Source of the DNA: a virus
Lineage: Duplodnaviria > Heunggongvirae > Uroviricota > Caudoviricetes
Direction: 5' to 3' (one strand)
Length of the DNA: 36,875 nt
IMG/VR virus record: IMGVR_UViG_2700989507_000031
In this document: one piece after another, positions 1-36,875 of the stretch
Layout of the letters: each line of letters opens with the position of its first letter
Position numbering within the stretch: position 1 is the first letter of the stretch
Notes under the pieces: generated by a model
Databases searched by the model: none
Told to the model about the DNA's origin: nothing
What the model saw: only the letters and a program-made list of their open reading frames with translations
Translations under genes and position numbers: made by a program

Positions 1-1830
1 CCTGCCGTGGTTGATGCGGTGGAGGCATATCGCGGATCACCACAACTGATGGTCGAACGCCTTAATGCCCTGACTGAAAACCAGCGCCAGGTGGCTGATG
101 CACGAATCGCGATCGTCAGCGAAGTTCTGAAAGTCGCGCAACAACCTGGTTTCAGCTGTGCGAAGGCTATCCGGTTTATCGTTGACAACCTGGCACGTTC
201 GCAGCTGGACGAGCGCATTGTGGCAATGGTTGAGACGGCGAACGCCAAAAAGGGAAACAGCCGCGCGTTAAGTGAAATCACGCTGAAACGCTGGATTGCG
301 GCCTTTAACAAGGCGCAGAACGCCGCTGAACGCCTGCTTTTACTGGCGCCGGGTAAGCGCCAGGAAATAAAAGCCGAAGATATTAACTGGCTGCCCGAAT
401 TTCTGGCGCAGTATCGCCAGTCAAACGGCCGACCAATGACCGAGGCTTACGAGGATTTTGTCGCTGAATGGCAGCACCGGCACGCTGATGAGCCTTATAT
501 GCTCGATATCATGCCGTCTTATGACACCATTCGCCGCGCAATGAAGAAACTGCCGGAAGTGGTGAAACAAAAAGGCCGGGTGACCGGCAGTGAATACCGC
601 CAGCTTGAGGGATTCACGCGCCGCGACTGGTCCAGAATGCCGGTGAATTATGTCTGGATTGGTGACGGTCACGGCATGAAGCTGAAATGCGCACACCCGG
701 TTCACGGTCGGCCATTTGCACCGGAAGTGACCTTTGTTATCGACGGTGGCACGCGCTTTGTGGTGGGCTGGAGCCTTGACCTGGCTGAAAATGTTTTCGC
801 CGTAGCCGGTGCCATACAGCACGGCATTCGCCATCACGGCAAACCGTTTCTGTATTACTCGGATAACGGCTCCGGGGAAACCGCCGACATCCTGGATAAG
901 GAGGTTGTGGGGATACTGCCGCGACTGGGGATTAATCACCCGACCGGGATTGCCGGTAATCCGCAGGGACGAGGCATTATCGAACGGCTTAACCGCACAT
1001 TACCGATGCGCATAGCCCGTAAATACCGCACCTATTTCGGGAAAGGTGCAGATCGCGAGACGTTACGCAAAACCAACCGCGATTTACGCTCGGCATTTAC
1101 TGCCCTGCAACAGGGCAAACGGCTGAACGCCCAGCAGCAGTCAGCGATGCGTGATTTACCGTCCTGGTCTGAACTGATTGATGCCATTCGTGATGGTGTT
1201 GAGTGGTACAACAACCGGCCGCACGATGAATTACCGGTGAAGCCGAACGGGAAGCATTACAGCCCGGCGGAGTTCAGAAAAAAACGCCTGGCGGAAGAGG
1301 ACACGGAAATTGAATGGCTGTCCGATGTGGAATTGCGGGACATGTTCCGGCCGATGGTGGAACGCCCTGTAAGACGCTGTGAAATACGCTGGCTGAATAA
1401 TATTTACTACGCGCCCGAGCTGCGTGATGAGCATGGCCGCAAGGTGCTTATCAGCTATGACATTCATGATGCCGAACGAATTACCGTACGTCGCCTGGAT
1501 GGCAGCGTGATTTGCGAGGCGGTATGGGACGGTAATAAACGCGAAGCCTTCCCGGTTAGCGCGGAATACTACAAACAGCAGCAACGCCTTAAAGGCATGC
1601 GTAAACGCGCAGAGGAAAAAATCCGTGATGCCGAGGATGAGGTTGTCAACGTGCTGGAGCACAAGCCGCAGGAGCCCTGGCTGGAAAACATCTATCGCCC
1701 GGTAGGTAATACGGTGGCCGTTCAGCAACCTGCCGTTGATGATGAGCCTGATGAAGAATACGAGCGCAATTTCCAGCGGGGATTGCAGTTGCTCGAAGCG
1801 AAATTAAAAGAAAATGACCCGCTGGCCTGA
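1..1830 (+). CDS. DDE transposase, MuA-like; 5' end truncated by window edge
   Basis: Reading frame is open from base 1 (codons cct gcc precede the track start at 7). DDE-like blocks 'VWIGDGHGMKL', 'YYSDNGSGE', 'IIERLNRTLP'. Immediately followed by a MuB-like ATPase gene. Confidence 0.88.
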   Translation, partial: PAVVDAVEAYRGSPQLMVERLNALTENQRQVADARIAIVSEVLKVAQQPGFSCAKAIRFIVDNLARSQLDERIVAMVETANAKKGNSRALSEITLKRWIAAFNKAQNAAERLLLLAPGKRQEIKAEDINWLPEFLAQYRQSNGRPMTEAYEDFVAEWQHRHADEPYMLDIMPSYDTIRRAMKKLPEVVKQKGRVTGSEYRQLEGFTRRDWSRMPVNYVWIGDGHGMKLKCAHPVHGRPFAPEVTFVIDGGTRFVVGWSLDLAENVFAVAGAIQHGIRHHGKPFLYYSDNGSGETADILDKEVVGILPRLGINHPTGIAGNPQGRGIIERLNRTLPMRIARKYRTYFGKGADRETLRKTNRDLRSAFTALQQGKRLNAQQQSAMRDLPSWSELIDAIRDGVEWYNNRPHDELPVKPNGKHYSPAEFRKKRLAEEDTEIEWLSDVELRDMFRPMVERPVRRCEIRWLNNIYYAPELRDEHGRKVLISYDIHDAERITVRRLDGSVICEAVWDGNKREAFPVSAEYYKQQQRLKGMRKRAEEKIRDAEDEVVNVLEHKPQEPWLENIYRPVGNTVAVQQPAVDDEPDEEYERNFQRGLQLLEAKLKENDPLA

Positions 1831-1901
1831 AATAAAAAAATAACCCGAGCGGCGACTCAGGTTATTTGATTAAACAAGGTATCAAATGAGAGGTTAATAA
1901 T

Positions 1902-2712
1902 ATGACTGATATTAACGATGTAATCAAGACCATTGATGAACTTATTGATGGCGGCGTACTGACGCAGTATGCCATCGCCAGAGAGGCGGGAATTTCCGAC
2001 GGCACATTATCGGCTTTCCGTAAGGGAAAATATAAAGGCGATAACGCTGCTGTGGCTGCTTCCCTGCGTTCCTGGTATGAGAACTGGAATAAACAAAGCG
2101 CACTGCCGGAACCGCCGCAGTTTGTGGAAACGCAGACAGTCCAGGAGCTGCGCGCACTGTTTCAGGCGGTTCGTCTGATGGGCTGTATTAACGTTATTGT
2201 GGGCGTACCGGGTGTGGGTAAAACGGCCACTGCCCGTAATTACTGCCAGGAGCAACCAAACACCTGGATGATCACCCTGTCACCCGCGCACTCCAGCGTC
2301 ACGGAGTGTCTGCTGGAGCTGGCCGATGCGCTGGGGATTGATTACACCCGCGCGAACAAAGGGGCATTATCCCGCGCCATCCGCCGTCGCCTGATGGGAA
2401 CGCGTGGACTGGTTATTGTGGATGAGGCGGATCATCTTGGTATTGACGGTCTGGAGCAACTCCGGGCAATTCAGGACGCCACGGGGATCGGGATGGTGCT
2501 TATTGGTAACCCGCGCGGATTGTTTAAAGGTGGACGCCGCACCTTTGATGATTTATCGCGCCTGTTCAGCCGTCTTGCCCGTACAAAACAACTTCGCAAG
2601 GCCAAAAAGGCGGATGTGCTGGCCATTGCCAGGGCGTGGGGGATCAGTGGTGAGGCCGAGCTGGCCGTCATGCAGGCTATCGCTGAAAAGCCGGGAGCGT
2701 TACGCGTTCTGA
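1902..2712 (+). CDS. Transposition ATPase, MuB-like (AAA+); 3' end lost in assembly gap
   Basis: Walker A 'GVPGVGKTA' and Walker B-like 'LVIVDEADHL'. Position directly after the transposase. The track ORF reads through the N run, so the true C-terminus is unknown. Confidence 0.85.
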
Positions 2713-2783
2713 NNNNNNNNNNNNNNNNNNNNNNNNNNNNNNNNNNNNNNNNNNNNNNNNNNNNNNNNNNNNNNNNNNNNNNN
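2713..2783. other. Assembly gap (71 N)
   Basis: Run of N in the sequence; the B gene and the gam gene are both interrupted. Confidence 1.
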
Positions 2784-2784
2784 A

Positions 2785-3288
2785 GGCCGCAGCGAGGCTG
2801 CACCGCAGACCCGCGAAGAAGTCAGCCGCGATATCCGCACCCTGGGCGATATTCAGCGAGAGGCGCTGCGGCTGGAAACGGCGATGAATGATGAAGTGGC
2901 AGAAATCACCGCCCGTTATACGCCGCAGATTGAAAACCTTAAAAAAGAAATCAAAGTGCTTTTTAAGGGGATTCAGGACTGGTGCAAAACCAACCGAGAT
3001 GAGCTGACGAACGGCGGCAAAACCAAAACAGCCAATCTGACCACCGGAACGGTGTCATGGCGACTGGGGAATCCATCATGCAGCGTCAGTCGTGATGTTG
3101 AAGGCGTGATTGAAATGCTGCGCCGTATGGGGCTTGAGCGATTCATCCGCACGAAAGAGGAAGTGAACAAGGAAGCGGTCCTGGCGGAGCCGGATGCAGT
3201 GAAAGGCATTGCCGGTATTAAGGTGAATAAAGGCGCTGAAAGTTTTTATGTCGAGCCTTTTGAACAGGACGCCGGACTGAATAAATAA
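2785..3288 (+). CDS. gam: Host-nuclease inhibitor Gam-like protein; 5' end lost in gap
   Basis: Frame is open back to the gap (APQTREEVSRDIRTLGDIQREALRLETAMNDE...). 'WCKTNRDELTNGGKTKTANLTTGTVSWR', 'RFIRTKEEVNKEAVL' and 'PFEQDAGL' match Mu Gam as recalled. Confidence 0.8.
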   Translation, partial: GRSEAAPQTREEVSRDIRTLGDIQREALRLETAMNDEVAEITARYTPQIENLKKEIKVLFKGIQDWCKTNRDELTNGGKTKTANLTTGTVSWRLGNPSCSVSRDVEGVIEMLRRMGLERFIRTKEEVNKEAVLAEPDAVKGIAGIKVNKGAESFYVEPFEQDAGLNK

Positions 3289-3385
3289 CACCGCATTAAA
3301 TCTTTAAATATCACATCGTTTTAAGTATGGCGCTCGCGTCAGGGGACTGCCTGCGCCTGTAAACTGAAAATAAGGAACAGGATAT

Positions 3386-3928
3386 ATGGCATATTTTTAT
3401 TTCAAATTAGACCGTGTGCAGACAAATAAATATTTCACCAAATATCAACAGACTGTTTTACCGCTACGCAACAGTATTCTTCGGGCATTACTGAAAAATA
3501 CAGGCGCTGCCGGATTGCGCTTAAAGCCGTTTGCCATGGACGTAATCAGTGAGTTTTATTTTTCTGGTGCTCTGCCTGCGGGCTGGCGTAAGCGCGATGA
3601 TGTGGCTTTTATCGGGGACGGACCGTGCTTTATTGCCAGACCTGATGAGTCATGCCCTGAAGGACCGGCGATTGCCGCAATGATTGAAGCCGCTGAACGC
3701 GAGTTAAGAAAGCGTCCTGATTTCCTTGTCTGGCTCTGTGAAAAGCTGGGGGTAATGAGAATCCCCTCCATGTTTAACACGGACTCCTGGTGGACCCCGT
3801 CGCTCTCCCGTGATGCCCTGTGCGTGGTGTTTAAAGTAGGCGCTTATGGCAGGGAAATAAAAGGGTGTATTCCTGAAGAATGCCAGGAAATTAAACATTC
3901 TGAATATGTGGCGCTGACGGAGGAATAA
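3386..3928 (+). CDS. Early-region hypothetical protein (180 aa)
   Basis: ORF with SD-like 'aaggaacagg' upstream; first of a tandem array of small genes between gam and gemA. No family recognised. Confidence 0.5.
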   Translation: MAYFYFKLDRVQTNKYFTKYQQTVLPLRNSILRALLKNTGAAGLRLKPFAMDVISEFYFSGALPAGWRKRDDVAFIGDGPCFIARPDESCPEGPAIAAMIEAAERELRKRPDFLVWLCEKLGVMRIPSMFNTDSWWTPSLSRDALCVVFKVGAYGREIKGCIPEECQEIKHSEYVALTEE

Positions 3929-3931
3929 TTC

Positions 3932-4465
3932 ATGATTGATGCAAAAGTGCTTGAAGGGGTTAAAAACTGGCTGAGTATTTACGGGCGTCTGACCTGCGGC
4001 ATTCTGGCTGAAAAAATGAATATGCCGCCATCCTCGATGGTTTATTTTCTGCGTGATGCGGTCGATGCCGGGGTGCTGACGGAATGTAACGGTTTTTATG
4101 ATATTCCGCGTCCCCGCCCGGTGCAGCCGGTTCGTCGCAAATGCAGCCAGGAAGGTGCGGCTGATGATGTTCAGTGGTGCAGCTTCAGAAAGTCCCTGCC
4201 GTGGATTGAGGGGCATGATATTCCGTCGATGGCGTGGGAATTTGCTCAGGGCGTACTGACCTGCGAAACCGTTTATGTGGTGGCTGAAGTTGATGAGCAG
4301 GCCATGAAAGAAGGCGTGCCCCAGTTTGTGATGGCGTATATCGACATTCGCCTGGGTGTCATTATCTGCGGTTTAAGCGGCTGGAATATCACCGAACATG
4401 TTCTGCGTTACCTGATTGTTGACCGGACGGCTGCGCCTGCCGGGATATCTGCGGAGGTGGCGTAA
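3932..4465 (+). CDS. Early-region hypothetical protein (177 aa), possible N-terminal winged-helix
   Basis: SD 'ggagg' upstream; starts 4 nt after the previous stop. Confidence 0.5.
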   Translation: MIDAKVLEGVKNWLSIYGRLTCGILAEKMNMPPSSMVYFLRDAVDAGVLTECNGFYDIPRPRPVQPVRRKCSQEGAADDVQWCSFRKSLPWIEGHDIPSMAWEFAQGVLTCETVYVVAEVDEQAMKEGVPQFVMAYIDIRLGVIICGLSGWNITEHVLRYLIVDRTAAPAGISAEVA

Positions 4466-4980
4466 TGTTCTTTAAAACATCAAACCCTTCCGCGCTGGCC
4501 GCGTGGAAAAAATATCAGCAGGACTGCCAGAAAGTTAAGGATGAGGCAAAACGCCTTGAGGCCGTGCTGAATGTTGCGTGCCGGTCGGTATTTGTATCCG
4601 GTATCAGTGGCTTTTGTTTTAAAGGGCTGCGCTTTATGGATGACAAATATCCTTTTCATCGCGACTTATGGCGAAAACCGACTGCGTCGAATGGCTGGAG
4701 CTGCACACCGCGCACATCACGTATTCCCAAAGCCCTGCGCGTTGCCTCTGACGAACTTAACAGTCTGTGGCGTGAATATTCGCCCGTCACGTATGCCAGA
4801 ACCGATGCCCTGTTGTTCTGGCTGGGCATTGACTTTTCAGCAATATTGCATGGTCCCGTGAAGTGGTTCTGCGTTGACGATGTTATTTACCTTCAGTGCG
4901 AAGATGATTCCGCAAAACGGAAAATGACCGAAATTCTGTCTGATGAGTTTTATGCTGCTGAAAAGCGAGTCAGGGGGTGA
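4465..4980 (+). CDS. Early-region hypothetical protein (171 aa)
   Basis: ATG overlaps the upstream stop (taATG); SD 'ggaggtgg'. Confidence 0.5.
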   Translation: MFFKTSNPSALAAWKKYQQDCQKVKDEAKRLEAVLNVACRSVFVSGISGFCFKGLRFMDDKYPFHRDLWRKPTASNGWSCTPRTSRIPKALRVASDELNSLWREYSPVTYARTDALLFWLGIDFSAILHGPVKWFCVDDVIYLQCEDDSAKRKMTEILSDEFYAAEKRVRG

Positions 4981-4983
4981 TGT

Positions 4984-5535
4984 ATGATGATTTTACAACC
5001 CATGGGGCGAAAAGGCCGTGCACCCGCTCATGTCCGTGCGTGGACACCTGAAGAAGATGCACTGCTGATTGCGCTTTATCCATCCACCCCGGTTAAGGAT
5101 ATTGCTGTCAGGGTAAAAAGAAGTTTCTGGGGTGTACATAACCGGATTGTTTTATTACGCGGTACTTACCCGGAGTTGCTCAAATGCAAACGTCCAAGAT
5201 TTAAACATGATGAAGATAAATTTATCCGAAAAAATGCCAGAACGATGACCGGTAAGCAAATAGGAGAATATCTGGGGCGAGACCGGGATTCTGTCCACAA
5301 ACGGGCGCGATATATTGGCGTAAGCATGAAAAAATACGGAGAGTTGCTGCCCTTCACCCGTATACCTGATGATGATGTTCATCTTATTCGTGAATTACGG
5401 GATGCTGAATCACCACGACGTCTTACCTTCCGGGAAATAGGCGAGAAATTTGAATTATCCGAGAGTACGGTGAATTTTATTTATCACCATCGCCGGACTG
5501 CCGAAGATGTTGTATTACGGGAGTTAATGCCATGA
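4984..5535 (+). CDS. Early-region protein with three tandem HTH-like repeats (183 aa)
   Basis: Three internally similar ~45-aa segments ('WTPEEDALLIALYPSTPVKDIAVRV', 'TGKQIGEYLGRDRDSVHKRARYIG', 'TFREIGEKFELSESTVNFIYHHRR'); SD 'aggggg'. Confidence 0.5.
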   Translation: MMILQPMGRKGRAPAHVRAWTPEEDALLIALYPSTPVKDIAVRVKRSFWGVHNRIVLLRGTYPELLKCKRPRFKHDEDKFIRKNARTMTGKQIGEYLGRDRDSVHKRARYIGVSMKKYGELLPFTRIPDDDVHLIRELRDAESPRRLTFREIGEKFELSESTVNFIYHHRRTAEDVVLRELMP

Positions 5536-5843
5536 TAACGACATTATTTGTTGAATCAGACGAGCCTCTGGTATGTGCCGCCGGAATGTCGGTTTGTGGC
5601 GGAACGCTGACCGGTGTTTATTTCGGGGATTTGCGCGGTTATCCCTGGCATTCACTGGATGACGCATTTCCGCCTGATATGGAGGCTGTCGTGCTGATTG
5701 TTCAGTATGGTGACCAACAGGAACTGCGCATCGGCCATATGGGGTATGAAGGCTTTTTTATTGATGAAGAAACCGGAGCCTGCCTTGAAGATGAGGACGG
5801 ACAGGTGACGCACTGGTGCCATATTTCAGCTTTACCGGAATGA
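5532..5843 (+). CDS. Early-region hypothetical protein (103 aa)
   Basis: ATGA overlap with the upstream gene; SD 'gggag'. Confidence 0.45.
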   Translation: MITTLFVESDEPLVCAAGMSVCGGTLTGVYFGDLRGYPWHSLDDAFPPDMEAVVLIVQYGDQQELRIGHMGYEGFFIDEETGACLEDEDGQVTHWCHISALPE

Positions 5844-6208
5844 CGGGAGGTGAGTGCGTGAGAAGTTATATTGATAATGAAAAACTGAAGACAATCAGCG
5901 ACTGTCTTAGCTTGCTGGCAAAAATAAAAGAAACCATTGAAGAGATTAAATTTCAGCTTGAATACGAACCCTGTGGCGATGATACATGGCGTAACTCTGC
6001 CAGAAAAGCACTGGCTGTCTTTCAGAAACAACGCCGGACTGTTGAATACCGCCTTGCTGTATTGCGCCAGGAGGAAAAGGAAAGAAATATAAGACGTCAT
6101 GAACTCGTTAATGATTTTCTTGTTCGTGAATTAAAGGAGCGTGTGCCGGAGTCGGTATTTTTTGAGTGTGAGGCTGTTGCCCGTAGCAAAGCACTGGAAA
6201 CTGATTAA
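5840..6208 (+). CDS. Early-region hypothetical protein, coiled-coil-like (about 117-122 aa)
   Basis: Track ORF 5816..6208 starts with GTG inside the upstream gene. More likely starts are ATG 5840 (ATGA overlap) or GTG 5858, which follows a strong SD 'gggaggtga'. Confidence 0.45.
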   Translation: MTGGECVRSYIDNEKLKTISDCLSLLAKIKETIEEIKFQLEYEPCGDDTWRNSARKALAVFQKQRRTVEYRLAVLRQEEKERNIRRHELVNDFLVRELKERVPESVFFECEAVARSKALETD

Positions 6209-6220
6209 ACAGGCAGGTGA

Positions 6221-6556
6221 ATGATGAGTATTGAATTAAGATCGTCTTATGAATATCGTAAAATTCTCATCGCCGGAGGCATGAAACCGGAAGATGCAGA
6301 AAAAATCGTTTCTTTTATGGATAAAGAATGTGACAAACGGGATATGCCAGAAATTATTATGGATGACATGATTCTGCATTCAGCCGTAGCGTTAAGCCCG
6401 TTATGGATTGTGCATTCTCTTGCTGAAATTGCCAAAGGCACCGATAAACAGGCAGCTGTTGCTGCCCTTCAGACGCTTAATGAAATGCGTATATCTCCAC
6501 GCCCGACATTAATACATATGATTCTGTCCAGCATGGAGGATAAAGCAAATGAATAG
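6221..6556 (+). CDS. Early-region hypothetical protein (111 aa)
   Basis: SD 'aggtga' upstream of ATG. Confidence 0.45.
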   Translation: MMSIELRSSYEYRKILIAGGMKPEDAEKIVSFMDKECDKRDMPEIIMDDMILHSAVALSPLWIVHSLAEIAKGTDKQAAVAALQTLNEMRISPRPTLIHMILSSMEDKANE

Positions 6557-6746
6557 TCTACCCGCTGGATGGGCGCGGCCACTAATGGCCAGGAAGCATC
6601 ATTTTTTTAAAACAGGCGAAAATATCAGTATATGTGGACGGTGGTTATATCTGGCTCATAATCGCGAGCCGGATACATTTGAAAGCCCTGATGACTGTGC
6701 CGAATGCCGCAGAAGAGTGAATAAGGAGAAAGATAATGGACAATAG
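6549..6746 (+). CDS. Early-region small Cys-containing protein (65 aa), possible zinc ribbon
   Basis: Overlaps the upstream stop; Cys pattern 'ICGRW...DDCAECRR'. Confidence 0.4.
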   Translation: MNSLPAGWARPLMARKHHFFKTGENISICGRWLYLAHNREPDTFESPDDCAECRRRVNKEKDNGQ

Positions 6747-7032
6747 TTCTCTGTTGTTCTGGTGCTTATATATCACATCCTTTTTCGGCGCATTTGTTAT
6801 TACCCGGTGGTTATGTCGAAAAATCATCTGCTTTTTTGATAAAAGACATCCGGTTGAACGGGCGGCTGATGCGCTCATTCAGCAGGCCATTGTGTTATAT
6901 AGCGGTGAATTTTTCTGCCGGATAACAACCAGAGATGGCTGGCACATAATGATTATTCCACCAACACACCATGCCCGGTGGGATGAGGCAGAAAAGGCTT
7001 TCCATGTCCGTAAAAAGGTAAATACGGTATGA
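6736..7032 (+). CDS. Early-region small protein with N-terminal hydrophobic helix (98 aa)
   Basis: SD 'aaggag'; N-terminal 'LLFWCLYITSFFGAFVIT' is TM-like. Confidence 0.45.
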   Translation: MDNSSLLFWCLYITSFFGAFVITRWLCRKIICFFDKRHPVERAADALIQQAIVLYSGEFFCRITTRDGWHIMIIPPTHHARWDEAEKAFHVRKKVNTV

Positions 7033-7538
7033 GAGGAAAACTGATATCCGCCATTCATGTGGCAAAGCGCGAGCTTGCCCTGGATGATGAGACTTATACA
7101 TCCGCGCTGCTGGCAGCCACCGGCAAAACCAGCTGCCGGGATATGTCACCGGATGAGTTATCCCGCGTGCTGGATGTTTTCAAAAAACGCGGTTTTAAAG
7201 TGCGTCAGAACCCGGTTAACCGGGCCTTAAAACCGGGTACGGTGACCGCCAAAATTCGCGCCATCTGGAAGGTGATGCACCGGCAGGGCTTTATCACCGA
7301 TGGTGCGGAAACCGCCCTTAACCGCTGGGTGAAATCGCAGACGGCCGCGCAGAACGGCGGCGAAGGTGTGGCAAACTGGCAGTGGCTGGAGCAACACCCC
7401 GCCCTGGCCTCAGATGTGCTGGAGCGTCTCAAGCGATGGCACCGCCGCAAAATGCTGGCCGCGATGGGAATGCCCGAACGCACGCTGATGGGGTATGACG
7501 CCGTTTGCAGGCAGTATGAAAAATCACTTCCCCGTTAA
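7029..7538 (+). CDS. gemA: GemA-like protein (Mu gp16 family)
   Basis: N-terminal 'KLISAIHVAKRELALDDETYTSALL...TGKTSCRDMSPDEL' is the recalled GemA hallmark; sits directly upstream of the Mor-like gene. Confidence 0.7.
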   Translation: MRGKLISAIHVAKRELALDDETYTSALLAATGKTSCRDMSPDELSRVLDVFKKRGFKVRQNPVNRALKPGTVTAKIRAIWKVMHRQGFITDGAETALNRWVKSQTAAQNGGEGVANWQWLEQHPALASDVLERLKRWHRRKMLAAMGMPERTLMGYDAVCRQYEKSLPR

Positions 7539-7542
7539 CTCC

Positions 7543-7575
7543 AAATCCCGCCACAACGCGGGATTTTTATTTTAA
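7543..7575 (+). terminator. Rho-independent terminator-like hairpin after gemA
   Basis: 'aaatcccg' (7543-7550) pairs with 'cgggattt' (7559-7566), followed by 'ttattttaa'. Confidence 0.6.
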
Positions 7576-7607
7576 ACTTACCGGGAACGCGAGAACCGGA
7601 GGCTGAT

Positions 7608-8033
7608 ATGGCAGAAACTCAGATGAGCATGTTTGGTGGTGACAGTGAGCAACTGCACGCCCTTATCGACCGCCTTGATGACATCCCTGATGATGTTCTC
7701 AAAAAGAACTGGCCGCGGACCCTGTCAGAACTGGTTGAAGTCACCGGCGCAGAACTTCAGCGTCAGGGGATTGAGCCGGTACTGGCCGGTAAACTGGCAC
7801 GCAAGGTGGCTGCGGCTCAGGCAGCCTATATGGGCGGACGGGGTTATTACCTGCCGGTCGGGGAATCTCTCTTTGCCGAGCTGCGAAACAATGAGATATT
7901 TTCGCGCTGGGACCGGGGCGAGAAAATTGAATCCCTTCGCCGCCATTACCGGATGTCAGAAACCCAGATTTATACCGTCATACGTGAACAGCGCCGTCTG
8001 CATCTGGCAAGAACGCAACCGCCACTTTTCTGA
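7608..8033 (+). CDS. mor: Mor/C-family transcriptional activator
   Basis: 'GGRGYYLPVGESL' and C-terminal HTH-like 'EKIESLRRHYRMSETQIYTVIREQRR' parallel Mu Mor; SD 'ggagg'; lies between gemA and the lysis genes. Confidence 0.75.
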   Translation: MAETQMSMFGGDSEQLHALIDRLDDIPDDVLKKNWPRTLSELVEVTGAELQRQGIEPVLAGKLARKVAAAQAAYMGGRGYYLPVGESLFAELRNNEIFSRWDRGEKIESLRRHYRMSETQIYTVIREQRRLHLARTQPPLF

Positions 8034-8104
8034 TATTCCGCAAAGCCTGCCGCCTTTCCTTCACCGTTACGCTGACTCAGAGAACATCATGAGACAGCGT
8101 AACA

Positions 8105-8605
8105 ATGCCAAAACTCCCCGCACCACTGCGTAAAAAGCTGATTGCCCTTGTTCTGGCCGGTGCCGGGACGTTCACGATTGCCACGCATTACACCGGTTAC
8201 TGGGAAGGGAAAGAAAACTCCACGTATATCGATCCCACCGGTACACCCACCATCTGTTACGGCCATACCGGCCCGGATGTGAAACCGGGTATGACCCTGA
8301 CGGATGAAGAATGCCTGGAACTACTGGAAAAGGACATGAAATGGGCCTTTGCGGCCATTGATCGGCGTGTTCAGGTGCCGCTTACCCGTGGTCAGACTGT
8401 GGCGCTGGCTTCGTGGATCTTCTGGGCCGGTGAAACGAACTTCCGCAACTCCACGCTTCTGCGCCTGATCAATGCCGGGCAGATGCCCGCGTCCTGTAAG
8501 CAGTATATCCGCTGGATTTATTCAAAGGGGGTGAAACTCCCCGGCCTTGAGGCCCGCCGTTCGGCGGATGAATGGTTATGTCGCTACGACTTGCCGAACG
8601 TCTGA
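8105..8605 (+). CDS. SAR endolysin (phage lysozyme, Mu Lys-like)
   Basis: N-terminal Gly/Ala-rich signal-anchor 'LIALVLAGAGTFTIATHY'; catalytic E-x8-D-x5-T pattern ('WEGKENSTYIDPTGTPT'); 'ICYGHTGPDV' and 'AAIDRRVQVPLT' resemble Mu Lys. Confidence 0.85.
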   Translation: MPKLPAPLRKKLIALVLAGAGTFTIATHYTGYWEGKENSTYIDPTGTPTICYGHTGPDVKPGMTLTDEECLELLEKDMKWAFAAIDRRVQVPLTRGQTVALASWIFWAGETNFRNSTLLRLINAGQMPASCKQYIRWIYSKGVKLPGLEARRSADEWLCRYDLPNV

Positions 8606-8678
8606 ACCGCTTCTGGCGACCGCTCATGATAGCGCTGCTGTGTGCGGTACTGCTGTTACGGGGTGTCCTGTGGCTGCG

Positions 8679-9068
8679 GTGAATAATGCCTTACCGGCCC
8701 TGATTGCCGGGGCGTGCATGGCGGCGCTGGGGATTATCGCTGTACTGGTTGCCGCGATATGGGGAATGCACCAGAAGACGCAGCGCCTTGAAGACAATAA
8801 TCAGGTGCTTGTGCGTGAGCGGGATGAGGCGCGTCAGGTGCTGGCAAATCAGCAGCACACCCTGCAACTCATTTCACAAATCAGTGAGGCGGCCACGAAT
8901 GAAAAACAACAGAACATTCAGCACAGCGAGGGACAGCAGAGCGTTGTCCGCCGGTCGCTGGCAGCGGTGCCTGCGGCCTCTGCCCCTGTTCCTGATGATG
9001 TGGCTGATCGGGTGCGCCGGGCCGTCTGTGAAATACGTGCCTGTGAAGCCGGTGCCGATCCCCGCTGA
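8679..9068 (+). CDS. i-spanin (Rz-like) candidate; start uncertain (GTG 8679 or ATG 8718)
   Basis: N-terminal TM 'ALPALIAGACMAALGIIAVLVAAIWG' followed by a charged coiled-coil-like periplasmic domain; directly after the endolysin. Confidence 0.5.
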   Translation: MNNALPALIAGACMAALGIIAVLVAAIWGMHQKTQRLEDNNQVLVRERDEARQVLANQQHTLQLISQISEAATNEKQQNIQHSEGQQSVVRRSLAAVPAASAPVPDDVADRVRRAVCEIRACEAGADPR

Positions 9069-9270
9069 ATGGCTGGCTGACTGCCTGGTCCCTCCTGTGC
9101 CGGAGCCGTTCACGTTTGGGGCATCGGTCACTTACAACCTGCAACTGCTGGCGGTGATCAAGAACTGCAACGTGGACAAGGCCAGTATTCGTCGTCTGGA
9201 GGCGCGGCGACAACATGAATTTACTGATATGGCCGGAACGCCTGCTGTTCCGGCAGGAAAGACGAAGTAA
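8899..9270 (+). CDS. o-spanin (Rz1-like lipoprotein) candidate, overlapping the i-spanin in another frame
   Basis: Lipobox 'WLIGC' after a hydrophobic stretch, then a proline-rich mature region 'PSVKYVPVKPVPIPAEW...PPVPEP'. Alternative TTG start at 8944 gives a canonical ~24-aa lipoprotein signal. Confidence 0.55.
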   Translation: MKNNRTFSTARDSRALSAGRWQRCLRPLPLFLMMWLIGCAGPSVKYVPVKPVPIPAEWLADCLVPPVPEPFTFGASVTYNLQLLAVIKNCNVDKASIRRLEARRQHEFTDMAGTPAVPAGKTK

Positions 9271-9280
9271 GGAAAAAGGT

Positions 9281-9508
9281 ATGGATGATTCAGATCGTGC
9301 TCAGGCTGTGATGGAGCGGGGATCAGAACGCGCCCTTTGTAACCGGCTGACACGTAAGCGCCGGGCAATGGATGCTCCGGGCAGACGTGTCTGCGCGGAC
9401 TGTGGCGGAGAGATCCCCGCCGCACGTCTTGTTGCTGTGCCGGATGCCATCCGTTGTGTGAACTGCCAGAACATCATGGAGGCCCGTCATGTGGGTCAGC
9501 ATCGTTAA
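9281..9508 (+). CDS. TraR/DksA-family C4 zinc-finger protein
   Basis: 'CADCGGEIPAARL...AIRCVNCQ' (CxxC-x17-CxxC); SD 'aaggaaaaagg' before ATG 9281. Track ORF 9215 starts at an upstream alternative codon. Confidence 0.7.
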   Translation: MDDSDRAQAVMERGSERALCNRLTRKRRAMDAPGRRVCADCGGEIPAARLVAVPDAIRCVNCQNIMEARHVGQHR

Positions 9509-9800
9509 AGATTATGTTGTGCCGATCCTTTCGGCGACGGCAACCGCTGGCGGGATATTCATGGCGCTGATGCGCAAAACGTTTGTCCCCCGCGAGGCCT
9601 TTGAAAAACTCTCCGACCGCGTTGAGAAGGTGGAAACCCGCCTGTCGTCACTGCCGACAGAAGCTGAGGTCAACCGTCTGAATGTGGAAATCGTGACCCT
9701 GCGGGGTGAACTGAAAACCACGAACGCCACGCTCCGCTCTGTCTCCTATCAGAACGAACTGCTGCTGGAGCAGGCGGTAAGGAAAAAAACGAATGAGTGA
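9489..9800 (+). CDS. Small membrane protein with C-terminal coiled coil (possible lysis accessory or releasin-like factor)
   Basis: N-terminal hydrophobic 'VVPILSATATAGGIFMALM', then a heptad-like charged region; sits between the lysis genes and terminase. Confidence 0.45.
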   Translation: MWVSIVKDYVVPILSATATAGGIFMALMRKTFVPREAFEKLSDRVEKVETRLSSLPTEAEVNRLNVEIVTLRGELKTTNATLRSVSYQNELLLEQAVRKKTNE

Positions 9801-10083
9801 TTTCATTACTGAAGATCAGCGTCTGGTCATTCTGCGGTCGCTGGCAGATTACAACGGTGAACTGGGTGAATCCGTGCTCCAGGACTGTCTGGATGATTAC
9901 GGCCACCGCGTGTCCCGCGACACCGTTCACACCCACATTGCCTGGCTTGCCGAGCAGGGACTGGTGCGCAAACGCGTTCTGATTAACGGTTATTTCATCG
10001 CGGAACTGACCGGCCGGGGGCAGGATGTGGCGGAAGGCCGCGCCAGCGTTCCGGGTGTGAAGAAACCACGCGCAAGGGGGTAA
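9793..10083 (+). CDS. Hypothetical protein, winged-helix-like (96 aa), upstream of small terminase
   Basis: ORF overlapping the upstream stop; no clear family. Confidence 0.45.
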   Translation: MSDFITEDQRLVILRSLADYNGELGESVLQDCLDDYGHRVSRDTVHTHIAWLAEQGLVRKRVLINGYFIAELTGRGQDVAEGRASVPGVKKPRARG

Positions 10084-10085
10084 CG

Positions 10086-10667
10086 ATGGACAAGCCGACG
10101 CGTGGACGCGTGCGCAAGGTGGATTTGCTCCCCGACAGCATCCGTAAGCCACTGCTGGAAATGCTGCGTGAAAAACGTCTGACGCAGGTCCAGATACGCG
10201 AGGAAATCAACCGTCTGATCCGTGAGGCGGGCCTGCCGGAAGAGCAGCAGCTTTCACCGGCGGCCATCAGCCGGGAAGCCTCCCGTAATGAGCTGATTGC
10301 CCGTAACCTGCGTGATTTACGCGAGCAGACAAAAGCCATGATGGCCGAACTGGGGGACAAGCCAACCGGTGAAACCACTGCATTGATCCTGGAGATGTCC
10401 CGCGCCCTGATGTACCGCCGTCTGCGTGCCGCGACCGAATCCCTGAACAGTGACAGCGACGTGGATATGCGTCTTATTAAGGACATCCTCCTGTCAGCAC
10501 AGCGTGCGGAAAGTGCCGCCGAGCGCAGCATTAAGCGTGAAAAAGAAATCAGGGCTGCATTTGCTGAAGAGATGGCAAACGCCGTCACCGACGAGCTGCG
10601 CGGCGTGGACGGGATGAGTGAACAGCTTGAGTCCCGTATTAAGGGGATTCTGTTGGGTAAAGTCTGA
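10086..10667 (+). CDS. Terminase small subunit, Mu gp27-like
   Basis: Position immediately upstream of the large terminase; basic N-terminus 'KPTRGRVRKVDLLPDSIRKPLLEML'; size and position as in Mu gp27. Confidence 0.65.
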   Translation: MDKPTRGRVRKVDLLPDSIRKPLLEMLREKRLTQVQIREEINRLIREAGLPEEQQLSPAAISREASRNELIARNLRDLREQTKAMMAELGDKPTGETTALILEMSRALMYRRLRAATESLNSDSDVDMRLIKDILLSAQRAESAAERSIKREKEIRAAFAEEMANAVTDELRGVDGMSEQLESRIKGILLGKV

Positions 10668-12331
10668 TGAATAACGCCGAAGAACTCTCCCCCTTACTGA
10701 CGAATACCGTCTCCACCCGCAAAATTGATCTGGCCGGTGAAAAAGCCCTGCTGGGCGTGGATGTGCCGGACAGCCTTGATTTGCCCGGTGATATGCCGGT
10801 ATTTCTGGATTATCAGGCCCGCTGGTTTGAGGATGAAAGCGAGGTCTGCATCGCGGAAAAATCCCGCCGCACCGGGCTTACCTGGGCGGAAGCCGGGCGT
10901 AACGTCATTACCGCTGCAAAACCGAAGCGGCGCGGTGGCCGCAATGTGTTTTATGTGGGGTCAAAGCAGGAGATGGCGCTGGAATATATTTCTGCCTGTG
11001 CACTGTTCTCCCGTGCCTTTAACCAGCTGGCAGATGCTGATGTGTATGAGCAGACCTTCTGGGATCGGGATAAAAAAGAAGAAATTCTGACCTACATGAT
11101 CCGCTTTCCGAACAGTGGATTCAAAATTCAGGCACTGTCTTCCCGTCCGTCAAACCTGCGCGGCCTTCAGGGGGATGTGGTGATTGATGAAGCCGCGTTC
11201 CACGAGTCACTGGATGAGCTTCTCAAGGCGGCAATGGCGCTTACCATGTGGGGCGCGCGCGTGCGTATTATCTCCACGCATAACGGCGTCGATAATCTGT
11301 TTAATCAGTACATTCAGGAAGCCCGCGAAGGGCGCAAGGATTACAGCGTCCACCGCATTACCCTGGATGATGCCATTGCGGACGGGCTGTACCGTCGTAT
11401 CTGTTATGTCACCGGCCGCGAATGGTCACCGGAAAGCGAGCAGAAGTGGCGTGATGATCTCTACAAAAACGCCCCGACCCGTGAGGATGCCGACGAGGAA
11501 TACGGCTGTATCCCGAAAAAATCCGGCGGTGCCTATATTCCTCACGCGCTTATTGAAATGGCGATGATCCGCGACATCCCGATTCTGACGTTTGAAGCCC
11601 CGGACGACTTCATCAGCCGTGCCGCATGGCTGCGTGAATCGGAGGTTTTAACCTGGTGTGAAGAACATTTAAAACCGCTTTTAGAGGCGTTAAATCCCCG
11701 TTCCCGATTCAGCTTCGGGGAAGACTTTGCCCGCACCGGAGACCTGTCCTGTTTTGTGCTGCTGGAAATCACTGAATCCCTGGCAAAACGCGAGGTGTTT
11801 CGCGTGGAGCTGCGCAACCTGCCGTATGCCCAGCAGGAGCAGGTGATGATGTACATCCTGACCCGCGTTCCGGCGCTGGTCGGTGCGGCGTTCGACGCCA
11901 CCGGTAACGGCGGCTATCTGGCCGAAGCCGCGCTGCTGGCCTTTGGCCCGGACATCATCGACTGCGTGATGTTATCGCCGAAGTGGTACGGCGAGTGGAT
12001 GCCAAAACTGAAGGCCGAGTTTGAGGATCAGAATATCCTCGTCGCCCGCCATCAGACCACGCTTGATGATTTGCGCCATGTGAAGGTGGTGAACGGTATC
12101 CCGCAAATCGACAAGGGGCGTACGAAGGACCAGAACGCAACGGCTGTGAACGCCCGCCGCCATGGTGATTTTGCCGTGGCGCTCTGTATGGCAAACCGGG
12201 CGTCATACATGGAGGGCTTTATCCTGGATGAATCAGCCTGCCAGGCGCTGCCGGAGCGGTCGCGGGCCATGGAGGGCGGTTATCGTGATGACGATGAGGC
12301 ATATCATGAATTTGATCGGGGGTGCTGGTAG
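10667..12331 (+). CDS. Terminase large subunit, Mu gp28-like
   Basis: 554 aa; ATPase-like 'VFYVGSKQEMALEY' and 'GDVVIDEAAF', nuclease-like C-terminus; start overlaps the small-terminase stop. Confidence 0.85.
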   Translation: MNNAEELSPLLTNTVSTRKIDLAGEKALLGVDVPDSLDLPGDMPVFLDYQARWFEDESEVCIAEKSRRTGLTWAEAGRNVITAAKPKRRGGRNVFYVGSKQEMALEYISACALFSRAFNQLADADVYEQTFWDRDKKEEILTYMIRFPNSGFKIQALSSRPSNLRGLQGDVVIDEAAFHESLDELLKAAMALTMWGARVRIISTHNGVDNLFNQYIQEAREGRKDYSVHRITLDDAIADGLYRRICYVTGREWSPESEQKWRDDLYKNAPTREDADEEYGCIPKKSGGAYIPHALIEMAMIRDIPILTFEAPDDFISRAAWLRESEVLTWCEEHLKPLLEALNPRSRFSFGEDFARTGDLSCFVLLEITESLAKREVFRVELRNLPYAQQEQVMMYILTRVPALVGAAFDATGNGGYLAEAALLAFGPDIIDCVMLSPKWYGEWMPKLKAEFEDQNILVARHQTTLDDLRHVKVVNGIPQIDKGRTKDQNATAVNARRHGDFAVALCMANRASYMEGFILDESACQALPERSRAMEGGYRDDDEAYHEFDRGCW

Positions 12332-13920
12332 TGGGACGTATAATTGATCTTGACGGAAAACCTTTCTCCTTTGACCCGGAGATGCAGAGCGCCGCGCTGG
12401 ATATTCCGCAGATTGCCAGCCGTTATATTGAACATCCGGCCTCGGGTATCACCCCGAACCGGGCGGCACAGTGCCTTCGCGGGGCTGAACGTGGCGATCT
12501 GATTGCCCAGTCCGATCTGGCCGCTGACATTGAAGAAAAGGATACCCACCTTTTTGCAGAGCTGGGCAAGCGACGCCTTGCCATTCAGGGGGTGCCCTGG
12601 AGTATTGAGCCGCCACCGAACGCCAGCGCGAATGAGAAAAAGGACGCGGAAATGCTCGACGAATATCTGCATTCCGCCGACTGGTTTGATGCCATGCTGT
12701 TTGATGCCACCGATGCCATCCTGAAAGGCTATTCCTGCATGGAGATTGAGCACGGGATGCTCGGTAAAATGCACATCATCCGCGCCATCCGCTGGCGTGA
12801 CAGCGGGCATTTCTGCCTTAACCCGGATGATTTGAGCGAACTGCGGCTGCGTGACGGCAGCCATGCCGGGGTGGCGTTTCAGCCCTTTGGCTGGATAGTG
12901 CATCAGTCACGTTCACGCACCGGTTACGGCGGCGCAACGGGGCTTGTCAGGACGCTTATCTGGCCGTTCATTTTCAAAAACTATTCCGTGCGCGATCTGG
13001 CTGAATTTCTGGAGGTGTACGGCCTGCCGATGAAGGTCGGTAAATACCCGTCCGGGGCAACGCCGGAGCAGAAAAGCGCCCTGATGCGGGCGGTGATGGA
13101 TATCGGGCGACGTACAGGCGGGATCATCCCGGCCGGGATGTCGCTGGAGTTTCAGGCGGCAGCGAACGGTCAGGCCGATCCGTTTGAAACCATGATTTCG
13201 TGGGGGGAGCGTTCCATCTCCAAAGCTATCCTCGGCGGCACGCTGACCACGGAAGCCGGAGACAAGGGCGCACGTTCGCTGGGTGAAGTGCATAACGAGG
13301 TGCGCCGGGAAATCAGGGATTCTGATTTACGTCAGCTGGCCGCCACGCTGAACCGCGATCTGGTGTATCCGCTGTATGCCCTGAACACCGCCCACGCCAT
13401 TGATATCCGTCGCCTGCCGCGTATCTGTTTCCAGACAAAAGAGCCGGGGGATATCACCAAAATCACCAGTGCGGTGATGCAGCTCAGTACGGGGATGGAT
13501 ATTCCTGATCCCTGGGTACGGGAGCAGACCGGTATTCCACAGCCTGCCCCCGGTGAAGCCATCTTCCGTGTCCGTCAGAGTGGCAATGAACCTGCTCAGA
13601 CAGACAAAGAGATGCCACCGGAAAAACAGGAAAAGACAGAGCAGACAGCGCTGGCTGCCAGACTGCCGGAAGCGAAGAGCAGCCCCCGAGATGAACTGGA
13701 CGACATGGGGGATGCGGTGCCTGCCCGCCGGTTACAGGAGGCCATCGACCCGGTACTGGAGCCGGTCATTGAAGCCATCAGAACGCGGGGGCTGGCGGAG
13801 GCACTGGCAGACCTGCCTGCCCTTTACCGTGAAATGGATGATTCCCGCCTGATGACGCTGCTCAGTGATGCCATGTTTGCTGCGGAAATGAAGGGGATGC
13901 TGGATGGCACAGGGGATTGA
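12322..13920 (+). CDS. Portal protein, Mu gp29-like
   Basis: 532 aa, GTG start overlapping the terminase stop; follows terminase and precedes the Mu F-like gene. Confidence 0.8.
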   Translation: MLVVGRIIDLDGKPFSFDPEMQSAALDIPQIASRYIEHPASGITPNRAAQCLRGAERGDLIAQSDLAADIEEKDTHLFAELGKRRLAIQGVPWSIEPPPNASANEKKDAEMLDEYLHSADWFDAMLFDATDAILKGYSCMEIEHGMLGKMHIIRAIRWRDSGHFCLNPDDLSELRLRDGSHAGVAFQPFGWIVHQSRSRTGYGGATGLVRTLIWPFIFKNYSVRDLAEFLEVYGLPMKVGKYPSGATPEQKSALMRAVMDIGRRTGGIIPAGMSLEFQAAANGQADPFETMISWGERSISKAILGGTLTTEAGDKGARSLGEVHNEVRREIRDSDLRQLAATLNRDLVYPLYALNTAHAIDIRRLPRICFQTKEPGDITKITSAVMQLSTGMDIPDPWVREQTGIPQPAPGEAIFRVRQSGNEPAQTDKEMPPEKQEKTEQTALAARLPEAKSSPRDELDDMGDAVPARRLQEAIDPVLEPVIEAIRTRGLAEALADLPALYREMDDSRLMTLLSDAMFAAEMKGMLDGTGD

Positions 13921-15235
13921 TTTAGGTTATGCCGCCACCCTTCCCTCAAAAGAGGCGGTGGCATACTTCCGCGCCAAAGGGGCGCATATCAGCTGGAACT
14001 GGTTCGAAACAAACGCAGATGTTCATGCCCGTTCATTCACGGCGGCAAAAGTGGCACGCCTGGACGTACTGACCACACTACAGGCGGAAGTGCAGCGTGC
14101 TGTTGATGAGGGGATTTCACAGAAAGCATTTATCCGCACACTGACACCCCGCCTGCAAAAGCTGGGATGGTGGGGAAAGCAGATTGTGGTGGACAGCGCC
14201 GGTAACGCAGAAGAAGTGCAACTGGGCAGTCCCCGCCGTCTGGCGCTGATTTACAACGTGAACACCCGCGTGGCTTACAATGCCGGGCGTTACACGCAGA
14301 TGATGAACAACACGGACACGCATCCGTTCTGGCAGTATGTGGCGGTGATGGACAGCCGCACCCGCCCGGCGCATTCCGCCCTTAACGGGCTGGTATTCCG
14401 CTATGACGATCCGTTCTGGAATACACACTACCCGCCCAATGGCTGGAACTGTCGCTGTCGTGTCCGGCCATTGTCTCAGGCCCGTCTGGATGCGATGGGG
14501 CTGTCTGTTTCATCCGGTCAGGATCATCTCTCCACCCGCAATGTTGAGGCTGGCGTGGATAAGCAGACCGGAGAAGTCAGAGAAATGCCGGTGACCACAT
14601 ATTCAGATGGCACCAGAACCATGACACCGGATGTGGGCTGGTCATATAACCCCGGTTCGGCGGCGTTCGGCACAGACCAGGCGCTGATCCGTAAACTGAT
14701 CGAGGTAAAAAGCCCGGCGTTACGGGAAATGGTGGTTCAGGAGATGAACAACAGCCCGGAGCGGCAGCTGGCGTTCCGTATCTGGGCCAAAAACATCATG
14801 AAGACCCGGCGAGGCGGTAACGATATCCGCACGCTGGGCTTTATAACCGAAAGCATTGCGCAGGCCGTGGAAAGCCGGACGGGAGCGCCACCGGCCCGCC
14901 TGCTGGCGATGAGCGGTAAAAATGTGCTCCATGCGGACAGCATGAAACATCAGAATGACGGCATTGCCCTGACGCCGGAGGATTTCGGGCGATTACCGGC
15001 AATGCTGGCAAAGCCAAAAGCGGTACTGTGGGATAAACGCCACAACAATCTGATGTATATCGTGGAAAATCAGGATGGCAGTGTGCAGATTGCCGTTAAT
15101 GCGCCGTACAGCCTGAAGCGTCAGCCGGATAAACTGGATGTGATTGTGAATGCTTACCGGGTTATCAATATGGATAAGCTGAAATCGGATATCCGGGGCG
15201 GAATGCTTGAGGTACTGGAAGGAGATATTGATTAA
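13904..15235 (+). CDS. Head morphogenesis protein, Mu F-like (gp30)
   Basis: Hallmark 'HYPPNGWNCRCRVRP' of the Mu F / SPP1 gp7 family. Confidence 0.85.
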   Translation: MAQGIDLGYAATLPSKEAVAYFRAKGAHISWNWFETNADVHARSFTAAKVARLDVLTTLQAEVQRAVDEGISQKAFIRTLTPRLQKLGWWGKQIVVDSAGNAEEVQLGSPRRLALIYNVNTRVAYNAGRYTQMMNNTDTHPFWQYVAVMDSRTRPAHSALNGLVFRYDDPFWNTHYPPNGWNCRCRVRPLSQARLDAMGLSVSSGQDHLSTRNVEAGVDKQTGEVREMPVTTYSDGTRTMTPDVGWSYNPGSAAFGTDQALIRKLIEVKSPALREMVVQEMNNSPERQLAFRIWAKNIMKTRRGGNDIRTLGFITESIAQAVESRTGAPPARLLAMSGKNVLHADSMKHQNDGIALTPEDFGRLPAMLAKPKAVLWDKRHNNLMYIVENQDGSVQIAVNAPYSLKRQPDKLDVIVNAYRVINMDKLKSDIRGGMLEVLEGDID

Positions 15236-15356
15236 CGGTCAGTGGCGGGGGTCGAACCCGCATACATGATCCACCCGGAGGCAGGCACCGACTTTACCAG
15301 TTAAGCGTACACTGACCGCCTGCTTATTTTATATTCATATTTTATACGGAGGCAAT

Positions 15357-15830
15357 ATGTCATCCATTGATGCCGCCGTCGTTGTTGACGTTACGCGTCT
15401 CCAGCGGGTCTTTGCCCGGCTTCAGTTTGTGGGTGGTGGAAAAGACCTGACCCGCAGTGTGGCGTCCAGCCTTCTGTCATCGTCAGAAATGGCGTTTGAA
15501 CAGGAAAAAGAGCCGGACGGCGAACGCTGGCATGACTGGTCAGATCCTTACCGCAAGTGGCGTACCCGTAAGGGATACATGCCCGGCAAAATCCTGACGC
15601 TGAACGGCGATCTGGCCCGACGCCTGACCACGGATTATGGCGATACCTGGGCGCTGATTGGATCAAATGAGCCTTATGCGGCCATTCATCAGTGGGGGGG
15701 CCTGCCCGGTATGCCGCCTGGACCGGCGGCCATTGGTGCACGTCCGTATATGGGCTTTGATCAGGTGGCAGAGCAGGAGATCATGGACGAAATCAGAAAA
15801 CGCTTTAAAAAGGCCACAGAAACGCCTTAA
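15357..15830 (+). CDS. Virion morphogenesis protein, Mu G-like
   Basis: 157 aa with 'AAIHQWGG' segment; SD 'acggagg'; conserved position between F and I. Confidence 0.7.
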   Translation: MSSIDAAVVVDVTRLQRVFARLQFVGGGKDLTRSVASSLLSSSEMAFEQEKEPDGERWHDWSDPYRKWRTRKGYMPGKILTLNGDLARRLTTDYGDTWALIGSNEPYAAIHQWGGLPGMPPGPAAIGARPYMGFDQVAEQEIMDEIRKRFKKATETP

Positions 15831-16006
15831 TTGTTTAAGGTATGCAAATGCATTACCTTACCCCCTTCAGGCGCGTGTCGTGATTTTCTAACCTGAATTT
15901 AACGGGCTGTAAAATCTGCGTGAAGCGCCTTTGTATTTTTCCCCTGAAAGCACTTCCTGAAATCCCGCAAAACCCGCCCTGAAAATTCCCGGCCTATGCT
16001 GCCGGA
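15831..16006 (+). promoter_or_regulatory. Intergenic region upstream of the I gene with three CCTGAAA repeats; candidate late promoter
   Basis: 'cctgaaa' at 15943, 15956 and 15978; the only sizeable non-coding gap in the head operon, where Mu has its activator-dependent P_I. Confidence 0.4.
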
Positions 16007-17131
16007 ATGAAGACGAAAAACACGCCCAAACTTGCTTATGCCATTCTGAATGCCATCAGCCTGTCCGCAGACGGGGACGGTGACTGGTGTCAGATCATGC
16101 CAGCCGGTCGGGTAAAGGCCCGTGACGGTCGCCCGGAAAAACCGGCCGAGGGCTGGCTGATCAACCATGCAGCCGTTGAGCGCATGGTCTCCCGTGTTGT
16201 GGCGCTCAATCAGCCGGTGAAAATTGACTACAACCACCAGACCCTGATTGAGGGACATCCGGCACCGGCTGCCGGTTTTGTGATGGCCTCACCGGAGAAT
16301 TTTCGCTTCAGTGAAGAGCGAGGTTTCGAGGTGCGCCCGAAGTGGAACCCTCCGGCCCTTGAACATCTGCGTAATAACGAATTCCCCTGGTTTTCACCGG
16401 TGATTGGCTATGACGAGAGCACCGGCGAACCTGTCGAACTTCGGATGCTGGCTATTACCGGTGACCCCGGTCTGACCGGCATGAATCCTGTCGCCGCACT
16501 GTCGGCGGATGACCTTTATAACGCCTTAAACCCTCCTTTAAAGGATACCTCCATGAATGAGCAATTACGCCAGTTGCTGACGGCGCTCGGTCTGACCGTG
16601 GCTGACGGTGACGAATTTACGCCGGAGCTGGGCACGGCAGCGCTGTCTGCCCTCACCGGGATCAAAACCCGTGCGGATGCACACGACAACCTGAAAACAC
16701 AGGTCGCCAGTCTGTCGGCAGAGCTGGAAACCGCAAAAGGCACACCGGCTGGCGGCAGTATTGATCTGACGAAATACGTGCCCGTTGAAACGTATAACGC
16801 CCTGCGTACCGAATACGTTGCGCTGTCGGCACAGCACGGCAGCACCACACTGGAGCAGGTGCTGGACAAGGCTGAATCCGAAGGGCGCATCTTCAAAAGC
16901 GAACGCGGCTATCTGGAACAACTGGGCGGGCAGATTGGCGTGGCGGCACTTTCTGCACAGCTTGACGCCCGACAGCCGGTTGCGGCCCTGACCGGTCTTC
17001 AGACCGACACCGTGACCGTGCCGGATAAAAAGACTGCCACCGCTGTGCTGTCGGCTGAAGATATCGCGGCCGCCAAACTGCTGGGTAAAACCGAAGCCGA
17101 GTTCCTGAAAATGAAAGAGGAAATGCAATAA
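16007..17131 (+). CDS. Head protease/scaffold protein, Mu I-like (gp32)
   Basis: 374 aa; N-terminal protease-like domain and Ala-rich coiled C-terminal half; directly precedes the major head gene. Confidence 0.8.
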   Translation: MKTKNTPKLAYAILNAISLSADGDGDWCQIMPAGRVKARDGRPEKPAEGWLINHAAVERMVSRVVALNQPVKIDYNHQTLIEGHPAPAAGFVMASPENFRFSEERGFEVRPKWNPPALEHLRNNEFPWFSPVIGYDESTGEPVELRMLAITGDPGLTGMNPVAALSADDLYNALNPPLKDTSMNEQLRQLLTALGLTVADGDEFTPELGTAALSALTGIKTRADAHDNLKTQVASLSAELETAKGTPAGGSIDLTKYVPVETYNALRTEYVALSAQHGSTTLEQVLDKAESEGRIFKSERGYLEQLGGQIGVAALSAQLDARQPVAALTGLQTDTVTVPDKKTATAVLSAEDIAAAKLLGKTEAEFLKMKEEMQ

Positions 17132-18078
17132 TGCCTACCCCGATTACACCGGCGATGATCACCGCCCTGATGACGGGCTACCGTTCTGATTTTCAGGCCG
17201 GGATGTCCATGGCCCCGTCGCAGTACAAAAAAATTGCGATGACCGTACCGTCCACGTCGAAATCCAACACCTACGGCTGGCTGGGGCAGTTCCCGCAGTT
17301 CCGTGAGTGGATCGGCTCCCGCGTCATTGAGAAGATGAAAGCCTATGGCTATGCCATCGTGAACAAAACCTTTGAAGGCACCGTCGCCATTAACCGCGAT
17401 GACTTCGAAGACGATAACCTCGGTATTTATTCCCCGTTGTTCCAGGAGATGGGGCGCGCTGCTGCGGCACAACCGGATGAGCTGGTCTTTGCTGCTCTTC
17501 GTGACGGGATTAATGCGGCCTGCTATGACGGCCAGAACTTCTTTGATACCGAACATCCTGTTTACCCCAAGGTGGATGGCTCCGGGGATGTGCAGATGGT
17601 CAGCAATATGTTTGTGGCGAAAACCGGCTCTGTCGGCGCACAGGCGGATTACAGCGGTCCTGCCTGGTATCTGCTCGACTGTTCACGCGCAATCAAGCCG
17701 CTGATTTATCAGGATCGCCGTAAGGCCGAGCTGGTTGCCCAGACCAAAGTCGATGAAGGTCGCGCATTCACCGATAACGAATTTGTGTTTGGTGCATCCG
17801 CCCGTCGCAATGTGGGCTACGGCTTCTGGCAGATGGCCTACATGATGCAGTCACCGCTGACGCTGGATGCACTGTGGCACGGCTGGTCAGCCATGCGCGA
17901 ATTTACCGCTGACGGTGGCCGCAAACTCGGCATTAAACCCACCCATATTGTTGTCCCCACCTCGCTGGAAAAACAGGCGGTGCAGCTGCTGGAGCGTGAA
18001 CTGTTCGCAGACGGAAACGCAACCGTCTCTAACGAGATGAAGGGCAAGCTGGAGCTGGTTGTCGCGGATTATCTGTAA
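17131..18078 (+). CDS. Major head subunit, Mu T-like (gp34)
   Basis: 315 aa; start overlaps the I stop; conserved position. Confidence 0.85.
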   Translation: MPTPITPAMITALMTGYRSDFQAGMSMAPSQYKKIAMTVPSTSKSNTYGWLGQFPQFREWIGSRVIEKMKAYGYAIVNKTFEGTVAINRDDFEDDNLGIYSPLFQEMGRAAAAQPDELVFAALRDGINAACYDGQNFFDTEHPVYPKVDGSGDVQMVSNMFVAKTGSVGAQADYSGPAWYLLDCSRAIKPLIYQDRRKAELVAQTKVDEGRAFTDNEFVFGASARRNVGYGFWQMAYMMQSPLTLDALWHGWSAMREFTADGGRKLGIKPTHIVVPTSLEKQAVQLLERELFADGNATVSNEMKGKLELVVADYL

Positions 18079-18121
18079 ACGGTGAGCCGGGCTTGCGGCC
18101 CGGCCCCTGCGGAGGGCAAAT

Positions 18122-18511
18122 ATGAATGAACATCACACTGTGGCAGCAACAGATGATTCAGGTCTTCAGGTCAGTGGTGACAATTCTGTCACGGTGCTGG
18201 CAGAAGTGCGTTGCAGTCGTTCGGCGTTTCGTCGTGCGGGGTTTCTGTTCACGCGTGGACGTCAGCAGGTTGAGGTCACCCCGGAGCAGCTTGCCCGACT
18301 GGAGGCGGAGCCATGCCTCACTGTGCGAATACTACAGACGTCTGCTGATGATGCGGGGAGCGTGGCGGGTGTGGTTCATGCAGTGGCCTGTACAGATTTA
18401 GCCGGAGCCGAAGCCGAAGCTGAAGCTGAAGCTGAAGCTGAAGCCGGACAGGATGCTCCCCGGAAAAAGACCGGTAACAAAGCGAAACAGGCGAAAAAGG
18501 CCCGCGCATGA
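18122..18511 (+). CDS. Small head-region protein with (Ala-Glu)n repeat and Lys-rich tail
   Basis: Contains 'AEAEAEAEAEAE' then 'RKKTGNKAKQAKKARA'; sits between major head and gp36-like genes. Confidence 0.5.
   Translation: MNEHHTVAATDDSGLQVSGDNSVTVLAEVRCSRSAFRRAGFLFTRGRQQVEVTPEQLARLEAEPCLTVRILQTSADDAGSVAGVVHAVACTDLAGAEAEAEAEAEAEAGQDAPRKKTGNKAKQAKKARA
18407..18442 (+). repeat. Hexanucleotide tandem repeat (GCNGAA)x6, in frame
   Basis: 'gccgaagccgaagctgaagctgaagctgaagctgaa' read directly. Confidence 0.9.
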
Positions 18512-28853: not shown

Positions 28854-29404
28854 CCCTGACCCCGCATCAGCGCGCCCTGTTGCAGTTGCTGCCTGACGGG
28901 CTGGCATGGGATAAGCGGCCGTCATCCGTTCTTGCGGCTTTGTGCCTGGGCCTCAGTCATTCCACGGAGCGTGTTTCCTGGACCGGTAACCAGATGCTGG
29001 CAGAACGTTTTCCTGATTCATCCCGTCTGCTGCTGGAAGACTGGGAGCGTTATCTGGGGTTACCGGAATGTGATATGACCGGCGCAACCATTCAGGAACG
29101 TCAGCGTTATGCAGGGAATAAATACCGGATGAAACCCTCTCTTAACCGTGAATTTTATATCCGGTTTGCGGCAGAGTTTGGTTATGAAATAGATATTCAG
29201 CCATCACCGGATTCACAGTGGGTCAGTATTGTCACGATAAACAGTGAAACCGGCTACCGGAATATGAATGTGCTGGATGATATTCTCACCCCGCTGCGTA
29301 TTTATGAGGGTGGTGCGCTGGAATGTATTCTGAACCGTTATAAGCCTGCATGGCAGACGTTTATTTACGTGTATGCAAACAGTCACAAAGAGGAGAATAT
29401 TTAA
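28844..29404 (+). CDS. Tail protein, Mu gp48-like (gpI family)
   Basis: 186 aa; stop overlaps the tail-fibre ATG. Confidence 0.7.
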   Translation: MAVTLTPHQRALLQLLPDGLAWDKRPSSVLAALCLGLSHSTERVSWTGNQMLAERFPDSSRLLLEDWERYLGLPECDMTGATIQERQRYAGNKYRMKPSLNREFYIRFAAEFGYEIDIQPSPDSQWVSIVTINSETGYRNMNVLDDILTPLRIYEGGALECILNRYKPAWQTFIYVYANSHKEENI

Positions 29405-30315
29405 TGTTCCATGTTGATAATAATTCCGGCGTGGCGAATATGCCTGAACTGGCTCCGGCGCAGAGTAATACCACCACCTGGTTTACCGAAGGTGACGGAC
29501 AAAAAGGTATCAGCTGGATTGGTCAGGACTGGCTGAATATTCTCCAGGCCGAACTGCTGAATATTCTGGCTGAAGCCAGTATTCAGCCGGATAAGGCGCA
29601 GTTAAACCAGCTTACGCTGTCCATTAAAGCCATTATCGCTGCGAATGCCTTTTCCCGGAAAAACAACCTGAAAGAAATTGCTGATGCCGGTGCGGAAGCC
29701 CAGCGTCTGGCCCGTGGTTATCTTGGTCTGGGGACGCTTGCCACAAAAAACAGTCTTGGTCCCGCTGACGTTAATGCCCTGGCGAAGGATCAGAACCTTG
29801 CCGACCTGGAGAATGCGGAAACCGCCCGTAATAATCTGGATGTTTACAGCAGGAGCGAAGGTGATAACCGTTACCTGCGCAGGGACCAGAATGGCGCGGA
29901 TATCCAGGACAAAGGAACCTTTATCGATAACCTCGGTTTACGGGAAACGGTAAATAAGGCTGCTGATGCCCTGCCATCGGCTGGAACCGCCGTGGCAGCA
30001 AACAGACTCGCCACCCCAAGAAATATTAATGGTGTTCCTTTTGACGGAACGCTGGATATCAACATCACGTCAGGAATGACGCAGTCAACCGCAGATGGCC
30101 GGTATGTACAGAATGTTCAGCTTGGAGCACAGAGCTATCATTCACCCGGAGGCAATGAAATGTCATGGAATTACAGCGCACCTTCCGGTTGTATGCTTTC
30201 CGGTATTAACGTGCAGGAAACCGGCTCCCGGTCTGCGGACAATATCGGTGGGGTCTATTATCGCCCGGTTCAGATTTATATTAATAATGCCTGGAGAACG
30301 GTAAGTTCAGTGTAA
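29404..30315 (+). CDS. Tail fibre protein S: constant part (29404-29932) fused to variable tip Sv (29935-30315) in the present orientation
   Basis: ATG 29404 overlaps the gp48 stop; gix-like site inside the ORF at codons 'FIDNLGLRETV'; the C-terminal 123 aa are homologous to the minus-strand cassette. Confidence 0.8.
   Translation: MFHVDNNSGVANMPELAPAQSNTTTWFTEGDGQKGISWIGQDWLNILQAELLNILAEASIQPDKAQLNQLTLSIKAIIAANAFSRKNNLKEIADAGAEAQRLARGYLGLGTLATKNSLGPADVNALAKDQNLADLENAETARNNLDVYSRSEGDNRYLRRDQNGADIQDKGTFIDNLGLRETVNKAADALPSAGTAVAANRLATPRNINGVPFDGTLDINITSGMTQSTADGRYVQNVQLGAQSYHSPGGNEMSWNYSAPSGCMLSGINVQETGSRSADNIGGVYYRPVQIYINNAWRTVSSV
29921..29946. repeat. gix-like crossover site, left
   Basis: 'TTATCGATAACCTCGGTTTACGGGAA'; shares the 17-bp core 'TCCCGTAAACCGAGGTT' in inverted orientation with 31347-31372. 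Confidence 0.8.
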
Positions 30316-30325
30316 ACCACAGAAA

Positions 30326-30344
30326 AGGGTGCTGAATGCACCCT
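30326..30344. terminator. Hairpin between convergent S and U' genes (candidate bidirectional terminator)
   Basis: 'agggtgc-tgaat-gcaccct'; on the minus strand it is followed by 'ttttctg'. Confidence 0.5.
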
Positions 30345-30349
30345 CTGAA

Positions 30350-30877
30350 TTATTCCGGTTTTTCCGGCCAGGGAATCGCCTGGTAATGCCCCTCACTGGC
30401 AATATCATTAAAGTGCATTTCTTTAAGCTGTCGGATATACGCCATCCAGCGCGTCAGCTGTAATTTATTTTCATCGCTAATCATGTCCAGTTTTAATTCT
30501 GTTTTCCAGTCATCCACGGTTTCGTTGGCTTCCTGGAGCAGCGATGAGCGACGCTTTTCAGCAACCGTCTTCCAGTTTACCGGCACCTTTGATATCAGGC
30601 CATCAGAAAACTGCCAGTTACCGTCAATATTCACACCTTCCGGCAGTTCGTCCACTTCAACAACAGTAAAACCTGCCGGATATAAAGCAGAGACATCTTC
30701 AGCAACAGAGCAGATAATACCCGTTACAGGCGAAATACAGAGTTTGTATTTCTTTGTAAAAAGCGGGATAGATTCATAAAAATCCCTTCCGTCCTCACTC
30801 TGGAAATACTGAACATCCTCACCATAGGGTTTGTCTTTCGGGTAATATCGTTTGACATTAATCAGTTGCATAAACAT
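30350..30877 (-). CDS. Tail fibre assembly protein U' (serves the inverted orientation)
   Basis: C-terminal 'LTRWMAYIRQLKEMHFNDIASEGHYQAIPWPEKPE' is a tail-fibre-assembly hallmark; N-terminus 'MQLINVKRYYPKDKP' parallels Mu U. The track ORF start at 30922 adds an implausible hydrophobic leader; three ATGs at 30883, 30877 and 30871 are candidate starts. Confidence 0.75.
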   Translation of the reverse strand: MFMQLINVKRYYPKDKPYGEDVQYFQSEDGRDFYESIPLFTKKYKLCISPVTGIICSVAEDVSALYPAGFTVVEVDELPEGVNIDGNWQFSDGLISKVPVNWKTVAEKRRSSLLQEANETVDDWKTELKLDMISDENKLQLTRWMAYIRQLKEMHFNDIASEGHYQAIPWPEKPE

Positions 30878-30992
30878 CACCATGTAAATCAATGATAAAA
30901 ACAGGAATAATACTATCGCCATATACAGGCAATGCTTGTCTGAAATAACGCATATTTCAGATGCTGGCTGCTGTGTGCTATGCCCCCGTTAA

Positions 30993-31364
30993 TTAAATAC
31001 TTGCAGCGGATACCCAATGCCCATTAATACAATATTGTATCTGTCTGTAATAAACACGGTCATCACCACCACGCATTTCCCAGTCTCCGTCAGTCTTAAA
31101 ACCGGTAATCACATTTCCTGATGACAGGGAGTAATTATATTCCAGTCCGCCGCTTAATGCCTGCGCTCCCAGTCTTACCCCTGTAACATAACGCTGATTG
31201 GCCGTTGATTCCGGCATTCCTGACGTAATGTTTATATCCTGCGTGCCGTCAAAGACGACACCATTGATTCTGCGGGCATTTGCCAGCCTGCTTGCTGCAA
31301 CAGCCGTACCGTTTGATGGCAGGGCATTCGCGGCCCTGTTTACCGTATCCCGTAAACCGAGGTT
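30993..31364 (-). CDS. Silent alternative tail-fibre tip cassette Sv' (no own start; would fuse to S after inversion)
   Basis: Minus-strand frame 'NLGLRDTVNRAANALPSNGTAVAASRLA...ESTANQRYVTGVRLGAQA...' begins right after an in-frame TGA inside the right gix site. Homologous to Sv 'NLGLRETVNKAADALPSAGTAVAANRLA...QSTADGRYVQNVQLGAQS'. Confidence 0.7.
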   Translation of the reverse strand, partial: NLGLRDTVNRAANALPSNGTAVAASRLANARRINGVVFDGTQDINITSGMPESTANQRYVTGVRLGAQALSGGLEYNYSLSSGNVITGFKTDGDWEMRGGDDRVYYRQIQYCINGHWVSAASI

Positions 31365-31372
31365 TCAGGGAT
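31347..31372. repeat. gix-like crossover site, right
   Basis: 'ATCCCGTAAACCGAGGTTTCAGGGAT', inverted relative to the left site. Confidence 0.8.
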
Positions 31373-31426
31373 GCCGTATATCTGCTTTAAAAGGCTTTTC
31401 CACCTCTTTTTAAGGAAGGTAAATAC

Positions 31427-31987
31427 ATGCTGATTGGCTATATACGCGTATCAACAAATGACCAGAACACCGGTTTACAAAGAAATGCGCTGGAATGTGC
31501 AGGATGTGAGCAGATTTTTGAAGACAAAATGAGTGGTAAAACGACACAGCGGCCGGGACTGAAGCGGGCACTGAAGAAACTAAAACCCGGTGACACGCTG
31601 ATGGTCTGGAAACTGGACAGGCTGGGGCGCAGTATGCGCCACCTTGTTGCGCTGACAGATGAATTACAGCAACAGGGGATAAATTTTCGTAGTCTTACTG
31701 ACAACATTGATACGTCAACCCCCATGGGGCGCTTCTTTTTTCACATAATGGGTGCGCTGGCAGAAATGGAGCGTGAATTAATTGTCGAACGGACACGGGC
31801 TGGTCTTGCAGCTGCCCGTGAAAGGGGACGAACCGGCGGCAGACCCCGCCGTCTCACGCAGGAACAATACGAGCAGGTCGGGCGTTTACTGGCCGGGGGT
31901 GTCAGTCGAAGACAGGTGGCACTTATTTTTGATATCGGTCTTTCAACCCTTTATCGTTATTATCCTGCGAGCGTTTCGGAAAAATAA
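31427..31987 (+). CDS. gin: Serine DNA invertase, Gin/Hin/Pin/Cin family
   Basis: N-terminal 'MLIGYIRVSTNDQN' with catalytic Ser; C-terminal HTH 'GVSRRQVALIFDIGLSTLYRY'; SD 'aaggaagg'; adjacent to the invertible segment. Confidence 0.95.
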   Translation: MLIGYIRVSTNDQNTGLQRNALECAGCEQIFEDKMSGKTTQRPGLKRALKKLKPGDTLMVWKLDRLGRSMRHLVALTDELQQQGINFRSLTDNIDTSTPMGRFFFHIMGALAEMERELIVERTRAGLAAARERGRTGGRPRRLTQEQYEQVGRLLAGGVSRRQVALIFDIGLSTLYRYYPASVSEK

Positions 31988-32086
31988 GACGCTCTCTTTG
32001 TTGGGCCTTTACTGAATTAACGCAAAATGGCGTTTATCGGTCTGTGGATATGATAATTCAGTTTATTCAGGAACAGGCTGATTATT

Positions 32087-34126
32087 ATGACGTCCAAATG
32101 GGTTCAACTATCATCAATGCCCGGAAACTTTACTGTTAAAGTTTCCGGTGGTACAGCGGCATTTCTTGAGGCTCCCTTTCCTCCGGCCGAAACAAAAGGA
32201 GGAATGACATTTGCTGACTGTCTCATCAGTTTTAATACACGGGATTGCCTGTGGGTAAGGCCAGTATCCGGTGATCCGAGTGTGGAAATTACCGGAGCGG
32301 GTATTGGTGCGGTCATTCCGTTAAGTGCTGATGTTGCCGGTACTGCTGAACCGTCAGACTGGGATAATGCTGAAACACATACCCGTCCGTCAGGAAATGA
32401 AACTGCTTCCAGCTCCCCTTCCTGGTATTACGTGGTGGTTCTTGCTGGTCAGTCAAACGGTATGGCTTACGGTGAAGGTCTGCCACTGCCGGAGACATAT
32501 GACCGCCCCGAACCGCGTATTATGCAGTTAGCCCGTCGCAGTACAGTCACGCCGGGAGGTAAAGCCTGTCAGTATAACGACATCATTCTGGCCGACCACT
32601 GTCTGCATGATGTGCAGGATATGAGTGGAAAAAATCACCCGAAAGCGGATGTGGCTAAAGGGCAATATGGCACCGTGGGTCAGGGGCTTCACATTGCCAA
32701 AAAACTGCTGCCGTTTATTCCGGCAGATGCGGGGATTCTGCTGGTTCCCTGCTGCCGTGGTGGTTCTGCATTCACGGCGGGTGCTGACGGCACGTACAGT
32801 GACAGCACGGGTGCTTCAGAGGACTCAGCCCGCTGGGGTGTGGATAAGCCGCTGTATAAGGACTTAATCAGCCGGACAAAAGCGGCACTGGCGAAGAACC
32901 CGAAAAACCGCCTGCTTGCTGTGGTGTGGATGCAGGGCGAGTTTGATATTGATGCGAAGCCGACGGAGCATTCTGCGCTGTTTCTGGCGATGGTGGAAAA
33001 ATTCCGCGCAGACCTGGCTGAACAGGCGGAACAGTGTACCGGTGGCAGTGCTGCTGGCGTTCCGTGGATTTGTGGCGATACCACGTATTTCTGGAAACAG
33101 AAAAATGAACCAGCATACCAGGCAATCTATGGCGGCTACAAAAACAAAACAGATAAAAACATTCATTTCGTTCCATTAATAACAGATGAAAATGGCGTGA
33201 ATGTACCCACCAACAATCCGGCAGAAGACCCGGATATTGAATCCATTGGTTATTACGGCTCAACGTGGCGTAACAGTGCCGCTACCTGGACATCTGCGGA
33301 CCGGGCCAGCCATTTCAGTGCCTGGGCGCGCCGGGGTATTATTTCTGACCGTCTGGCCACGGCTGTTCTGACTCATGCAGGGCGAACCACAGTAAAAGCC
33401 GATGTTCCATCTTCTGAAACTGAAGCACCAGTGCCATCACCTTCAGAAACTGAAGCAGTAACCACAACACTGCTGTCTTACCGTGTCAGTGAGTCAGAAG
33501 GAAATCTGAAAGCCCAGGGCTGGGAGCCGGCTGGCGGTAAAGCTGAAATTATCAGTGATGCAGGAGGCACAGGTGGTAAGGCAATGAAACTGACCAAGGA
33601 AACAGGTAAATCATCCTGGTATCTGGATCATGATGCCGGTACTGGTGCTGAACTGCTGAAAAATGGTGGTTTAATCAGTTGTCGTTTTAAAGTACCTGGC
33701 GACCTGGTGGCAAACCAGTATGTCATGGCGCTTTACTGGCCGGTTTCCTCTCTGCCGCAGGGTGTCACCCTGACAGGGGATGCAGGGAATAATCTGCTGG
33801 CATCGTTCTACATCCAGACAGACGCAAAAGACCTGAATGTGATGTACCACAATGCAAAAGTGGCAACAAATAACCAGAAACTGGGAACCTTTGGTGCATT
33901 TGATAATGAATGGCATACGCTGGCCTTCCGTTTTGCAGGAAATAACAGCCTTCAGGTTATTCCGGTTATTGATGGTCAGGATGGTGCCGCGTTTACCCTG
34001 ACGCAGTCACCAGTAGGAACTTTCCCGGTGGACAAACTCCGCGTAACGGATATCACCAAAAATGCAACTTACCCGGTGCTGATTGACAGCATTGTGGTGG
34101 AAGTGAAAAAAGCGGTAACAGAATAA
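32087..34126 (+). CDS. Multi-domain SGNH/SASA-like carbohydrate esterase (N-terminal ~110-aa domain, esterase core, S/T/E/P linker, C-terminal beta-sandwich-like domain)
   Basis: Esterase block 'YYVVVLAGQSNGMAYGEG' (GQSN motif); linker 'SSETEAPVPSPSETEAVTTT'; no N-terminal signal peptide; SD-like sequence upstream. Confidence 0.6.
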   Translation: MTSKWVQLSSMPGNFTVKVSGGTAAFLEAPFPPAETKGGMTFADCLISFNTRDCLWVRPVSGDPSVEITGAGIGAVIPLSADVAGTAEPSDWDNAETHTRPSGNETASSSPSWYYVVVLAGQSNGMAYGEGLPLPETYDRPEPRIMQLARRSTVTPGGKACQYNDIILADHCLHDVQDMSGKNHPKADVAKGQYGTVGQGLHIAKKLLPFIPADAGILLVPCCRGGSAFTAGADGTYSDSTGASEDSARWGVDKPLYKDLISRTKAALAKNPKNRLLAVVWMQGEFDIDAKPTEHSALFLAMVEKFRADLAEQAEQCTGGSAAGVPWICGDTTYFWKQKNEPAYQAIYGGYKNKTDKNIHFVPLITDENGVNVPTNNPAEDPDIESIGYYGSTWRNSAATWTSADRASHFSAWARRGIISDRLATAVLTHAGRTTVKADVPSSETEAPVPSPSETEAVTTTLLSYRVSESEGNLKAQGWEPAGGKAEIISDAGGTGGKAMKLTKETGKSSWYLDHDAGTGAELLKNGGLISCRFKVPGDLVANQYVMALYWPVSSLPQGVTLTGDAGNNLLASFYIQTDAKDLNVMYHNAKVATNNQKLGTFGAFDNEWHTLAFRFAGNNSLQVIPVIDGQDGAAFTLTQSPVGTFPVDKLRVTDITKNATYPVLIDSIVVEVKKAVTE

Positions 34127-34131
34127 AAAAA

Positions 34132-34160
34132 TCCCGCCGGTCATGATATGGCTGGCGGGA
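34132..34160. terminator. Hairpin after the esterase gene, flanked upstream by an A-run
   Basis: 'tcccgcc...ggcggga' stem with 15-nt loop. The A-tract lies 5' on the + strand, so it would act as a U-tract only for minus-strand transcription. Confidence 0.3.
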
Positions 34161-34272
34161 GCTACCTAACCCATAAAGGAAAATAAAAATACTCCCGAAG
34201 GAGTGGTTATCAGTCGCTTCGATGTTTTTACCCGATAACGAATTATGTAGTCAATATCAAAGGTAAGGTTAT

Positions 34273-34455
34273 ATGACATTCGTTCATACAATGCTGCTTT
34301 ATTTCTGCGCTGTGGTCAGTGCGTTATATCTGGTGAGCGGCGGTTATAAGGTCATCAGAAATTATATTCGCCGTAAAATTGATGATGCGGCAGCTGAAAA
34401 ACTCAGTAAAACAGCACAGGCACCGTCATCCCCAAACGACCCGACCCCGCTCTGA
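34273..34455 (+). CDS. Small membrane protein (60 aa)
   Basis: N-terminal TM 'MLLYFCAVVSALYLVSGG', then a charged tail. Confidence 0.4.
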   Translation: MTFVHTMLLYFCAVVSALYLVSGGYKVIRNYIRRKIDDAAAEKLSKTAQAPSSPNDPTPL

Positions 34456-34490
34456 TAACGGGGCAATATACCTGCAAAAGGAGAATATTC

Positions 34491-34736
34491 ATGCCAGAGA
34501 TTAAAGGCACGGTTACTGAAGAGCTTGTCAAACAGGCACTTTATTCTGAAGAAGTGAACCGCGTGCTGAAGGCGCAGGTTCGCAAGGATTTTGAGGCACA
34601 AATCGACGCATATGTTGATGAAGTGCTGGCCCGAATGGTTGGTCGTTCTCCGGCTGAAAACAGCACGGAAAATGAGCCTCAACCAGTAGAGCAACCAGAG
34701 CCGGTTCAGCCCGGAACTGACAGTGCCATGATGTAA
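34491..34736 (+). CDS. Small acidic hypothetical protein (81 aa)
   Basis: Strong SD 'aaaggagaa' 6 nt before ATG. Confidence 0.5.
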   Translation: MPEIKGTVTEELVKQALYSEEVNRVLKAQVRKDFEAQIDAYVDEVLARMVGRSPAENSTENEPQPVEQPEPVQPGTDSAMM

Positions 34737-34810
34737 CAATACAAACCGACAGCTTCTCCTGTCGGTTTGATTTTCATGGGCGATGTATATACCAGTCAGA
34801 GGAAATAATC

Positions 34811-35011
34811 ATGGACAAGAACAAAAAACAGCCCGATACCAAAGGTCTGGAAATATTAAGCGCAGAAATTATCAATGCGCTACGTTCAGGACTTGATGAA
34901 AATACATTACAGGATCGAAACTTCACCACTGCAATGTGGATAGCGATGCAGATCCTGTGTACCCCAAGATGCGCTATTTTTGCGGTTCGTGAGGGTCAGT
35001 TGACTCGCTGA
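34811..35011 (+). CDS. Small hypothetical protein (66 aa)
   Basis: SD 'gagga' before ATG; 3' end overlaps the convergent minus-strand gene. Confidence 0.45.
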   Translation: MDKNKKQPDTKGLEILSAEIINALRSGLDENTLQDRNFTTAMWIAMQILCTPRCAIFAVREGQLTR

Positions 35012-35180
35012 TTGCCCGAATTACATCAGAAAAGCACGCGTTCCATAATTGCATAGCTGATGAATCACCAGCTGTATGAAAAGAGGTAAAGACACAACTG
35101 GTGGATGTCATTGCTGCAATTGTGATATCAGCTGCAATTCGCGCAGCCTGTAACTTTTGGTCGGTGGTCAGTTTATCCAT
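34974..35180 (-). CDS. Small hypothetical protein (68 aa from ATG 35180)
   Basis: Minus-strand SD 'aggaga' immediately upstream of the second in-frame ATG (35180); the track ORF starts 8 codons earlier at 35204. Confidence 0.45.
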   Translation of the reverse strand: MDKLTTDQKLQAARIAADITIAAMTSTSCVFTSFHTAGDSSAMQLWNACFSDVIRAISESTDPHEPQK

Positions 35181-35255
35181 TTTCTCCTGCCTGAACAGAT
35201 GCATCTCTGCTTTACAGGAGACCGGGGAATATCATAGGATACACCACGAGCTCAG

Positions 35256-35413
35256 AGTGAAGCATTGATGCAGTTTTTTACAGATTGACCCAGAATAGTT
35301 CGCGCTATCTGAGTCGCCATTTATGTAGTCCCGAAGTAAAGCATTGATGCAAACTTGTCTAAATCGGCCCGGAATAGTTCACGCTATCTGGGTCGTCCTT
35401 TATGCATGTAGTA
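35256..35413. repeat. Two tandem imperfect direct repeats of ~79 bp
   Basis: Unit 1 (35256-35334) and unit 2 (35335-35413) share 'a[g/a]aagcattgatgca' and 'cc[a/g]gaatagttc[g/a]cgctatctg[a/g]gtcg'. Confidence 0.8.
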
Positions 35414-35447
35414 TCCCGTTGATTTGAAACACACTATACGTACTTGC

Positions 35448-35625
35448 GATCCTACCTTCACTGGATAAAAAGTCAATAAAATGATCATTTTATGATCGTT
35501 TTCACCACCTAACTCTTCGTTTTCTTTAAGTAAATAATCACCGTCCTGAATCATTGTTGATGACTTTTAAATCTATTTGTTGTATCAATTAAACAAATCG
35601 AATCGATCGTTTTTGTCGATCGATT
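35448..35625 (+). promoter_or_regulatory. AT-rich control region with five GATC sites upstream of com
   Basis: GATC at 35448, 35483, 35494, 35605 and 35618. Direct repeat 'atgatcatttt/atgatcgtttt'; palindromic pair 'aatcgatcg' (35601-35609) and 'cgatcgatt' (35617-35625). Confidence 0.45.
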
Positions 35626-35668
35626 GCATGAGAAAGGCATCAACAACAAAGCAGGAGGTTATGCGGCC

Positions 35669-35854
35669 ATGTATCGAAACATACGGTGCCGACACTGCAA
35701 TAAGCTACTGGCACGGGCCAGTTTCAGTTATCTGGAAGTAAAATGTCCGCGCTGTAAAACCCTCAATCAAATCACATCTCAGAGCGCCACAGAGCACCCC
35801 ACATACACAAGGAAATCCTGCCGTGGGGAACAAGAAACATTACTTTCAGTCTGA
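35669..35854 (+). CDS. com: Com-like zinc-finger translational regulator
   Basis: 'MYRNIRCRHCNKLLARASFSYLEVKCPRCKTL' parallels Mu Com 'IRCKNCNKLL...IRCPRCK' as recalled; SD 'aggagg' 10 nt before ATG; 3' end overlaps the downstream gene by 32 nt, as com overlaps mom in Mu. Confidence 0.7.
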   Translation: MYRNIRCRHCNKLLARASFSYLEVKCPRCKTLNQITSQSATEHPTYTRKSCRGEQETLLSV

Positions 35855-36875
35855 TAAGTCACTAACCTATGGTTCAGTATGCAGTGGTATTGAAGCTGCG
35901 ACAGTAGCCTGGAGCAATCTTGGCTGGAAAGCCAGATGGTTCAGTGAAATAGAGGACTTCCCGTCAACACTTCTTTCATATCGCTGGCCCCATATACCAA
36001 ATCTTGGTGATATGGCTTTGCTTGCGCCTCGTATCAGGGATGGGCTTATTGAAGCACCAGATATTCTTGTAGGTGGAACTCCGTGTCAGGCATTCAGTAT
36101 GTCAGGCAAACGAAAAGGCCTTTCAGATCCACGGGGGCAGTTAACACTGTCTTTTGTTGAACTGGCGAATCAGATAGATACCGTTCGGGCATCGCTCAAT
36201 AAATCCCCCTCAATAATCGTATGGGAAAACGTCACAGGAGTTTTAAGTAGCCATGACAATGCATTCGGTCATTTTCTTGGTGCGCTGGCCGGAGCAGGTT
36301 GCGCATTACAGCCAGCAAGGAAAAGATGGGCAAACGCTGGTGTTGTGTCTGGACCATCGCGTATCGTCGCCTGGCGAGTACTTGATGCCCAATATTTCGG
36401 AGTCGCCCAGGCTCGCAGAAGAGTGTTTGTTGTGGCAAGTGCTGGAAAAAGGCTCGATCCCGGAAAGGTATTATTTGAGTTCCCGCCTGTGTCGCAGGGC
36501 GATAAAAACTATTATGGAAAGAAGAAAAAATCCGAATCCCTTCTTGATCAAGGCATTGAAGGAAAATTGCACCGATATTGCCTTGAAGCATTGCCAAAAC
36601 GAACAGGCACAGTAATAGCTGGCTATAACGGAACAACTAACCAGGACATGACTATGTCTGGTGGGCTCATAGTTGAAAGAGCACCATATTCAAGGGTTCG
36701 TAGGTTGACGCCAACCGAATGCGAGAGGCTACAAGGTTTTCCCGATGGATATACAGATATTCCATGGAAAAATTCATCTCCAGCTCATCGTTATAAGGCC
36801 ATTGGAAATTCAATGCCTGTACCGGTCATGAAATGGATTGGTCGAAGAATACAGGAAGCGTTAAACGAAGTTTAA
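35823..36875 (+). CDS. DNA (cytosine-5) methyltransferase
   Basis: Motif I-like 'YGSVCSGIEAA', catalytic PCQ motif 'GGTPCQAFSMSGK', motif VI 'IIVWENVTGVL'; stop TAA ends the window. GTG start inferred from the track. Confidence 0.85.
   Translation: MGNKKHYFQSDKSLTYGSVCSGIEAATVAWSNLGWKARWFSEIEDFPSTLLSYRWPHIPNLGDMALLAPRIRDGLIEAPDILVGGTPCQAFSMSGKRKGLSDPRGQLTLSFVELANQIDTVRASLNKSPSIIVWENVTGVLSSHDNAFGHFLGALAGAGCALQPARKRWANAGVVSGPSRIVAWRVLDAQYFGVAQARRRVFVVASAGKRLDPGKVLFEFPPVSQGDKNYYGKKKKSESLLDQGIEGKLHRYCLEALPKRTGTVIAGYNGTTNQDMTMSGGLIVERAPYSRVRRLTPTECERLQGFPDGYTDIPWKNSSPAHRYKAIGNSMPVPVMKWIGRRIQEALNEV

Follow-up and report, generated by a model that had tools for sequence, protein, structure and literature searches.

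We examined if the array of small genes between gam and gemA (positions 3386-7032) in a Mu-like E. coli prophage is, as the first-pass annotation had proposed, the likeliest site for anti-restriction or host-inhibition proteins within the window, i.e., the whole 36,875-nt stretch of viral DNA analysed (IMGVR_UViG_2700989507_000031).

Nine genes between gam and gemA

The left anchor of the block is the 3' two thirds of gam (2884-3288, + strand), encoding a host-nuclease inhibitor (Pfam Phage_Mu_Gam, 7.7e-36; 58% identity to Mu Gam). The 5' portion of the gene is missing at an N-run (2713-2783), which also masks the part upstream of gam where Mu has its host-killing gene kil; a related genome has the full gam gene. 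The right anchor is gemA (7029-7538, + strand), with 44% identity to Mu GemA, a match to phrog_286 (1e-57) and the RefSeq name “gp16 family protein”. Nine ORFs, termed o1 to o9, lie between these anchors, all sharing the + strand with A and B (the early-operon strand). An SD-like motif is present at the start of each, and the successive junction gaps from o1 to o9 are +3, -1, +3, -4, +14, +15, -8 and -11 nt, followed by a 4-nt overlap of o9 and gemA; the summed length of the ORFs is 3636 nt (overlaps counted twice) for a span of 3647 nt. E. coli genomes with 99% identity across the block carry this set of nine CDSs in their RefSeq annotation, verbatim copies of all nine proteins are present in the protein collection, and identical or near-identical copies number hundreds to thousands. 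All nine matched PHROG families (2e-32 to 4e-106), eight of these being of unknown function. Pooled dN/dS for related loci was 0.09-0.35 for the nine genes, with gam at 0.10 and gemA at 0.25 for comparison. The nine ORFs are real, beyond chance, and under purifying selection. The earlier description of nine packed, same-strand ORFs was confirmed by the ORF calls, RefSeq, PHROG and dN/dS, as were the SD motifs and the abutting or overlapping junctions at all nine. The GC content of 4984-7032 is 45% vs. 54% for the whole window.

The spacer between gam and o1 contains a non-coding element with a GGCGC/GCGCC hairpin (3319-3358, + strand) that was found in 40/40 distinct spacers, Mu and SfMu included, regardless of the gene that follows. 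The spacer sequences part ways immediately 3' of GCGCCTG. Nucleotide identity of the element to that of Mu is 71-77%, compared to 56-71% for the adjoining genes; among the consensus hairpin pairs one change was compensatory and one pair was broken. The element gave no Rfam match and no promoter or terminator call. From these alignments we take the hairpin as the left edge of the variable region, and a conserved non-coding joint of this kind may offer an account of cassette swapping. At the other end, an intrinsic-terminator-like hairpin with a 9-bp stem and a T run (7543-7566, + strand) begins 5 nt past the gemA stop and is probably the end of the early transcription unit. Scanning the block for promoters and terminators gave nothing above chance (shuffled sequences) before this hairpin; the terminator-like calls within the block were weaker (5-6 bp stems, + strand) and their total was at the shuffle level. 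We infer co-transcription of the block from consensus scans only.

Families encoded by o1 to o9

The block had been described as matching no recognisable family, with profile and structure searches proposed as a check. This description did not hold for o1 (DUF5420), o2 (Gp11_C), o3 (PF26885) and o4 (HTH repeats); for the remainder it stood, beyond PHROGs of unknown function, and the searches gave eight such PHROGs in all, no PDB fold match for the two proteins modelled and no defence-family match. The product of o2 (3932-4465, 177 aa) is 68% identical to Mu gp11, is encoded upstream of a gp12 homologue as in Mu, and matches Pfam Gp11_C (PF25754; 5.7e-41, 139 bits, above the cut-off of 27) and phrog_1949 (4e-106), with a dN/dS of 0.16; by homology and position we assign it as the orthologue of Mu gp11. 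It is the sole gene of the nine present in every one of 56 distinct gam-gemA intervals (56/56), a universality that is partly an artefact because gp11 served as the search anchor. The N-terminus of o2 looks winged-helix-like by eye only, and Pfam has no HTH there. The product of o3 (4465-4980, 171 aa) is 53% identical to Mu gp12 (tblastn, 2.8e-57) and is likewise assigned by homology as its orthologue. Homologues of o3, seen in E. coli and Salmonella only, carry the precomputed label PF26885 in 46/46 cases, and the family assignment comes from these labels, the local Pfam scan of o3 having given no PF26885 match.

The product of o1 (3386-3928, 180 aa) scored under the Pfam gathering cut-off for DUF5420 (PF17457; 12.2 bits vs. 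26, E 0.17), in a colinear alignment spanning positions 84-181 of the 184-position profile. It is 38% identical over 100% of its length to a Salmonella “DUF5420 family protein” (2e-22), a profile of o1 and its relatives retrieved proteins with precomputed PF17457 labels, and the C-terminal motif IKHSEYVALTEE is common to o1 and DUF5420 members. By these comparisons we classify o1 as a divergent DUF5420 family protein. It is variable, being found in 30/56 intervals, with a divergent variant at 24%. Aligned with the extended DUF5420 family by hhalign, o3 gave a probability of 69.7% (E 4.2e-5, 158 columns), and the secondary-structure elements of o3 and o1 are in colinear order. The structure model of o1 was of high confidence yet gave no PDB fold match; the AF2 model of o3 was moderate (pLDDT 65), also with no significant PDB fold match, and therefore identity of fold between them is argued from profile and secondary structure. 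On this basis we regard o1 and o3 as probable distant paralogues. Neither shows a nuclease, ATPase or DNA-binding motif in Pfam or PDB fold searches. In other phages, neighbours of DUF5420 genes include ERF-YqaJ-SSB, NinB, a clamp-like protein and an Rv2179c-like exonuclease; in Mu-like phages the gene is always immediately after Gam, and three further contexts have no DNA-metabolism neighbour of that sort. At least one DUF5420-like partner accompanies gp11 in 44/56 intervals; gp11 occurs with both paralogues absent in 12/56, and therefore o1/o2/o3 as a module is not obligatory.

The product of o4 (4984-5535, 183 aa, pI 10) matches phrog_323, “transcriptional regulator, D5-like” (6e-58), and, below threshold, Pfam HTH and Myb families; the P2-like Citrobacter phage Shae_phiSM carries a homologue with 35% identity, annotated “DNA binding protein”, in its early operon. 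We classify o4 as a putative DNA-binding protein with three Myb/HTH-like repeats. Its two alleles are at about 97% and about 71%. The product of o5 (5532-5843, 103 aa) is very acidic (19 D+E vs. 2 K+R, pI 4.1), matches phrog_6925 (2e-52), has a dN/dS of 0.09 and is confined among phage records to this prophage lineage; similarity to DUF551 (PF04448) was under the Pfam cut-off (13 bits vs. 22, E 0.2) and is a lead only. Together, o5 and o6 make up one variable cassette. For o6 (5858-6208, 116 aa) we used the RefSeq GTG start preceded by GGAGGTG, where the mechanical ORF begins at 5816; in that longer ORF the match to phrog_6158 (2e-57, unknown function) begins at residue 15, and homologues at about 40% identity occur in siphophages Fraca (just 5' of xis-int), AsXd-1 and others. 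The protein is helical-looking by eye.

The product of o7 (start taken at 6224, mechanical ORF from 6221; 6224-6556, 110 aa) matches phrog_1988 (6e-45), is encoded in 26/56 intervals and has homologues at 34-36% identity in SfMu and Yersinia phages vB_YpM_3/5/6/23. The product of o8 (6549-6746, 65 aa; phrog_2358, 5e-34) has invariant residues H18, C29, C50 and C53, consistent with a small putative zinc-binding protein; its homologues were found in 197 phage records, the majority from virulent Pseudomonas Pbunavirus and others from E. coli/Shigella phages, where they are placed in arrays of small hypothetical genes. The product of o9 (6736-7032, 98 aa; phrog_17269, 2e-32) has its hydropathy maximum (1.82) at residues 5-23, an N-terminal hydrophobic helix that is probably a membrane anchor; it has two alleles (about 100% and about 51%) and was found in no other phage records. 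The o4, o6 and o8 families thus recur in unrelated phages among early or unannotated small genes. Searching the PDB by sequence with o2 and o4-o9 gave nothing significant.

Cassette exchange and candidate functions

The gam-gemA interval was seen in 56 distinct versions of 1.1-5.2 kb with 24 patterns of gene presence and absence, and all nine genes were together in only 3. Close relatives have gp13/gp14 homologues where o6-o9 sit here. By these comparisons the interval behaves as a cassette-exchange hotspot. A Pfam scan of nine alternative cassette proteins from the same slots gave only weak zinc-ribbon and DUF745 matches and no known counter-defence gene; one of these cassettes encodes a 61-aa two-helix membrane protein. 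As the alternative cassettes are likewise unannotated, they provide no guilt by association for anti-defence. The nine proteins themselves gave no NCBIfam match above a curated cut-off and nothing above noise with PADLOC (o4 vs. a homing-endonuclease model, 1.7e-3, via its HTH repeats; o7, 0.035), and no anti-restriction or anti-defence annotation occurred among their matches, so function is read indirectly. In view of the Mu orthologues, the absence of defence matches and the unannotated cassettes, anti-defence is a reasonable hypothesis for the variable cassettes rather than a result; counter-defence by block proteins is plausible. The proposal that this is the likeliest site for such functions was borne out as regards a variable accessory region between conserved anchors, but the block includes two plain Mu orthologues and one generic multi-HTH protein, and the window has a recognisable anti-restriction module at its right end (com and a C5-cytosine methyltransferase, 35624-36875). 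The block is a reasonable yet ordinary place to seek host-takeover or counter-defence proteins.

We favour, as fairly probable, the interpretation that the block forms the distal, non-structural portion of a Mu-type early operon in an E. coli Mu-like prophage, a mosaic of a conserved module and swappable cargo. The module would be o2 flanked by o1 and o3 of one phage-specific fold, with o4 added in this lineage; the cargo would be o5-o6, o7 and o8-o9, which phages would trade by recombining at conserved joints (the hairpin after gam and the gemA start). After induction or infection, early-promoter read-through would yield a polycistronic mRNA, A-B-...-gam-o1...o9-gemA, ending at 7543-7566, and overlapping or abutting junctions would couple translation. 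The products would be small proteins dispensable for transposition itself, which may tune the DNA transactions of both host and phage, and the physiology of the host, within the first minutes of the lytic cycle. Candidate DNA binders are o4 and possibly o2; o5 could be a protein inhibitor or a DNA mimic, and further candidates are o8, as a zinc-binding mini-protein, and o9, as a membrane-anchored protein. Host-specific functions, e.g., counter-defence, are best sought among the variable cassettes.

A rival reading, possible but doubtful, makes the block a counter-defence island in which a host system (e.g., restriction-modification, RecBCD-linked or Gabija) is the direct target of at least one of the nine proteins, the cassettes resulting from an arms race. 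Variable gene content between conserved anchors would agree with this, as would divergent alleles within slots (o9 at 51%, o4 at about 71%, the o1 variant at 24%), the occurrence of o6 and o8 in unrelated phages, within arrays of small genes that are early or unannotated, and the extreme acidity of o5, known DNA mimics being strongly acidic. The block also lies between Gam, a RecBCD antagonist, and GemA, both licensing Gabija in phage JBD30 (PMC12407980). Yet the proteins lack likeness to known anti-defence or defence-related families, the alternative cassettes are no better annotated, dN/dS within alleles (0.09-0.35) is purifying and not diversifying, and many non-defence functions are also encoded by variable small early genes. 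We are rather more hesitant about o1/o2/o3 as helpers of transpositional replication, DNA-end handling or recombination, which would make them the basis of an “arm”-type phenotype (amplified replication of Mu, which we take to have been mapped to this interval) and not of host takeover. [quoted passage not shown] The neighbourhood evidence is itself weak, DNA-metabolism genes being abundant in early operons in any case.

We consider it unlikely that DUF5420 and Mu gp12 form a single, previously unlinked, phage-restricted superfamily with a new alpha/beta fold and, at the C-terminus, an invariant acidic peptide (...IK[KH]SE[FY][IV]ALTEE), encoded beside Gam or ERF-YqaJ-SSB/NinB and modulating or inhibiting host DNA-end processing or nuclease immunity (a RecBCD/Gabija-type axis), and that at least one cassette of o5/o7/o8/o9 is in addition a new counter-defence or host-takeover protein. 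It is improbable that some of the genes, e.g., o9, are morons, i.e., lysogenic-conversion or superinfection-exclusion cargo expressed from the prophage to the benefit of the lysogen: low GC in 4984-7032 and the recurrence of small membrane proteins in the slots (o9; the 61-aa two-helix cassette) fit this, but no gene is framed by a promoter/terminator pair (calls being at shuffle level), all lie on the early-operon strand with coupled junctions, and a Mu lysogen keeps this operon repressed. A defective prophage with chance or decaying ORFs, as suggested by the assembly gap and by the frequent defects reported for E. coli O157 prophages (PMC2669165), is a most improbable source of genes having intact SD motifs at all nine starts, identical or near-identical copies by the hundreds to thousands and homologues in sequenced phages such as SfMu and Pbunavirus; the dN/dS range across all nine (0.09-0.35) effectively refutes this reading.

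Block-bearing Mu-like prophages occur in 233/5426 complete E. coli genomes (about 4%), many O157 strains included. The new elements are the gam-gemA hotspot map, the probable o1/o3 paralogy, which would link the orphan families DUF5420 and Mu gp12, the recurrence of o4/o6/o8, and the boundary hairpin. A map of conserved (gp11, gp12/DUF5420 fold, HTH protein) vs. exchangeable genes sets priorities for host-takeover and counter-defence screens; were a cassette to inhibit a defence system, it would be a useful, unsurprising addition to the catalogue.

Comparison with Mu, SfMu and temperate accessory regions

The SEE region is a type known since the 1980s. The earlier placement of the block in it was borne out: it lies between gam and gemA orthologues on the early strand, with variable content, and shares position, strand and flanks with Mu gp11-gp15 (old E10-E15). 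In common with Mu are the gp11 and gp12 counterparts (o2, o3) and the gam-distal spacer element, and the Mu genes are still annotated “hypothetical protein”, as here. Mu has five genes in about 1.9 kb with spacers, whereas the window has nine in 3.6 kb; Mu gp13, gp14 and gp15 are missing from the window (close relatives have them), and Mu is without counterparts of o1 and o4-o9. The SfMu order gam - DUF5420 (gp11) - gp11 homologue matches gam - o1 - o2, and SfMu gp14 (ORF14 in the paper) is a 34% identical homologue of o7; SfMu ORF11 and ORF14 were reported missing from Mu and D108 (PMC4406740). SfMu lacks o4, o5, o6, o8 and o9, and retains Mu gp13/gp14-type genes. The Pseudomonas Mu-like phage JBD30 has the same anchors, gam (gp13) and gemA (gp20), with several genes between by gene numbering alone, and its Gam and GemA sway the Gabija/RecBCD outcome (PMC12407980).

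The “accessory regions” of temperate phages have been mined for counter-defence genes (bioRxiv 10.1101/2023.04.06.535777), in a report where the term “Mu-like” occurs 0 times. Several members of such regions are of proven function, whereas none of the nine proteins here, nor the alternative cassettes, match a characterised member. The organization is nonetheless that of the block: the lambdoid exo-xis/b and nin regions and the P2 early operon likewise hold small, packed, fast-turnover genes between conserved anchors. Families are also held in common, with an o6 homologue by Fraca xis-int, an o4 homologue in the Shae_phiSM early operon, and a prophage where DUF5420 and DUF551 genes follow ERF-YqaJ-SSB, the same families as o1 and the o5 lead.

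Coding content of the interval between gam and gemA

The window is a transposable, Mu-like E. coli prophage that opens within the transposase A gene (7-1830), followed by B (from 1902), gam, the block, gemA, a Mor/C-family activator and lysozyme. At 99% identity the 3647-bp block occurs in chromosomal prophages of E. coli O157 and of other strains. Of 5426 complete E. coli genomes, 233 matched it, 193 of them over at least 80% of its length; the only matches in the phage collection were Mu-like insertions within two Stx-converting phage records. The first-pass annotation had placed nine genes within 3386-7032 and this was confirmed, since nine plus-strand ORFs were found: o1 (3386-3928), o2 (3932-4465), o3 (4465-4980), o4 (4984-5535), o5 (5532-5843), o6 (5858-6208), o7 (6224-6556), o8 (6549-6746) and o9 (6736-7032). 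Each of the nine starts had a Shine-Dalgarno-like motif; junction gaps ran from -11 to +15 nt among o1-o9, and o9 overlapped gemA (7029-7538) by 4 nt. RefSeq carried exactly nine "hypothetical protein" CDSs and one "gp16 family protein" over the same stretch, with starts differing only at o6 (GTG at 5858, behind GGAGGTG) and o7 (6224). All nine sequences were present verbatim in a public protein collection, mostly unnamed (o4 was sometimes called "AsnC family" or "DNA-binding protein"), and all nine matched PHROG families (2e-32 to 4e-106), eight of the nine families being of unknown function. Full-length ungapped orthologues from related loci, compared at codon level, gave pooled dN/dS values of 0.09-0.35 for each of the nine genes (0.19 for o7), relative to 0.10 for gam and 0.25 for gemA. 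Taken together, the Shine-Dalgarno motifs, RefSeq calls, verbatim proteins, PHROG matches and dN/dS values show that the ORFs are real protein-coding genes. Minus-strand ORFs at 3704-4216 and 5702-6100 were considered as genes and rejected, because RefSeq does not include them and the plus-strand ORFs that they overlap have PHROG matches and are under purifying selection.

The earlier statement that none of the proteins matched a family did not hold for o1-o4. Mu gp11 and gp12 have their orthologues here in o2 (68% identity; Pfam Gp11_C, 5.7e-41) and o3 (53% identity; the precomputed label PF26885 was on 46/46 homologues), respectively; o1 is a divergent DUF5420 protein, sub-threshold in Pfam and with 38% full-length identity to a Salmonella "DUF5420 family protein". 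The o4 protein (pI 10) has three Myb/HTH-like repeats and its PHROG match is "transcriptional regulator, D5-like"; a homologue with 35% identity, annotated "DNA binding protein", belongs to the early operon of a Citrobacter phage of P2 type, and o4 partially matched the DNA-binding regions of HNH and methylase genes from mycobacteriophages. The o5 protein is very acidic (pI 4.1; 19 D+E residues versus 2 K+R) and weakly DUF551-like. Homologues of o6, about 40% identical, occur in siphophages, the copy in phage Fraca being just upstream of xis-int, and homologues of o7 (34-36% identical) were found in SfMu and in Yersinia phages vB_YpM_3/5/6/23. The 65-aa o8 protein, in which H18, C29, C50 and C53 are invariant, was common to 197 phage records, mostly of virulent Pseudomonas Pbunavirus; o9 has a hydrophobic helix at its N-terminus.

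Cassette exchange between conserved anchors

Relatives were compared over 36 IMG/VR loci obtained via GemA and 80 obtained via a Gp11 alignment, plus Mu, SfMu and one complete E. coli prophage. Every GemA-anchored locus covering the region kept o2-o3-o4; in this set o1 was present, absent, or swapped for a 24% identical variant, o5-o6 were present or stood replaced by a 61-aa two-helix membrane protein, and o8-o9 (in some loci also o7) gave way to Mu gp13/gp14 homologues or other small ORFs. Two divergent alleles were seen for each of o4 and o9. The 79 loci with both anchors reduced to 56 distinct gam-gemA intervals of 1.1-5.2 kb, in which twelve gene families formed 24 presence/absence patterns; all nine genes occurred together in 3/56, and the shortest intervals held gam, gp11, one small gene and gemA. 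The GC content in 4984-7032 was 44.9%, below that of the window as a whole (53.8%) and of gemA (57.5%). Together these features mark the stretch between the conserved anchors as a hotspot of cassette exchange.

The IMG/VR relative L083, whose interval was the longest at 5.2 kb, had extra ORFs (L083 4538-5116, 7691-8968), one of 192 aa between gam and o1 and three (150, 104 and 166 aa) after o5; a Pfam search of these found none significant, and they indicate that the slots accept further unrelated cargo. In another IMG/VR relative, L020, IS1-like InsA/InsB ORFs (1400-2110 of that locus; identified by eye) were inserted just upstream of gemA, and o1-o9 were not detected in the 2.7 kb that this record holds upstream of gemA. 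Among species-representative genome contigs a scan with GemA gave no locus and a scan with the Gp11 alignment gave one Citrobacter locus; both families are rare among these genomes.

The 97-nt gam-o1 spacer (3289-3385) contains, directly downstream of gam, a conserved non-coding element at 3319-3358 with a GGCGC/GCGCC hairpin, of sequence TTTTAA(G/T)TATGGCGC...GCGTCAGGGGA...GCGCCTG. It was present in 40/40 distinct Mu-like spacers, Mu and SfMu included, whichever gene came next, and divergence started immediately 3' of it. Between Mu and the window the element was conserved at 71-77%, at least as well as the neighbouring genes (56-71%). A 1-nt indel between lineages changes the reading frame, so the element is non-coding; a small ORF within the spacer was likewise dismissed as a gene, its frame not being conserved. 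Across 23 sequences the hairpin had one pair with a compensatory change and one that was broken, the whole spacer folded no better than shuffles (z -0.1), and an Rfam scan of 2800-8200 gave no match. The element may represent a recombination joint for cassette exchange, or it may be a site for RNA processing or stabilisation.

Promoter-like and terminator-like calls over 2800-8200 were at the level of shuffled sequence, with one terminator excepted: a strong hairpin with a T-run at 7543-7566, 5 nt past the gemA stop, which is the region's only strong intrinsic terminator. The simplest reading, as we infer it, is one early polycistronic unit ending after gemA. The terminator separates gemA from the Mor-family gene (7608-8033), whose product was 39% identical to Mu C versus 27% to Mu Mor, with the lysozyme gene directly next; there therefore seems to be a single Mor/C-type activator, and an early/middle boundary unlike that of Mu.

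Probable relationship of the DUF5420 and gp12 proteins

A pairwise BLASTP comparison gave no significant match between o1 and o3, and hhalign of a shallow o1 alignment (7 sequences) to gp12 was non-significant as well (Prob 0.1%). The relationship was seen only once the DUF5420 alignment included distant members, when hhalign aligned the gp12 family to it end-to-end over 158 columns (Prob 69.7%, E 4.2e-5); the predicted models of o1 and o3 also had their secondary-structure elements in the same order. The profile alignment and models are suggestive rather than proof that o1 and o3 are, as is probable, distant paralogues on either side of gp11. At least one DUF5420-like gene adjoined gp11 in 44/56 intervals, with none in 12/56. 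A more distant Mu-like phage (a Logan contig, L119) has the order gam, DUF5420, Gp11_C and an o4-type Myb-like gene, without a gp12 homologue, a gene set that fits o1-type and o3-type proteins being interchangeable paralogues. A full HMMER pass of the DUF5420 profile over 1.84 billion cluster representatives gave only 30 proteins at E <=1e-3, which makes this a small family and one that appears confined to phages. The C-terminal ALTEE peptide of DUF5420 is invariant.

Candidate roles and comparison with known systems

The view that the block encodes uncharacterised anti-restriction or host-inhibition proteins was upheld in part: the genes are real, common and uncharacterised, and none of the nine proteins could be tied to a characterised activity. 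NCBIfam and PADLOC searches of the nine proteins returned nothing, and PDB sequence and profile searches with o2 and o4-o9 gave chance-level matches only; a match of o5 to "gp84" (PDB, E 0.46) did not stand up to inspection. The cassettes that fill these slots in relatives were no better annotated, and literature searches on DUF5420, the RefSeq accessions of o1-o5 and o7, Mu gp11-gp14 and "amplified replication of Mu" found nothing relevant. The earlier ranking of the block as the window's likeliest site of anti-restriction functions needs qualifying on two counts. The recognisable module of this kind is at the right end (35624-36875), where a Com zinc-ribbon gene (Pfam Zn_ribbon_Com, 1e-12) precedes a C5-cytosine DNA methyltransferase gene (DNA_methylase, 1.6e-42), and five small early genes upstream of gam are hidden by a run of N. 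At the position of the com-methyltransferase pair an otherwise near-identical O157 prophage has com-mom, which suggests an exchange of the DNA-modification (anti-restriction) module; the end of the methyltransferase ORF coincides exactly with the window end. The 71 N (2713-2783) break the 3' end of B and replace about 1.3 kb relative to the 99% identical prophage in NZ_CP044145, in which this stretch carries the last part of B, the 5' third of gam and, where Mu has kil-gp9, five small hypothetical genes of 73-97 aa; the early region of the window is therefore incomplete and its "gam" ORF at 2884 is truncated.

We consider it fairly probable that the block is an accessory region of the early operon in two parts, a conserved module and exchangeable cargo. 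The module would comprise gp11 with the DUF5420-fold proteins, plus the HTH protein in this lineage, and the cargo (o5-o6, o7 and o8-o9) would tune host and DNA transactions soon after lytic growth begins. The literature supports the general picture: Gam and GemA of JBD30, a Mu-like phage of Pseudomonas, both license Gabija targeting (PMC12407980). A narrower reading, held tentatively, is that one cassette or more encodes a protein acting directly in counter-defence. Outside Mu-like phages, DUF5420 genes follow ERF-YqaJ-SSB, NinB and a clamp-like protein and precede an Rv2179c-like exonuclease, and they also occur within plain small-gene blocks; a role of the conserved module in replication or DNA-end handling is a second narrower reading, rated slightly below counter-defence and not mutually exclusive with it. 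Moron or exclusion functions are unlikely for genes that read most simply as part of the early unit, and junk ORFs, with purifying selection on every gene, are unlikely in the extreme.

Returning to the two-part accessory region, the block is a known kind of system, the variable accessory region of a temperate-phage early operon, and holds nothing surprising to a specialist. What is modestly new is the conserved joint, the mosaicism now put in numbers, and a probable link between DUF5420 and gp12, with a fold that matches no solved structure; the nine genes are a sensible target for functional screens. The closest known system is the Mu gp11-gp15 interval, which shares the anchors, the first two families and the spacer element but differs in cargo, seven of the block genes being absent from Mu and Mu gp13-15 being absent from the block. 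SfMu is intermediate between the two, with a DUF5420 gene right after gam, in the same slot as o1.

Follow-up and report, generated by a model that had tools for sequence, protein, structure and literature searches.

A described relative of the region investigated here is the G segment of phage Mu (AF083977), in which each of two fibre tips is encoded together with a separate assembly gene in the same orientation (S-U and S'-U'). The C segment of P1 with Cin and the P segment of e14 with Pin follow the same principle, an invertase gene lying beside a segment that exchanges fibre C-termini. The e14 and P1 segments contain two tail-fibre assembly (tfa) genes each; the host element of the former is lambdoid and defective, and P1 carries 0.6-kb repeats. 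In Shigella boydii the B segment is associated with PinB and the bix sites (D00660). Hin of Salmonella belongs to the same recombinase subfamily and acts on hix sites of the same 26-bp design, but it inverts a promoter and not a coding segment. The genes for Gin, Hin and Cin each carry a Fis-dependent recombinational enhancer in their 5' portion.

The DNA analysed in this study, called the window in the following, is a viral sequence of 36,875 nt that is closely related to prophage Sp18 of E. coli O157 Sakai. An "invertible host-specificity region" of Sp18 was noted in 2009 (PMC2669165). Thus, the switch described below is known biology, and it is the fibre module alone that departs from Mu. 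With high confidence we assign the region to an Sp18-type Mu-like E. coli prophage as its tail-fibre switch, presumably one of host range, with homology to Gin and the G segment of Mu. It is a working and active switch of the textbook G-segment type, already present in the literature. The orientation of the segment sets which fibre the released phage carries and hence bears on the strains that can be reached by this transposable phage. Many carriers of Sp18-type elements among the E. coli genomes are Shiga-toxin producers.

Relationship to prophage Sp18

At least 80% of window positions 12000-36875 was found in 209 of 5,426 complete E. coli genomes (about 4%). The best of them was 98.8% identical to the window, and none was identical. 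A scan of the window for tRNA genes gave none. Gene order and gene lengths agree with Sp18 of Sakai (ECs_4989-ECs_4992): a fibre gene of 912 bp, a tfa gene of 522 bp on the opposite strand, the silent tip and an invertase gene of 561 bp, after which a gene of 2,040 bp (DUF6645) follows in both. Synteny spans ECs_4984-4995, comprising the late region, fibre, tfa, invertase and the DUF6645 gene, and ECs_4989 is 97% identical to the window fibre. The right ends differ, with Com and a C5 cytosine methylase in the window and a 738-bp "DNA modification protein" in Sakai. The left recombination site differs as well: Sakai reads AACG-TC, with Val replacing Leu178, whereas the window has AACC-TC.

A function of the region for the bacterium instead of the phage was considered. 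Inversion of the e14 P segment by PinQ leads to StfE2, and this protein blocks adsorption of T2 (PMC12529663). By the same token a domesticated fibre-derived protein could serve the host here, for example by preventing other phages from adsorbing, and the many Pin-type invertases of O157 strains could act in trans. However, the element is embedded in a complete Mu-like late operon with baseplate J, a gp48 homologue and the fibre gene. Furthermore, Sp18 is reported to be intact, packaged and to yield Mu-like particles (PMC2669165), in contrast to e14, a defective remnant. A domesticated function is therefore regarded as very improbable.

Recombination sites and invertible segment

From the letters of the window, an earlier sequence-only reading had proposed two inverted 26-bp sites around approximately 1.45 kb. 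Both sites were recovered. The left one (29921-29946) reads TTATCGATAACC TC GGTTTACGGGAA, with the crossover dinucleotide at 29933-29934. On the plus strand the right one (31347-31372) reads ATCCCGTAAACC GA GGTTTCAGGGAT, with the crossover dinucleotide at 31359-31360; as reverse complement it reads ATCCCTGAAACC TC GGTTTACGGGAT. The sites are mutually inverted with outer edges 1,452 bp apart, and the invertible segment between the site centres (29934..31359) measures 1,426 bp. Their cores are identical, since GA on the plus strand of the right site corresponds to TC on the minus strand. The 17-mer AACCTCGGTTTACGGGA is common to both sites and occurs in the 36.9-kb window in exactly two copies, one per strand. 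When up to three mismatches were allowed, still just two matches were obtained compared to 0.08 expected. The repeat extends into the coding arms over 179 nt with 75% complementarity.

Sites of the Din family consist of two imperfect inverted half-sites of 12 bp and a core of 2 bp (consensus …AAACC NA GGTTT…). The two 26-bp sites, inverted in cis and with identical core dinucleotides, have this structure; the half-site symmetry is 8/12 for the left and 10/12 for the right one. They were aligned with gixL and gixR of Mu and, separately, compared with tabulated Din-family sites from the literature (PMC3241671). The left site was identical in 23 of 26 positions to gixL and, likewise, in 23 of 26 to bixL of the B segment (TTCCTGTAAACC GA GGTATTCGATAA). 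For the right site 19/26 positions agreed with gixL, its outer half being the part more distant from gix. A GA core is shared by the window, Mu and bix, in contrast to the AA core of the e14, P1 and Hin sites. The listed interval between the bix sites is about 3.2 kb, so the B segment is not compact like the one of the window. With 1,797 bp, the P segment of e14 is small as well (PMC12529663).

Serine invertase and putative Fis enhancer

The gene next to the segment (31427..31987, plus strand) codes for a Gin-type serine DNA invertase of 186 aa, starting with MLIGYIRVSTNDQ, in agreement with the assignment to the Gin/Hin type made from the sequence. Pfam domains Resolvase (1.4e-51) and HTH_7 (1.7e-14) were detected, and the protein matched the Gin crystal structures PDB 3UJ3/4M6F over the full length (2e-91). 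In this alignment the catalytic serine is present and corresponds to Ser9 of Gin. The identity to Mu Gin is 76%, and the HTH domain of Hin matches residues 138-184. Thus, the protein is a small serine recombinase with nucleophilic Ser and C-terminal HTH, as is typical of the Din family.

The first 240 nt of the gene were compared to Mu gin and showed 53-87% identity in windows of 30 nt. The best Fis-like 15-mers of Mu (positions 94-108 and 140-154) are only partly kept, the first without the terminal C. By analogy with Gin and Hin, the inversion may depend on Fis and a putative enhancer of this kind.

Tail-fibre gene and its two tips

In the orientation of the window (orientation A) the tail-fibre gene extends on the plus strand from the ATG at 29404 to the stop at 30315 and codes for 303 aa. 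As had been proposed, the left site is located inside this Mu-S-like open reading frame, at ...GTFIDNLGLRETVN... The constant part Sc (29404-29934, codons 1-177) lies outside the segment. It is followed by the expressed variable C-terminus, tip A (29935..30315, plus strand; GLRETVN...RTVSSV). Residues 1-198 of the fibre match residues 1-191 of the Mu tail fibre S (PDB 5YVQ/9KI1, domain E-value 5e-43). The C-terminal residues 229-302 match Mu S 435-503 (8e-5) and also the "short tail fiber" PDB 9CUY 483-553 (1e-15).

A second, homologous C-terminus without its own start codon had been predicted behind a TGA of the minus strand and was confirmed. The TGA (31367-31365) is situated inside the outer half of the right site and is followed in frame by NLGLRDTVN..., with the frame ending at 30993. 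This silent tip B (30993..31358, minus strand; GLRDTVN...VSAASI) comprises 121 aa, and the first start codon of the frame is an internal Met at 31217. Its C-terminus matches Mu S 436-503 (7e-20). Identity between the two tips is 54%, and the distal ~60 residues are the most divergent. From the point of first divergence (E181) onward, tip A comprises 123 aa and tip B 118 aa. Inversion in silico fused Sc in frame to tip B and gave a fibre of 298 aa, in agreement with the proposed exchange of a 123-aa fibre tip. The geometry is that of a G-type segment, with the crossover within the fibre gene, Sc outside the segment and both opposite-strand C-termini in frame.

Purifying selection acts on both tips and on the invertase. 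For tip A a dN/dS of 0.13 was calculated against the copy of strain FWSEC0008, where this tip is silent (19 synonymous and 9 non-synonymous changes); the values for tip B and the invertase were 0.18 and 0.03, respectively.

The region shares with the Mu G segment its position after the baseplate gp47/gp48 homologues and before invertase and com. The crossover is located in the same fibre motif, FI(Q/D)NLGL(Q/R)ETVN. Homology to Mu S covers ~190 aa of the constant part, and tip B is related to the distal domain of S. In contrast, the segment is less than half as long as in Mu (3,059 bp), the fibres have 303 and 298 aa compared to 504 aa, and they lack ~230 residues of the shaft of Mu S. The gap between fibre gene and tfa amounts to 121 nt compared to 2 bp in Mu, and one tfa gene replaces U and U'. 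Furthermore, the tips of the window are homologous to each other, whereas Mu S and S' are poorly alignable. The sequence-only reading had called the system divergent and compact. The fibre module is indeed compact, but with a left site and an invertase this similar to gixL and Gin, the machinery is near that of Mu. The proposed principle of Mu G, P1 C and e14 P applies to the elements and their geometry, but the single tfa gene is unlike all three.

The following mechanism is proposed. The Gin-like invertase would bind both gix-type sites, presumably assisted by host Fis at a putative enhancer within the 5' portion of the invertase gene itself, cut the central TC/GA dinucleotides and flip the 1,426-bp segment. 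Coded outside the segment, the 177-180 residues at the fibre N-terminus would remain constant and attach the fibre to the baseplate. Tip A would be replaced by the Mu S-tip-like tip B. Since the tips are exchanged, virions from the two prophage states should recognise different surface receptors and probably differ in host range.

Inversion in public genomes

Inversion isomers, suggested earlier as a check, were found in public genomes. The computed inverted isomer matched complete E. coli genomes, among them AUSMDU00014361 and 61_150228, over 100% of 2,651 bp at 99.9% identity. At a coverage of at least 80%, 183 complete E. coli records had the orientation of the window and 26 the inverted one (orientation B). 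Each junction of the inverted genomes combines outer sequence from one site with inner sequence from the other. The crossover falls within the identical 17-bp core, and the first diagnostic SNP, 1 bp beyond the core, is already switched. Moreover, at least five short-read assemblies or runs yielded the segment as a stand-alone contig of 1,403-1,441 bp terminating at the two site centres, and the assemblies of SRR5031206, SRR9914001 and SRR7656618 are examples with such a contig; contig L052, for example, begins with CGGTTTACGGG and ends with CCCGTAAACCG. These contigs point to the presence of both junctions in the respective read sets, and the sites fragment short-read assemblies. Hence, natural copies of the segment have undergone inversion more than once, each time precisely at these sites. 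For the copy of the window itself, we infer inversion from near-identical copies. The record CP066032, for which a Mu-type inversion was confirmed by long reads (Milman et al. 2023), was set aside; its G segment is of the canonical Mu-like kind with a pair of tfa genes, and the element is a different one.

RecA-dependent homologous recombination between the 179-nt arms, instead of the invertase at the 26-bp sites, could in principle invert the segment as well. The arms are 75% identical, and in FWSEC0008 tip B is chimeric, with the first ~45 residues A-like. The arms do therefore undergo homologous exchange or gene conversion with each other. As the cause of the inversion it is nevertheless extremely improbable: the exchanges fall inside the 17-bp core, the sole long identical stretch, the SNP next to it is switched, and contigs end exactly on the central dinucleotide. 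Arms that are 75% identical and match perfectly over no more than 17 bp also fall short of what RecA requires.

The repeats and the silent tip could also be the remnants of an ancestral G-type segment that has lost inversion. Many O157 prophages are defective (PMC2669165). In Sakai, Z869 and FWSEC0008 the left site is changed from AACC to AACG next to the crossover, and a similar change in SfMu was proposed to block inversion (PMC4406740). The AACG variant itself, however, occurs in both orientations (Sakai A, Z869 and FWSEC0008 B), and the site of the window is unmutated. Both orientations with precise junctions are found among copies of 99-99.9% identity, assemblies break at the site centres, and the invertase is intact with the low dN/dS given above. 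A fossil state of the segment is thus hardly conceivable, and its inversion by the Gin-like invertase remains the preferred explanation.

The single assembly gene

The only tfa gene of the segment (30350..30871, minus strand; 173 aa) was assigned by Pfam Caudo_TAP (1.9e-18). It matches Mu U (PDB 5YVQ_B, 1e-15) and shares 29-30% identity with U and U' of Mu. It runs in the same direction as the silent tip B and is antisense to the fibre operon in orientation A. Behind tip A no open reading frame with a chaperone match was detected with ORF and Pfam searches. Consequently, a co-oriented assembly gene for each tip, as in S-U and S'-U', is not given in this segment. Between the convergent tip A and tfa, a consensus scan showed a terminator-like G+C-rich hairpin with T-run (30324..30346, minus strand).

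Between the stop of tip B and the tfa start lies an AT-rich spacer of 121 nt (30872..30992, minus strand), a candidate for an internal promoter. It contains the -10-like hexamer TATTAT at 30912-30907, 35 nt ahead of the tfa ATG. Such a hexamer, 34-35 nt ahead of the start, was present in three unalignable spacers of E. coli and Citrobacter variants. Four annotated late promoters of Mu were aligned and have the box CCATAACCCC in common. No Mu-type late (C-dependent) promoter was detected ahead of tfa; the regions upstream of lys, I and com were inspected as well. A sigma-70 consensus promoter or Mu C-box was not found upstream of tfa either, and a search of the whole window for 11-mers common to the spacer and the remaining sequence gave no shared motif. 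The sequence TTAACGGGGGCATAG, which resembles the C site of Pmom, was dropped due to the wrong strand or register. A palindrome in the spacer (30960-30940, CTGAAATA-N5-TATTTCAG) was rejected as evidence for an operator, as both arms are changed in FWSEC0008, to a mismatch.

Conceivably, though this is less likely than not, the segment is a minimal G-type switch of one chaperone and two tips, with tfa expressed in both orientations from its own activator-dependent internal promoter. The single tfa between the convergent homologous tips would then provide the chaperone either way, also when tip A is expressed, and the chaperone would fold both tips. If true, this design would halve the size of the switch. 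To our knowledge, it has not been described.

Alternatively, the segment could be an on/off switch, in which only orientation B, with Sc-tip B and tfa co-transcribed, gives assembled fibres. Orientation A would then lead to a fibre protein without chaperone and to fibreless, non-infective particles. The one Caudo_TAP gene in the direction of tip B only, its separation from tip A by the hairpin and the lack of a sigma-70 or C-box match upstream are consistent with this. In addition, Grundy and Howe, as cited in PMC4272514, reportedly found in 1984 that Mu requires U or U' for its fibres. However, tip A is under purifying selection even as silent copy, and orientation A is the commoner one in complete genomes. 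The -10-like hexamer 34-35 nt ahead of tfa in three spacers argues against an on/off switch as well. Furthermore, Citrobacter braakii keeps the convergent layout with a single tfa, but there the tfa-linked tip is of the A class. An on/off switch is accordingly considered unlikely.

Relatives of the fibre were searched with one genome per species, and only Citrobacter braakii and Edwardsiella anguillarum were informative. Matches of other species comprised the common fibre repeat motif NINGVxFDGT alone. The locus of Edwardsiella anguillarum stops at a contig edge. In Citrobacter braakii (L011) a perfect hairpin with a 17-bp stem was found at the position equivalent to the hairpin between tip A and tfa. 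Automatic annotation of the locus is poor: the fibre is listed as "hypothetical protein", the silent tip appears as a pseudogene or not at all, and a spurious antisense ORF is called.

Invertible locus and comparison with Mu

The locus in the window is an Sp18-type copy of the G/Gin system of Mu, Sp18 being the Mu-like prophage of E. coli O157 Sakai. By translation, a fibre ORF of 303 aa (+ strand, ATG 29404, stop 30315) was identified. Residues 1-198 match residues 1-191 of the Mu tail fibre S (PDB 5YVQ/9KI1, domain E 5e-43), and a domain search found Mu-type baseplate genes (Baseplate_J and a Mu Gp48 homologue) upstream. The sequence-only reading had described two inverted 26-bp sites, the left one in the fibre gene, followed by a start-less homologous C-terminus on the minus strand and a Gin/Hin-type serine invertase. 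These observations were confirmed. Inspection of the sequence placed the left site at 29921-29946 (TTATCGATAACC TC GGTTTACGGGAA), inside the fibre ORF at ...GTFIDNLGLRETVN..., with the crossover in a motif shared with the Mu fibre, FIQNLGLQETVN. The right site, at 31347-31372, has the reverse-strand sequence ATCCCTGAAACC TC GGTTTACGGGAT. Both sites have the 17-mer AACCTCGGTTTACGGGA in common, for which the window contains no more than these two copies, one on each strand; with up to three mismatches only the same two matches were obtained, versus 0.08 expected from shuffles. The site centres are 1,426 bp apart. Inward of the sites the repeat extends as 179-nt arms with 75% complementarity, because homologous protein is encoded by both arms.

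The variable C-terminus expressed in the window (tip A, orientation A) and the silent minus-strand alternative (tip B, expressed in orientation B) are 54% identical. The frame of tip B follows a TGA codon (31367-31365), continues in frame with NLGLRDTVN... and stops at 30993; no start codon was found close to its beginning. In tip B, the distal ~70 residues are a strong match to the distal domain of Mu S (7e-20). For tip A the match to Mu S is weak (8e-5), and a 'short tail fiber' (PDB 9CUY) gave a better one at its C-terminus (1e-15). The invertase ORF (31427-31987, + strand) begins with MLIGYIRVSTNDQ and contains Resolvase and HTH_7 domains. It matches Gin crystal structures over the full length (2e-91) and is 76% identical to Mu Gin. 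A lack of the catalytic serine had been considered, but Ser9 is in place in the alignment to these structures.

When the left site is written as TTCCCGTAAACC GA GGTTATCGATAA, following a published table (PMC3241671) that lists sites of the Din family, 23 of its 26 positions are identical to gixL of Mu, likewise to bixL of Shigella boydii; for the right site 19 of 26 agree with gixL. According to this table, gix and bix have a GA core, hix, cix, pix and mix an AA core. The gix-like sites with GA core and the 76% Gin identity indicate a recombination machinery close to that of Mu. Hence, the description as a divergent, compact version holds for compactness of the fibre module, but not for divergence of the recombination machinery; only the fibre module is different from Mu and compact. 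The G segment of Mu comprises 3,059 bp between the boundaries annotated in AF083977 and two assembly genes, whereas the 1,426-bp segment carries one. Mu S has 504 aa; as ~230 of its shaft residues are missing here, the fibres have 303 and 298 aa.

Natural inversion isomers

The inverted isomer was built in silico, which keeps the frame and gives the 298-aa fibre. Both isomers were searched against 5,426 complete E. coli genomes. At a coverage of at least 80%, 183 records were found for the window orientation and 26 for the inverted isomer. The latter was matched in a single piece with 100% coverage at 99.9% identity (AUSMDU00014361, 61_150228) and 99.0% (O157:H7 Z869). Aligned junctions of the inverted genomes show the left site's outer flank next to the inner flank that the right site has in the window, and reciprocally. 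The exchange is limited to the identical 17-bp core, since the first diagnostic base beyond it (A or T) is already switched.

A protein search with tip A yielded many 'partial' proteins from ~1.4-kb contigs (P0001-P0026). The stand-alone contigs inspected (1,403-1,441 bp; NCBI GCA_001606895.1 and GCA_036438075.1, Logan assemblies of SRR5031206, SRR9914001 and SRR7656618) hold tip, assembly gene (tfa) and tip, nothing else, and end at the site centres. Contig L052 starts with CGGTTTACGGG and ends with CCCGTAAACCG; for contig L054 start and end are AACCTCGGTTT and AAACCGAGGTT. Usual assembly k-mers are longer than 17 bp. The most likely cause of a graph break exactly at the shorter core is that the reads contained both junctions, which would point to mixed orientations in the sequenced cultures. 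The 'partial' tip entries (L052-L056) are a product of short-read assembly, in which the locus is broken at both sites; stand-alone contigs of this kind can serve to detect active invertible segments in draft assemblies. The natural isomers and the catalytic serine thus both speak for the proposed swap of the fibre tip, and the interpretation as a Gin-type switch is supported.

By analogy with Gin, Hin and Cin, the invertase would cut at the central dinucleotide, followed by subunit rotation, and would depend on Fis together with an enhancer within the 5' portion of its gene; the Fis-like 15-mers of Mu are conserved there only in part. Inversion exchanges the tips with the frame preserved, and, judging from Mu and P1, the tips may differ in receptor specificity. 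Beside the crossover dinucleotide, at 29932, the left site is polymorphic: AACC-TC in the window, AACG-TC (Leu178Val) in Sakai, Z869 and the element of strain FWSEC0008 (loci L006, L004 and L008), the first in orientation A and the other two in orientation B. For SfMu a similar change near the crossover was proposed to block inversion (PMC4406740). In contrast, the variant is seen here in both orientations; thus it probably does not block inversion and does not seem to lock the switch.

Selection was examined with the FWSEC0008 element, 84% identical to the window, as reference. Tip A, the silent tip of FWSEC0008, gave a dN/dS of 0.13, tip B one of 0.18 and the invertase one of 0.03. Both tips are kept as coding sequence and, like the invertase, are under purifying selection. 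The expressed tip of FWSEC0008 (L008 1956-2322) is chimeric, with the first ~45 residues similar to tip A and the remainder to tip B, indicating that gene conversion between the inverted arms also occurs. Furthermore, tfa is only 64% identical between both elements compared to 89-97% for the tips, so the module is a mosaic.

Single assembly gene

The tfa gene (30871-30350, - strand; Caudo_TAP 1.9e-18; Mu U in 5YVQ_B 1e-15) encodes a product with 29-30% identity to Mu U as well as U'. It shares the direction of tip B and converges on tip A, from which it is separated by a hairpin with T-run (30324-30346) that is terminator-like on the tfa strand. From the tip B stop to the tfa start there are 121 nt, whereas the fibre and chaperone genes of Mu are 2 bp apart. 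A palindrome in this spacer (CTGAAATA-N5-TATTTCAG, 30960-30940, - strand) is not kept in FWSEC0008.

In orientation A, the commoner one among complete genomes, the chaperone gene is outside the fibre operon. Neither a sigma-70 consensus match nor a Mu C-box turned up in a search for an internal tfa promoter. Each of the three spacers, which cannot be aligned with one another, has a -10-like hexamer (TATTAT, TATGAT, TATAAT) 34-35 nt 5' of the tfa ATG; it was spotted post hoc, with a per-spacer chance of 0.03-0.08 in shuffles, and is weak evidence for an internal promoter. Probably, tfa is expressed independently of orientation and one tfa serves both mutually homologous tips. As alternatives, tip A may fold without tfa, or fibres may be 'off' in orientation A.

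The layout with a single tfa was also found in FWSEC0008, in FORC_044 (different tip, 79-nt spacer) and in Citrobacter braakii ATCC 51113 (L011 4819-7223); owing to this recurrence it is no accident of the window copy. The Citrobacter element has a 472-aa fibre, one opposite-strand tfa (229 aa), a perfect 17-bp-stem hairpin between them and a 69-nt spacer; its silent, tfa-linked tip is of the A class. With three gix-like sites (L011 ~4819-4852, 6823-6857, 7190-7223), more than two arrangements may be possible. The single-chaperone layout is the only aspect possibly worth experimental work.

Related elements and neighbouring genes

With O157:H7 strain F7508, a 2,651-bp region shows 100% identity. 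The element agrees with Sakai Sp18 (ECs_4989 to ECs_4993) in the order and lengths of its genes, with 97% identity of the fibre. For the whole window no equal was found among complete genomes (best 98.8% identity over 98% of 12000-36875); ~209 complete E. coli genomes carry this prophage type. Asadulghani et al. reported packaging of Sp18 DNA and observed Mu-like particles (PMC2669165). Among the targets of programmed inversion, tail fibres form a recognised class (PMC9881135; PMC4272514). The switch is already known in kind, and for the Sp18 element it was flagged in 2009 in one sentence on an 'invertible host-specificity region' (PMC2669165).

Between invertase and com region, a 679-aa protein (32087-34126, + strand) with SASA carbohydrate-esterase (PF03629, 6.7e-12) and DUF6645 (4e-70) domains is encoded. 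The gene is kept in Sp18 (ECs_4993) and relatives, whereas Mu has no counterpart at that place. This may be an enzyme that modifies the receptor, or a moron gene. At 35624-36875 (+ strand) there are a Com zinc-ribbon gene (PF10122, 1e-12) and, after it, a C5 cytosine DNA methylase (PF00145, 1.6e-42) running past the window end. At the same place Mu carries Mom, whereas a 738-bp 'DNA modification protein' is encoded in Sakai Sp18 and F7508. The arrangement suggests that an anti-restriction module controlled by a Com-type regulator has been swapped.

In RefSeq the fibre is labelled 'hypothetical protein', and the silent tip is, depending on orientation, unannotated or an 'incomplete' pseudogene. 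A short 'hypothetical protein' is called antisense to the silent tip (31198-31413, + strand; 21879-22064 in the retrieved locus L001).

Follow-up and report, generated by a model that had tools for sequence, protein, structure and literature searches.

The DNA analysed here, a stretch of 36,875 nt referred to as the window, contains a Gin-type invertible tail-fibre switch in which two convergent tip cassettes flank a single tail-fibre assembly (Tfa) gene. Invertible fibre switches and Tfa chaperones are both textbook material, and the canonical segments provide each tip with a Tfa of its own. The one-Tfa layout is a conserved design, neither a collapse nor a recent loss, and it occurs in both orientations among complete E. 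coli genomes. The explanation that we favour, at a probability of roughly 55%, is that this one Tfa is promiscuous, is made in both orientations from its own promoter and serves both tips.

Anatomy of the invertible segment and its single Tfa gene

By its sequence, the window is an E. coli prophage of the Mu-like, Sp18 type. A stretch of 2.66 kb that includes the switch is matched at 100% identity by E. coli O157:H7 strain F7508, and there are matches in hundreds of further E. coli chromosomes. The annotation of F7508 describes a complete Mu-like prophage with head, sheath, tube, tape measure and baseplate (gp44-48/YmfQ) genes, and the baseplate genes are followed, in order, by a 'hypothetical' fibre, an opposite-strand tail-fibre assembly protein, a recombinase, a DUF6645 protein and Com. 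The features of the corresponding region in the window are as follows.

29404-30315, plus strand: fibre gene S, composed of Sc and Sv, which terminates without a co-oriented Tfa
29404-29932, plus strand: Sc, the constant fibre part, outside the invertible segment, with homology to Mu S; the PGAP start in a 100%-identical record agrees
29921-29946: left gix-like crossover site, core 29933-29934, TTATCGATAACC-TC-GGTTTACGGGAA, identical to Mu gixL at 22 of 26 positions
29935-30315, plus strand: Sv, the expressed tip fused to Sc, type B1, an open reading frame with no co-oriented Tfa
30324-30346: G+C-rich hairpin between the converging stops of Sv and Tfa, terminator-like on the minus (Tfa) strand
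30350-30871, minus strand: Tfa (U-like), 173 aa, identified by PF02413, 5YVQ_B and a six-frame HMM search
30872-30992, minus strand: AT-rich spacer of 121 nt from the Sv' stop to the Tfa start, in which lie an inverted repeat of 9 bp and a ribosome-binding site (GGTG)
30993-31358, minus strand: Sv', a silent, promoterless tip cassette, type A1, co-oriented with Tfa
31034-31063, minus strand: best sigma-70-like site, ATGACC-N18-TACAAT, inside the 3' end of Sv'; a consensus match only
31347-31372: right crossover site, core 31359-31360, ATCCCGTAAACC-GA-GGTTTCAGGGAT, the inverted partner of 29921-29946
31427-31987, plus strand: Gin/Pin-family serine DNA invertase, 186 aa, with PF00239 (Resolvase) and PF02796 (HTH_7) domains

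The segment measures 1,428 bp between the cores at 29933 and 31360, and the two 26-bp crossover sites that bound it stand in inverted orientation with identical 2-bp cores (TC/GA). In the fibre, the first 190 aa match the Mu tail fibre S (5yvq_A, E 5e-49, residues 1-198), and the last 74 aa of the tip (fibre residues 229-302) align with Mu S residues 435-503 (i-E 8e-5). The invertase gene adjoins the segment and encodes a protein that carries both expected domains (PF00239, E 1.4e-51; PF02796, E 1.7e-14) together with the catalytic-serine context MLIGYIRVSTNDQ, and that is 73% identical to Mu Gin and 72% identical to e14 PinE. When the segment is inverted in silico, Sv' joins Sc in frame and yields an open Sc-Sv' fibre. 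Identity between the two tips is 54% over their whole length and drops to about 41% in the distal 70 aa, and both carry a C-terminal YYRxxQxxxNGxW motif. The hairpin between the converging genes has a 9-bp stem that is followed by a T-run on the minus strand and by a poor tail on the plus strand. This is a switch of the Gin/Hin/Cin/Pin serine-invertase kind, with an invertase, inverted sites, an in-frame exchange of tips and both states present in nature. Its content departs from that of the canonical G, C and P segments, Sv-U plus U'-Sv' with a Tfa abutting each tip, an arrangement that the earlier note on this DNA had described as the rule and that is indeed the one found in Mu, SfMu and e14.

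The product of the Tfa gene belongs to the Caudo_TAP family (PF02413, E 1.8e-18, 67.4 bits against a cutoff of 22.1) and aligns over residues 3-147 with Mu U as it occurs in the solved fibre-Tfa complex (5YVQ_B, E 1e-15). An HMM derived from 23 Tfa proteins, among them Mu U/U', e14 TfaP/TfaE and SfMu, was searched with filters off against all stop-to-stop ORFs of at least 25 aa in the six frames of the whole 36.9-kb window; the gene at 30350-30871 was the sole match (E 8e-84), and no second Tfa was found in the window, the next best score being E 2.4. The earlier note had stated that the expressed S(c+v) fibre ends at 30315 with no co-oriented assembly gene and that the only assembly gene is co-oriented with the silent Sv' cassette, and both statements hold; the plus-strand Tfa homologue, whose possible existence it had raised, is absent from the window.

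The Tfa gene (44.1% GC) and the spacer (38.8%) are poorer in G+C than Sv (49.9%), Sv' (48.6%), Sc (51.4%) and the window as a whole (53.7%). The AT-richness remarked on previously is thus real but modest, at about 44% for Tfa against 53.7%. The same bias accompanies the family in non-invertible loci, where Tfa genes average 46.4% GC (43.4% here) against a locus mean of about 52%, and a low GC content in every context is a property of this mobile module generally rather than a sign of separate acquisition here, which is not specifically supported. Two further coding possibilities within the region were considered and set aside. An antisense ORF on the plus strand (30483-30779) is not kept in the T2 allele of the gene and is no Tfa by HMM, and a longer Tfa isoform from the in-frame ATG at 30922 is probably not used, as this start is ATA in loci L019 and L020. 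The upstream ATG (window 30872-30922, minus strand) would give Tfa a hydrophobic 17-aa extension, MAIVLFLFLSLIYMVMF, across which the changes in relatives are mostly synonymous.

The genes on the far side of the invertase also differ from those of Mu. Directly 3' of it, at 32087-34126 on the plus strand, lies the gene for a 679-aa protein with a SASA domain (sialate-O-acetylesterase-like, E 6.7e-12) and a C-terminus that is DUF6645 (E 4e-70), without a Mu counterpart at that place. The DUF6645 protein is present, though diverged, in all relatives, and in the invertase-less form described below its gene is divergent from Tfa; the 679-aa protein may be an enzyme that modifies receptors or is associated with the tail. 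The gene for a Com zinc-ribbon protein (PF10122; 35669-35854, plus strand) extends into the start of the gene for a C-5 cytosine DNA methyltransferase (PF00145, E 1.6e-42; 35823-36875, plus strand), which occupies the Mom position of Mu. Relatives have a Mom-like 245-aa protein in place of this methyltransferase, and there may have been a Com-controlled swap of the DNA-modification module. The 'tRNA-OTHER' annotated by PGAP in one relative has no counterpart in the window according to ARAGORN.

Conservation of the layout and its invertase-less derivative

With the window and its in-silico flipped sequence as queries, and with at least 80% coverage required in one collinear place, the one-Tfa layout was counted in 209 complete E. 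coli genomes, about 4% of those available as complete, of which 183 show the orientation of the window and 26 the flipped one (best identities 100% and 99.9%, respectively). Because both orientations are found in complete genomes, inversion happens in nature. The skew between 183 genomes with Sv fused to Sc and Tfa antisense and 26 with Sv' in that place could arise from unequal inversion rates, from clonal O157/STEC sampling, or from selection.

IMG/VR loci were fetched by way of Tfa and, independently, by way of the constant fibre part, and tblastn and HMM searches were run on them. Wherever the Sc was related (60-100% identity) and the flanks were long enough, a single Tfa stood between two convergent tips, in one orientation or the other. 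The allele combinations found are A1-T1-B1 (the window), A2-T1'-B1, A1-T2-B1 and A3-T3-B2; they comprise three Tfa alleles, of which T2 is 63% and T3 60% identical to the Tfa of the window, and at least five tip alleles that differ by up to 70%. The loss of a U gene, one of the explanations put forward earlier, does not hold as a recent event, given that 209 genomes share the layout and that it spans all of these Tfa and tip alleles, although an ancient loss is possible. A Tfa search of contigs representing one genome per species returned no matches.

The layout is also found in a more distant Mu-like lineage, L131, which has one Tfa, of the Mu-U-like type, whereas its relative L122 has two. 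Locus L131 bears three gix-like sites (5819, 7846 and 8212), one in the fibre gene and two inverted and 366 bp apart, which points to a Min-like system of multiple inversions; here too there is a single Tfa.

All three coding parts of the switch are under selection, which is strongly purifying in Sv (dN/dS 0.04-0.11 at dS 0.75-2.8) and in Tfa (0.09-0.26). Across T1-T3 the N-terminal half of Tfa is better conserved than the C-terminal half; the N-terminal half of Mu Tfa is the fibre-binding domain, according to a published summary of North et al. 2019 (PMC9608196).

A derivative of the switch lacks gin, the right gix site and the Sv' cassette, and is represented by L013-L018 and L022 of IMG/VR and by 7 complete genomes. 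In this invertase-less form, Tfa with its full spacer adjoins the DUF6645 gene divergently and is permanently convergent with the fibre gene. In L018 (5694-5875), CI5, M18, JE86-ST05 and S1-CAM-01-A, an orphan gix is kept inside the fibre gene and a unique 180-bp stretch with ATGATA-N17-TATAAT replaces gin and Sv'. Among the four genomes inspected, the prophage disrupts xdhA in CI5, hsdR in M18 and bcsA in S1-CAM-01-A, and adjoins citF in JE86-ST05. The Tfa gene is intact in three of these four, the fourth record having frameshifts in many genes, and the late region of CI5, from the large terminase gene to com, is free of pseudogenes. Since a transposing phage stands here at different sites in unrelated strains, the invertase-less form has spread, which means that convergence of Tfa with the fibre gene does not preclude infectivity. 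With Sv' missing, the sole possible client of Tfa in this form is the Sv-type tip. The divergence of Tfa alleles among invertase-less forms probably comes from recombination, in which case dN/dS is no strict measure of selection in that context.

Expression and clients of the single Tfa

In its position, the Tfa of the window departs from the usual arrangement directly 3' of a client, being convergent with Sv and separated by 121 nt from the co-oriented Sv', against -8 to 17 nt in the comparators (n = 47 + 8). Across the single-Tfa cassettes (n = 23) the gap from tip stop to Tfa start is 51-121 nt, and it is 69 nt in L131; by comparison, the 47 non-invertible loci have gaps of -1 to 17 nt, and Mu, SfMu, e14 and L122 have gaps of -8 to 2 nt. 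Each spacer type has its own Shine-Dalgarno sequence.

Promoter-like sites were scored by means of a simple sigma-70 position weight matrix (PWM) with hand-set frequencies, applied to the Tfa strand over the 200 nt that precede the gene. The best scores do not overlap, as the 15 unique single-Tfa contexts reach 8.0-12.7 and the 32 unique controls 4.0-7.6, with the reservation that the loci are related, which brings the effective sample to about five contexts against about eight, and that the upstream regions of the single-Tfa loci are AT-rich (38.6% GC against 47.6% in the controls), which raises PWM scores by itself. The site of the window scores 10.7, a value equalled by 1.8% of the same-length stretches of the window, and the ATGATA-N17-TATAAT site of the invertase-less form is equalled by 0.8%; the A2 cassette type reaches only 8.0, and 22% do as well. 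The candidate sites lie at differing positions among the cassette types. A leftward promoter between gixR and gin was not found in the scan, and inspection of the minus strand by eye gave only weak candidates there.

A Mu C-dependent late promoter in the spacer, suggested by TTAACGGGGGCATAG, was rejected because the Mu motif differs. The four annotated Mu late promoters have CATAACCCC-N20-TAnnnT in common; no match to this motif was found, and no 8-10-mer is common to the four expected late-promoter regions of the window. Moreover, the C protein of the window is only 39% identical to Mu C, and the G-run of the spacer is missing in other type-1 spacers. A structured RNA in the spacer was likewise rejected, as there is no Rfam match anywhere in the window and the fold z-score is only -1.26. 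The spacer does contain a perfect 9-bp inverted repeat (30939-30947/30953-30961; TCTGAAATA/TATTTCAGA) that is largely kept in all type-1 spacers, and this hairpin gains a mismatch in L019 with no compensatory change. Three copies of the motif CCTGAAA are also found in the presumed PI region (about 15950-16000).

The homology of the tips bears on the question of which of them the Tfa belongs with. In 47 non-invertible relatives, a Tfa of the same family lies within 17 nt 3' of the fibre ORF on the same strand, and the tips of these fibres are 34-71% identical to Sv. Those that are Sv-like (57-71% identical to Sv; Rac-SA53 and L048, for example) pair with Tfa proteins that are 51-58% identical to that of the window, and in most tips of the non-invertible Tfa-paired loci (Rac-SA53, L035-L084) similarity to Sv' is not detectable. 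Sv' itself is 57% identical to the Mu S(G+) tip, the partner of which, U, is only 28% identical to the Tfa of the window. As Sv-like tips are paired with relatives of this Tfa and Sv' is Mu-S-like, the tip with which the Tfa lineage groups is the one on the opposite strand, and by this comparison Tfa probably belongs with Sv-type rather than Mu-S-type tips. The previous assignment of Tfa to Sv' as its partner is probably backwards. Co-variation of tip and Tfa was also tried as a means of assigning the client and was abandoned, for the SfMu tip is 60% identical to Sv, yet its Tfa is only 28% identical.

In the mechanism that we favour, inversion of the 1,428-bp segment fuses either Sv or Sv' in frame to Sc as a host-range switch, one pared down to two tip cassettes of about 125 aa with one Tfa between them. 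In the flipped state Tfa lies 3' of Sc-Sv' on the late transcript, and in the state of the window it is antisense to that transcript. We infer that Tfa is a self-contained unit, equipped with a ribosome-binding site and driven by a promoter of its own that lies in the AT-rich spacer or immediately 5' of it, and that it is made in both orientations and chaperones both tips, which have the terminal YYRxxQxxxNGxW strand motif in common; in the Sv'-ON state it would additionally be transcribed from the late operon. The long spacer and the better promoter-like sites are signs of independent Tfa expression. Together with the invertase-less derivative and purifying selection, they make expression of U' in trans, which had been offered as one option among three, the best supported of these, though indirectly. 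Two observations weigh on the other side. The lack of a match to a Mu C-type motif makes a late-level supply of Tfa hard to explain, which matters if Tfa stays bound stoichiometrically to the mature fibre as it does in Mu; and the distal identity of only about 41% between Sv and Sv' counts against dual specificity. The broader proposition, that a single promiscuous Tfa with an orientation-independent promoter inside the invertible segment is a recurrently evolved minimal design, is tentative, and we would place it somewhat below even odds. It draws on the presence of the one-Tfa layout in at least two Mu-like lineages and in a fixed convergent derivative.

The Tfa might instead serve the co-oriented Sv' only, with Sv folding and trimerising without a dedicated chaperone, so that no Tfa is needed in the present orientation. 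In favour of this, Tfa has the same orientation as Sv', and inversion would place the two on one transcript; a strong and positionally conserved promoter could not be demonstrated, and the silent U' of Mu is not known to be expressed. Elsewhere, however, a Tfa closely related to this one comes directly after Sv-type tips, and its lineage by homology accompanies Sv-type and not Mu-S-type tips. The invertase-less form, moreover, having no Sv', has retained an intact Tfa, preceded by a near-consensus promoter-like site, and is found at four insertion sites. We therefore consider this explanation unlikely, as we do the earlier suggestion that the current tip folds without a chaperone, since related tips in other prophages are directly followed by a Tfa 51-58% identical to this one.

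Less probable still is that no cognate Tfa is made in the present orientation, in which case Sv fibres would either be defective, making the inversion an ON/OFF switch, or be rescued by the Tfa of other prophages. E. coli hosts do usually carry several other Tfa genes, with multiple matching places per genome, and the Tfa of the window is antisense to the late operon, but the late genes of other prophages are repressed unless co-induced. The dN/dS of 0.04-0.11 in Sv argues against a dead state, as do the diversification of the tip into B1 and B2, the excess of Sv-ON genomes (183:26) and the fact that a derivative fixed in the Sv-ON state has spread. The last explanation, that the presence of one Tfa only is due to an artefact or to a recent accident, has a negligible probability: convergent, near-identical U and U' would form a long quasi-palindrome that assemblers could collapse or that could be deleted in vivo, as in the collapsed or mis-assembled segment that the earlier note had allowed for, but 183 + 26 complete genomes, produced by many different laboratories, and dozens of IMG/VR contigs have an identical layout, with alleles that have diverged and with both orientations represented, and the stops of Sv and Tfa lie 34 nt apart with a clean terminator hairpin in between.

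If one promiscuous Tfa does serve both tips, the specificity between Tfa and tip would be loose in this tip family, and tips of about 125 aa would be swappable without a matched chaperone. In a radical version of this explanation, which builds on Mu-type Tfa staying on the fibre, the two orientations would differ in the dosage or presence of Tfa on the tip, and the switch would affect receptor binding by more than the change of tip sequence. Tfa is usually treated as tip-specific and is moved together with the fibre in host-range engineering; one chaperone between divergent tips, along with a permanently antisense derivative, suggests that looser specificity and an autonomous expression unit are possible. 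A 1.4-kb switch with 125-aa tips is also a compact natural template for such engineering and a test bed for Tfa-fibre recognition. In the annotation of these common EHEC/STEC prophages, the strand of Tfa says nothing on the tip in use.

Comparison with known systems

Sp18, a Mu-like prophage of O157:H7 Sakai, is of the same prophage type as the window. The Sp18 paper grades tail-fibre function only as 'atypical', and the shared single Tfa, the spacer and the invertase-less derivative are absent there and from other searchable papers. No description of a one-chaperone layout, of its spacer and promoter signature or of a fixed convergent derivative was found in the searchable literature, in which the conserved and recurrent layout and these two accompanying features appear to be undescribed.

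The closest of the classical systems is the G segment of Mu (Gin/gix; S-U / U'-S'), with which the window shares a Mu-like backbone, an Sc homologous to residues 1-190 of Mu S, an invertase 73% identical to Gin, a left site matching gixL at 22 of 26 positions and the placement of that left site inside the fibre gene, so that inversion swaps C-termini. The segment of the window is, however, 1.43 kb long compared with 3 kb in Mu, its variable parts are about 125 aa compared with about 335 aa, and it has one Tfa in place of two, with a gap between tip and Tfa of 121 nt compared with 2 nt. The P segment of e14 in E. coli K-12 (PinE; stfP-tfaP / tfaE-stfE) is similar in its succession of YmfQ (gp48-like), fibre, short invertible segment and Pin invertase, in the comparably small size of the segment and in the 72% identity of the invertase, and differs in having two Tfa genes, each of which abuts its fibre part (gaps of 1 and -1 nt). 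Non-invertible pairs of the Rac-SA53 type and their relatives resemble the window in the coding parts themselves, with tips 64-68% identical to Sv and Tfa proteins 51-58% identical to the one described here. In those loci the Tfa follows its fibre on the same strand within 17 nt and there is no invertase, whereas in the window the homologous pair is convergent.

Follow-up and report, generated by a model that had tools for sequence, protein, structure and literature searches.

What does a large esterase gene do among the accessory genes of a Mu-like phage, and what purpose does the unfamiliar domain at the N terminus of its product serve? The stretch of DNA analysed here (the window, 36,875 nucleotides) holds a complete Mu-type phage, with MuA, MuB, GemA, Mor, Portal_Mu, MuF, protease I and gpT, the last at 17131-18078. 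The gene, an open reading frame intact from ATG to stop, is placed between gin and com near the right end, 99 nt after gin (Table 1); its initial annotation as acquired cargo holds. Judging from its sequence, the gene very probably encodes a sialate 9-O-acetylesterase of the NanS-p type, which a temperate Mu-like phage of E. coli carries as cargo. The enzyme family is already known; the new part is the architecture, in which the N-terminal domain has been replaced.

Table 1. Features of the nanS-p-type locus, in window coordinates.
Feature	Position	Strand	Basis
nanS-p-type gene (predicted sialate O-acetylesterase, 679 aa)	32087..34126	+	ORF; 3PT5 and 6YP6 matches; Pfam SASA and DUF6645; PHROG 143
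N-module, aa 1-87: small all-beta cupin-like barrel in place of DUF1737; candidate Mu-type virion adaptor	32087..32347	+	AF2
Linker 1, aa 88-112 (about 25-30 aa): disordered, S/T/P/E-rich, recombination breakpoint zone	32348..32422	+	pLDDT <50
SASA/SGNH esterase domain, aa 113-432	32423..33382	+	alignment to NanS 3PT5; blocks located
Linker 2, aa 433-458: S/T/E/P-rich, RTTVKADVPSSETEAPVPSPSETEAV	33383..33460	+	sequence
C-terminal lectin-like jelly-roll carbohydrate-binding domain (DUF6645), aa 459-679	33461..34123	+	6YP6 match; Pfam DUF6645
Gin-type serine invertase, directly upstream	31427..31987	+	Pfam Resolvase and HTH_7
Inverted repeats near gin	29929-30107 / 31186-31364		repeat search
DUF1378 small protein, 60 aa	34273..34455	+	Pfam E=1.2e-38; synteny
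DUF826 small protein, 81 aa	34491..34736	+	Pfam E=3.1e-15; synteny
Bidirectional terminator-like hairpin, 11-bp stem, closing the nanS-p/DUF1378/DUF826 block	34742..34769		hairpin search

The protein, which matches PHROG 143 (E=0), is divided into four: first a module at the N terminus, then the SASA/SGNH esterase with its GQSN motif, a linker rich in S/T/E/P, and last a lectin-like domain at the C terminus. RefSeq frequently annotates a product of 669 aa from Met11 onward; since even alleles with no more than 60% identity preserve residues 1-10, the 679-aa start is favoured. Residues 104-428 align end to end with E. coli NanS (PDB 3PT5, E=3e-118, about 70% identity), and profile searches by domain, as the initial annotation had proposed, found Pfam SASA (PF03629, aa 116-312, E=6.7e-12) in the centre and DUF6645 (PF20350, aa 524-642, E=4e-70) towards the C terminus. 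The esterase block that had first drawn attention, VLAGQSNGMAYGEG, is present in the protein, and all four SGNH blocks can be located: GQSN at 121-124, CCRGGS at 222-227, WMQGE at 281-285, and RASH at 406-409, with Ser123 encoded at 32453-32455 and His409 at 33311-33313. They agree with the published block definitions (RASH/RSSH) and are invariant across the protein alignment (A1), and the domain as a whole has a dN/dS of 0.09-0.12. By these sequence features, the central domain is an SGNH/SASA hydrolase of the NanS kind, and the blocks that hold its Ser (GQSN), oxyanion Gly, QGE and RASH His are all intact. In structure prediction, the N-terminal module came out as all-beta with good confidence. 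A full-length AF2 model from 12 aligned sequences was of poor quality (mean pLDDT 51, with <50 in the esterase domain), so that the fold assignment of the esterase rests on the sequence identity to 3PT5.

The ~70% identity to NanS points to 9-O-acetylated sialic acid as the probable substrate, and identities of 73-89% to the lambdoid alleles suggest activity on Neu5,9Ac2 and O-acetylated mucin. EDL933 and O104:H4 have NanS-p enzymes with esterase activity on Neu5,9Ac2, which also de-O-acetylate mucin glycans and support growth (PMC8065619); what we say about the biochemistry of relatives is based on this review and on PMC10462455.

The C-terminal part was expected to be a carbohydrate-binding beta-sandwich of ~250 aa; its lectin-like nature holds, but it is shorter, at about 220 aa. 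Residues 459-674 match the NanS-p C-domain structure 6YP6 (E=3e-112), and this alignment over the whole length of the domain is the reason for calling it a lectin-like jelly-roll. All four aromatic residues published as sugar-site residues in phi24B (Y510/Y515/Y540/F611) are conserved as Y545, Y550, Y575 and F646, and the AF2 model of the domain has a pLDDT of 65-88. The linker in front of it, also foreseen initially, contains a 10-aa indel that distinguishes the 679-aa from the 669-aa alleles; autoproteolysis has been reported at the corresponding linker of phi24B gp84. What the initial annotation had missed is that the protein belongs to NanS-p, a family with a name, known biochemistry and two structures: 3PT5 of the esterase homologue and 6YP6 of the C-domain.

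How would such an enzyme reach its substrate? As had been noted before, a signal-peptide-like hydrophobic stretch is absent (maximum Kyte-Doolittle 12-residue mean of 0.98 in the first 40 aa), so the enzyme should be made in the cytoplasm and meet its substrate only at phage lysis. Once released, and possibly attached to phage particles, it would, going by its characterised relatives, remove the 9-O-acetyl groups of sialic acids, both free and bound to mucin, with the C-domain directing it to glycans. The deacetylated sialic acids would then be open to sialidases and to Neu5Ac catabolism by E. coli.

But what about the N terminus? The domain of unknown function proposed there is indeed a separate unit, with a folded all-beta module of ~80 aa (AF2 pLDDT 75-91), whose predicted barrel spans aa 6-78, followed by a disordered linker of ~30 aa. 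DUF1737 (PF08410), a domain of one helix and three strands, gave no match in the 679-aa protein in Pfam even at E<=1, and fold searches with the N-module returned nothing resembling DUF1737 or known decoration proteins; some of their low-ranked matches were carbohydrate-binding domains (PA14, CBM6). As for sequence searches, a word-indexed search with the N-terminal 115 aa retrieved near-identical E. coli fragments only, an exhaustive HMMER search with the N-terminal query gave 5 matches, two scans of a one-genome-per-species collection (with the N-module and with P0128) gave none, and no paralogue of the module was found elsewhere in the window. One of the 5 HMMER matches, a 1445-aa repeat protein (P0125), was judged compositional and not used. 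The module is conserved and under purifying selection, with dN/dS=0.10 against locus L014; against the 60%-identical alleles, dN is 0.28 and dS is saturated.

The distribution of the module is narrow. All 38 loci found to carry it, 37 of the E. coli/Shigella type (L001, L003-L039) and one from Salmonella (L040), lie in Mu-like prophages, where they follow the fibre, TAP and usually gin genes; the context is Mu-like even for the Salmonella locus, whose N-module is just 29% identical. Among complete E. coli genomes, 205 of 5,426 contain the module, most of them from STEC or bovine isolates; a single genome can have as many as four copies. In O157, Mu-like prophages of the Sp18 type are intact and packaged.

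The rest of the protein behaves differently, as the esterase and CBM parts of Mu-like and lambdoid copies recombine with each other. The window protein is 64-89% identical to DUF1737-type NanS-p proteins, and one of these (P0068) is identical to it from about aa 261 on. Conversely, the products of L014-L017 share 96-98% identity with it in the N-module, 66-69% in the SASA domain, and 38-44% in the CBM; a megablast search for the origin of these divergent esterase and CBM parts found no source among phage records. Linker 1 marks the seam: identity to L014 falls from 96% to 67% across its boundary, and DNA homology to Stx-phage nanS-p begins at about 32421-32435.

The genes downstream travel with nanS-p as well. 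DUF1378 takes the same position after nanS-p in the Stx phage L002 and in those Mu-like loci whose sequence covers that stretch, and synteny shows DUF826 accompanying nanS-p in other loci too; the trio follows gin in Mu-like phages; in Stx phages, it is flanked by stx and the holin gene. Upstream of the nanS-p-type gene, no late promoter was identified, sigma-70-like sites occurred at chance level, and no motif was found in common with other intergenic regions. The right-end accessory region also encodes a com-controlled DNA methylase.

What, then, could the N-module do? The Mu capsid is built from gpT with T=7 and would lack the face-centre hexon of a T=9 shell, the target of DUF1737. In phi24B, gp84 decorates the capsid by binding hexons via its N-terminal DUF1737 (2026 preprint). 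By analogy, the N-module may be an equivalent docking domain for a Mu-type virion, a proposal that we make tentatively and would put somewhat below an even chance. We give a chance not far short of even to the reading that the module is a second glycan-binding or oligomerisation module of a soluble enzyme, with NanS-p a nutritional factor for lysogen fitness that is freed at lysis, and the association with Mu-like phages a matter of common descent of one gene lineage. A generic small beta-barrel with low-ranked PA14 and CBM6 matches, unlike any known decoration protein, would suit a soluble enzyme, as would the location of the gene, which is separate from the head and tail operons and comes after gin in the accessory region of Mu. 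The module also diverges far faster (60% identity between alleles) than structural proteins encoded nearby, such as baseplate J and gp48 (92-94%). This reading fits less well with the pattern of exchange: the esterase and CBM parts swap with lambdoid phages, yet the N-module never crosses, DUF1737 always being lambdoid and the beta-barrel always Mu-like, even at the low identity of the Salmonella locus. Such strict pairing of N-domain and phage type despite exchange of the other parts is the pattern expected of a phage-specific partner, and the same position in the lambdoid counterpart is occupied by a proven capsid anchor.

If the N-module is a virion adaptor, a broader scheme makes speculation enticing. 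NanS-p could be a modular, phage-displayed mucin-modifying enzyme whose anchor is swapped to suit the capsid: DUF1737 for T=9 lambdoid podoviruses, the barrel for Mu-like myoviruses, and a third, short N terminus in some Salmonella prophages. The catalytic and lectin parts, for their own part, would be exchanged freely among phages of different type, and DUF1378 and DUF826 could belong to the same unit. This remains a conjecture, which we regard as possible rather than probable.

One possibility offered by the initial annotation was an enzyme borne on the virion that modifies the receptor: as a tailspike accessory, it would deacetylate the O-antigen or capsule of the bacterium and so aid adsorption. 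Phage tail proteins do include SGNH/SASA esterases, the gene comes after the tail-fibre/gin module, and cleavage of LPS O-acetyl groups by NanS-p has been raised as an open possibility (PMC8065619). The one match to a tail family among the PHROGs, phrog_25867 ('tail protein'), is weak (E=4e-5) and confined to the SASA core, however, and neither Pfam nor PHROG revealed a domain for tail attachment or for a trimeric spike. Given the ~70% identity of the catalytic domain to NanS, which is specific for sialates, and the action of characterised NanS-p enzymes on Neu5,9Ac2 and mucin, 9-O-acetylated sialic acid from host mucins is the expected substrate. The phi24B homologue resides on the capsid rather than the tail, through the very domain that is absent here. 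We therefore consider this role improbable. A role in defence or anti-defence inside the cell, likewise suggested at first, is more improbable still: it would suit a protein without a signal peptide encoded near the methylase-bearing accessory region, but PADLOC returned no match for NanS-p, DUF1378, DUF826, orf66 or orf76, the protein is closely homologous to a catabolic esterase of the periplasm, with a lectin domain fused to it, and we know of no acetylated-glycan target in the cytoplasm.

The enzyme itself is nothing new, as NanS-p is an established fitness factor of STEC that exploits O-acetylated mucin sialic acids. A Mu-like transposable prophage with a full copy, however, falls outside those NanS-p surveys that centre on Stx phages; given the number of genomes with the N-module, counts of nanS-p dosage in pathogens may be incomplete. 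These copies trade esterase and lectin modules with the lambdoid ones, and the domain that tethers the phi24B protein to its capsid is exchanged here for a module restricted to Mu-like phages. Should the N-module prove to be an anchor to the Mu capsid or tail, display of the enzyme on virions would be a selected, portable trait, and the locus would offer a simple system for asking why temperate gut phages bear mucin-modifying enzymes on their particles.

Finally, we would like to place the protein into the context of known systems. Chromosomal NanS of E. coli (YjhS, the 9-O-acetyl-N-acetylneuraminate esterase of structure 3PT5) has the same catalytic domain with all SGNH blocks; it is a periplasmic enzyme of one domain that has a signal peptide and belongs to the nanCMS operon, whereas the window protein is phage-borne, lacks a signal peptide, and has extra modules at both termini. 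Esterase tailspikes of the SGNH superfamily, such as gp63.1 of phage G7C, deacetylate O-antigen and are comparable as phage-encoded esterases acting on an acetylated glycan, but the window protein lacks tailspike attachment and trimerisation domains, and its catalytic domain belongs to the NanS clade. With capsid decorations it shares a general layout: T4 Hoc is a mucin-binding decoration protein, and in phi24B gp84, as here, a small N-module and a flexible linker are followed by the enzyme and a lectin domain. The N-module differs in structure from DUF1737 and known decoration proteins, and its proposed link to the virion is drawn by analogy. The nearest comparison is with the lambdoid NanS-p proteins (933W L0105/z1466; phi24B vb_24B_21, which is gp84; 6YP6). 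Their DUF1737 of ~55 aa contrasts with the unrelated ~80-aa all-beta module and longer linker found here, their carriers are lambdoid phages rather than a transposable Mu-type myovirus, and their genes lie in the Q-dependent late operon, between stx and holin S, rather than after gin near the right end. The two forms have much in common: a SASA/SGNH esterase that is 73-89% identical with identical catalytic blocks, a DUF6645 C-domain with the same four aromatics, S/T/P-rich linkers, no signal peptide, and the genes for DUF1378 and DUF826 downstream in both.

The gene lies where the initial annotation had placed it, with the quoted GQSN block at aa 121-124, and the domain calls were correct: Pfam assigns a SASA carbohydrate-esterase domain (PF03629, aa 116-312, E=6.7e-12) and DUF6645 (PF20350, aa 524-642, E=4e-70). 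The observation is real and far exceeds chance. PHROGs places the protein in phrog_143 (E=0; function unknown), no NCBIfam model matches it, and RefSeq already has a name for it. As far as sequence can, comparison with PDB entries settles its identity as NanS-p: aa 104-428 match E. coli NanS/YjhS end to end (3PT5, E=2.9e-118, ~70% identity), a 9-O-acetyl-N-acetylneuraminic acid esterase, and aa 459-674 match the solved NanS-p C-terminal domain (6YP6, E=2.8e-112, ~85% identity). NanS-p is a prophage-borne NanS paralogue known from Shiga-toxin (Stx) phages; 933W z1466 and multiple EDL933 and O104:H4 alleles are active Neu5,9Ac2 esterases that de-O-acetylate mucin glycans and enable growth on Neu5,9Ac2, and in the phi24B protein the C-domain adopts a lectin-like jelly-roll fold, with proposed carbohydrate binding (PMC8065619). 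All four SGNH blocks defined for NanS and NanS-p in PMC10462455 are present (GQSN, CCRGGS at 222-227, WMQGE at 281-285, RASH at 406-409), as are the four proposed sugar-site aromatics (Y545, Y550, Y575 and F646, equivalent to phi24B Y510, Y515, Y540 and F611). Together with dN/dS values of 0.09-0.12 in the esterase and 0.18-0.25 in the C-domain, this argues for an intact, selected NanS-p-type esterase. The AF2 model of the full-length protein is poor (mean pLDDT 51) because the alignment is shallow; it was set aside, and the fold was assigned from identity to the solved structures. From its relatives, we infer a Ser-His SGNH esterase for O-acetylated sialic acids with a glycan-binding module. 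Many RefSeq entries list a 669-aa product, a start-site conflict (32087 versus 32117) in which we prefer the 679-aa start, because residues 1-10 are conserved in 60%-identical alleles and a ribosome-binding-site-like motif, AGGAACAGG, precedes 32087. Linker 2 (aa 433-458) also differs between alleles by a true 10-aa indel.

The window is a Mu-type phage with MuA (C-terminal domain), MuB, GemA, Mor, lysozyme, Portal_Mu, MuF, protease I and the gpT major head protein, followed by a tail fibre, an inverted tail-fibre-assembly gene, a Gin-type invertase, Com and a C5-cytosine methylase. As proposed, the esterase gene directly follows gin, across a 99-nt gap with an AGGA-type ribosome-binding site; neither a recognisable promoter nor a motif common to other intergenic regions of the window was found 5' of it. 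In the Stx2a phage Stx2_14040, stx2AB is followed by nanS-p (annotated yjhS), a 60-aa gene, an 81-aa gene and a holin, and the two small genes (6839-7304 in the Stx phage locus L002) are homologues of DUF1378 and DUF826. The occurrence of this three-gene block in two unrelated phage types, lambdoid Stx and Mu-like, supports the initial view of the gene as acquired cargo. DUF1378 and DUF826 may be functionally tied to NanS-p; in the portion of the literature covered by a search on these two names, no abstract concerned these genes. Two small frames lie between the terminator and com; they have no match in Pfam or PADLOC but are 88-100% identical at the amino-acid level in diverged Mu-like loci. 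The invertible segment adjoins gin, and in the orientation shown no chaperone gene follows the expressed fibre. At the corresponding place, the right end of Mu carries com-mom; here, a Dcm-like methylase instead of Mom may be under the control of a Com-type translational activator. The post-com gene varies among the loci: a 245-aa hypothetical protein in L001, a methylase in L003-L005, L007, L012 and L033.

Features of the esterase region and right end of the window
Feature	Position	Strand	Size	Remark
G-like invertible segment region	29350-31364
Inverted repeats bounding the segment	29929-30107; 31186-31364		179 nt	imperfect
Tail-fibre-assembly gene	30350-30922	-		only one present
Alternative fibre tip	30993-31217	-
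Gin-type invertase	31427-31987
nanS-p	32087-34126	+	679 aa	ATG start
DUF1378 gene	34273-34455		60 aa	hydrophobic N-terminus
DUF826 gene	34491-34736		81 aa	acidic
Strong bidirectional hairpin	34742-34769		11-bp stem	terminator-like; ends nanS-p/DUF1378/DUF826 block
Small ORF	34811-35011	+	66 aa	overlaps next ORF
Small ORF	34974-35204	-	76 aa	overlaps previous ORF
Com zinc-ribbon gene	35624-35854			overlaps start of methylase gene
C5-cytosine DNA methylase (PF00145)	35823-36875			stop codon is the window's last base

About 150 complete E. coli genomes carry the nanS-p block with 99-100% identical flanks; most of them are STEC O157, O26, O103 and O111 and bovine isolates. Taken by itself, the N-terminal segment occurs in 205 of 5,426 E. 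coli genomes, and its copy number of up to four per genome fits active transposition. A related Sakai prophage, Sp18, is reported to be intact and efficiently packaged but not mitomycin-inducible (PMC2669165). Of the records in the phage collection, just two contain the complete Mu-like genome, both of them Stx prophages (LC727881.1 and LC727895.1; Stx2c and Stx1a) in which the depositors annotated it as 'inserted Bacteriophage Mu-like phage'.

What, then, distinguishes the Mu-like copy? DNA similarity to Stx-phage nanS-p runs from ~32421-32435 (codon ~113-117) to just before the stop codon. Homologues fall into a DUF1737-SASA-DUF6645 architecture of ~645 aa in lambdoid phages and a DUF1737-less class of 669-691 aa that includes the window protein, whose ~80-aa, predicted all-beta N-terminal part (the N-module, aa 1-87) stands in DUF1737's place; a second group in this class is ~66% identical overall and collinear from residue 1. 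Against 60%-identical alleles the N-module has a dN of ~0.28 with dS saturated, and against L014, a mosaic E. coli/Shigella-type locus, a dN/dS of 0.10; it is evidently not junk. When every N-module locus was compared with the window proteins by tblastn, the gene lay directly 3' of Mu-like fibre and fibre-assembly genes, usually with gin between, in all 37 E. coli/Shigella-type loci (L001, L003-L039), wherever the upstream stretch was covered; the downstream stretch, where covered, had DUF1378, DUF826 and, for the majority of loci, com. Gene calls and Pfam families confirmed a Mu gp41-gp48 context for L003-L005. The sole distant homologue, P0128 (Salmonella enterica; N-module 29% identical), also belongs to a Mu-like prophage, ordered gp43-gp48, fibre, inverted fibre and fibre-assembly genes, resolvase, two small ORFs and esterase (locus L040); P0129 and P0139 are more diverged Salmonella variants. 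In L014-L017, the N-module is 96-98% identical, the esterase 66-69% and the C-domain 38-44%, with the identity break at linker 1 (aa 88-112). P0068, a DUF1737-type E. coli protein of 643 aa, is a natural recombinant: its esterase is 933W-like to ~aa 260, and the remainder, up to the C-terminus, shares 96-100% identity with the window protein, which directly documents lambdoid/Mu-like exchange. The esterase and lectin modules thus move between phage types, whereas the N-module remains with the phage backbone. In two further Salmonella enterica proteins, P0131 and P0137, the AGQSN esterase is the same but follows immediately on a third, short N-terminus ('MSRRVMSYSGYPLTVLTPEDLNNLP...') that is neither DUF1737 nor beta-barrel. 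It therefore seems that NanS-p-like esterases in general have their N-terminus as a site of swapping.

Because the protein has no signal peptide, NanS-p would have to depend on phage-mediated lysis to get out of the cell. The Mu-type head is built of gpT and differs in geometry from the T=9 capsid of phi24B. A 2026 preprint shows that virions of phi24B contain the homologue gp84 in abundance, that its DUF1737 sits as a hexamer inside the face-centre hexon pore of the T=9 capsid, and that its esterase and lectin parts are slowly cleaved off at the linkers (10.64898/2026.04.10.717836). That a module restricted to Mu-like phages takes the exact place of DUF1737 suggests that the N-module could be its equivalent, docking on the Mu-type particle, a proposal we hold tentatively. 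In the main alternative, which is about as probable, the N-module would add glycan binding or oligomerisation to a soluble enzyme, its link to phage type reflecting mere inheritance. If docking holds, the initial annotation may have been right about virion association, albeit on the capsid and via a domain that differs here; its O-antigen or capsule substrate is unlikely given the NanS identity, and LPS deacetylation by NanS-p is left as a possibility in a review (PMC8065619). A tailspike role finds no support, nor does one in defence, for which PADLOC gave no match to this protein.

The NanS-p family, its fold, activity and lectin domain are already known. A 2023 survey of NanS-p diversity covers DUF1737-type Stx-phage proteins only, and our literature search found no description of a Mu-like copy with an alternative N-module or of an exclusive Mu-like association; we therefore regard the window protein as a new architectural variant, which would gain interest if the N-module is a new virion adaptor. 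Whereas the NanS-p of Stx and other lambdoid phages carries DUF1737, here an N-module restricted to Mu-like phages exactly replaces it.

Follow-up and report, generated by a model that had tools for sequence, protein, structure and literature searches.

The locus upstream of com in this Mu-like prophage raises the question of whether the GATC sites clustered there make transcription of com, and of the DNA methyltransferase gene that follows it, sensitive to Dam methylation as in the mom region of phage Mu, and which of the sites would take part. The window, i.e. the whole stretch of 36,875 nt that was analyzed, has GATC sites at positions 35448, 35483, 35494, 35605 and 35618. The original prediction treated these five sites as one methylation-sensitive unit in AT-rich DNA just upstream of com, with a direct repeat and a palindromic pair and with a placement like that in Mu. 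The sites are found where they were claimed to be, the region is AT-rich (30.9% GC versus 53.7% for the window), and both the palindrome and the repeat, which is an 11-bp tandem direct repeat ATGATCATTTT/ATGATCGTTTT at positions 35481–35502, are present. The sequence at positions 35575–35620, which includes only the two com-proximal sites, is probably a Dam-methylation-sensitive OxyR operator of the com-methyltransferase operon. Positions of the features are in Table 1.

The com-methyltransferase cassette of the prophage

The whole window is a complete Mu-like prophage, and the “inserted Mu-like phage” of two Stx-phage records displays 97% identity to it. The phage genes include a Mu-type GemA, one Mor/C homologue, lysis, head and tail genes, and Gin. 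At the 3′ end of the phage, com is followed by an overlapping gene for a C5 cytosine methyltransferase. The Com aa sequence is 52% identical to Mu Com. The Mor/C-family activator is encoded at positions 7608–8033 (Pfam Mor, E = 2.8e-32), displays 39% identity to Mu C, and has gemA and lys as its direct neighbours on either side; in Mu, Mor and C are two separate proteins.

In com-mom relatives the homology to the window stops at position 35837, which is 15 nt into the methyltransferase open reading frame (junction 35837/35838). This break leaves the methyltransferase initiation region intact. Exchange of mom for the C5 methyltransferase gene retains com, the start-codon hairpin and the first five codons (MGNKK versus MGNRK). 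An equivalent start-codon stem is predicted in Mu mom, in one com-mom relative and in one P2-like com-methyltransferase cassette, with individual z-scores that are weak. The locus has the parts of a Mu com-mom type cassette, i.e. a Com zinc ribbon and an overlapping modification gene with a hairpin over its start, and binding of Com to the RNA is predicted. Relatives that have the com-proximal region in common with the window are found in 233 of the 5426 complete E. coli genomes. Only 10 of these 233 cassette-bearing genomes have the methyltransferase gene and the remainder have mom.

Approximately 3.6 kb of cargo is located between gin (31427–31969) and com, at positions 32087–35011, and has no counterpart in Mu. 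It encodes a 679 aa DUF6645 protein with a SASA/sialate-O-acetylesterase domain, DUF1378, DUF826 and small open reading frames. Palindromes are strongly avoided across the whole window, which suggests restriction-site avoidance. Observed versus Markov-expected counts are 0 versus 17 for TCCGGA, 0 versus 12.7 for CTGCAG, 0 versus 8 for GGATCC, 4 versus 35 for GCCGGC, 2 versus 17.5 for GGCGCC and 1 versus 14 for CCCGGG; CTAG is absent (count 0, no Markov expectation computed).

Table 1. Positions of features in the com region of the window.
Feature	Position	Strand	Evidence and remarks
Distal GATC sites (35448, 35483, 35494) around a sigma-70-like promoter	35448–35497	−	Promoter scan; outside the putative com operator
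Putative OxyR half-site 1, ATTTGTTGTATCAAT	35575–35589	+	7/10 match to ATAGnTnnnAnCTAT; promoter-distal; without GATC
Spacer between half-sites, 16 bp	35590–35605		Same length in all com cassettes examined including Mu; sequence varies
Perfect 9-bp inverted repeat, AATCGATCG-N7-CGATCGATT	35601–35625		Encloses half-site 2
Putative OxyR half-site 2, ATCGTTTTTGTCGAT	35606–35620	+	7/10 match to consensus; Dam sites 35605–35608 and 35618–35621
Candidate weak −10 sequences	35629–35643	+	TGAGAA/GAGAAA at 35629–35635, CATCAA at 35638–35643
Shine-Dalgarno sequence of com, AGGAGG	35653–35658	+	Read from sequence; start codon ATG 35669 of com 10 nt downstream
com	35669–35854	+	61 aa zinc ribbon; Pfam PF10122 Zn_ribbon_Com, E = 5.8e-13; PHROG ‘gpCom control of modification’
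Predicted hairpin CCCCAC (35797–35802)/GUGGGG (35823–35828)	35797–35828	+	Would sequester the methyltransferase GUG start; putative Com-responsive translation initiation region
C5 cytosine DNA methyltransferase	35823–36875	+	Pfam PF00145, E = 1.6e-42; position of mom in relatives

The proximal GATC pair and the putative OxyR operator

The five sites form the densest GATC cluster of the window, and this is the only place in it with five sites in 178 bp, with GATC being mildly depleted window-wide (123 sites versus 148 ± 11 in shuffled sequences). The Poisson probability is 1e-4 to 3e-4 if the region is taken as pre-specified. However, when 123 sites are placed randomly and the whole window is scanned, such a cluster appears in 24% of trials (P about 0.24), so that the GATC count by itself carries little weight. 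What is informative is the GATC pair with its 13-bp spacing. A pair of this type (GATC-N9-GATC) is found once in the ~37 kb window and once in the Mu genome, where it is at mom. The true intergenic stretch is at positions 35555–35668 (114 bp) and holds the proximal two GATCs only; the chance of a 13-bp-spaced pair within it is about 1e-3. The pair is part of GATCGTTTTTGTCGATC at positions 35605–35621 and displays the architecture GATCG-N7-CGATC, which is found nowhere else in the window.

The window was scanned for two half-sites resembling the OxyR consensus ATAGnTnnnAnCTAT at a distance of 16–17 bp, i.e. the spacing of reduced OxyR. This spacing was taken from an alignment of known sites in which the second half-site is upstream; the upstream half-site is ATAG-N7-CGAT in Mu, agn43 and P2-like cassettes. 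Positions 35575–35620 give the window maximum, 14/20, a score reached at 2 of 73,659 positions (the other is 4636). In control scans the known site ranks first in the whole Mu genome (14/20, 16-bp spacing), in the agn43 region (16/20) and in the P22 gtr region (18/20). Shuffling of the 114-bp intergenic region gives P = 0.016 for the OxyR score; each half-site is only a 7/10 match to a degenerate consensus which is AT-rich like the region. Citrobacter-type versions of half-site 1 match the consensus at 8/10. A scan with a 7-bp spacing, the classic oxidised form, gave several overlapping matches at positions 35553–35629, but these are in the wrong register and known sites show 16–17 bp.

The stretch has two half-sites that are separated by a 16-bp spacer, and one half-site carries the two GATCs in its ATCG/CGAT arms at a distance of 13 bp. 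It is in the promoter/leader region of com, 48 bp before the ATG, and is conserved with the gene. E. coli has Dam and OxyR. Of the 5426 complete E. coli genomes, 233 (about 4%) carry the identical operator sequence, and the hosts therefore have both proteins.

The homology, geometry, architecture and conservation of the stretch can be read directly from the sequences. One sub-lineage (L004, L039) has another gene as its left neighbour, and its homology to the window begins only at about position 35574. Citrobacter braakii (L008) also has an unrelated left flank, and there the shared block begins at the same point. The block from ~35575 is the only upstream sequence common to com cassettes with three unrelated left neighbours. 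It reads ATT(t/g)GTT(g/a)TAT..ATTAAA.AAATC...CGATCGTTTTT(g/a)TCGATCGAT and includes the proximal GATC pair only; the start of cross-lineage conservation coincides with the start of half-site 1. Half-site 2 is invariant in every member of the cassette lineage read and its flanks vary. In every member of the window lineage read, 51 bp separate the last GATC from the com ATG. P2-like cassettes display the same 51 bp although their intervening sequence is unrelated, and the distance is 52 bp for Citrobacter and 78 bp for Mu.

In the Mu mom region the sequence is cGATCgaatcaattaaatcGATCggtaatacaGATCgatta; its GATCs are spaced by 18 and 13 bp and its core has the form AATCGATCG-N7-(A/C)GATCGATT. The window has in common with Mu mom GATC II/III the 13-bp GATC spacing, 19 of 25 core positions, the 16-bp half-site spacing and the OxyR score of 14/20. 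Also as in Mu, com is downstream, a hairpin is predicted over the start codon of the next gene, and the phage encodes a C homologue. Unlike Mu, there are two GATCs instead of three and one Mor/C protein instead of two, the operator is 27 bp closer to com, and a C5 cytosine methyltransferase gene takes the place of mom as the cargo. The three GATCs with 18/13 spacing of Mu Pmom are thus represented by the 13-bp pair only. GATC I is present in Mu, agn43 and the P2-like cassettes and is absent from window half-site 1, where its position reads differently.

The agn43 (flu) core TATCGATCGTTTATATCGATCGATA is identical to the window at 21 of 25 positions and its GATC II/III display the same architecture. 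In agn43 a single OxyR site acts as a repressor site from which OxyR is excluded by methylation (PMC2909390). Unlike the window, agn43 has three GATCs, a 17-bp half-site spacing and a long leader; its operator is at or just after the transcription start, as judged from the annotated IsrC 5′ end.

In P22 gtr the GATCG-N7-CGATC unit is found in both GATC-bearing half-sites, OxyR(A) and OxyR(C), which read GATCGGTAACAACGATC and GATCGCTTGTATCGATC, and the half-site spacing is also 17 bp. Each 13-bp GATC pair of gtr is within one OxyR dimer half-site (consensus ATAGxTxxxAxCTAT), OxyR binds to it, and Dam methylation abolishes binding, as shown by EMSA (PMC2909390). GATC3 and GATC4 are at −46 and −33, the −10 sequence TACACT is 21–26 bp past GATC4 and the start is 33 bp past GATC4 (PMC2909390). 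The sequence GATCGTTTATATCGATC has been listed as an OxyR site (PMC7708049). The window resembles gtr OxyR(C) in that a GATCG-N7-CGATC half-site is directly upstream of a short promoter, with a candidate −10 at offset 20–25. However the three half-sites and two GATC pairs of gtr allow alternative AB/BC binding and switching, and the window has one full site and one pair.

The P2-like com-methyltransferase cassettes of E. coli and Salmonella have Com, an overlapping DNA methyltransferase gene, a start-codon hairpin and an operator at the same 51-bp distance from the com ATG. Unlike the window they display a GATC triad with the 18/13 spacing of Mu, a good extended −10 sequence TGtTATCAT right after GATC III, and a methyltransferase of the N6/N4 type. 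These cassettes (L005 2400–2490, L006 2400–2490, L009, L095) adjoin raiA and have no TGT-N12-ACA Ogr box. The P2-like cassette may be expressed from the prophage under Dam/OxyR control. An inverted repeat of the window at positions 35572–35601 (TGT-N12-ACA) was considered as a P2 Ogr-type box and rejected, since the P2-like cassettes are without it and its position coincides with that of OxyR half-site 1.

By these comparisons the window operator appears to be a mom-type Dam/OxyR operator in compact form, nearest to agn43 in sequence and to gtr OxyR(C) in geometry. Every component is known. What is new, modestly, is the presence of two GATCs rather than three, the absence of a Mu-type C site and the exchanged cargo gene.

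The motif ATCGATCG-N7-CGATCGAT is found in 59 IMG/VR contigs and approximately 36 of these are com cassettes (com-mom, com-C5 methyltransferase and com-N-methyltransferase). Eleven AT-rich IMG/VR contigs (L049, L054, L062, L067, L068, L084, L087, L089, L091, L093, L097) have the same perfect palindrome together with a third GATC ~18–19 bp off. The genes next to the palindrome in these contigs are unrelated to com, e.g. a probable LPS glycosyltransferase and a putative tail-fibre open reading frame, as read from the sequence. The eleven contigs likely carry further OxyR/Dam-controlled prophage genes.

Promoter position and proposed regulation

The operator ends 48 bp before the com ATG, compared with 75 bp in Mu, and a leader together with a C site at −57 to −28 would not fit into this space. 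The additional 27 bp in Mu comprise the C-binding dyad (TTAT-N6-ATAA) and the −35 region, without counterpart in the window (PMC4461284). At Mu Pmom the C dyad is near −43.5, between the OxyR site and the −10; no counterpart of the dyad was found between the window operator and the com ATG. The proposal of a Mu-like placement is thus not borne out, with 51 bp from GATC III to the com ATG here versus 78 bp in Mu, where the C site and promoter are in between. Like its counterparts in gtr and agn43, the operator would have to overlap the core promoter or be located after it.

A consensus promoter scan did not detect a + strand promoter between the operator and com, and no convincing −10 or −35 is seen there. 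Relatives have better −10 sequences, which are at offset 11–16 from GATC III (TATACT in L008 and the extended −10 TGtTATCAT in L005 and L009) or at offset 20–25 (TATCAA in L004 and TATCAT in L036). We infer a com transcription start at about positions 35642–35650. Either candidate −10 puts the proximal GATCs between about −46 and −21, and thus OxyR would overlap the −35/spacer as in gtr, in contrast to the Mu arrangement with OxyR upstream of an activator. A Mu Pmom-like promoter at positions 35535–35575 (ATAATCACC ... TAAATC) was rejected; it is in the divergent open reading frame and is not conserved in L004 or L008. A search of the literature on the methylome or transcription starts of the com region of this prophage found nothing specific.

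A 20-bp box, GAWATYCCGCAAARCCYGCC, is common to the lys and I promoters of the phage, at positions 8032–8051 and 15959–15978. It is homologous to the CCCGCACCT match of Mu Plys/PI. A search with the box matched the lys and I promoters only, with none upstream of com, and the looser GAAAyCC core, which includes the P promoter, also had no match upstream of com.

The binding of OxyR, its sensitivity to methylation, the location of the promoter and the direction of regulation are inferred in the following scheme. Host OxyR would bind the operator when the GATC pair is unmethylated, and perhaps also when it is hemimethylated. Since the operator ends so near to the com ATG, bound OxyR would cover the −35/spacer of the weak com promoter or sit just downstream of the start, and transcription would be blocked. 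Full Dam methylation of the sites at 35605 and 35618 would exclude OxyR and permit transcription. Translation of the methyltransferase would then be gated by Com via the hairpin over the GUG start.

The palindrome might instead be bound by a phage protein, e.g. a dimeric Mor/C-like activator at a dyad overlapping the −35, with Dam methylation being incidental or modulating that protein. Proteins of the Mor/C family bind dyad-symmetric sites that overlap the −35 (PMC4461284). The centre of the palindrome would be at about −29 to −37 from the inferred start sites, and no other activator site was found upstream of com. However a palindrome of the same type is present in agn43 and gtr, which are without a phage protein of this kind, and in the P2-like cassettes, where the one flank read (L006) encodes Ogr/Delta and not Mor/C. 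The lys and I promoters of the window phage carry a quite different box, and the homologous sequence in Mu is the OxyR site, with the C site elsewhere. The presence of the GATCG-N7-CGATC unit in agn43, gtr and P2-like prophages thus renders the activator-site reading distinctly unlikely.

If the stretch is an OxyR operator, it is conceivable but rather unlikely that it functions in lysogens as a heritable ON/OFF switch of the agn43 type and not just as a late-lytic safeguard, and that the prophage methyltransferase is phase-variable. An operator that overlaps the core promoter, together with the lack of a recognisable activator box, suggests that it may work in this way. Replication would be followed by competition between Dam and OxyR for the sites at 35605 and 35618. 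Phase variation of the gtr type does not fit the window, which has a single GATC pair and no second 13-bp pair.

Were such a switch to exist, the second DNA-modification enzyme of the prophage would be phase-variable, i.e. the C5 methyltransferase here, Mom in most relatives and an N-methyltransferase in the P2-like cassettes. Many of the carrier genomes are those of Shiga-toxin-producing strains (STEC, including O157:H7), and an epigenetic cascade could give rise to STEC subpopulations with different methylomes and restriction sensitivity. The OxyR operator, com and the Com-responsive start would represent a portable three-layer module into which at least three unrelated modification enzymes have been recruited.

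The OxyR operator reading would extend the Dam/OxyR paradigm of Mu mom to prophages of a family that about 4% of complete E. coli genomes carry, with one control module driving Mom, a C5 methyltransferase or an N-methyltransferase. The conserved portable part would be the 46-bp OxyR operator, with 51 bp from the last GATC to the com ATG, and not the operator-plus-C-site of Mu. The locus offers a testable case of whether prophage DNA-modification genes are epigenetically bistable in lysogens.

The distal GATC sites and the divergent unit

The promoter scan places a minus-strand promoter among the distal GATCs, with TTGACT at positions 35476–35471, a 16-bp spacer and TAGGAT at positions 35454–35449. 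The distal GATCs are within a minus-strand open reading frame at 35384–35554, which is the truncated 5′ part of a phrog_26524 open reading frame (E = 2e-51). Strain FRIK2533 has an intact phrog_26524 open reading frame of 154 aa; annotations elsewhere give it as frameshifted. The diverged viral contig L044 has a com and a methyltransferase that are 76% and 69% identical to those of the window, and in it the −35, the −10 and two of the three distal GATCs are conserved islands and the third GATC is absent. The promoter there reads TTGACT-N16-TAAGATC. The distal GATCs at 35483 and 35494 are 11 bp apart, are located 111 bp from the proximal pair and do not match an OxyR half-site.

The distal GATCs are missing from com cassettes with other left neighbours and are located inside the divergent open reading frame and its promoter; thus the five sites are not one unit, and the distal three appear to belong to a separate, divergently transcribed unit and not to the com operator. 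Of the region that was described as upstream of com, 35555–35668 is intergenic, but 35384–35554 is the 5′ part of the divergent open reading frame. The Dam/OxyR idea of the original prediction finds support for the proximal pair, in its homology to Mu mom GATC II/III and its gtr/agn43 type architecture, and does not extend to the distal three sites. Counting of GATC sites can merge unrelated elements, which is a caution for annotation.

It could still be argued that all five GATCs are one methylation-sensitive region upstream of a Mu-type C-activated late promoter, with OxyR upstream of the activator site. The density of the cluster, the Mor/C-family activator with its identity to Mu C, and the Mu-like com and translational hairpin are consistent with such an arrangement. 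However, in addition to the absence of the distal sites from other cassettes and their location in another gene, the cluster is non-significant after scan correction, the distance from the operator to com leaves too little room for a C site and leader, and the lys/I late-promoter box is not found upstream of com. This arrangement is very unlikely.

There is next to no likelihood that the palindrome is a nucleic-acid hairpin, e.g. a minus-strand intrinsic terminator, or that the GATC pair is due to chance: a terminator scan does flag the minus strand at 35625–35601 with the tail CGATTTGTTT, and the sequence is stable as single-stranded DNA (−8.2 kcal/mol, z −2.6), but the GATC spacing is conserved across cassettes and the stem is not (the P2-like version folds at only −3.3 kcal/mol), Mu is without the T-tail, there is no U-run after the hairpin on the + strand, and a chance pair is countered by its low probability and by an invariant sequence between flanks that vary.

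With respect to the divergent unit itself, a GATC overlaps the −10 of the minus-strand promoter and one or two GATCs are just upstream of the −35, an arrangement reminiscent of the IS10 transposase promoter. The promoter would give a leader of ~260 nt before a small open reading frame at positions 34974–35204 (minus strand), which has a good Shine-Dalgarno sequence, AGGAG, and an ATG at ~35180. Relatives carry a different small zinc-ribbon open reading frame at this position. The long phrog_26524 open reading frame may not be the real product of the minus-strand promoter.

An Rfam search of positions 34700–35900 gave no credible family. The leftward-transcribed region has a 79-bp tandem duplication at 35256–35325/35335–35404 (70 nt aligned, 79% identity). 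It is present as a single copy in four of the five relatives with this left context (L002, L036, L037, L038), and both copies are found in STEC299 (L003). Each copy holds a hairpin-like sequence CCCAGAATAG...CTATCTGGG, with no Rfam match. The operator is bracketed by a 24-nt inverted repeat at positions 35544–35567/35633–35656 (79% complementary), which is not conserved in L004 and L008. Because of this inverted repeat the divergent translation-start regions mirror each other (AAAG[G/T]CATCAACAA...CAGGA).

Follow-up and report, generated by a model that had tools for sequence, protein, structure and literature searches.

A putative Com-type translational switch adjoining an orphan C5 cytosine methyltransferase at the mom position of a Mu-like Escherichia coli prophage

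Introduction

In the model developed for bacteriophage Mu, the GUG start codon of mom lies in the stem of a 'translation inhibition structure', and the Com protein binds a short hairpin immediately 5' of this structure (PMC6483171). SELEX with a Com homologue yielded the bipartite motif NGAGNNCC(N)2-3GAGNNCCNN (PMC6483171). Com is also found with enzymes other than Mom. Modules of Com and an N6-adenine methylase at the mom position were described for FluMu (Hin1523), Pnm1 (Nma1821), Haemophilus influenzae biotype aegyptius (Hia5), and Pseudomonas phage B3 (ORF47/48) (Drozdz et al. 2012, PMC3299994). Hia5 and Hin1523 are adenine N6 methylases of the D12 class with non-specific activity, and the authors suggest that Com controls these adenine methylases, which would stay silent until lytic growth (PMC3299994). 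A C5 case is not mentioned in that study (PMC3299994), and our full-text literature search for a pairing of Com with a C5 methylase found no paper.

Here we describe the right-hand part of a viral sequence of 36,875 nucleotides (IMGVR_UViG_2700989507_000031; the whole stretch is hereafter called the window), in which a com gene overlaps the start of a C5 cytosine methyltransferase gene. A first-pass annotation made from the sequence alone had taken such a pairing to be new. This assumption did not survive comparison with existing records, as Com with a non-Mom methylase at the mom position is published (PMC3299994) and the C5 pair itself has been annotated automatically in RefSeq.

Materials and methods

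Com operators were searched on both strands of the window with the SELEX-derived motif GAGNNCC(N)2-3GAGNNCC (PMC6483171). Eight loci were aligned, namely this window, the O157 com-mom prophage, Citrobacter braakii (C5), Chuche and Salmonella (N6/N4), Mu, and two more com-mom loci, and a covariance model (R1) was built from this alignment. To map the junctions, a com-methylase prophage (L002) and a com-mom prophage (L003) were compared base by base without gaps, and occurrences in E. coli were counted by BLAST search among 5,426 complete genomes. Genes downstream of com were surveyed at species level by scanning a one-genome-per-species collection with a three-sequence Com alignment, which gave 75 loci with a downstream ORF, and in a second survey of 80 IMG/VR contigs encoding the closest Com relatives.

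Results

Prophage context and gene identities

The window as a whole is a Mu-like prophage with a G+C content of 53.7%. A near-identical copy is present in E. coli 90-3040, where the PGAP annotation lists transposase, Gam, GemA, Mor, lysis, head, tail, and Gin genes, followed by com and the methylase gene. Matches in a phage collection sit under features named 'inserted Bacteriophage Mu-like phage' within Stx phages, and the Mu-like phages of that Shiga-toxin-producing E. coli (STEC) lineage resemble Sp18 of O157 Sakai (PMC10132054). No Rfam family matched anywhere in the window, and ARAGORN found no tRNA in it. The right-hand genes comprise the following features:

35653..35658, + strand: ribosome-binding site of com, AGGAGG, 10 nt 5' of the ATG (direct sequence reading)
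35669..35854, + strand: com, encoding a 61-aa Cys4 zinc-ribbon protein, a presumed translational activator of the Com family (PF10122, PHROGs, alignment to Mu Com, same PGAP ORF)
35823..36875, + strand: gene of an orphan C5 cytosine DNA methyltransferase of 350 aa with a GTG start (PF00145, TIGR00675 dcm, motif positions)

The boundaries of both genes are identical in the RefSeq (PGAP) calls for E. coli 90-3040, in which the pair carries the automatic labels 'Com family... regulator' and 'DNA cytosine methyltransferase'. The com gene runs from the ATG at 35669 to a TGA at 35852-35854, and its product matches Pfam PF10122 Zn_ribbon_Com (E=5.8e-13, 48.5 bits at a cut-off of 22.9) and PHROG 13819 'gpCom control of modification' (1.5e-13). 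The first-pass annotation had proposed a Com-like Cys4 zinc-finger peptide and an alignment to Mu Com as its check. The two family matches and that alignment bear the proposal out: Com of the window is 46% identical to Mu Com, and its cysteines C7, C10, C26, and C29 (CxxC...CxxC) align with C6, C9, C26, and C29 of Mu Com, the four zinc cysteines being invariant across the alignments. Judged by these matches, the small ORF is a true member of the Com family. Its C-terminal tail changes from ...GEQKASHIPYHQHA in the mom version of the locus to ...GEQETLLSV in the methylase version, in a part that a Com homologue does not need for RNA binding (PMC6483171).

The methylase gene ends with a TAA at 36873-36875, the final base of which is the last base of the window. 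Its product matches PF00145 with E=1.6e-42 over profile positions 5-323 of 324, as well as TIGR00675 dcm (1.1e-39), and the best matches among solved structures were M.HhaI (E=2.7e-16) and M.HaeIII. The conserved motifs I, IV (PCQ), VI (ENV), VIII, IX, and X are all present, with CSGIEAA at aa 20-26, GTPCQAFS at aa 85-92, WENV at aa 134-137, QARRRVF at aa 196-202, RRLTPTECERLQGFP at aa 293-307, and AIGNSMPVPV at aa 326-335; motif I is the SGIEAA variant common to phage relatives. A complete C5 methyltransferase with PCQ and ENV motifs, as had been proposed, is thus encoded. PF00145 was the sole Pfam match of this payload, which gave no match to the Mom family PF25680; the payload of the sibling com-mom prophage L003 matches PF25680 at 6.6e-77.

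From the upstream in-frame stop (35739-35741) to codon 64, the GTG at 35823 is the only in-frame ATG, GTG, or TTG. Alternative methylase starts before codon 64 were sought and none was found, so this GTG is the sole start that keeps motif I. The 32-nt overlap of com with the methylase gene (35823-35854), which the first-pass annotation had pointed out and which the RefSeq boundaries reproduce, is therefore real. The gene body of the methylase has a G+C content of 46.4% compared with 53.7% for the window, which is consistent with import. The conserved catalytic domain begins after a 13-aa leader, MGNKKHYFQSDKS. Methylase relatives that lack Com, namely those of Pectobacterium phage ZF40 and several IMG/VR contigs, have 64-71% identity to the enzyme, and their alignments with it start no earlier than residue 12-14; the leader thus belongs to the Com-linked form.

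Predicted Com operator and start-codon hairpin

Two RNA elements are predicted at the 3' end of com:

35782..35798, + strand: predicted Com operator, GAGCGCCACAGAGCACC, an exact match to the SELEX motif inside com (codons S-A-T-E-H-P) (motif scan)
35797..35828, + strand: predicted translation-inhibition hairpin (MFE fold, eight-locus comparison, covariance model)

The operator is the only match to the motif on both strands of the window, with 0.067 matches expected by chance, and a match occupies the same place in five loci of our collection (L002, L003, L006, L009, and L010). It adjoins the hairpin in that its last CC begins the hairpin's 5' arm. This arm, CCCCAC (35797-35802), is predicted to pair with GUGGGG (35823-35828), the 3' arm, in which the GUG start of the methylase lies, and the Shine-Dalgarno sequence AAGGA (35809-35813) lies in the loop, partly paired in an AGG/CCU helix (35810-12 with 35817-19). 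Folding of the mRNA around the methylase start, suggested on first reading, hence gives a hairpin that buries the GUG and holds the Shine-Dalgarno sequence in its loop, as in Mu. Its minimum free energy is -10.9 kcal/mol compared with -8.7 kcal/mol for the Mu hairpin.

The folding z-scores against shuffled sequences range from -1.3 to -2.0 and are unremarkable alone, so that support for the hairpin was taken from the comparison of loci. In the eight-locus alignment, which covers three payload classes (Mom, N6/N4, and C5), 100% of the cells of the six-pair stem are paired, a value that falls to 33-57% when the partners are slid by 1-3 columns. Covariation consists of one compensatory change, from a C-G to a U-A pair, that separates two clades. 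The covariance model R1 has a single strong match in the window (73.7 bits, 35778-35835) and, in many distant loci, weaker matches whose position at the 3' end of com is consistent. As the operator and the 5' arm lie within com codons (E-H-P-T), protein constraint could account for part of this RNA conservation. The comparison suggests that one RNA switch drives three payload classes in enterobacteria, i.e., Mom, N6/N4, and C5 enzymes. The element formed by operator and hairpin is absent from Rfam.

Replacement of mom

From the region upstream of com to the tenth base of the payload gene, L002 and L003 are near-identical and differ at three single bases; beyond that point the two sequences part:

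35823..35832, + strand: left recombination junction, GTGGGGAACA (codons M-G-N), common to the com-mom and com-methylase versions, with complete divergence right after it (L002/L003 comparison)

In the BLAST search, matches to com-mom genomes extend as far as query position 538 (35837 of the window), and similarity between L002 and L003 returns about 100 bp before the shared right end of the prophage, ...CGCCGCGCTATA. The mapped junctions thus delimit an in-frame replacement of the payload from codon 4 to shortly past the stop codon. The com gene and the GATC palindrome upstream of it match those of com-mom prophages.

Among the complete E. coli genomes, the com region was found at 285 places (233 of 5426 genomes), the mom body, queried with the sequence of the O157 sibling, at 274 places (227 genomes), and the methylase body at 11 places (10 genomes). 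The sum of 274 and 11 is 285, so both payloads together account for every E. coli com locus. All 11 methylase copies adjoin com, span the full query at an identity of at least 99.6%, and are named DNA cytosine methyltransferase by PGAP. The reading that the methylase stands in place of mom therefore holds at nucleotide resolution, as it fills the same slot as mom in near-identical sibling prophages and the junctions are mapped.

Upstream region and timing of expression

A palindromic element lies upstream of com:

35601..35625, + strand: perfect 9-bp inverted repeat, AATCGATCG-N7-CGATCGATT, with two GATC (Dam) sites at 35605 and 35618 (sequence reading, alignment)

The GATC sites in it align with the clusters at the loci of Mu, Citrobacter, Chuche, and Salmonella and at an Enterobacteriaceae com-mom locus, and by this alignment we regard the palindrome as equivalent to the GATC cluster that precedes mom in Mu. 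In Mu, GATC sites mediate control by Dam and OxyR, according to the account of Sun & Hattman (1996) given in a citing paper. An alignment with Mu further showed that a segment of about 31 bp, which contains the C-protein site in Mu, is missing upstream of com in the window. A single activator gene of the Mor/C family was found (7608-8033), directly before the lysozyme gene. Scans of positions 35200-36875 yielded no convincing sigma-70-like promoter adjoining com and, for terminators, only a match to the GATC palindrome read on the minus strand; no common late-promoter motif was evident in the other intergenic regions of the window. By analogy with Mu, the methylase may be expressed late, and this timing is an assumption given the missing C-site segment, the single Mor/C gene, and the lack of a promoter or late motif in these scans.

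Right end of the prophage

As the window ends with the methylase gene, the sequence beyond position 36875, where the first-pass annotation had suggested looking for a cognate nuclease, was inspected in relatives. In E. coli 90-3040, a disrupted comEC starts 125 bp past the methylase stop and the prophage ends about 165 bp past it, as in L091 and L120. In E. coli CI5, the host gene yfcU lies 167 bp downstream of the methylase; the Mu-like insert of a Stx1a phage extends 164 bp beyond the match; and in IMG/VR contigs and C. braakii the right end is within about 105-165 bp of the methylase stop. Sequence past the right end in relatives belongs to interrupted host genes (comEC, yfcU) or to the Stx phage backbone. 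The carrier phage is mobile, as indicated by its different insertion sites. The PGAP annotation of the E. coli 90-3040 copy lists no nuclease in the 38-kb prophage. With a right end 105-167 bp past the stop in relatives and no annotated nuclease, the methylase is an orphan, in line with the original remark that no restriction partner was visible.

Genes downstream of com in other genomes

The two surveys assigned the following genes to the position downstream of com:

D12-class adenine methylase (the commonest pairing at species level): 52 of 75 species-level loci, 14 of them from one Methylophaga genome; 3 of 80 IMG/VR loci
N6/N4 methylase: 6 of 75 species-level loci; 37 of 80 IMG/VR loci
C5 methylase: 3 of 75 species-level loci (Citrobacter braakii, a Kiloniellaceae MAG, and an Aquirhabdus MAG); 9 of 80 IMG/VR loci
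Mom: 2 of 75 species-level loci; 29 of 80 IMG/VR loci
No family match (Neisseria cluster): 3 of 75 species-level loci; 1 of 80 IMG/VR loci

The remaining nine species-level loci have other or probably spurious neighbours, and one of the 80 IMG/VR loci has no downstream ORF. The C5 enzymes of the Kiloniellaceae and Aquirhabdus MAGs belong to a different C5 subfamily with the classical FxGxG motif I, which argues that C5 methylases became attached to Com more than once. At the Kiloniellaceae locus, a strong predicted hairpin also buries the start codon. In a crude neighbour-joining tree of the methylases, the enzymes of the E. coli type were placed separately from those of the Citrobacter type.

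Discussion

Proposed mechanism and alternative explanations

We conclude that this locus, at the right end of a Mu-like (Sp18-type) E. coli prophage, is probably a modification operon in which mom has been replaced by the gene of a phage-type orphan C5 methylase gated by Com, with the upstream control elements all retained. The identities of the genes, the in-frame junction, the conservation of operator and hairpin, and the missing nuclease partner are observed at the sequence level. On each point open to sequence comparison, the first-pass reading was borne out. In the mechanism that we propose, the operon would be transcribed from a promoter overlapping or adjoining the GATC palindrome, and com would be translated first, with the GUG and the Shine-Dalgarno sequence of the methylase locked in the CCCCAC...GUGGGG hairpin. 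Com would then bind the adjacent GAG-NN-CC-N3-GAG-NN-CC, which contributes its 3' CC to the 5' arm of the hairpin, and the hairpin would open and allow translation. The methylase would mark replicated phage DNA prior to packaging, leaving the progeny pre-methylated against restriction enzymes that are blocked by its m5C pattern. Such 'Trojan horse' pre-methylation of phage DNA has been reviewed (PMC12707154). The dependence on Com, the protective function, and a cost of leaky expression are modelled on Mu and would apply here by analogy; tight control would leave the chromosome of the lysogen unmethylated. Chromosomal m5C is damaging in E. coli that are McrBC/McrA/Mrr-positive. The range of enzymes against which a site-specific m5C methylase protects is far narrower than that of Mom, and m5C exposes DNA to type IV restriction by McrBC, McrA, and Mrr, which makes the net benefit of the methylase uncertain.

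Narrow protection by a site-specific m5C mark also speaks for a Com-controlled methylase with an epigenetic or life-cycle role instead of anti-restriction, such as a packaging or replication mark or gene regulation (compare P1 Dam). With the C5 domain of P1/P7 Dmt (annotated Dam in P7) the enzyme shares 46-47% identity, and packaging requires the Dam activity of P1 dmt (PMC12707154); a literature search on the specificity of the P1 Dmt C5 domain returned nothing relevant. We nevertheless consider such a role unlikely, because the methylase fills the exact slot of Mom, a dedicated anti-restriction enzyme, because this slot is held interchangeably by Mom, N6/N4, D12, and C5 enzymes, which argues for generic DNA protection over a regulatory role tied to particular sequences, and because sibling phages manage without the methylase.

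The position of the hairpin within com invites a passive form of coupling, in which ribosomes translating com melt the hairpin, the Com protein is irrelevant, and the operator-like motif is a by-product of com codons. Ribosomes on com indeed have to cross 35797-35828, as com ends 32 nt past the GUG, the operator lies within the conserved codons A-x-E-H-P-T, and the z-scores of the hairpin are weak. This explanation is improbable in view of the Mu model, in which the Com protein binds a hairpin beside the inhibitory structure (PMC6483171). Moreover, the motif fits the SELEX consensus exactly, synonymous positions included, and is unique in the window, and Com is intact and conserved across three payload classes.

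That the methylase is an inactive or decaying passenger gained by illegitimate recombination would agree with its rarity (11 of 285 E. coli com loci) and its foreign G+C content, but is very unlikely. All catalytic motifs are intact and the Pfam match is full length; 11 of 11 E. coli copies span the full query at 99.6% identity or more; the junction is precisely in frame; the diverged Citrobacter-type lineage (68-69% identity) keeps the same architecture; and the carrier phage occurs at different insertion sites. The window stops at the methylase stop codon and cannot by itself rule out a nuclease just past it, but the chance of an ordinary restriction-modification system is negligible and this explanation was rejected, since the Mu-type right end follows directly, 105-167 bp past the stop, in E. 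coli 90-3040 and CI5, two IMG/VR contigs, C. braakii, and the Stx1a phage, and no nuclease is annotated in the prophage. A restriction-modification system and a dead passenger gene are thus effectively excluded.

The replacement of mom by a Com-gated C5 methylase constitutes a natural test of modularity, in that one predicted RNA switch is combined with three unrelated DNA-modifying enzymes in closely related enterobacterial prophages and the swap point is mapped to a few nucleotides past the start codon. It suggests that the unit of Com and hairpin can be used for any enzyme whose expression in a lysogen is hazardous, and that a simple exchange of cassettes may be how phages change their anti-restriction chemistry. 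The carriers are active transposable phages of Shiga-toxin-producing E. coli that insert into Stx phages, and modification of their DNA may influence phage spread between strains. A further proposal links two suppositions: that operator and hairpin form a general and portable safety switch, the conserved RNA of about 50 nt being at the same time the patch of homology at which phages exchange modification payloads (codons 3-4), and that the C5 enzyme is relaxed or recognizes short sites, as a cytosine counterpart of Hia5 and EcoGII, which are non-specific adenine methylases occupying the same slot. We regard this combination as doubtful. A relaxed or short-site C5 enzyme would provide broad anti-restriction cover, which would explain the need for tight control, and the methylase could be useful if its specificity were relaxed.

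Comparison with known systems

Among the closest described systems is com-mom of Mu, which is also present in D108, SfMu, and Sp18-type prophages. Shared features are a Com with the same four cysteines, an upstream GATC cluster, an operator hairpin directly 5' of a stem that buries the GUG, an overlap of com with the payload gene, and a payload that is the last gene before the right transposon end. The Sp18-type siblings are 95-99% identical to the window at the DNA level up to 10 nt into the payload. The payload is a Mom acyltransferase (PF25680) in these systems, whereas it is a C5 methyltransferase (PF00145) here. Further differences to Mu concern the hairpin loop, which has 20 nt and an extra helix predicted to mask the Shine-Dalgarno sequence in the window compared with 11 nt in Mu, and the promoter region, from which the C-protein-site segment (~31 bp) of Mu is missing.

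The modules of FluMu, Pnm1, Hia5, and B3 likewise consist of a Com homologue followed by a DNA methylase, there an adenine methylase, in the place of mom. In the Haemophilus loci, the two genes do not overlap and are separated by a gap of about 56 nt, in contrast to the 32-nt overlap in the window. Escherichia phage Chuche and prophages of Salmonella and other enterobacteria have nearly the same operator, GAGAGCCATCGAGCACC, the same CCCCAC...GUGGGG hairpin, and a Com that is 61-65% identical, but encode an N6/N4 methylase (PF01555), a member of another superfamily, on an integrase-bearing element instead of a transposable Mu-like phage.

Orphan C5 methylases of other temperate phages, i.e., gp27 of ZF40, the C-terminal domain of P1/P7 Dmt, and the enzyme of Bcep22, belong to the same C5 subfamily with the SGIEAA motif I, and the window methylase is 64% identical to that of ZF40 and 46-47% to those of P1/P7. 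They differ in having neither an upstream Com nor the 13-aa leader (MGNKK...). The C5 methylases of type II restriction-modification systems (M.HhaI, M.HaeIII) are of the same fold family, but the window enzyme has no cognate nuclease and its translation would be governed by a phage RNA switch. Set against these systems, the pair of Com and a C5 methylase represents, as far as sequence comparison goes, a clear case in which the payload of a conserved translational switch was exchanged, and an incremental extension of published knowledge rather than a surprise.

Extent of the prophage sequence

Both ends of the window are truncated relative to the real prophage. The transposase ORF at window positions 1-1830 starts inside the gene and encodes 607 aa, compared with 696 aa in E. 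coli 90-3040, and the two genes placed by PGAP upstream of the E. coli 90-3040 transposase, one for a hypothetical protein and one for a helix-turn-helix protein, are missing from the window. The last base of the window, 36875, is the end of the methylase stop codon, and the right end of the prophage (...CGCCGCGCTATA) lies approximately 160 bp further on. The same stop codon is also the terminus of an IMG/VR contig whose methylase is 100% identical. An intergenic stretch of the window (approximately 15236-15356, minus strand) resembles the 3' half of a tRNA, and its counterpart in E. coli 90-3040 was labelled "tRNA-OTHER" by PGAP; an ARAGORN scan of the window returned no tRNA.

Com-associated RNA elements and downstream genes

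A second inverted repeat was found just upstream of the GATC palindrome that precedes com and, judged by its sequence, could be a regulator binding site.

35575-35598, inverted repeat ATTTGTT-N10-AACAAAT

The predicted Com operator and inhibitory hairpin (window 35778-35835) matched no Rfam family. Among loci L007-L080 of our survey of Com homologues, a quick covariance model detected this element with weak scores at the expected position, the 3' ends of com genes, in loci of Snodgrassella, Neisseria, Magnetococcales, Methylophaga, and Pseudomonas phage PAN70. The deposited ATG start of the Escherichia phage Chuche methylase (L006:2643-2651) follows a GAGGAG site by only 2 nt, while an in-frame GTG two codons past this ATG is located in the 3' arm of the hairpin at normal spacing and, from the sequence, is the more likely start.

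Four loci encode ORFs of about 300 aa that overlap the Com homologue or sit directly downstream of it and that had no Pfam or PHROG match.

L014:3057-3971, Neisseria
L016:486-1418, Neisseria
L078:3072-4004, Neisseria
L019:3104-4027, Acinetobacter

These ORFs may represent uncharacterised DNA-modification payloads; alternatively, their start codons may have been chosen wrongly in our analysis. At least 14 loci with a module of Com and a D12 adenine methylase (including L027, L035, and L038-L048) derive from a single genome, Methylophaga thiooxydans DMS010, where they are spread over a dozen different scaffolds. Their Com-match statistics are equal and their Com and downstream ORFs share the same coordinates and lengths, which points either to numerous insertions of a Mu-like element or to redundancy in the assembly.

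Comparison with Mu and related prophages

The region between the Gin-type invertase and com includes a block that is absent from Mu.

31427-31987, Gin-type invertase
32087-34736, block without counterpart in Mu; its 679-aa product combines a sialic-acid-specific acetylesterase (SASA) domain with DUF6645, and genes of the DUF1378 and DUF826 families come next

The O157 sibling prophage with com-mom also carries this SASA/DUF6645-DUF1378-DUF826 block, which is similar to the NanS-p esterase region known from Stx/lambdoid prophages. A single activator gene of the Mor/C family was detected in the window.

7608-8033, Mor/C-family activator gene between gemA and the lysozyme gene

In Mu, by contrast, Mor and C are separate genes; the same single-gene layout was noted in a paper on a Mannheimia Mu-like phage.
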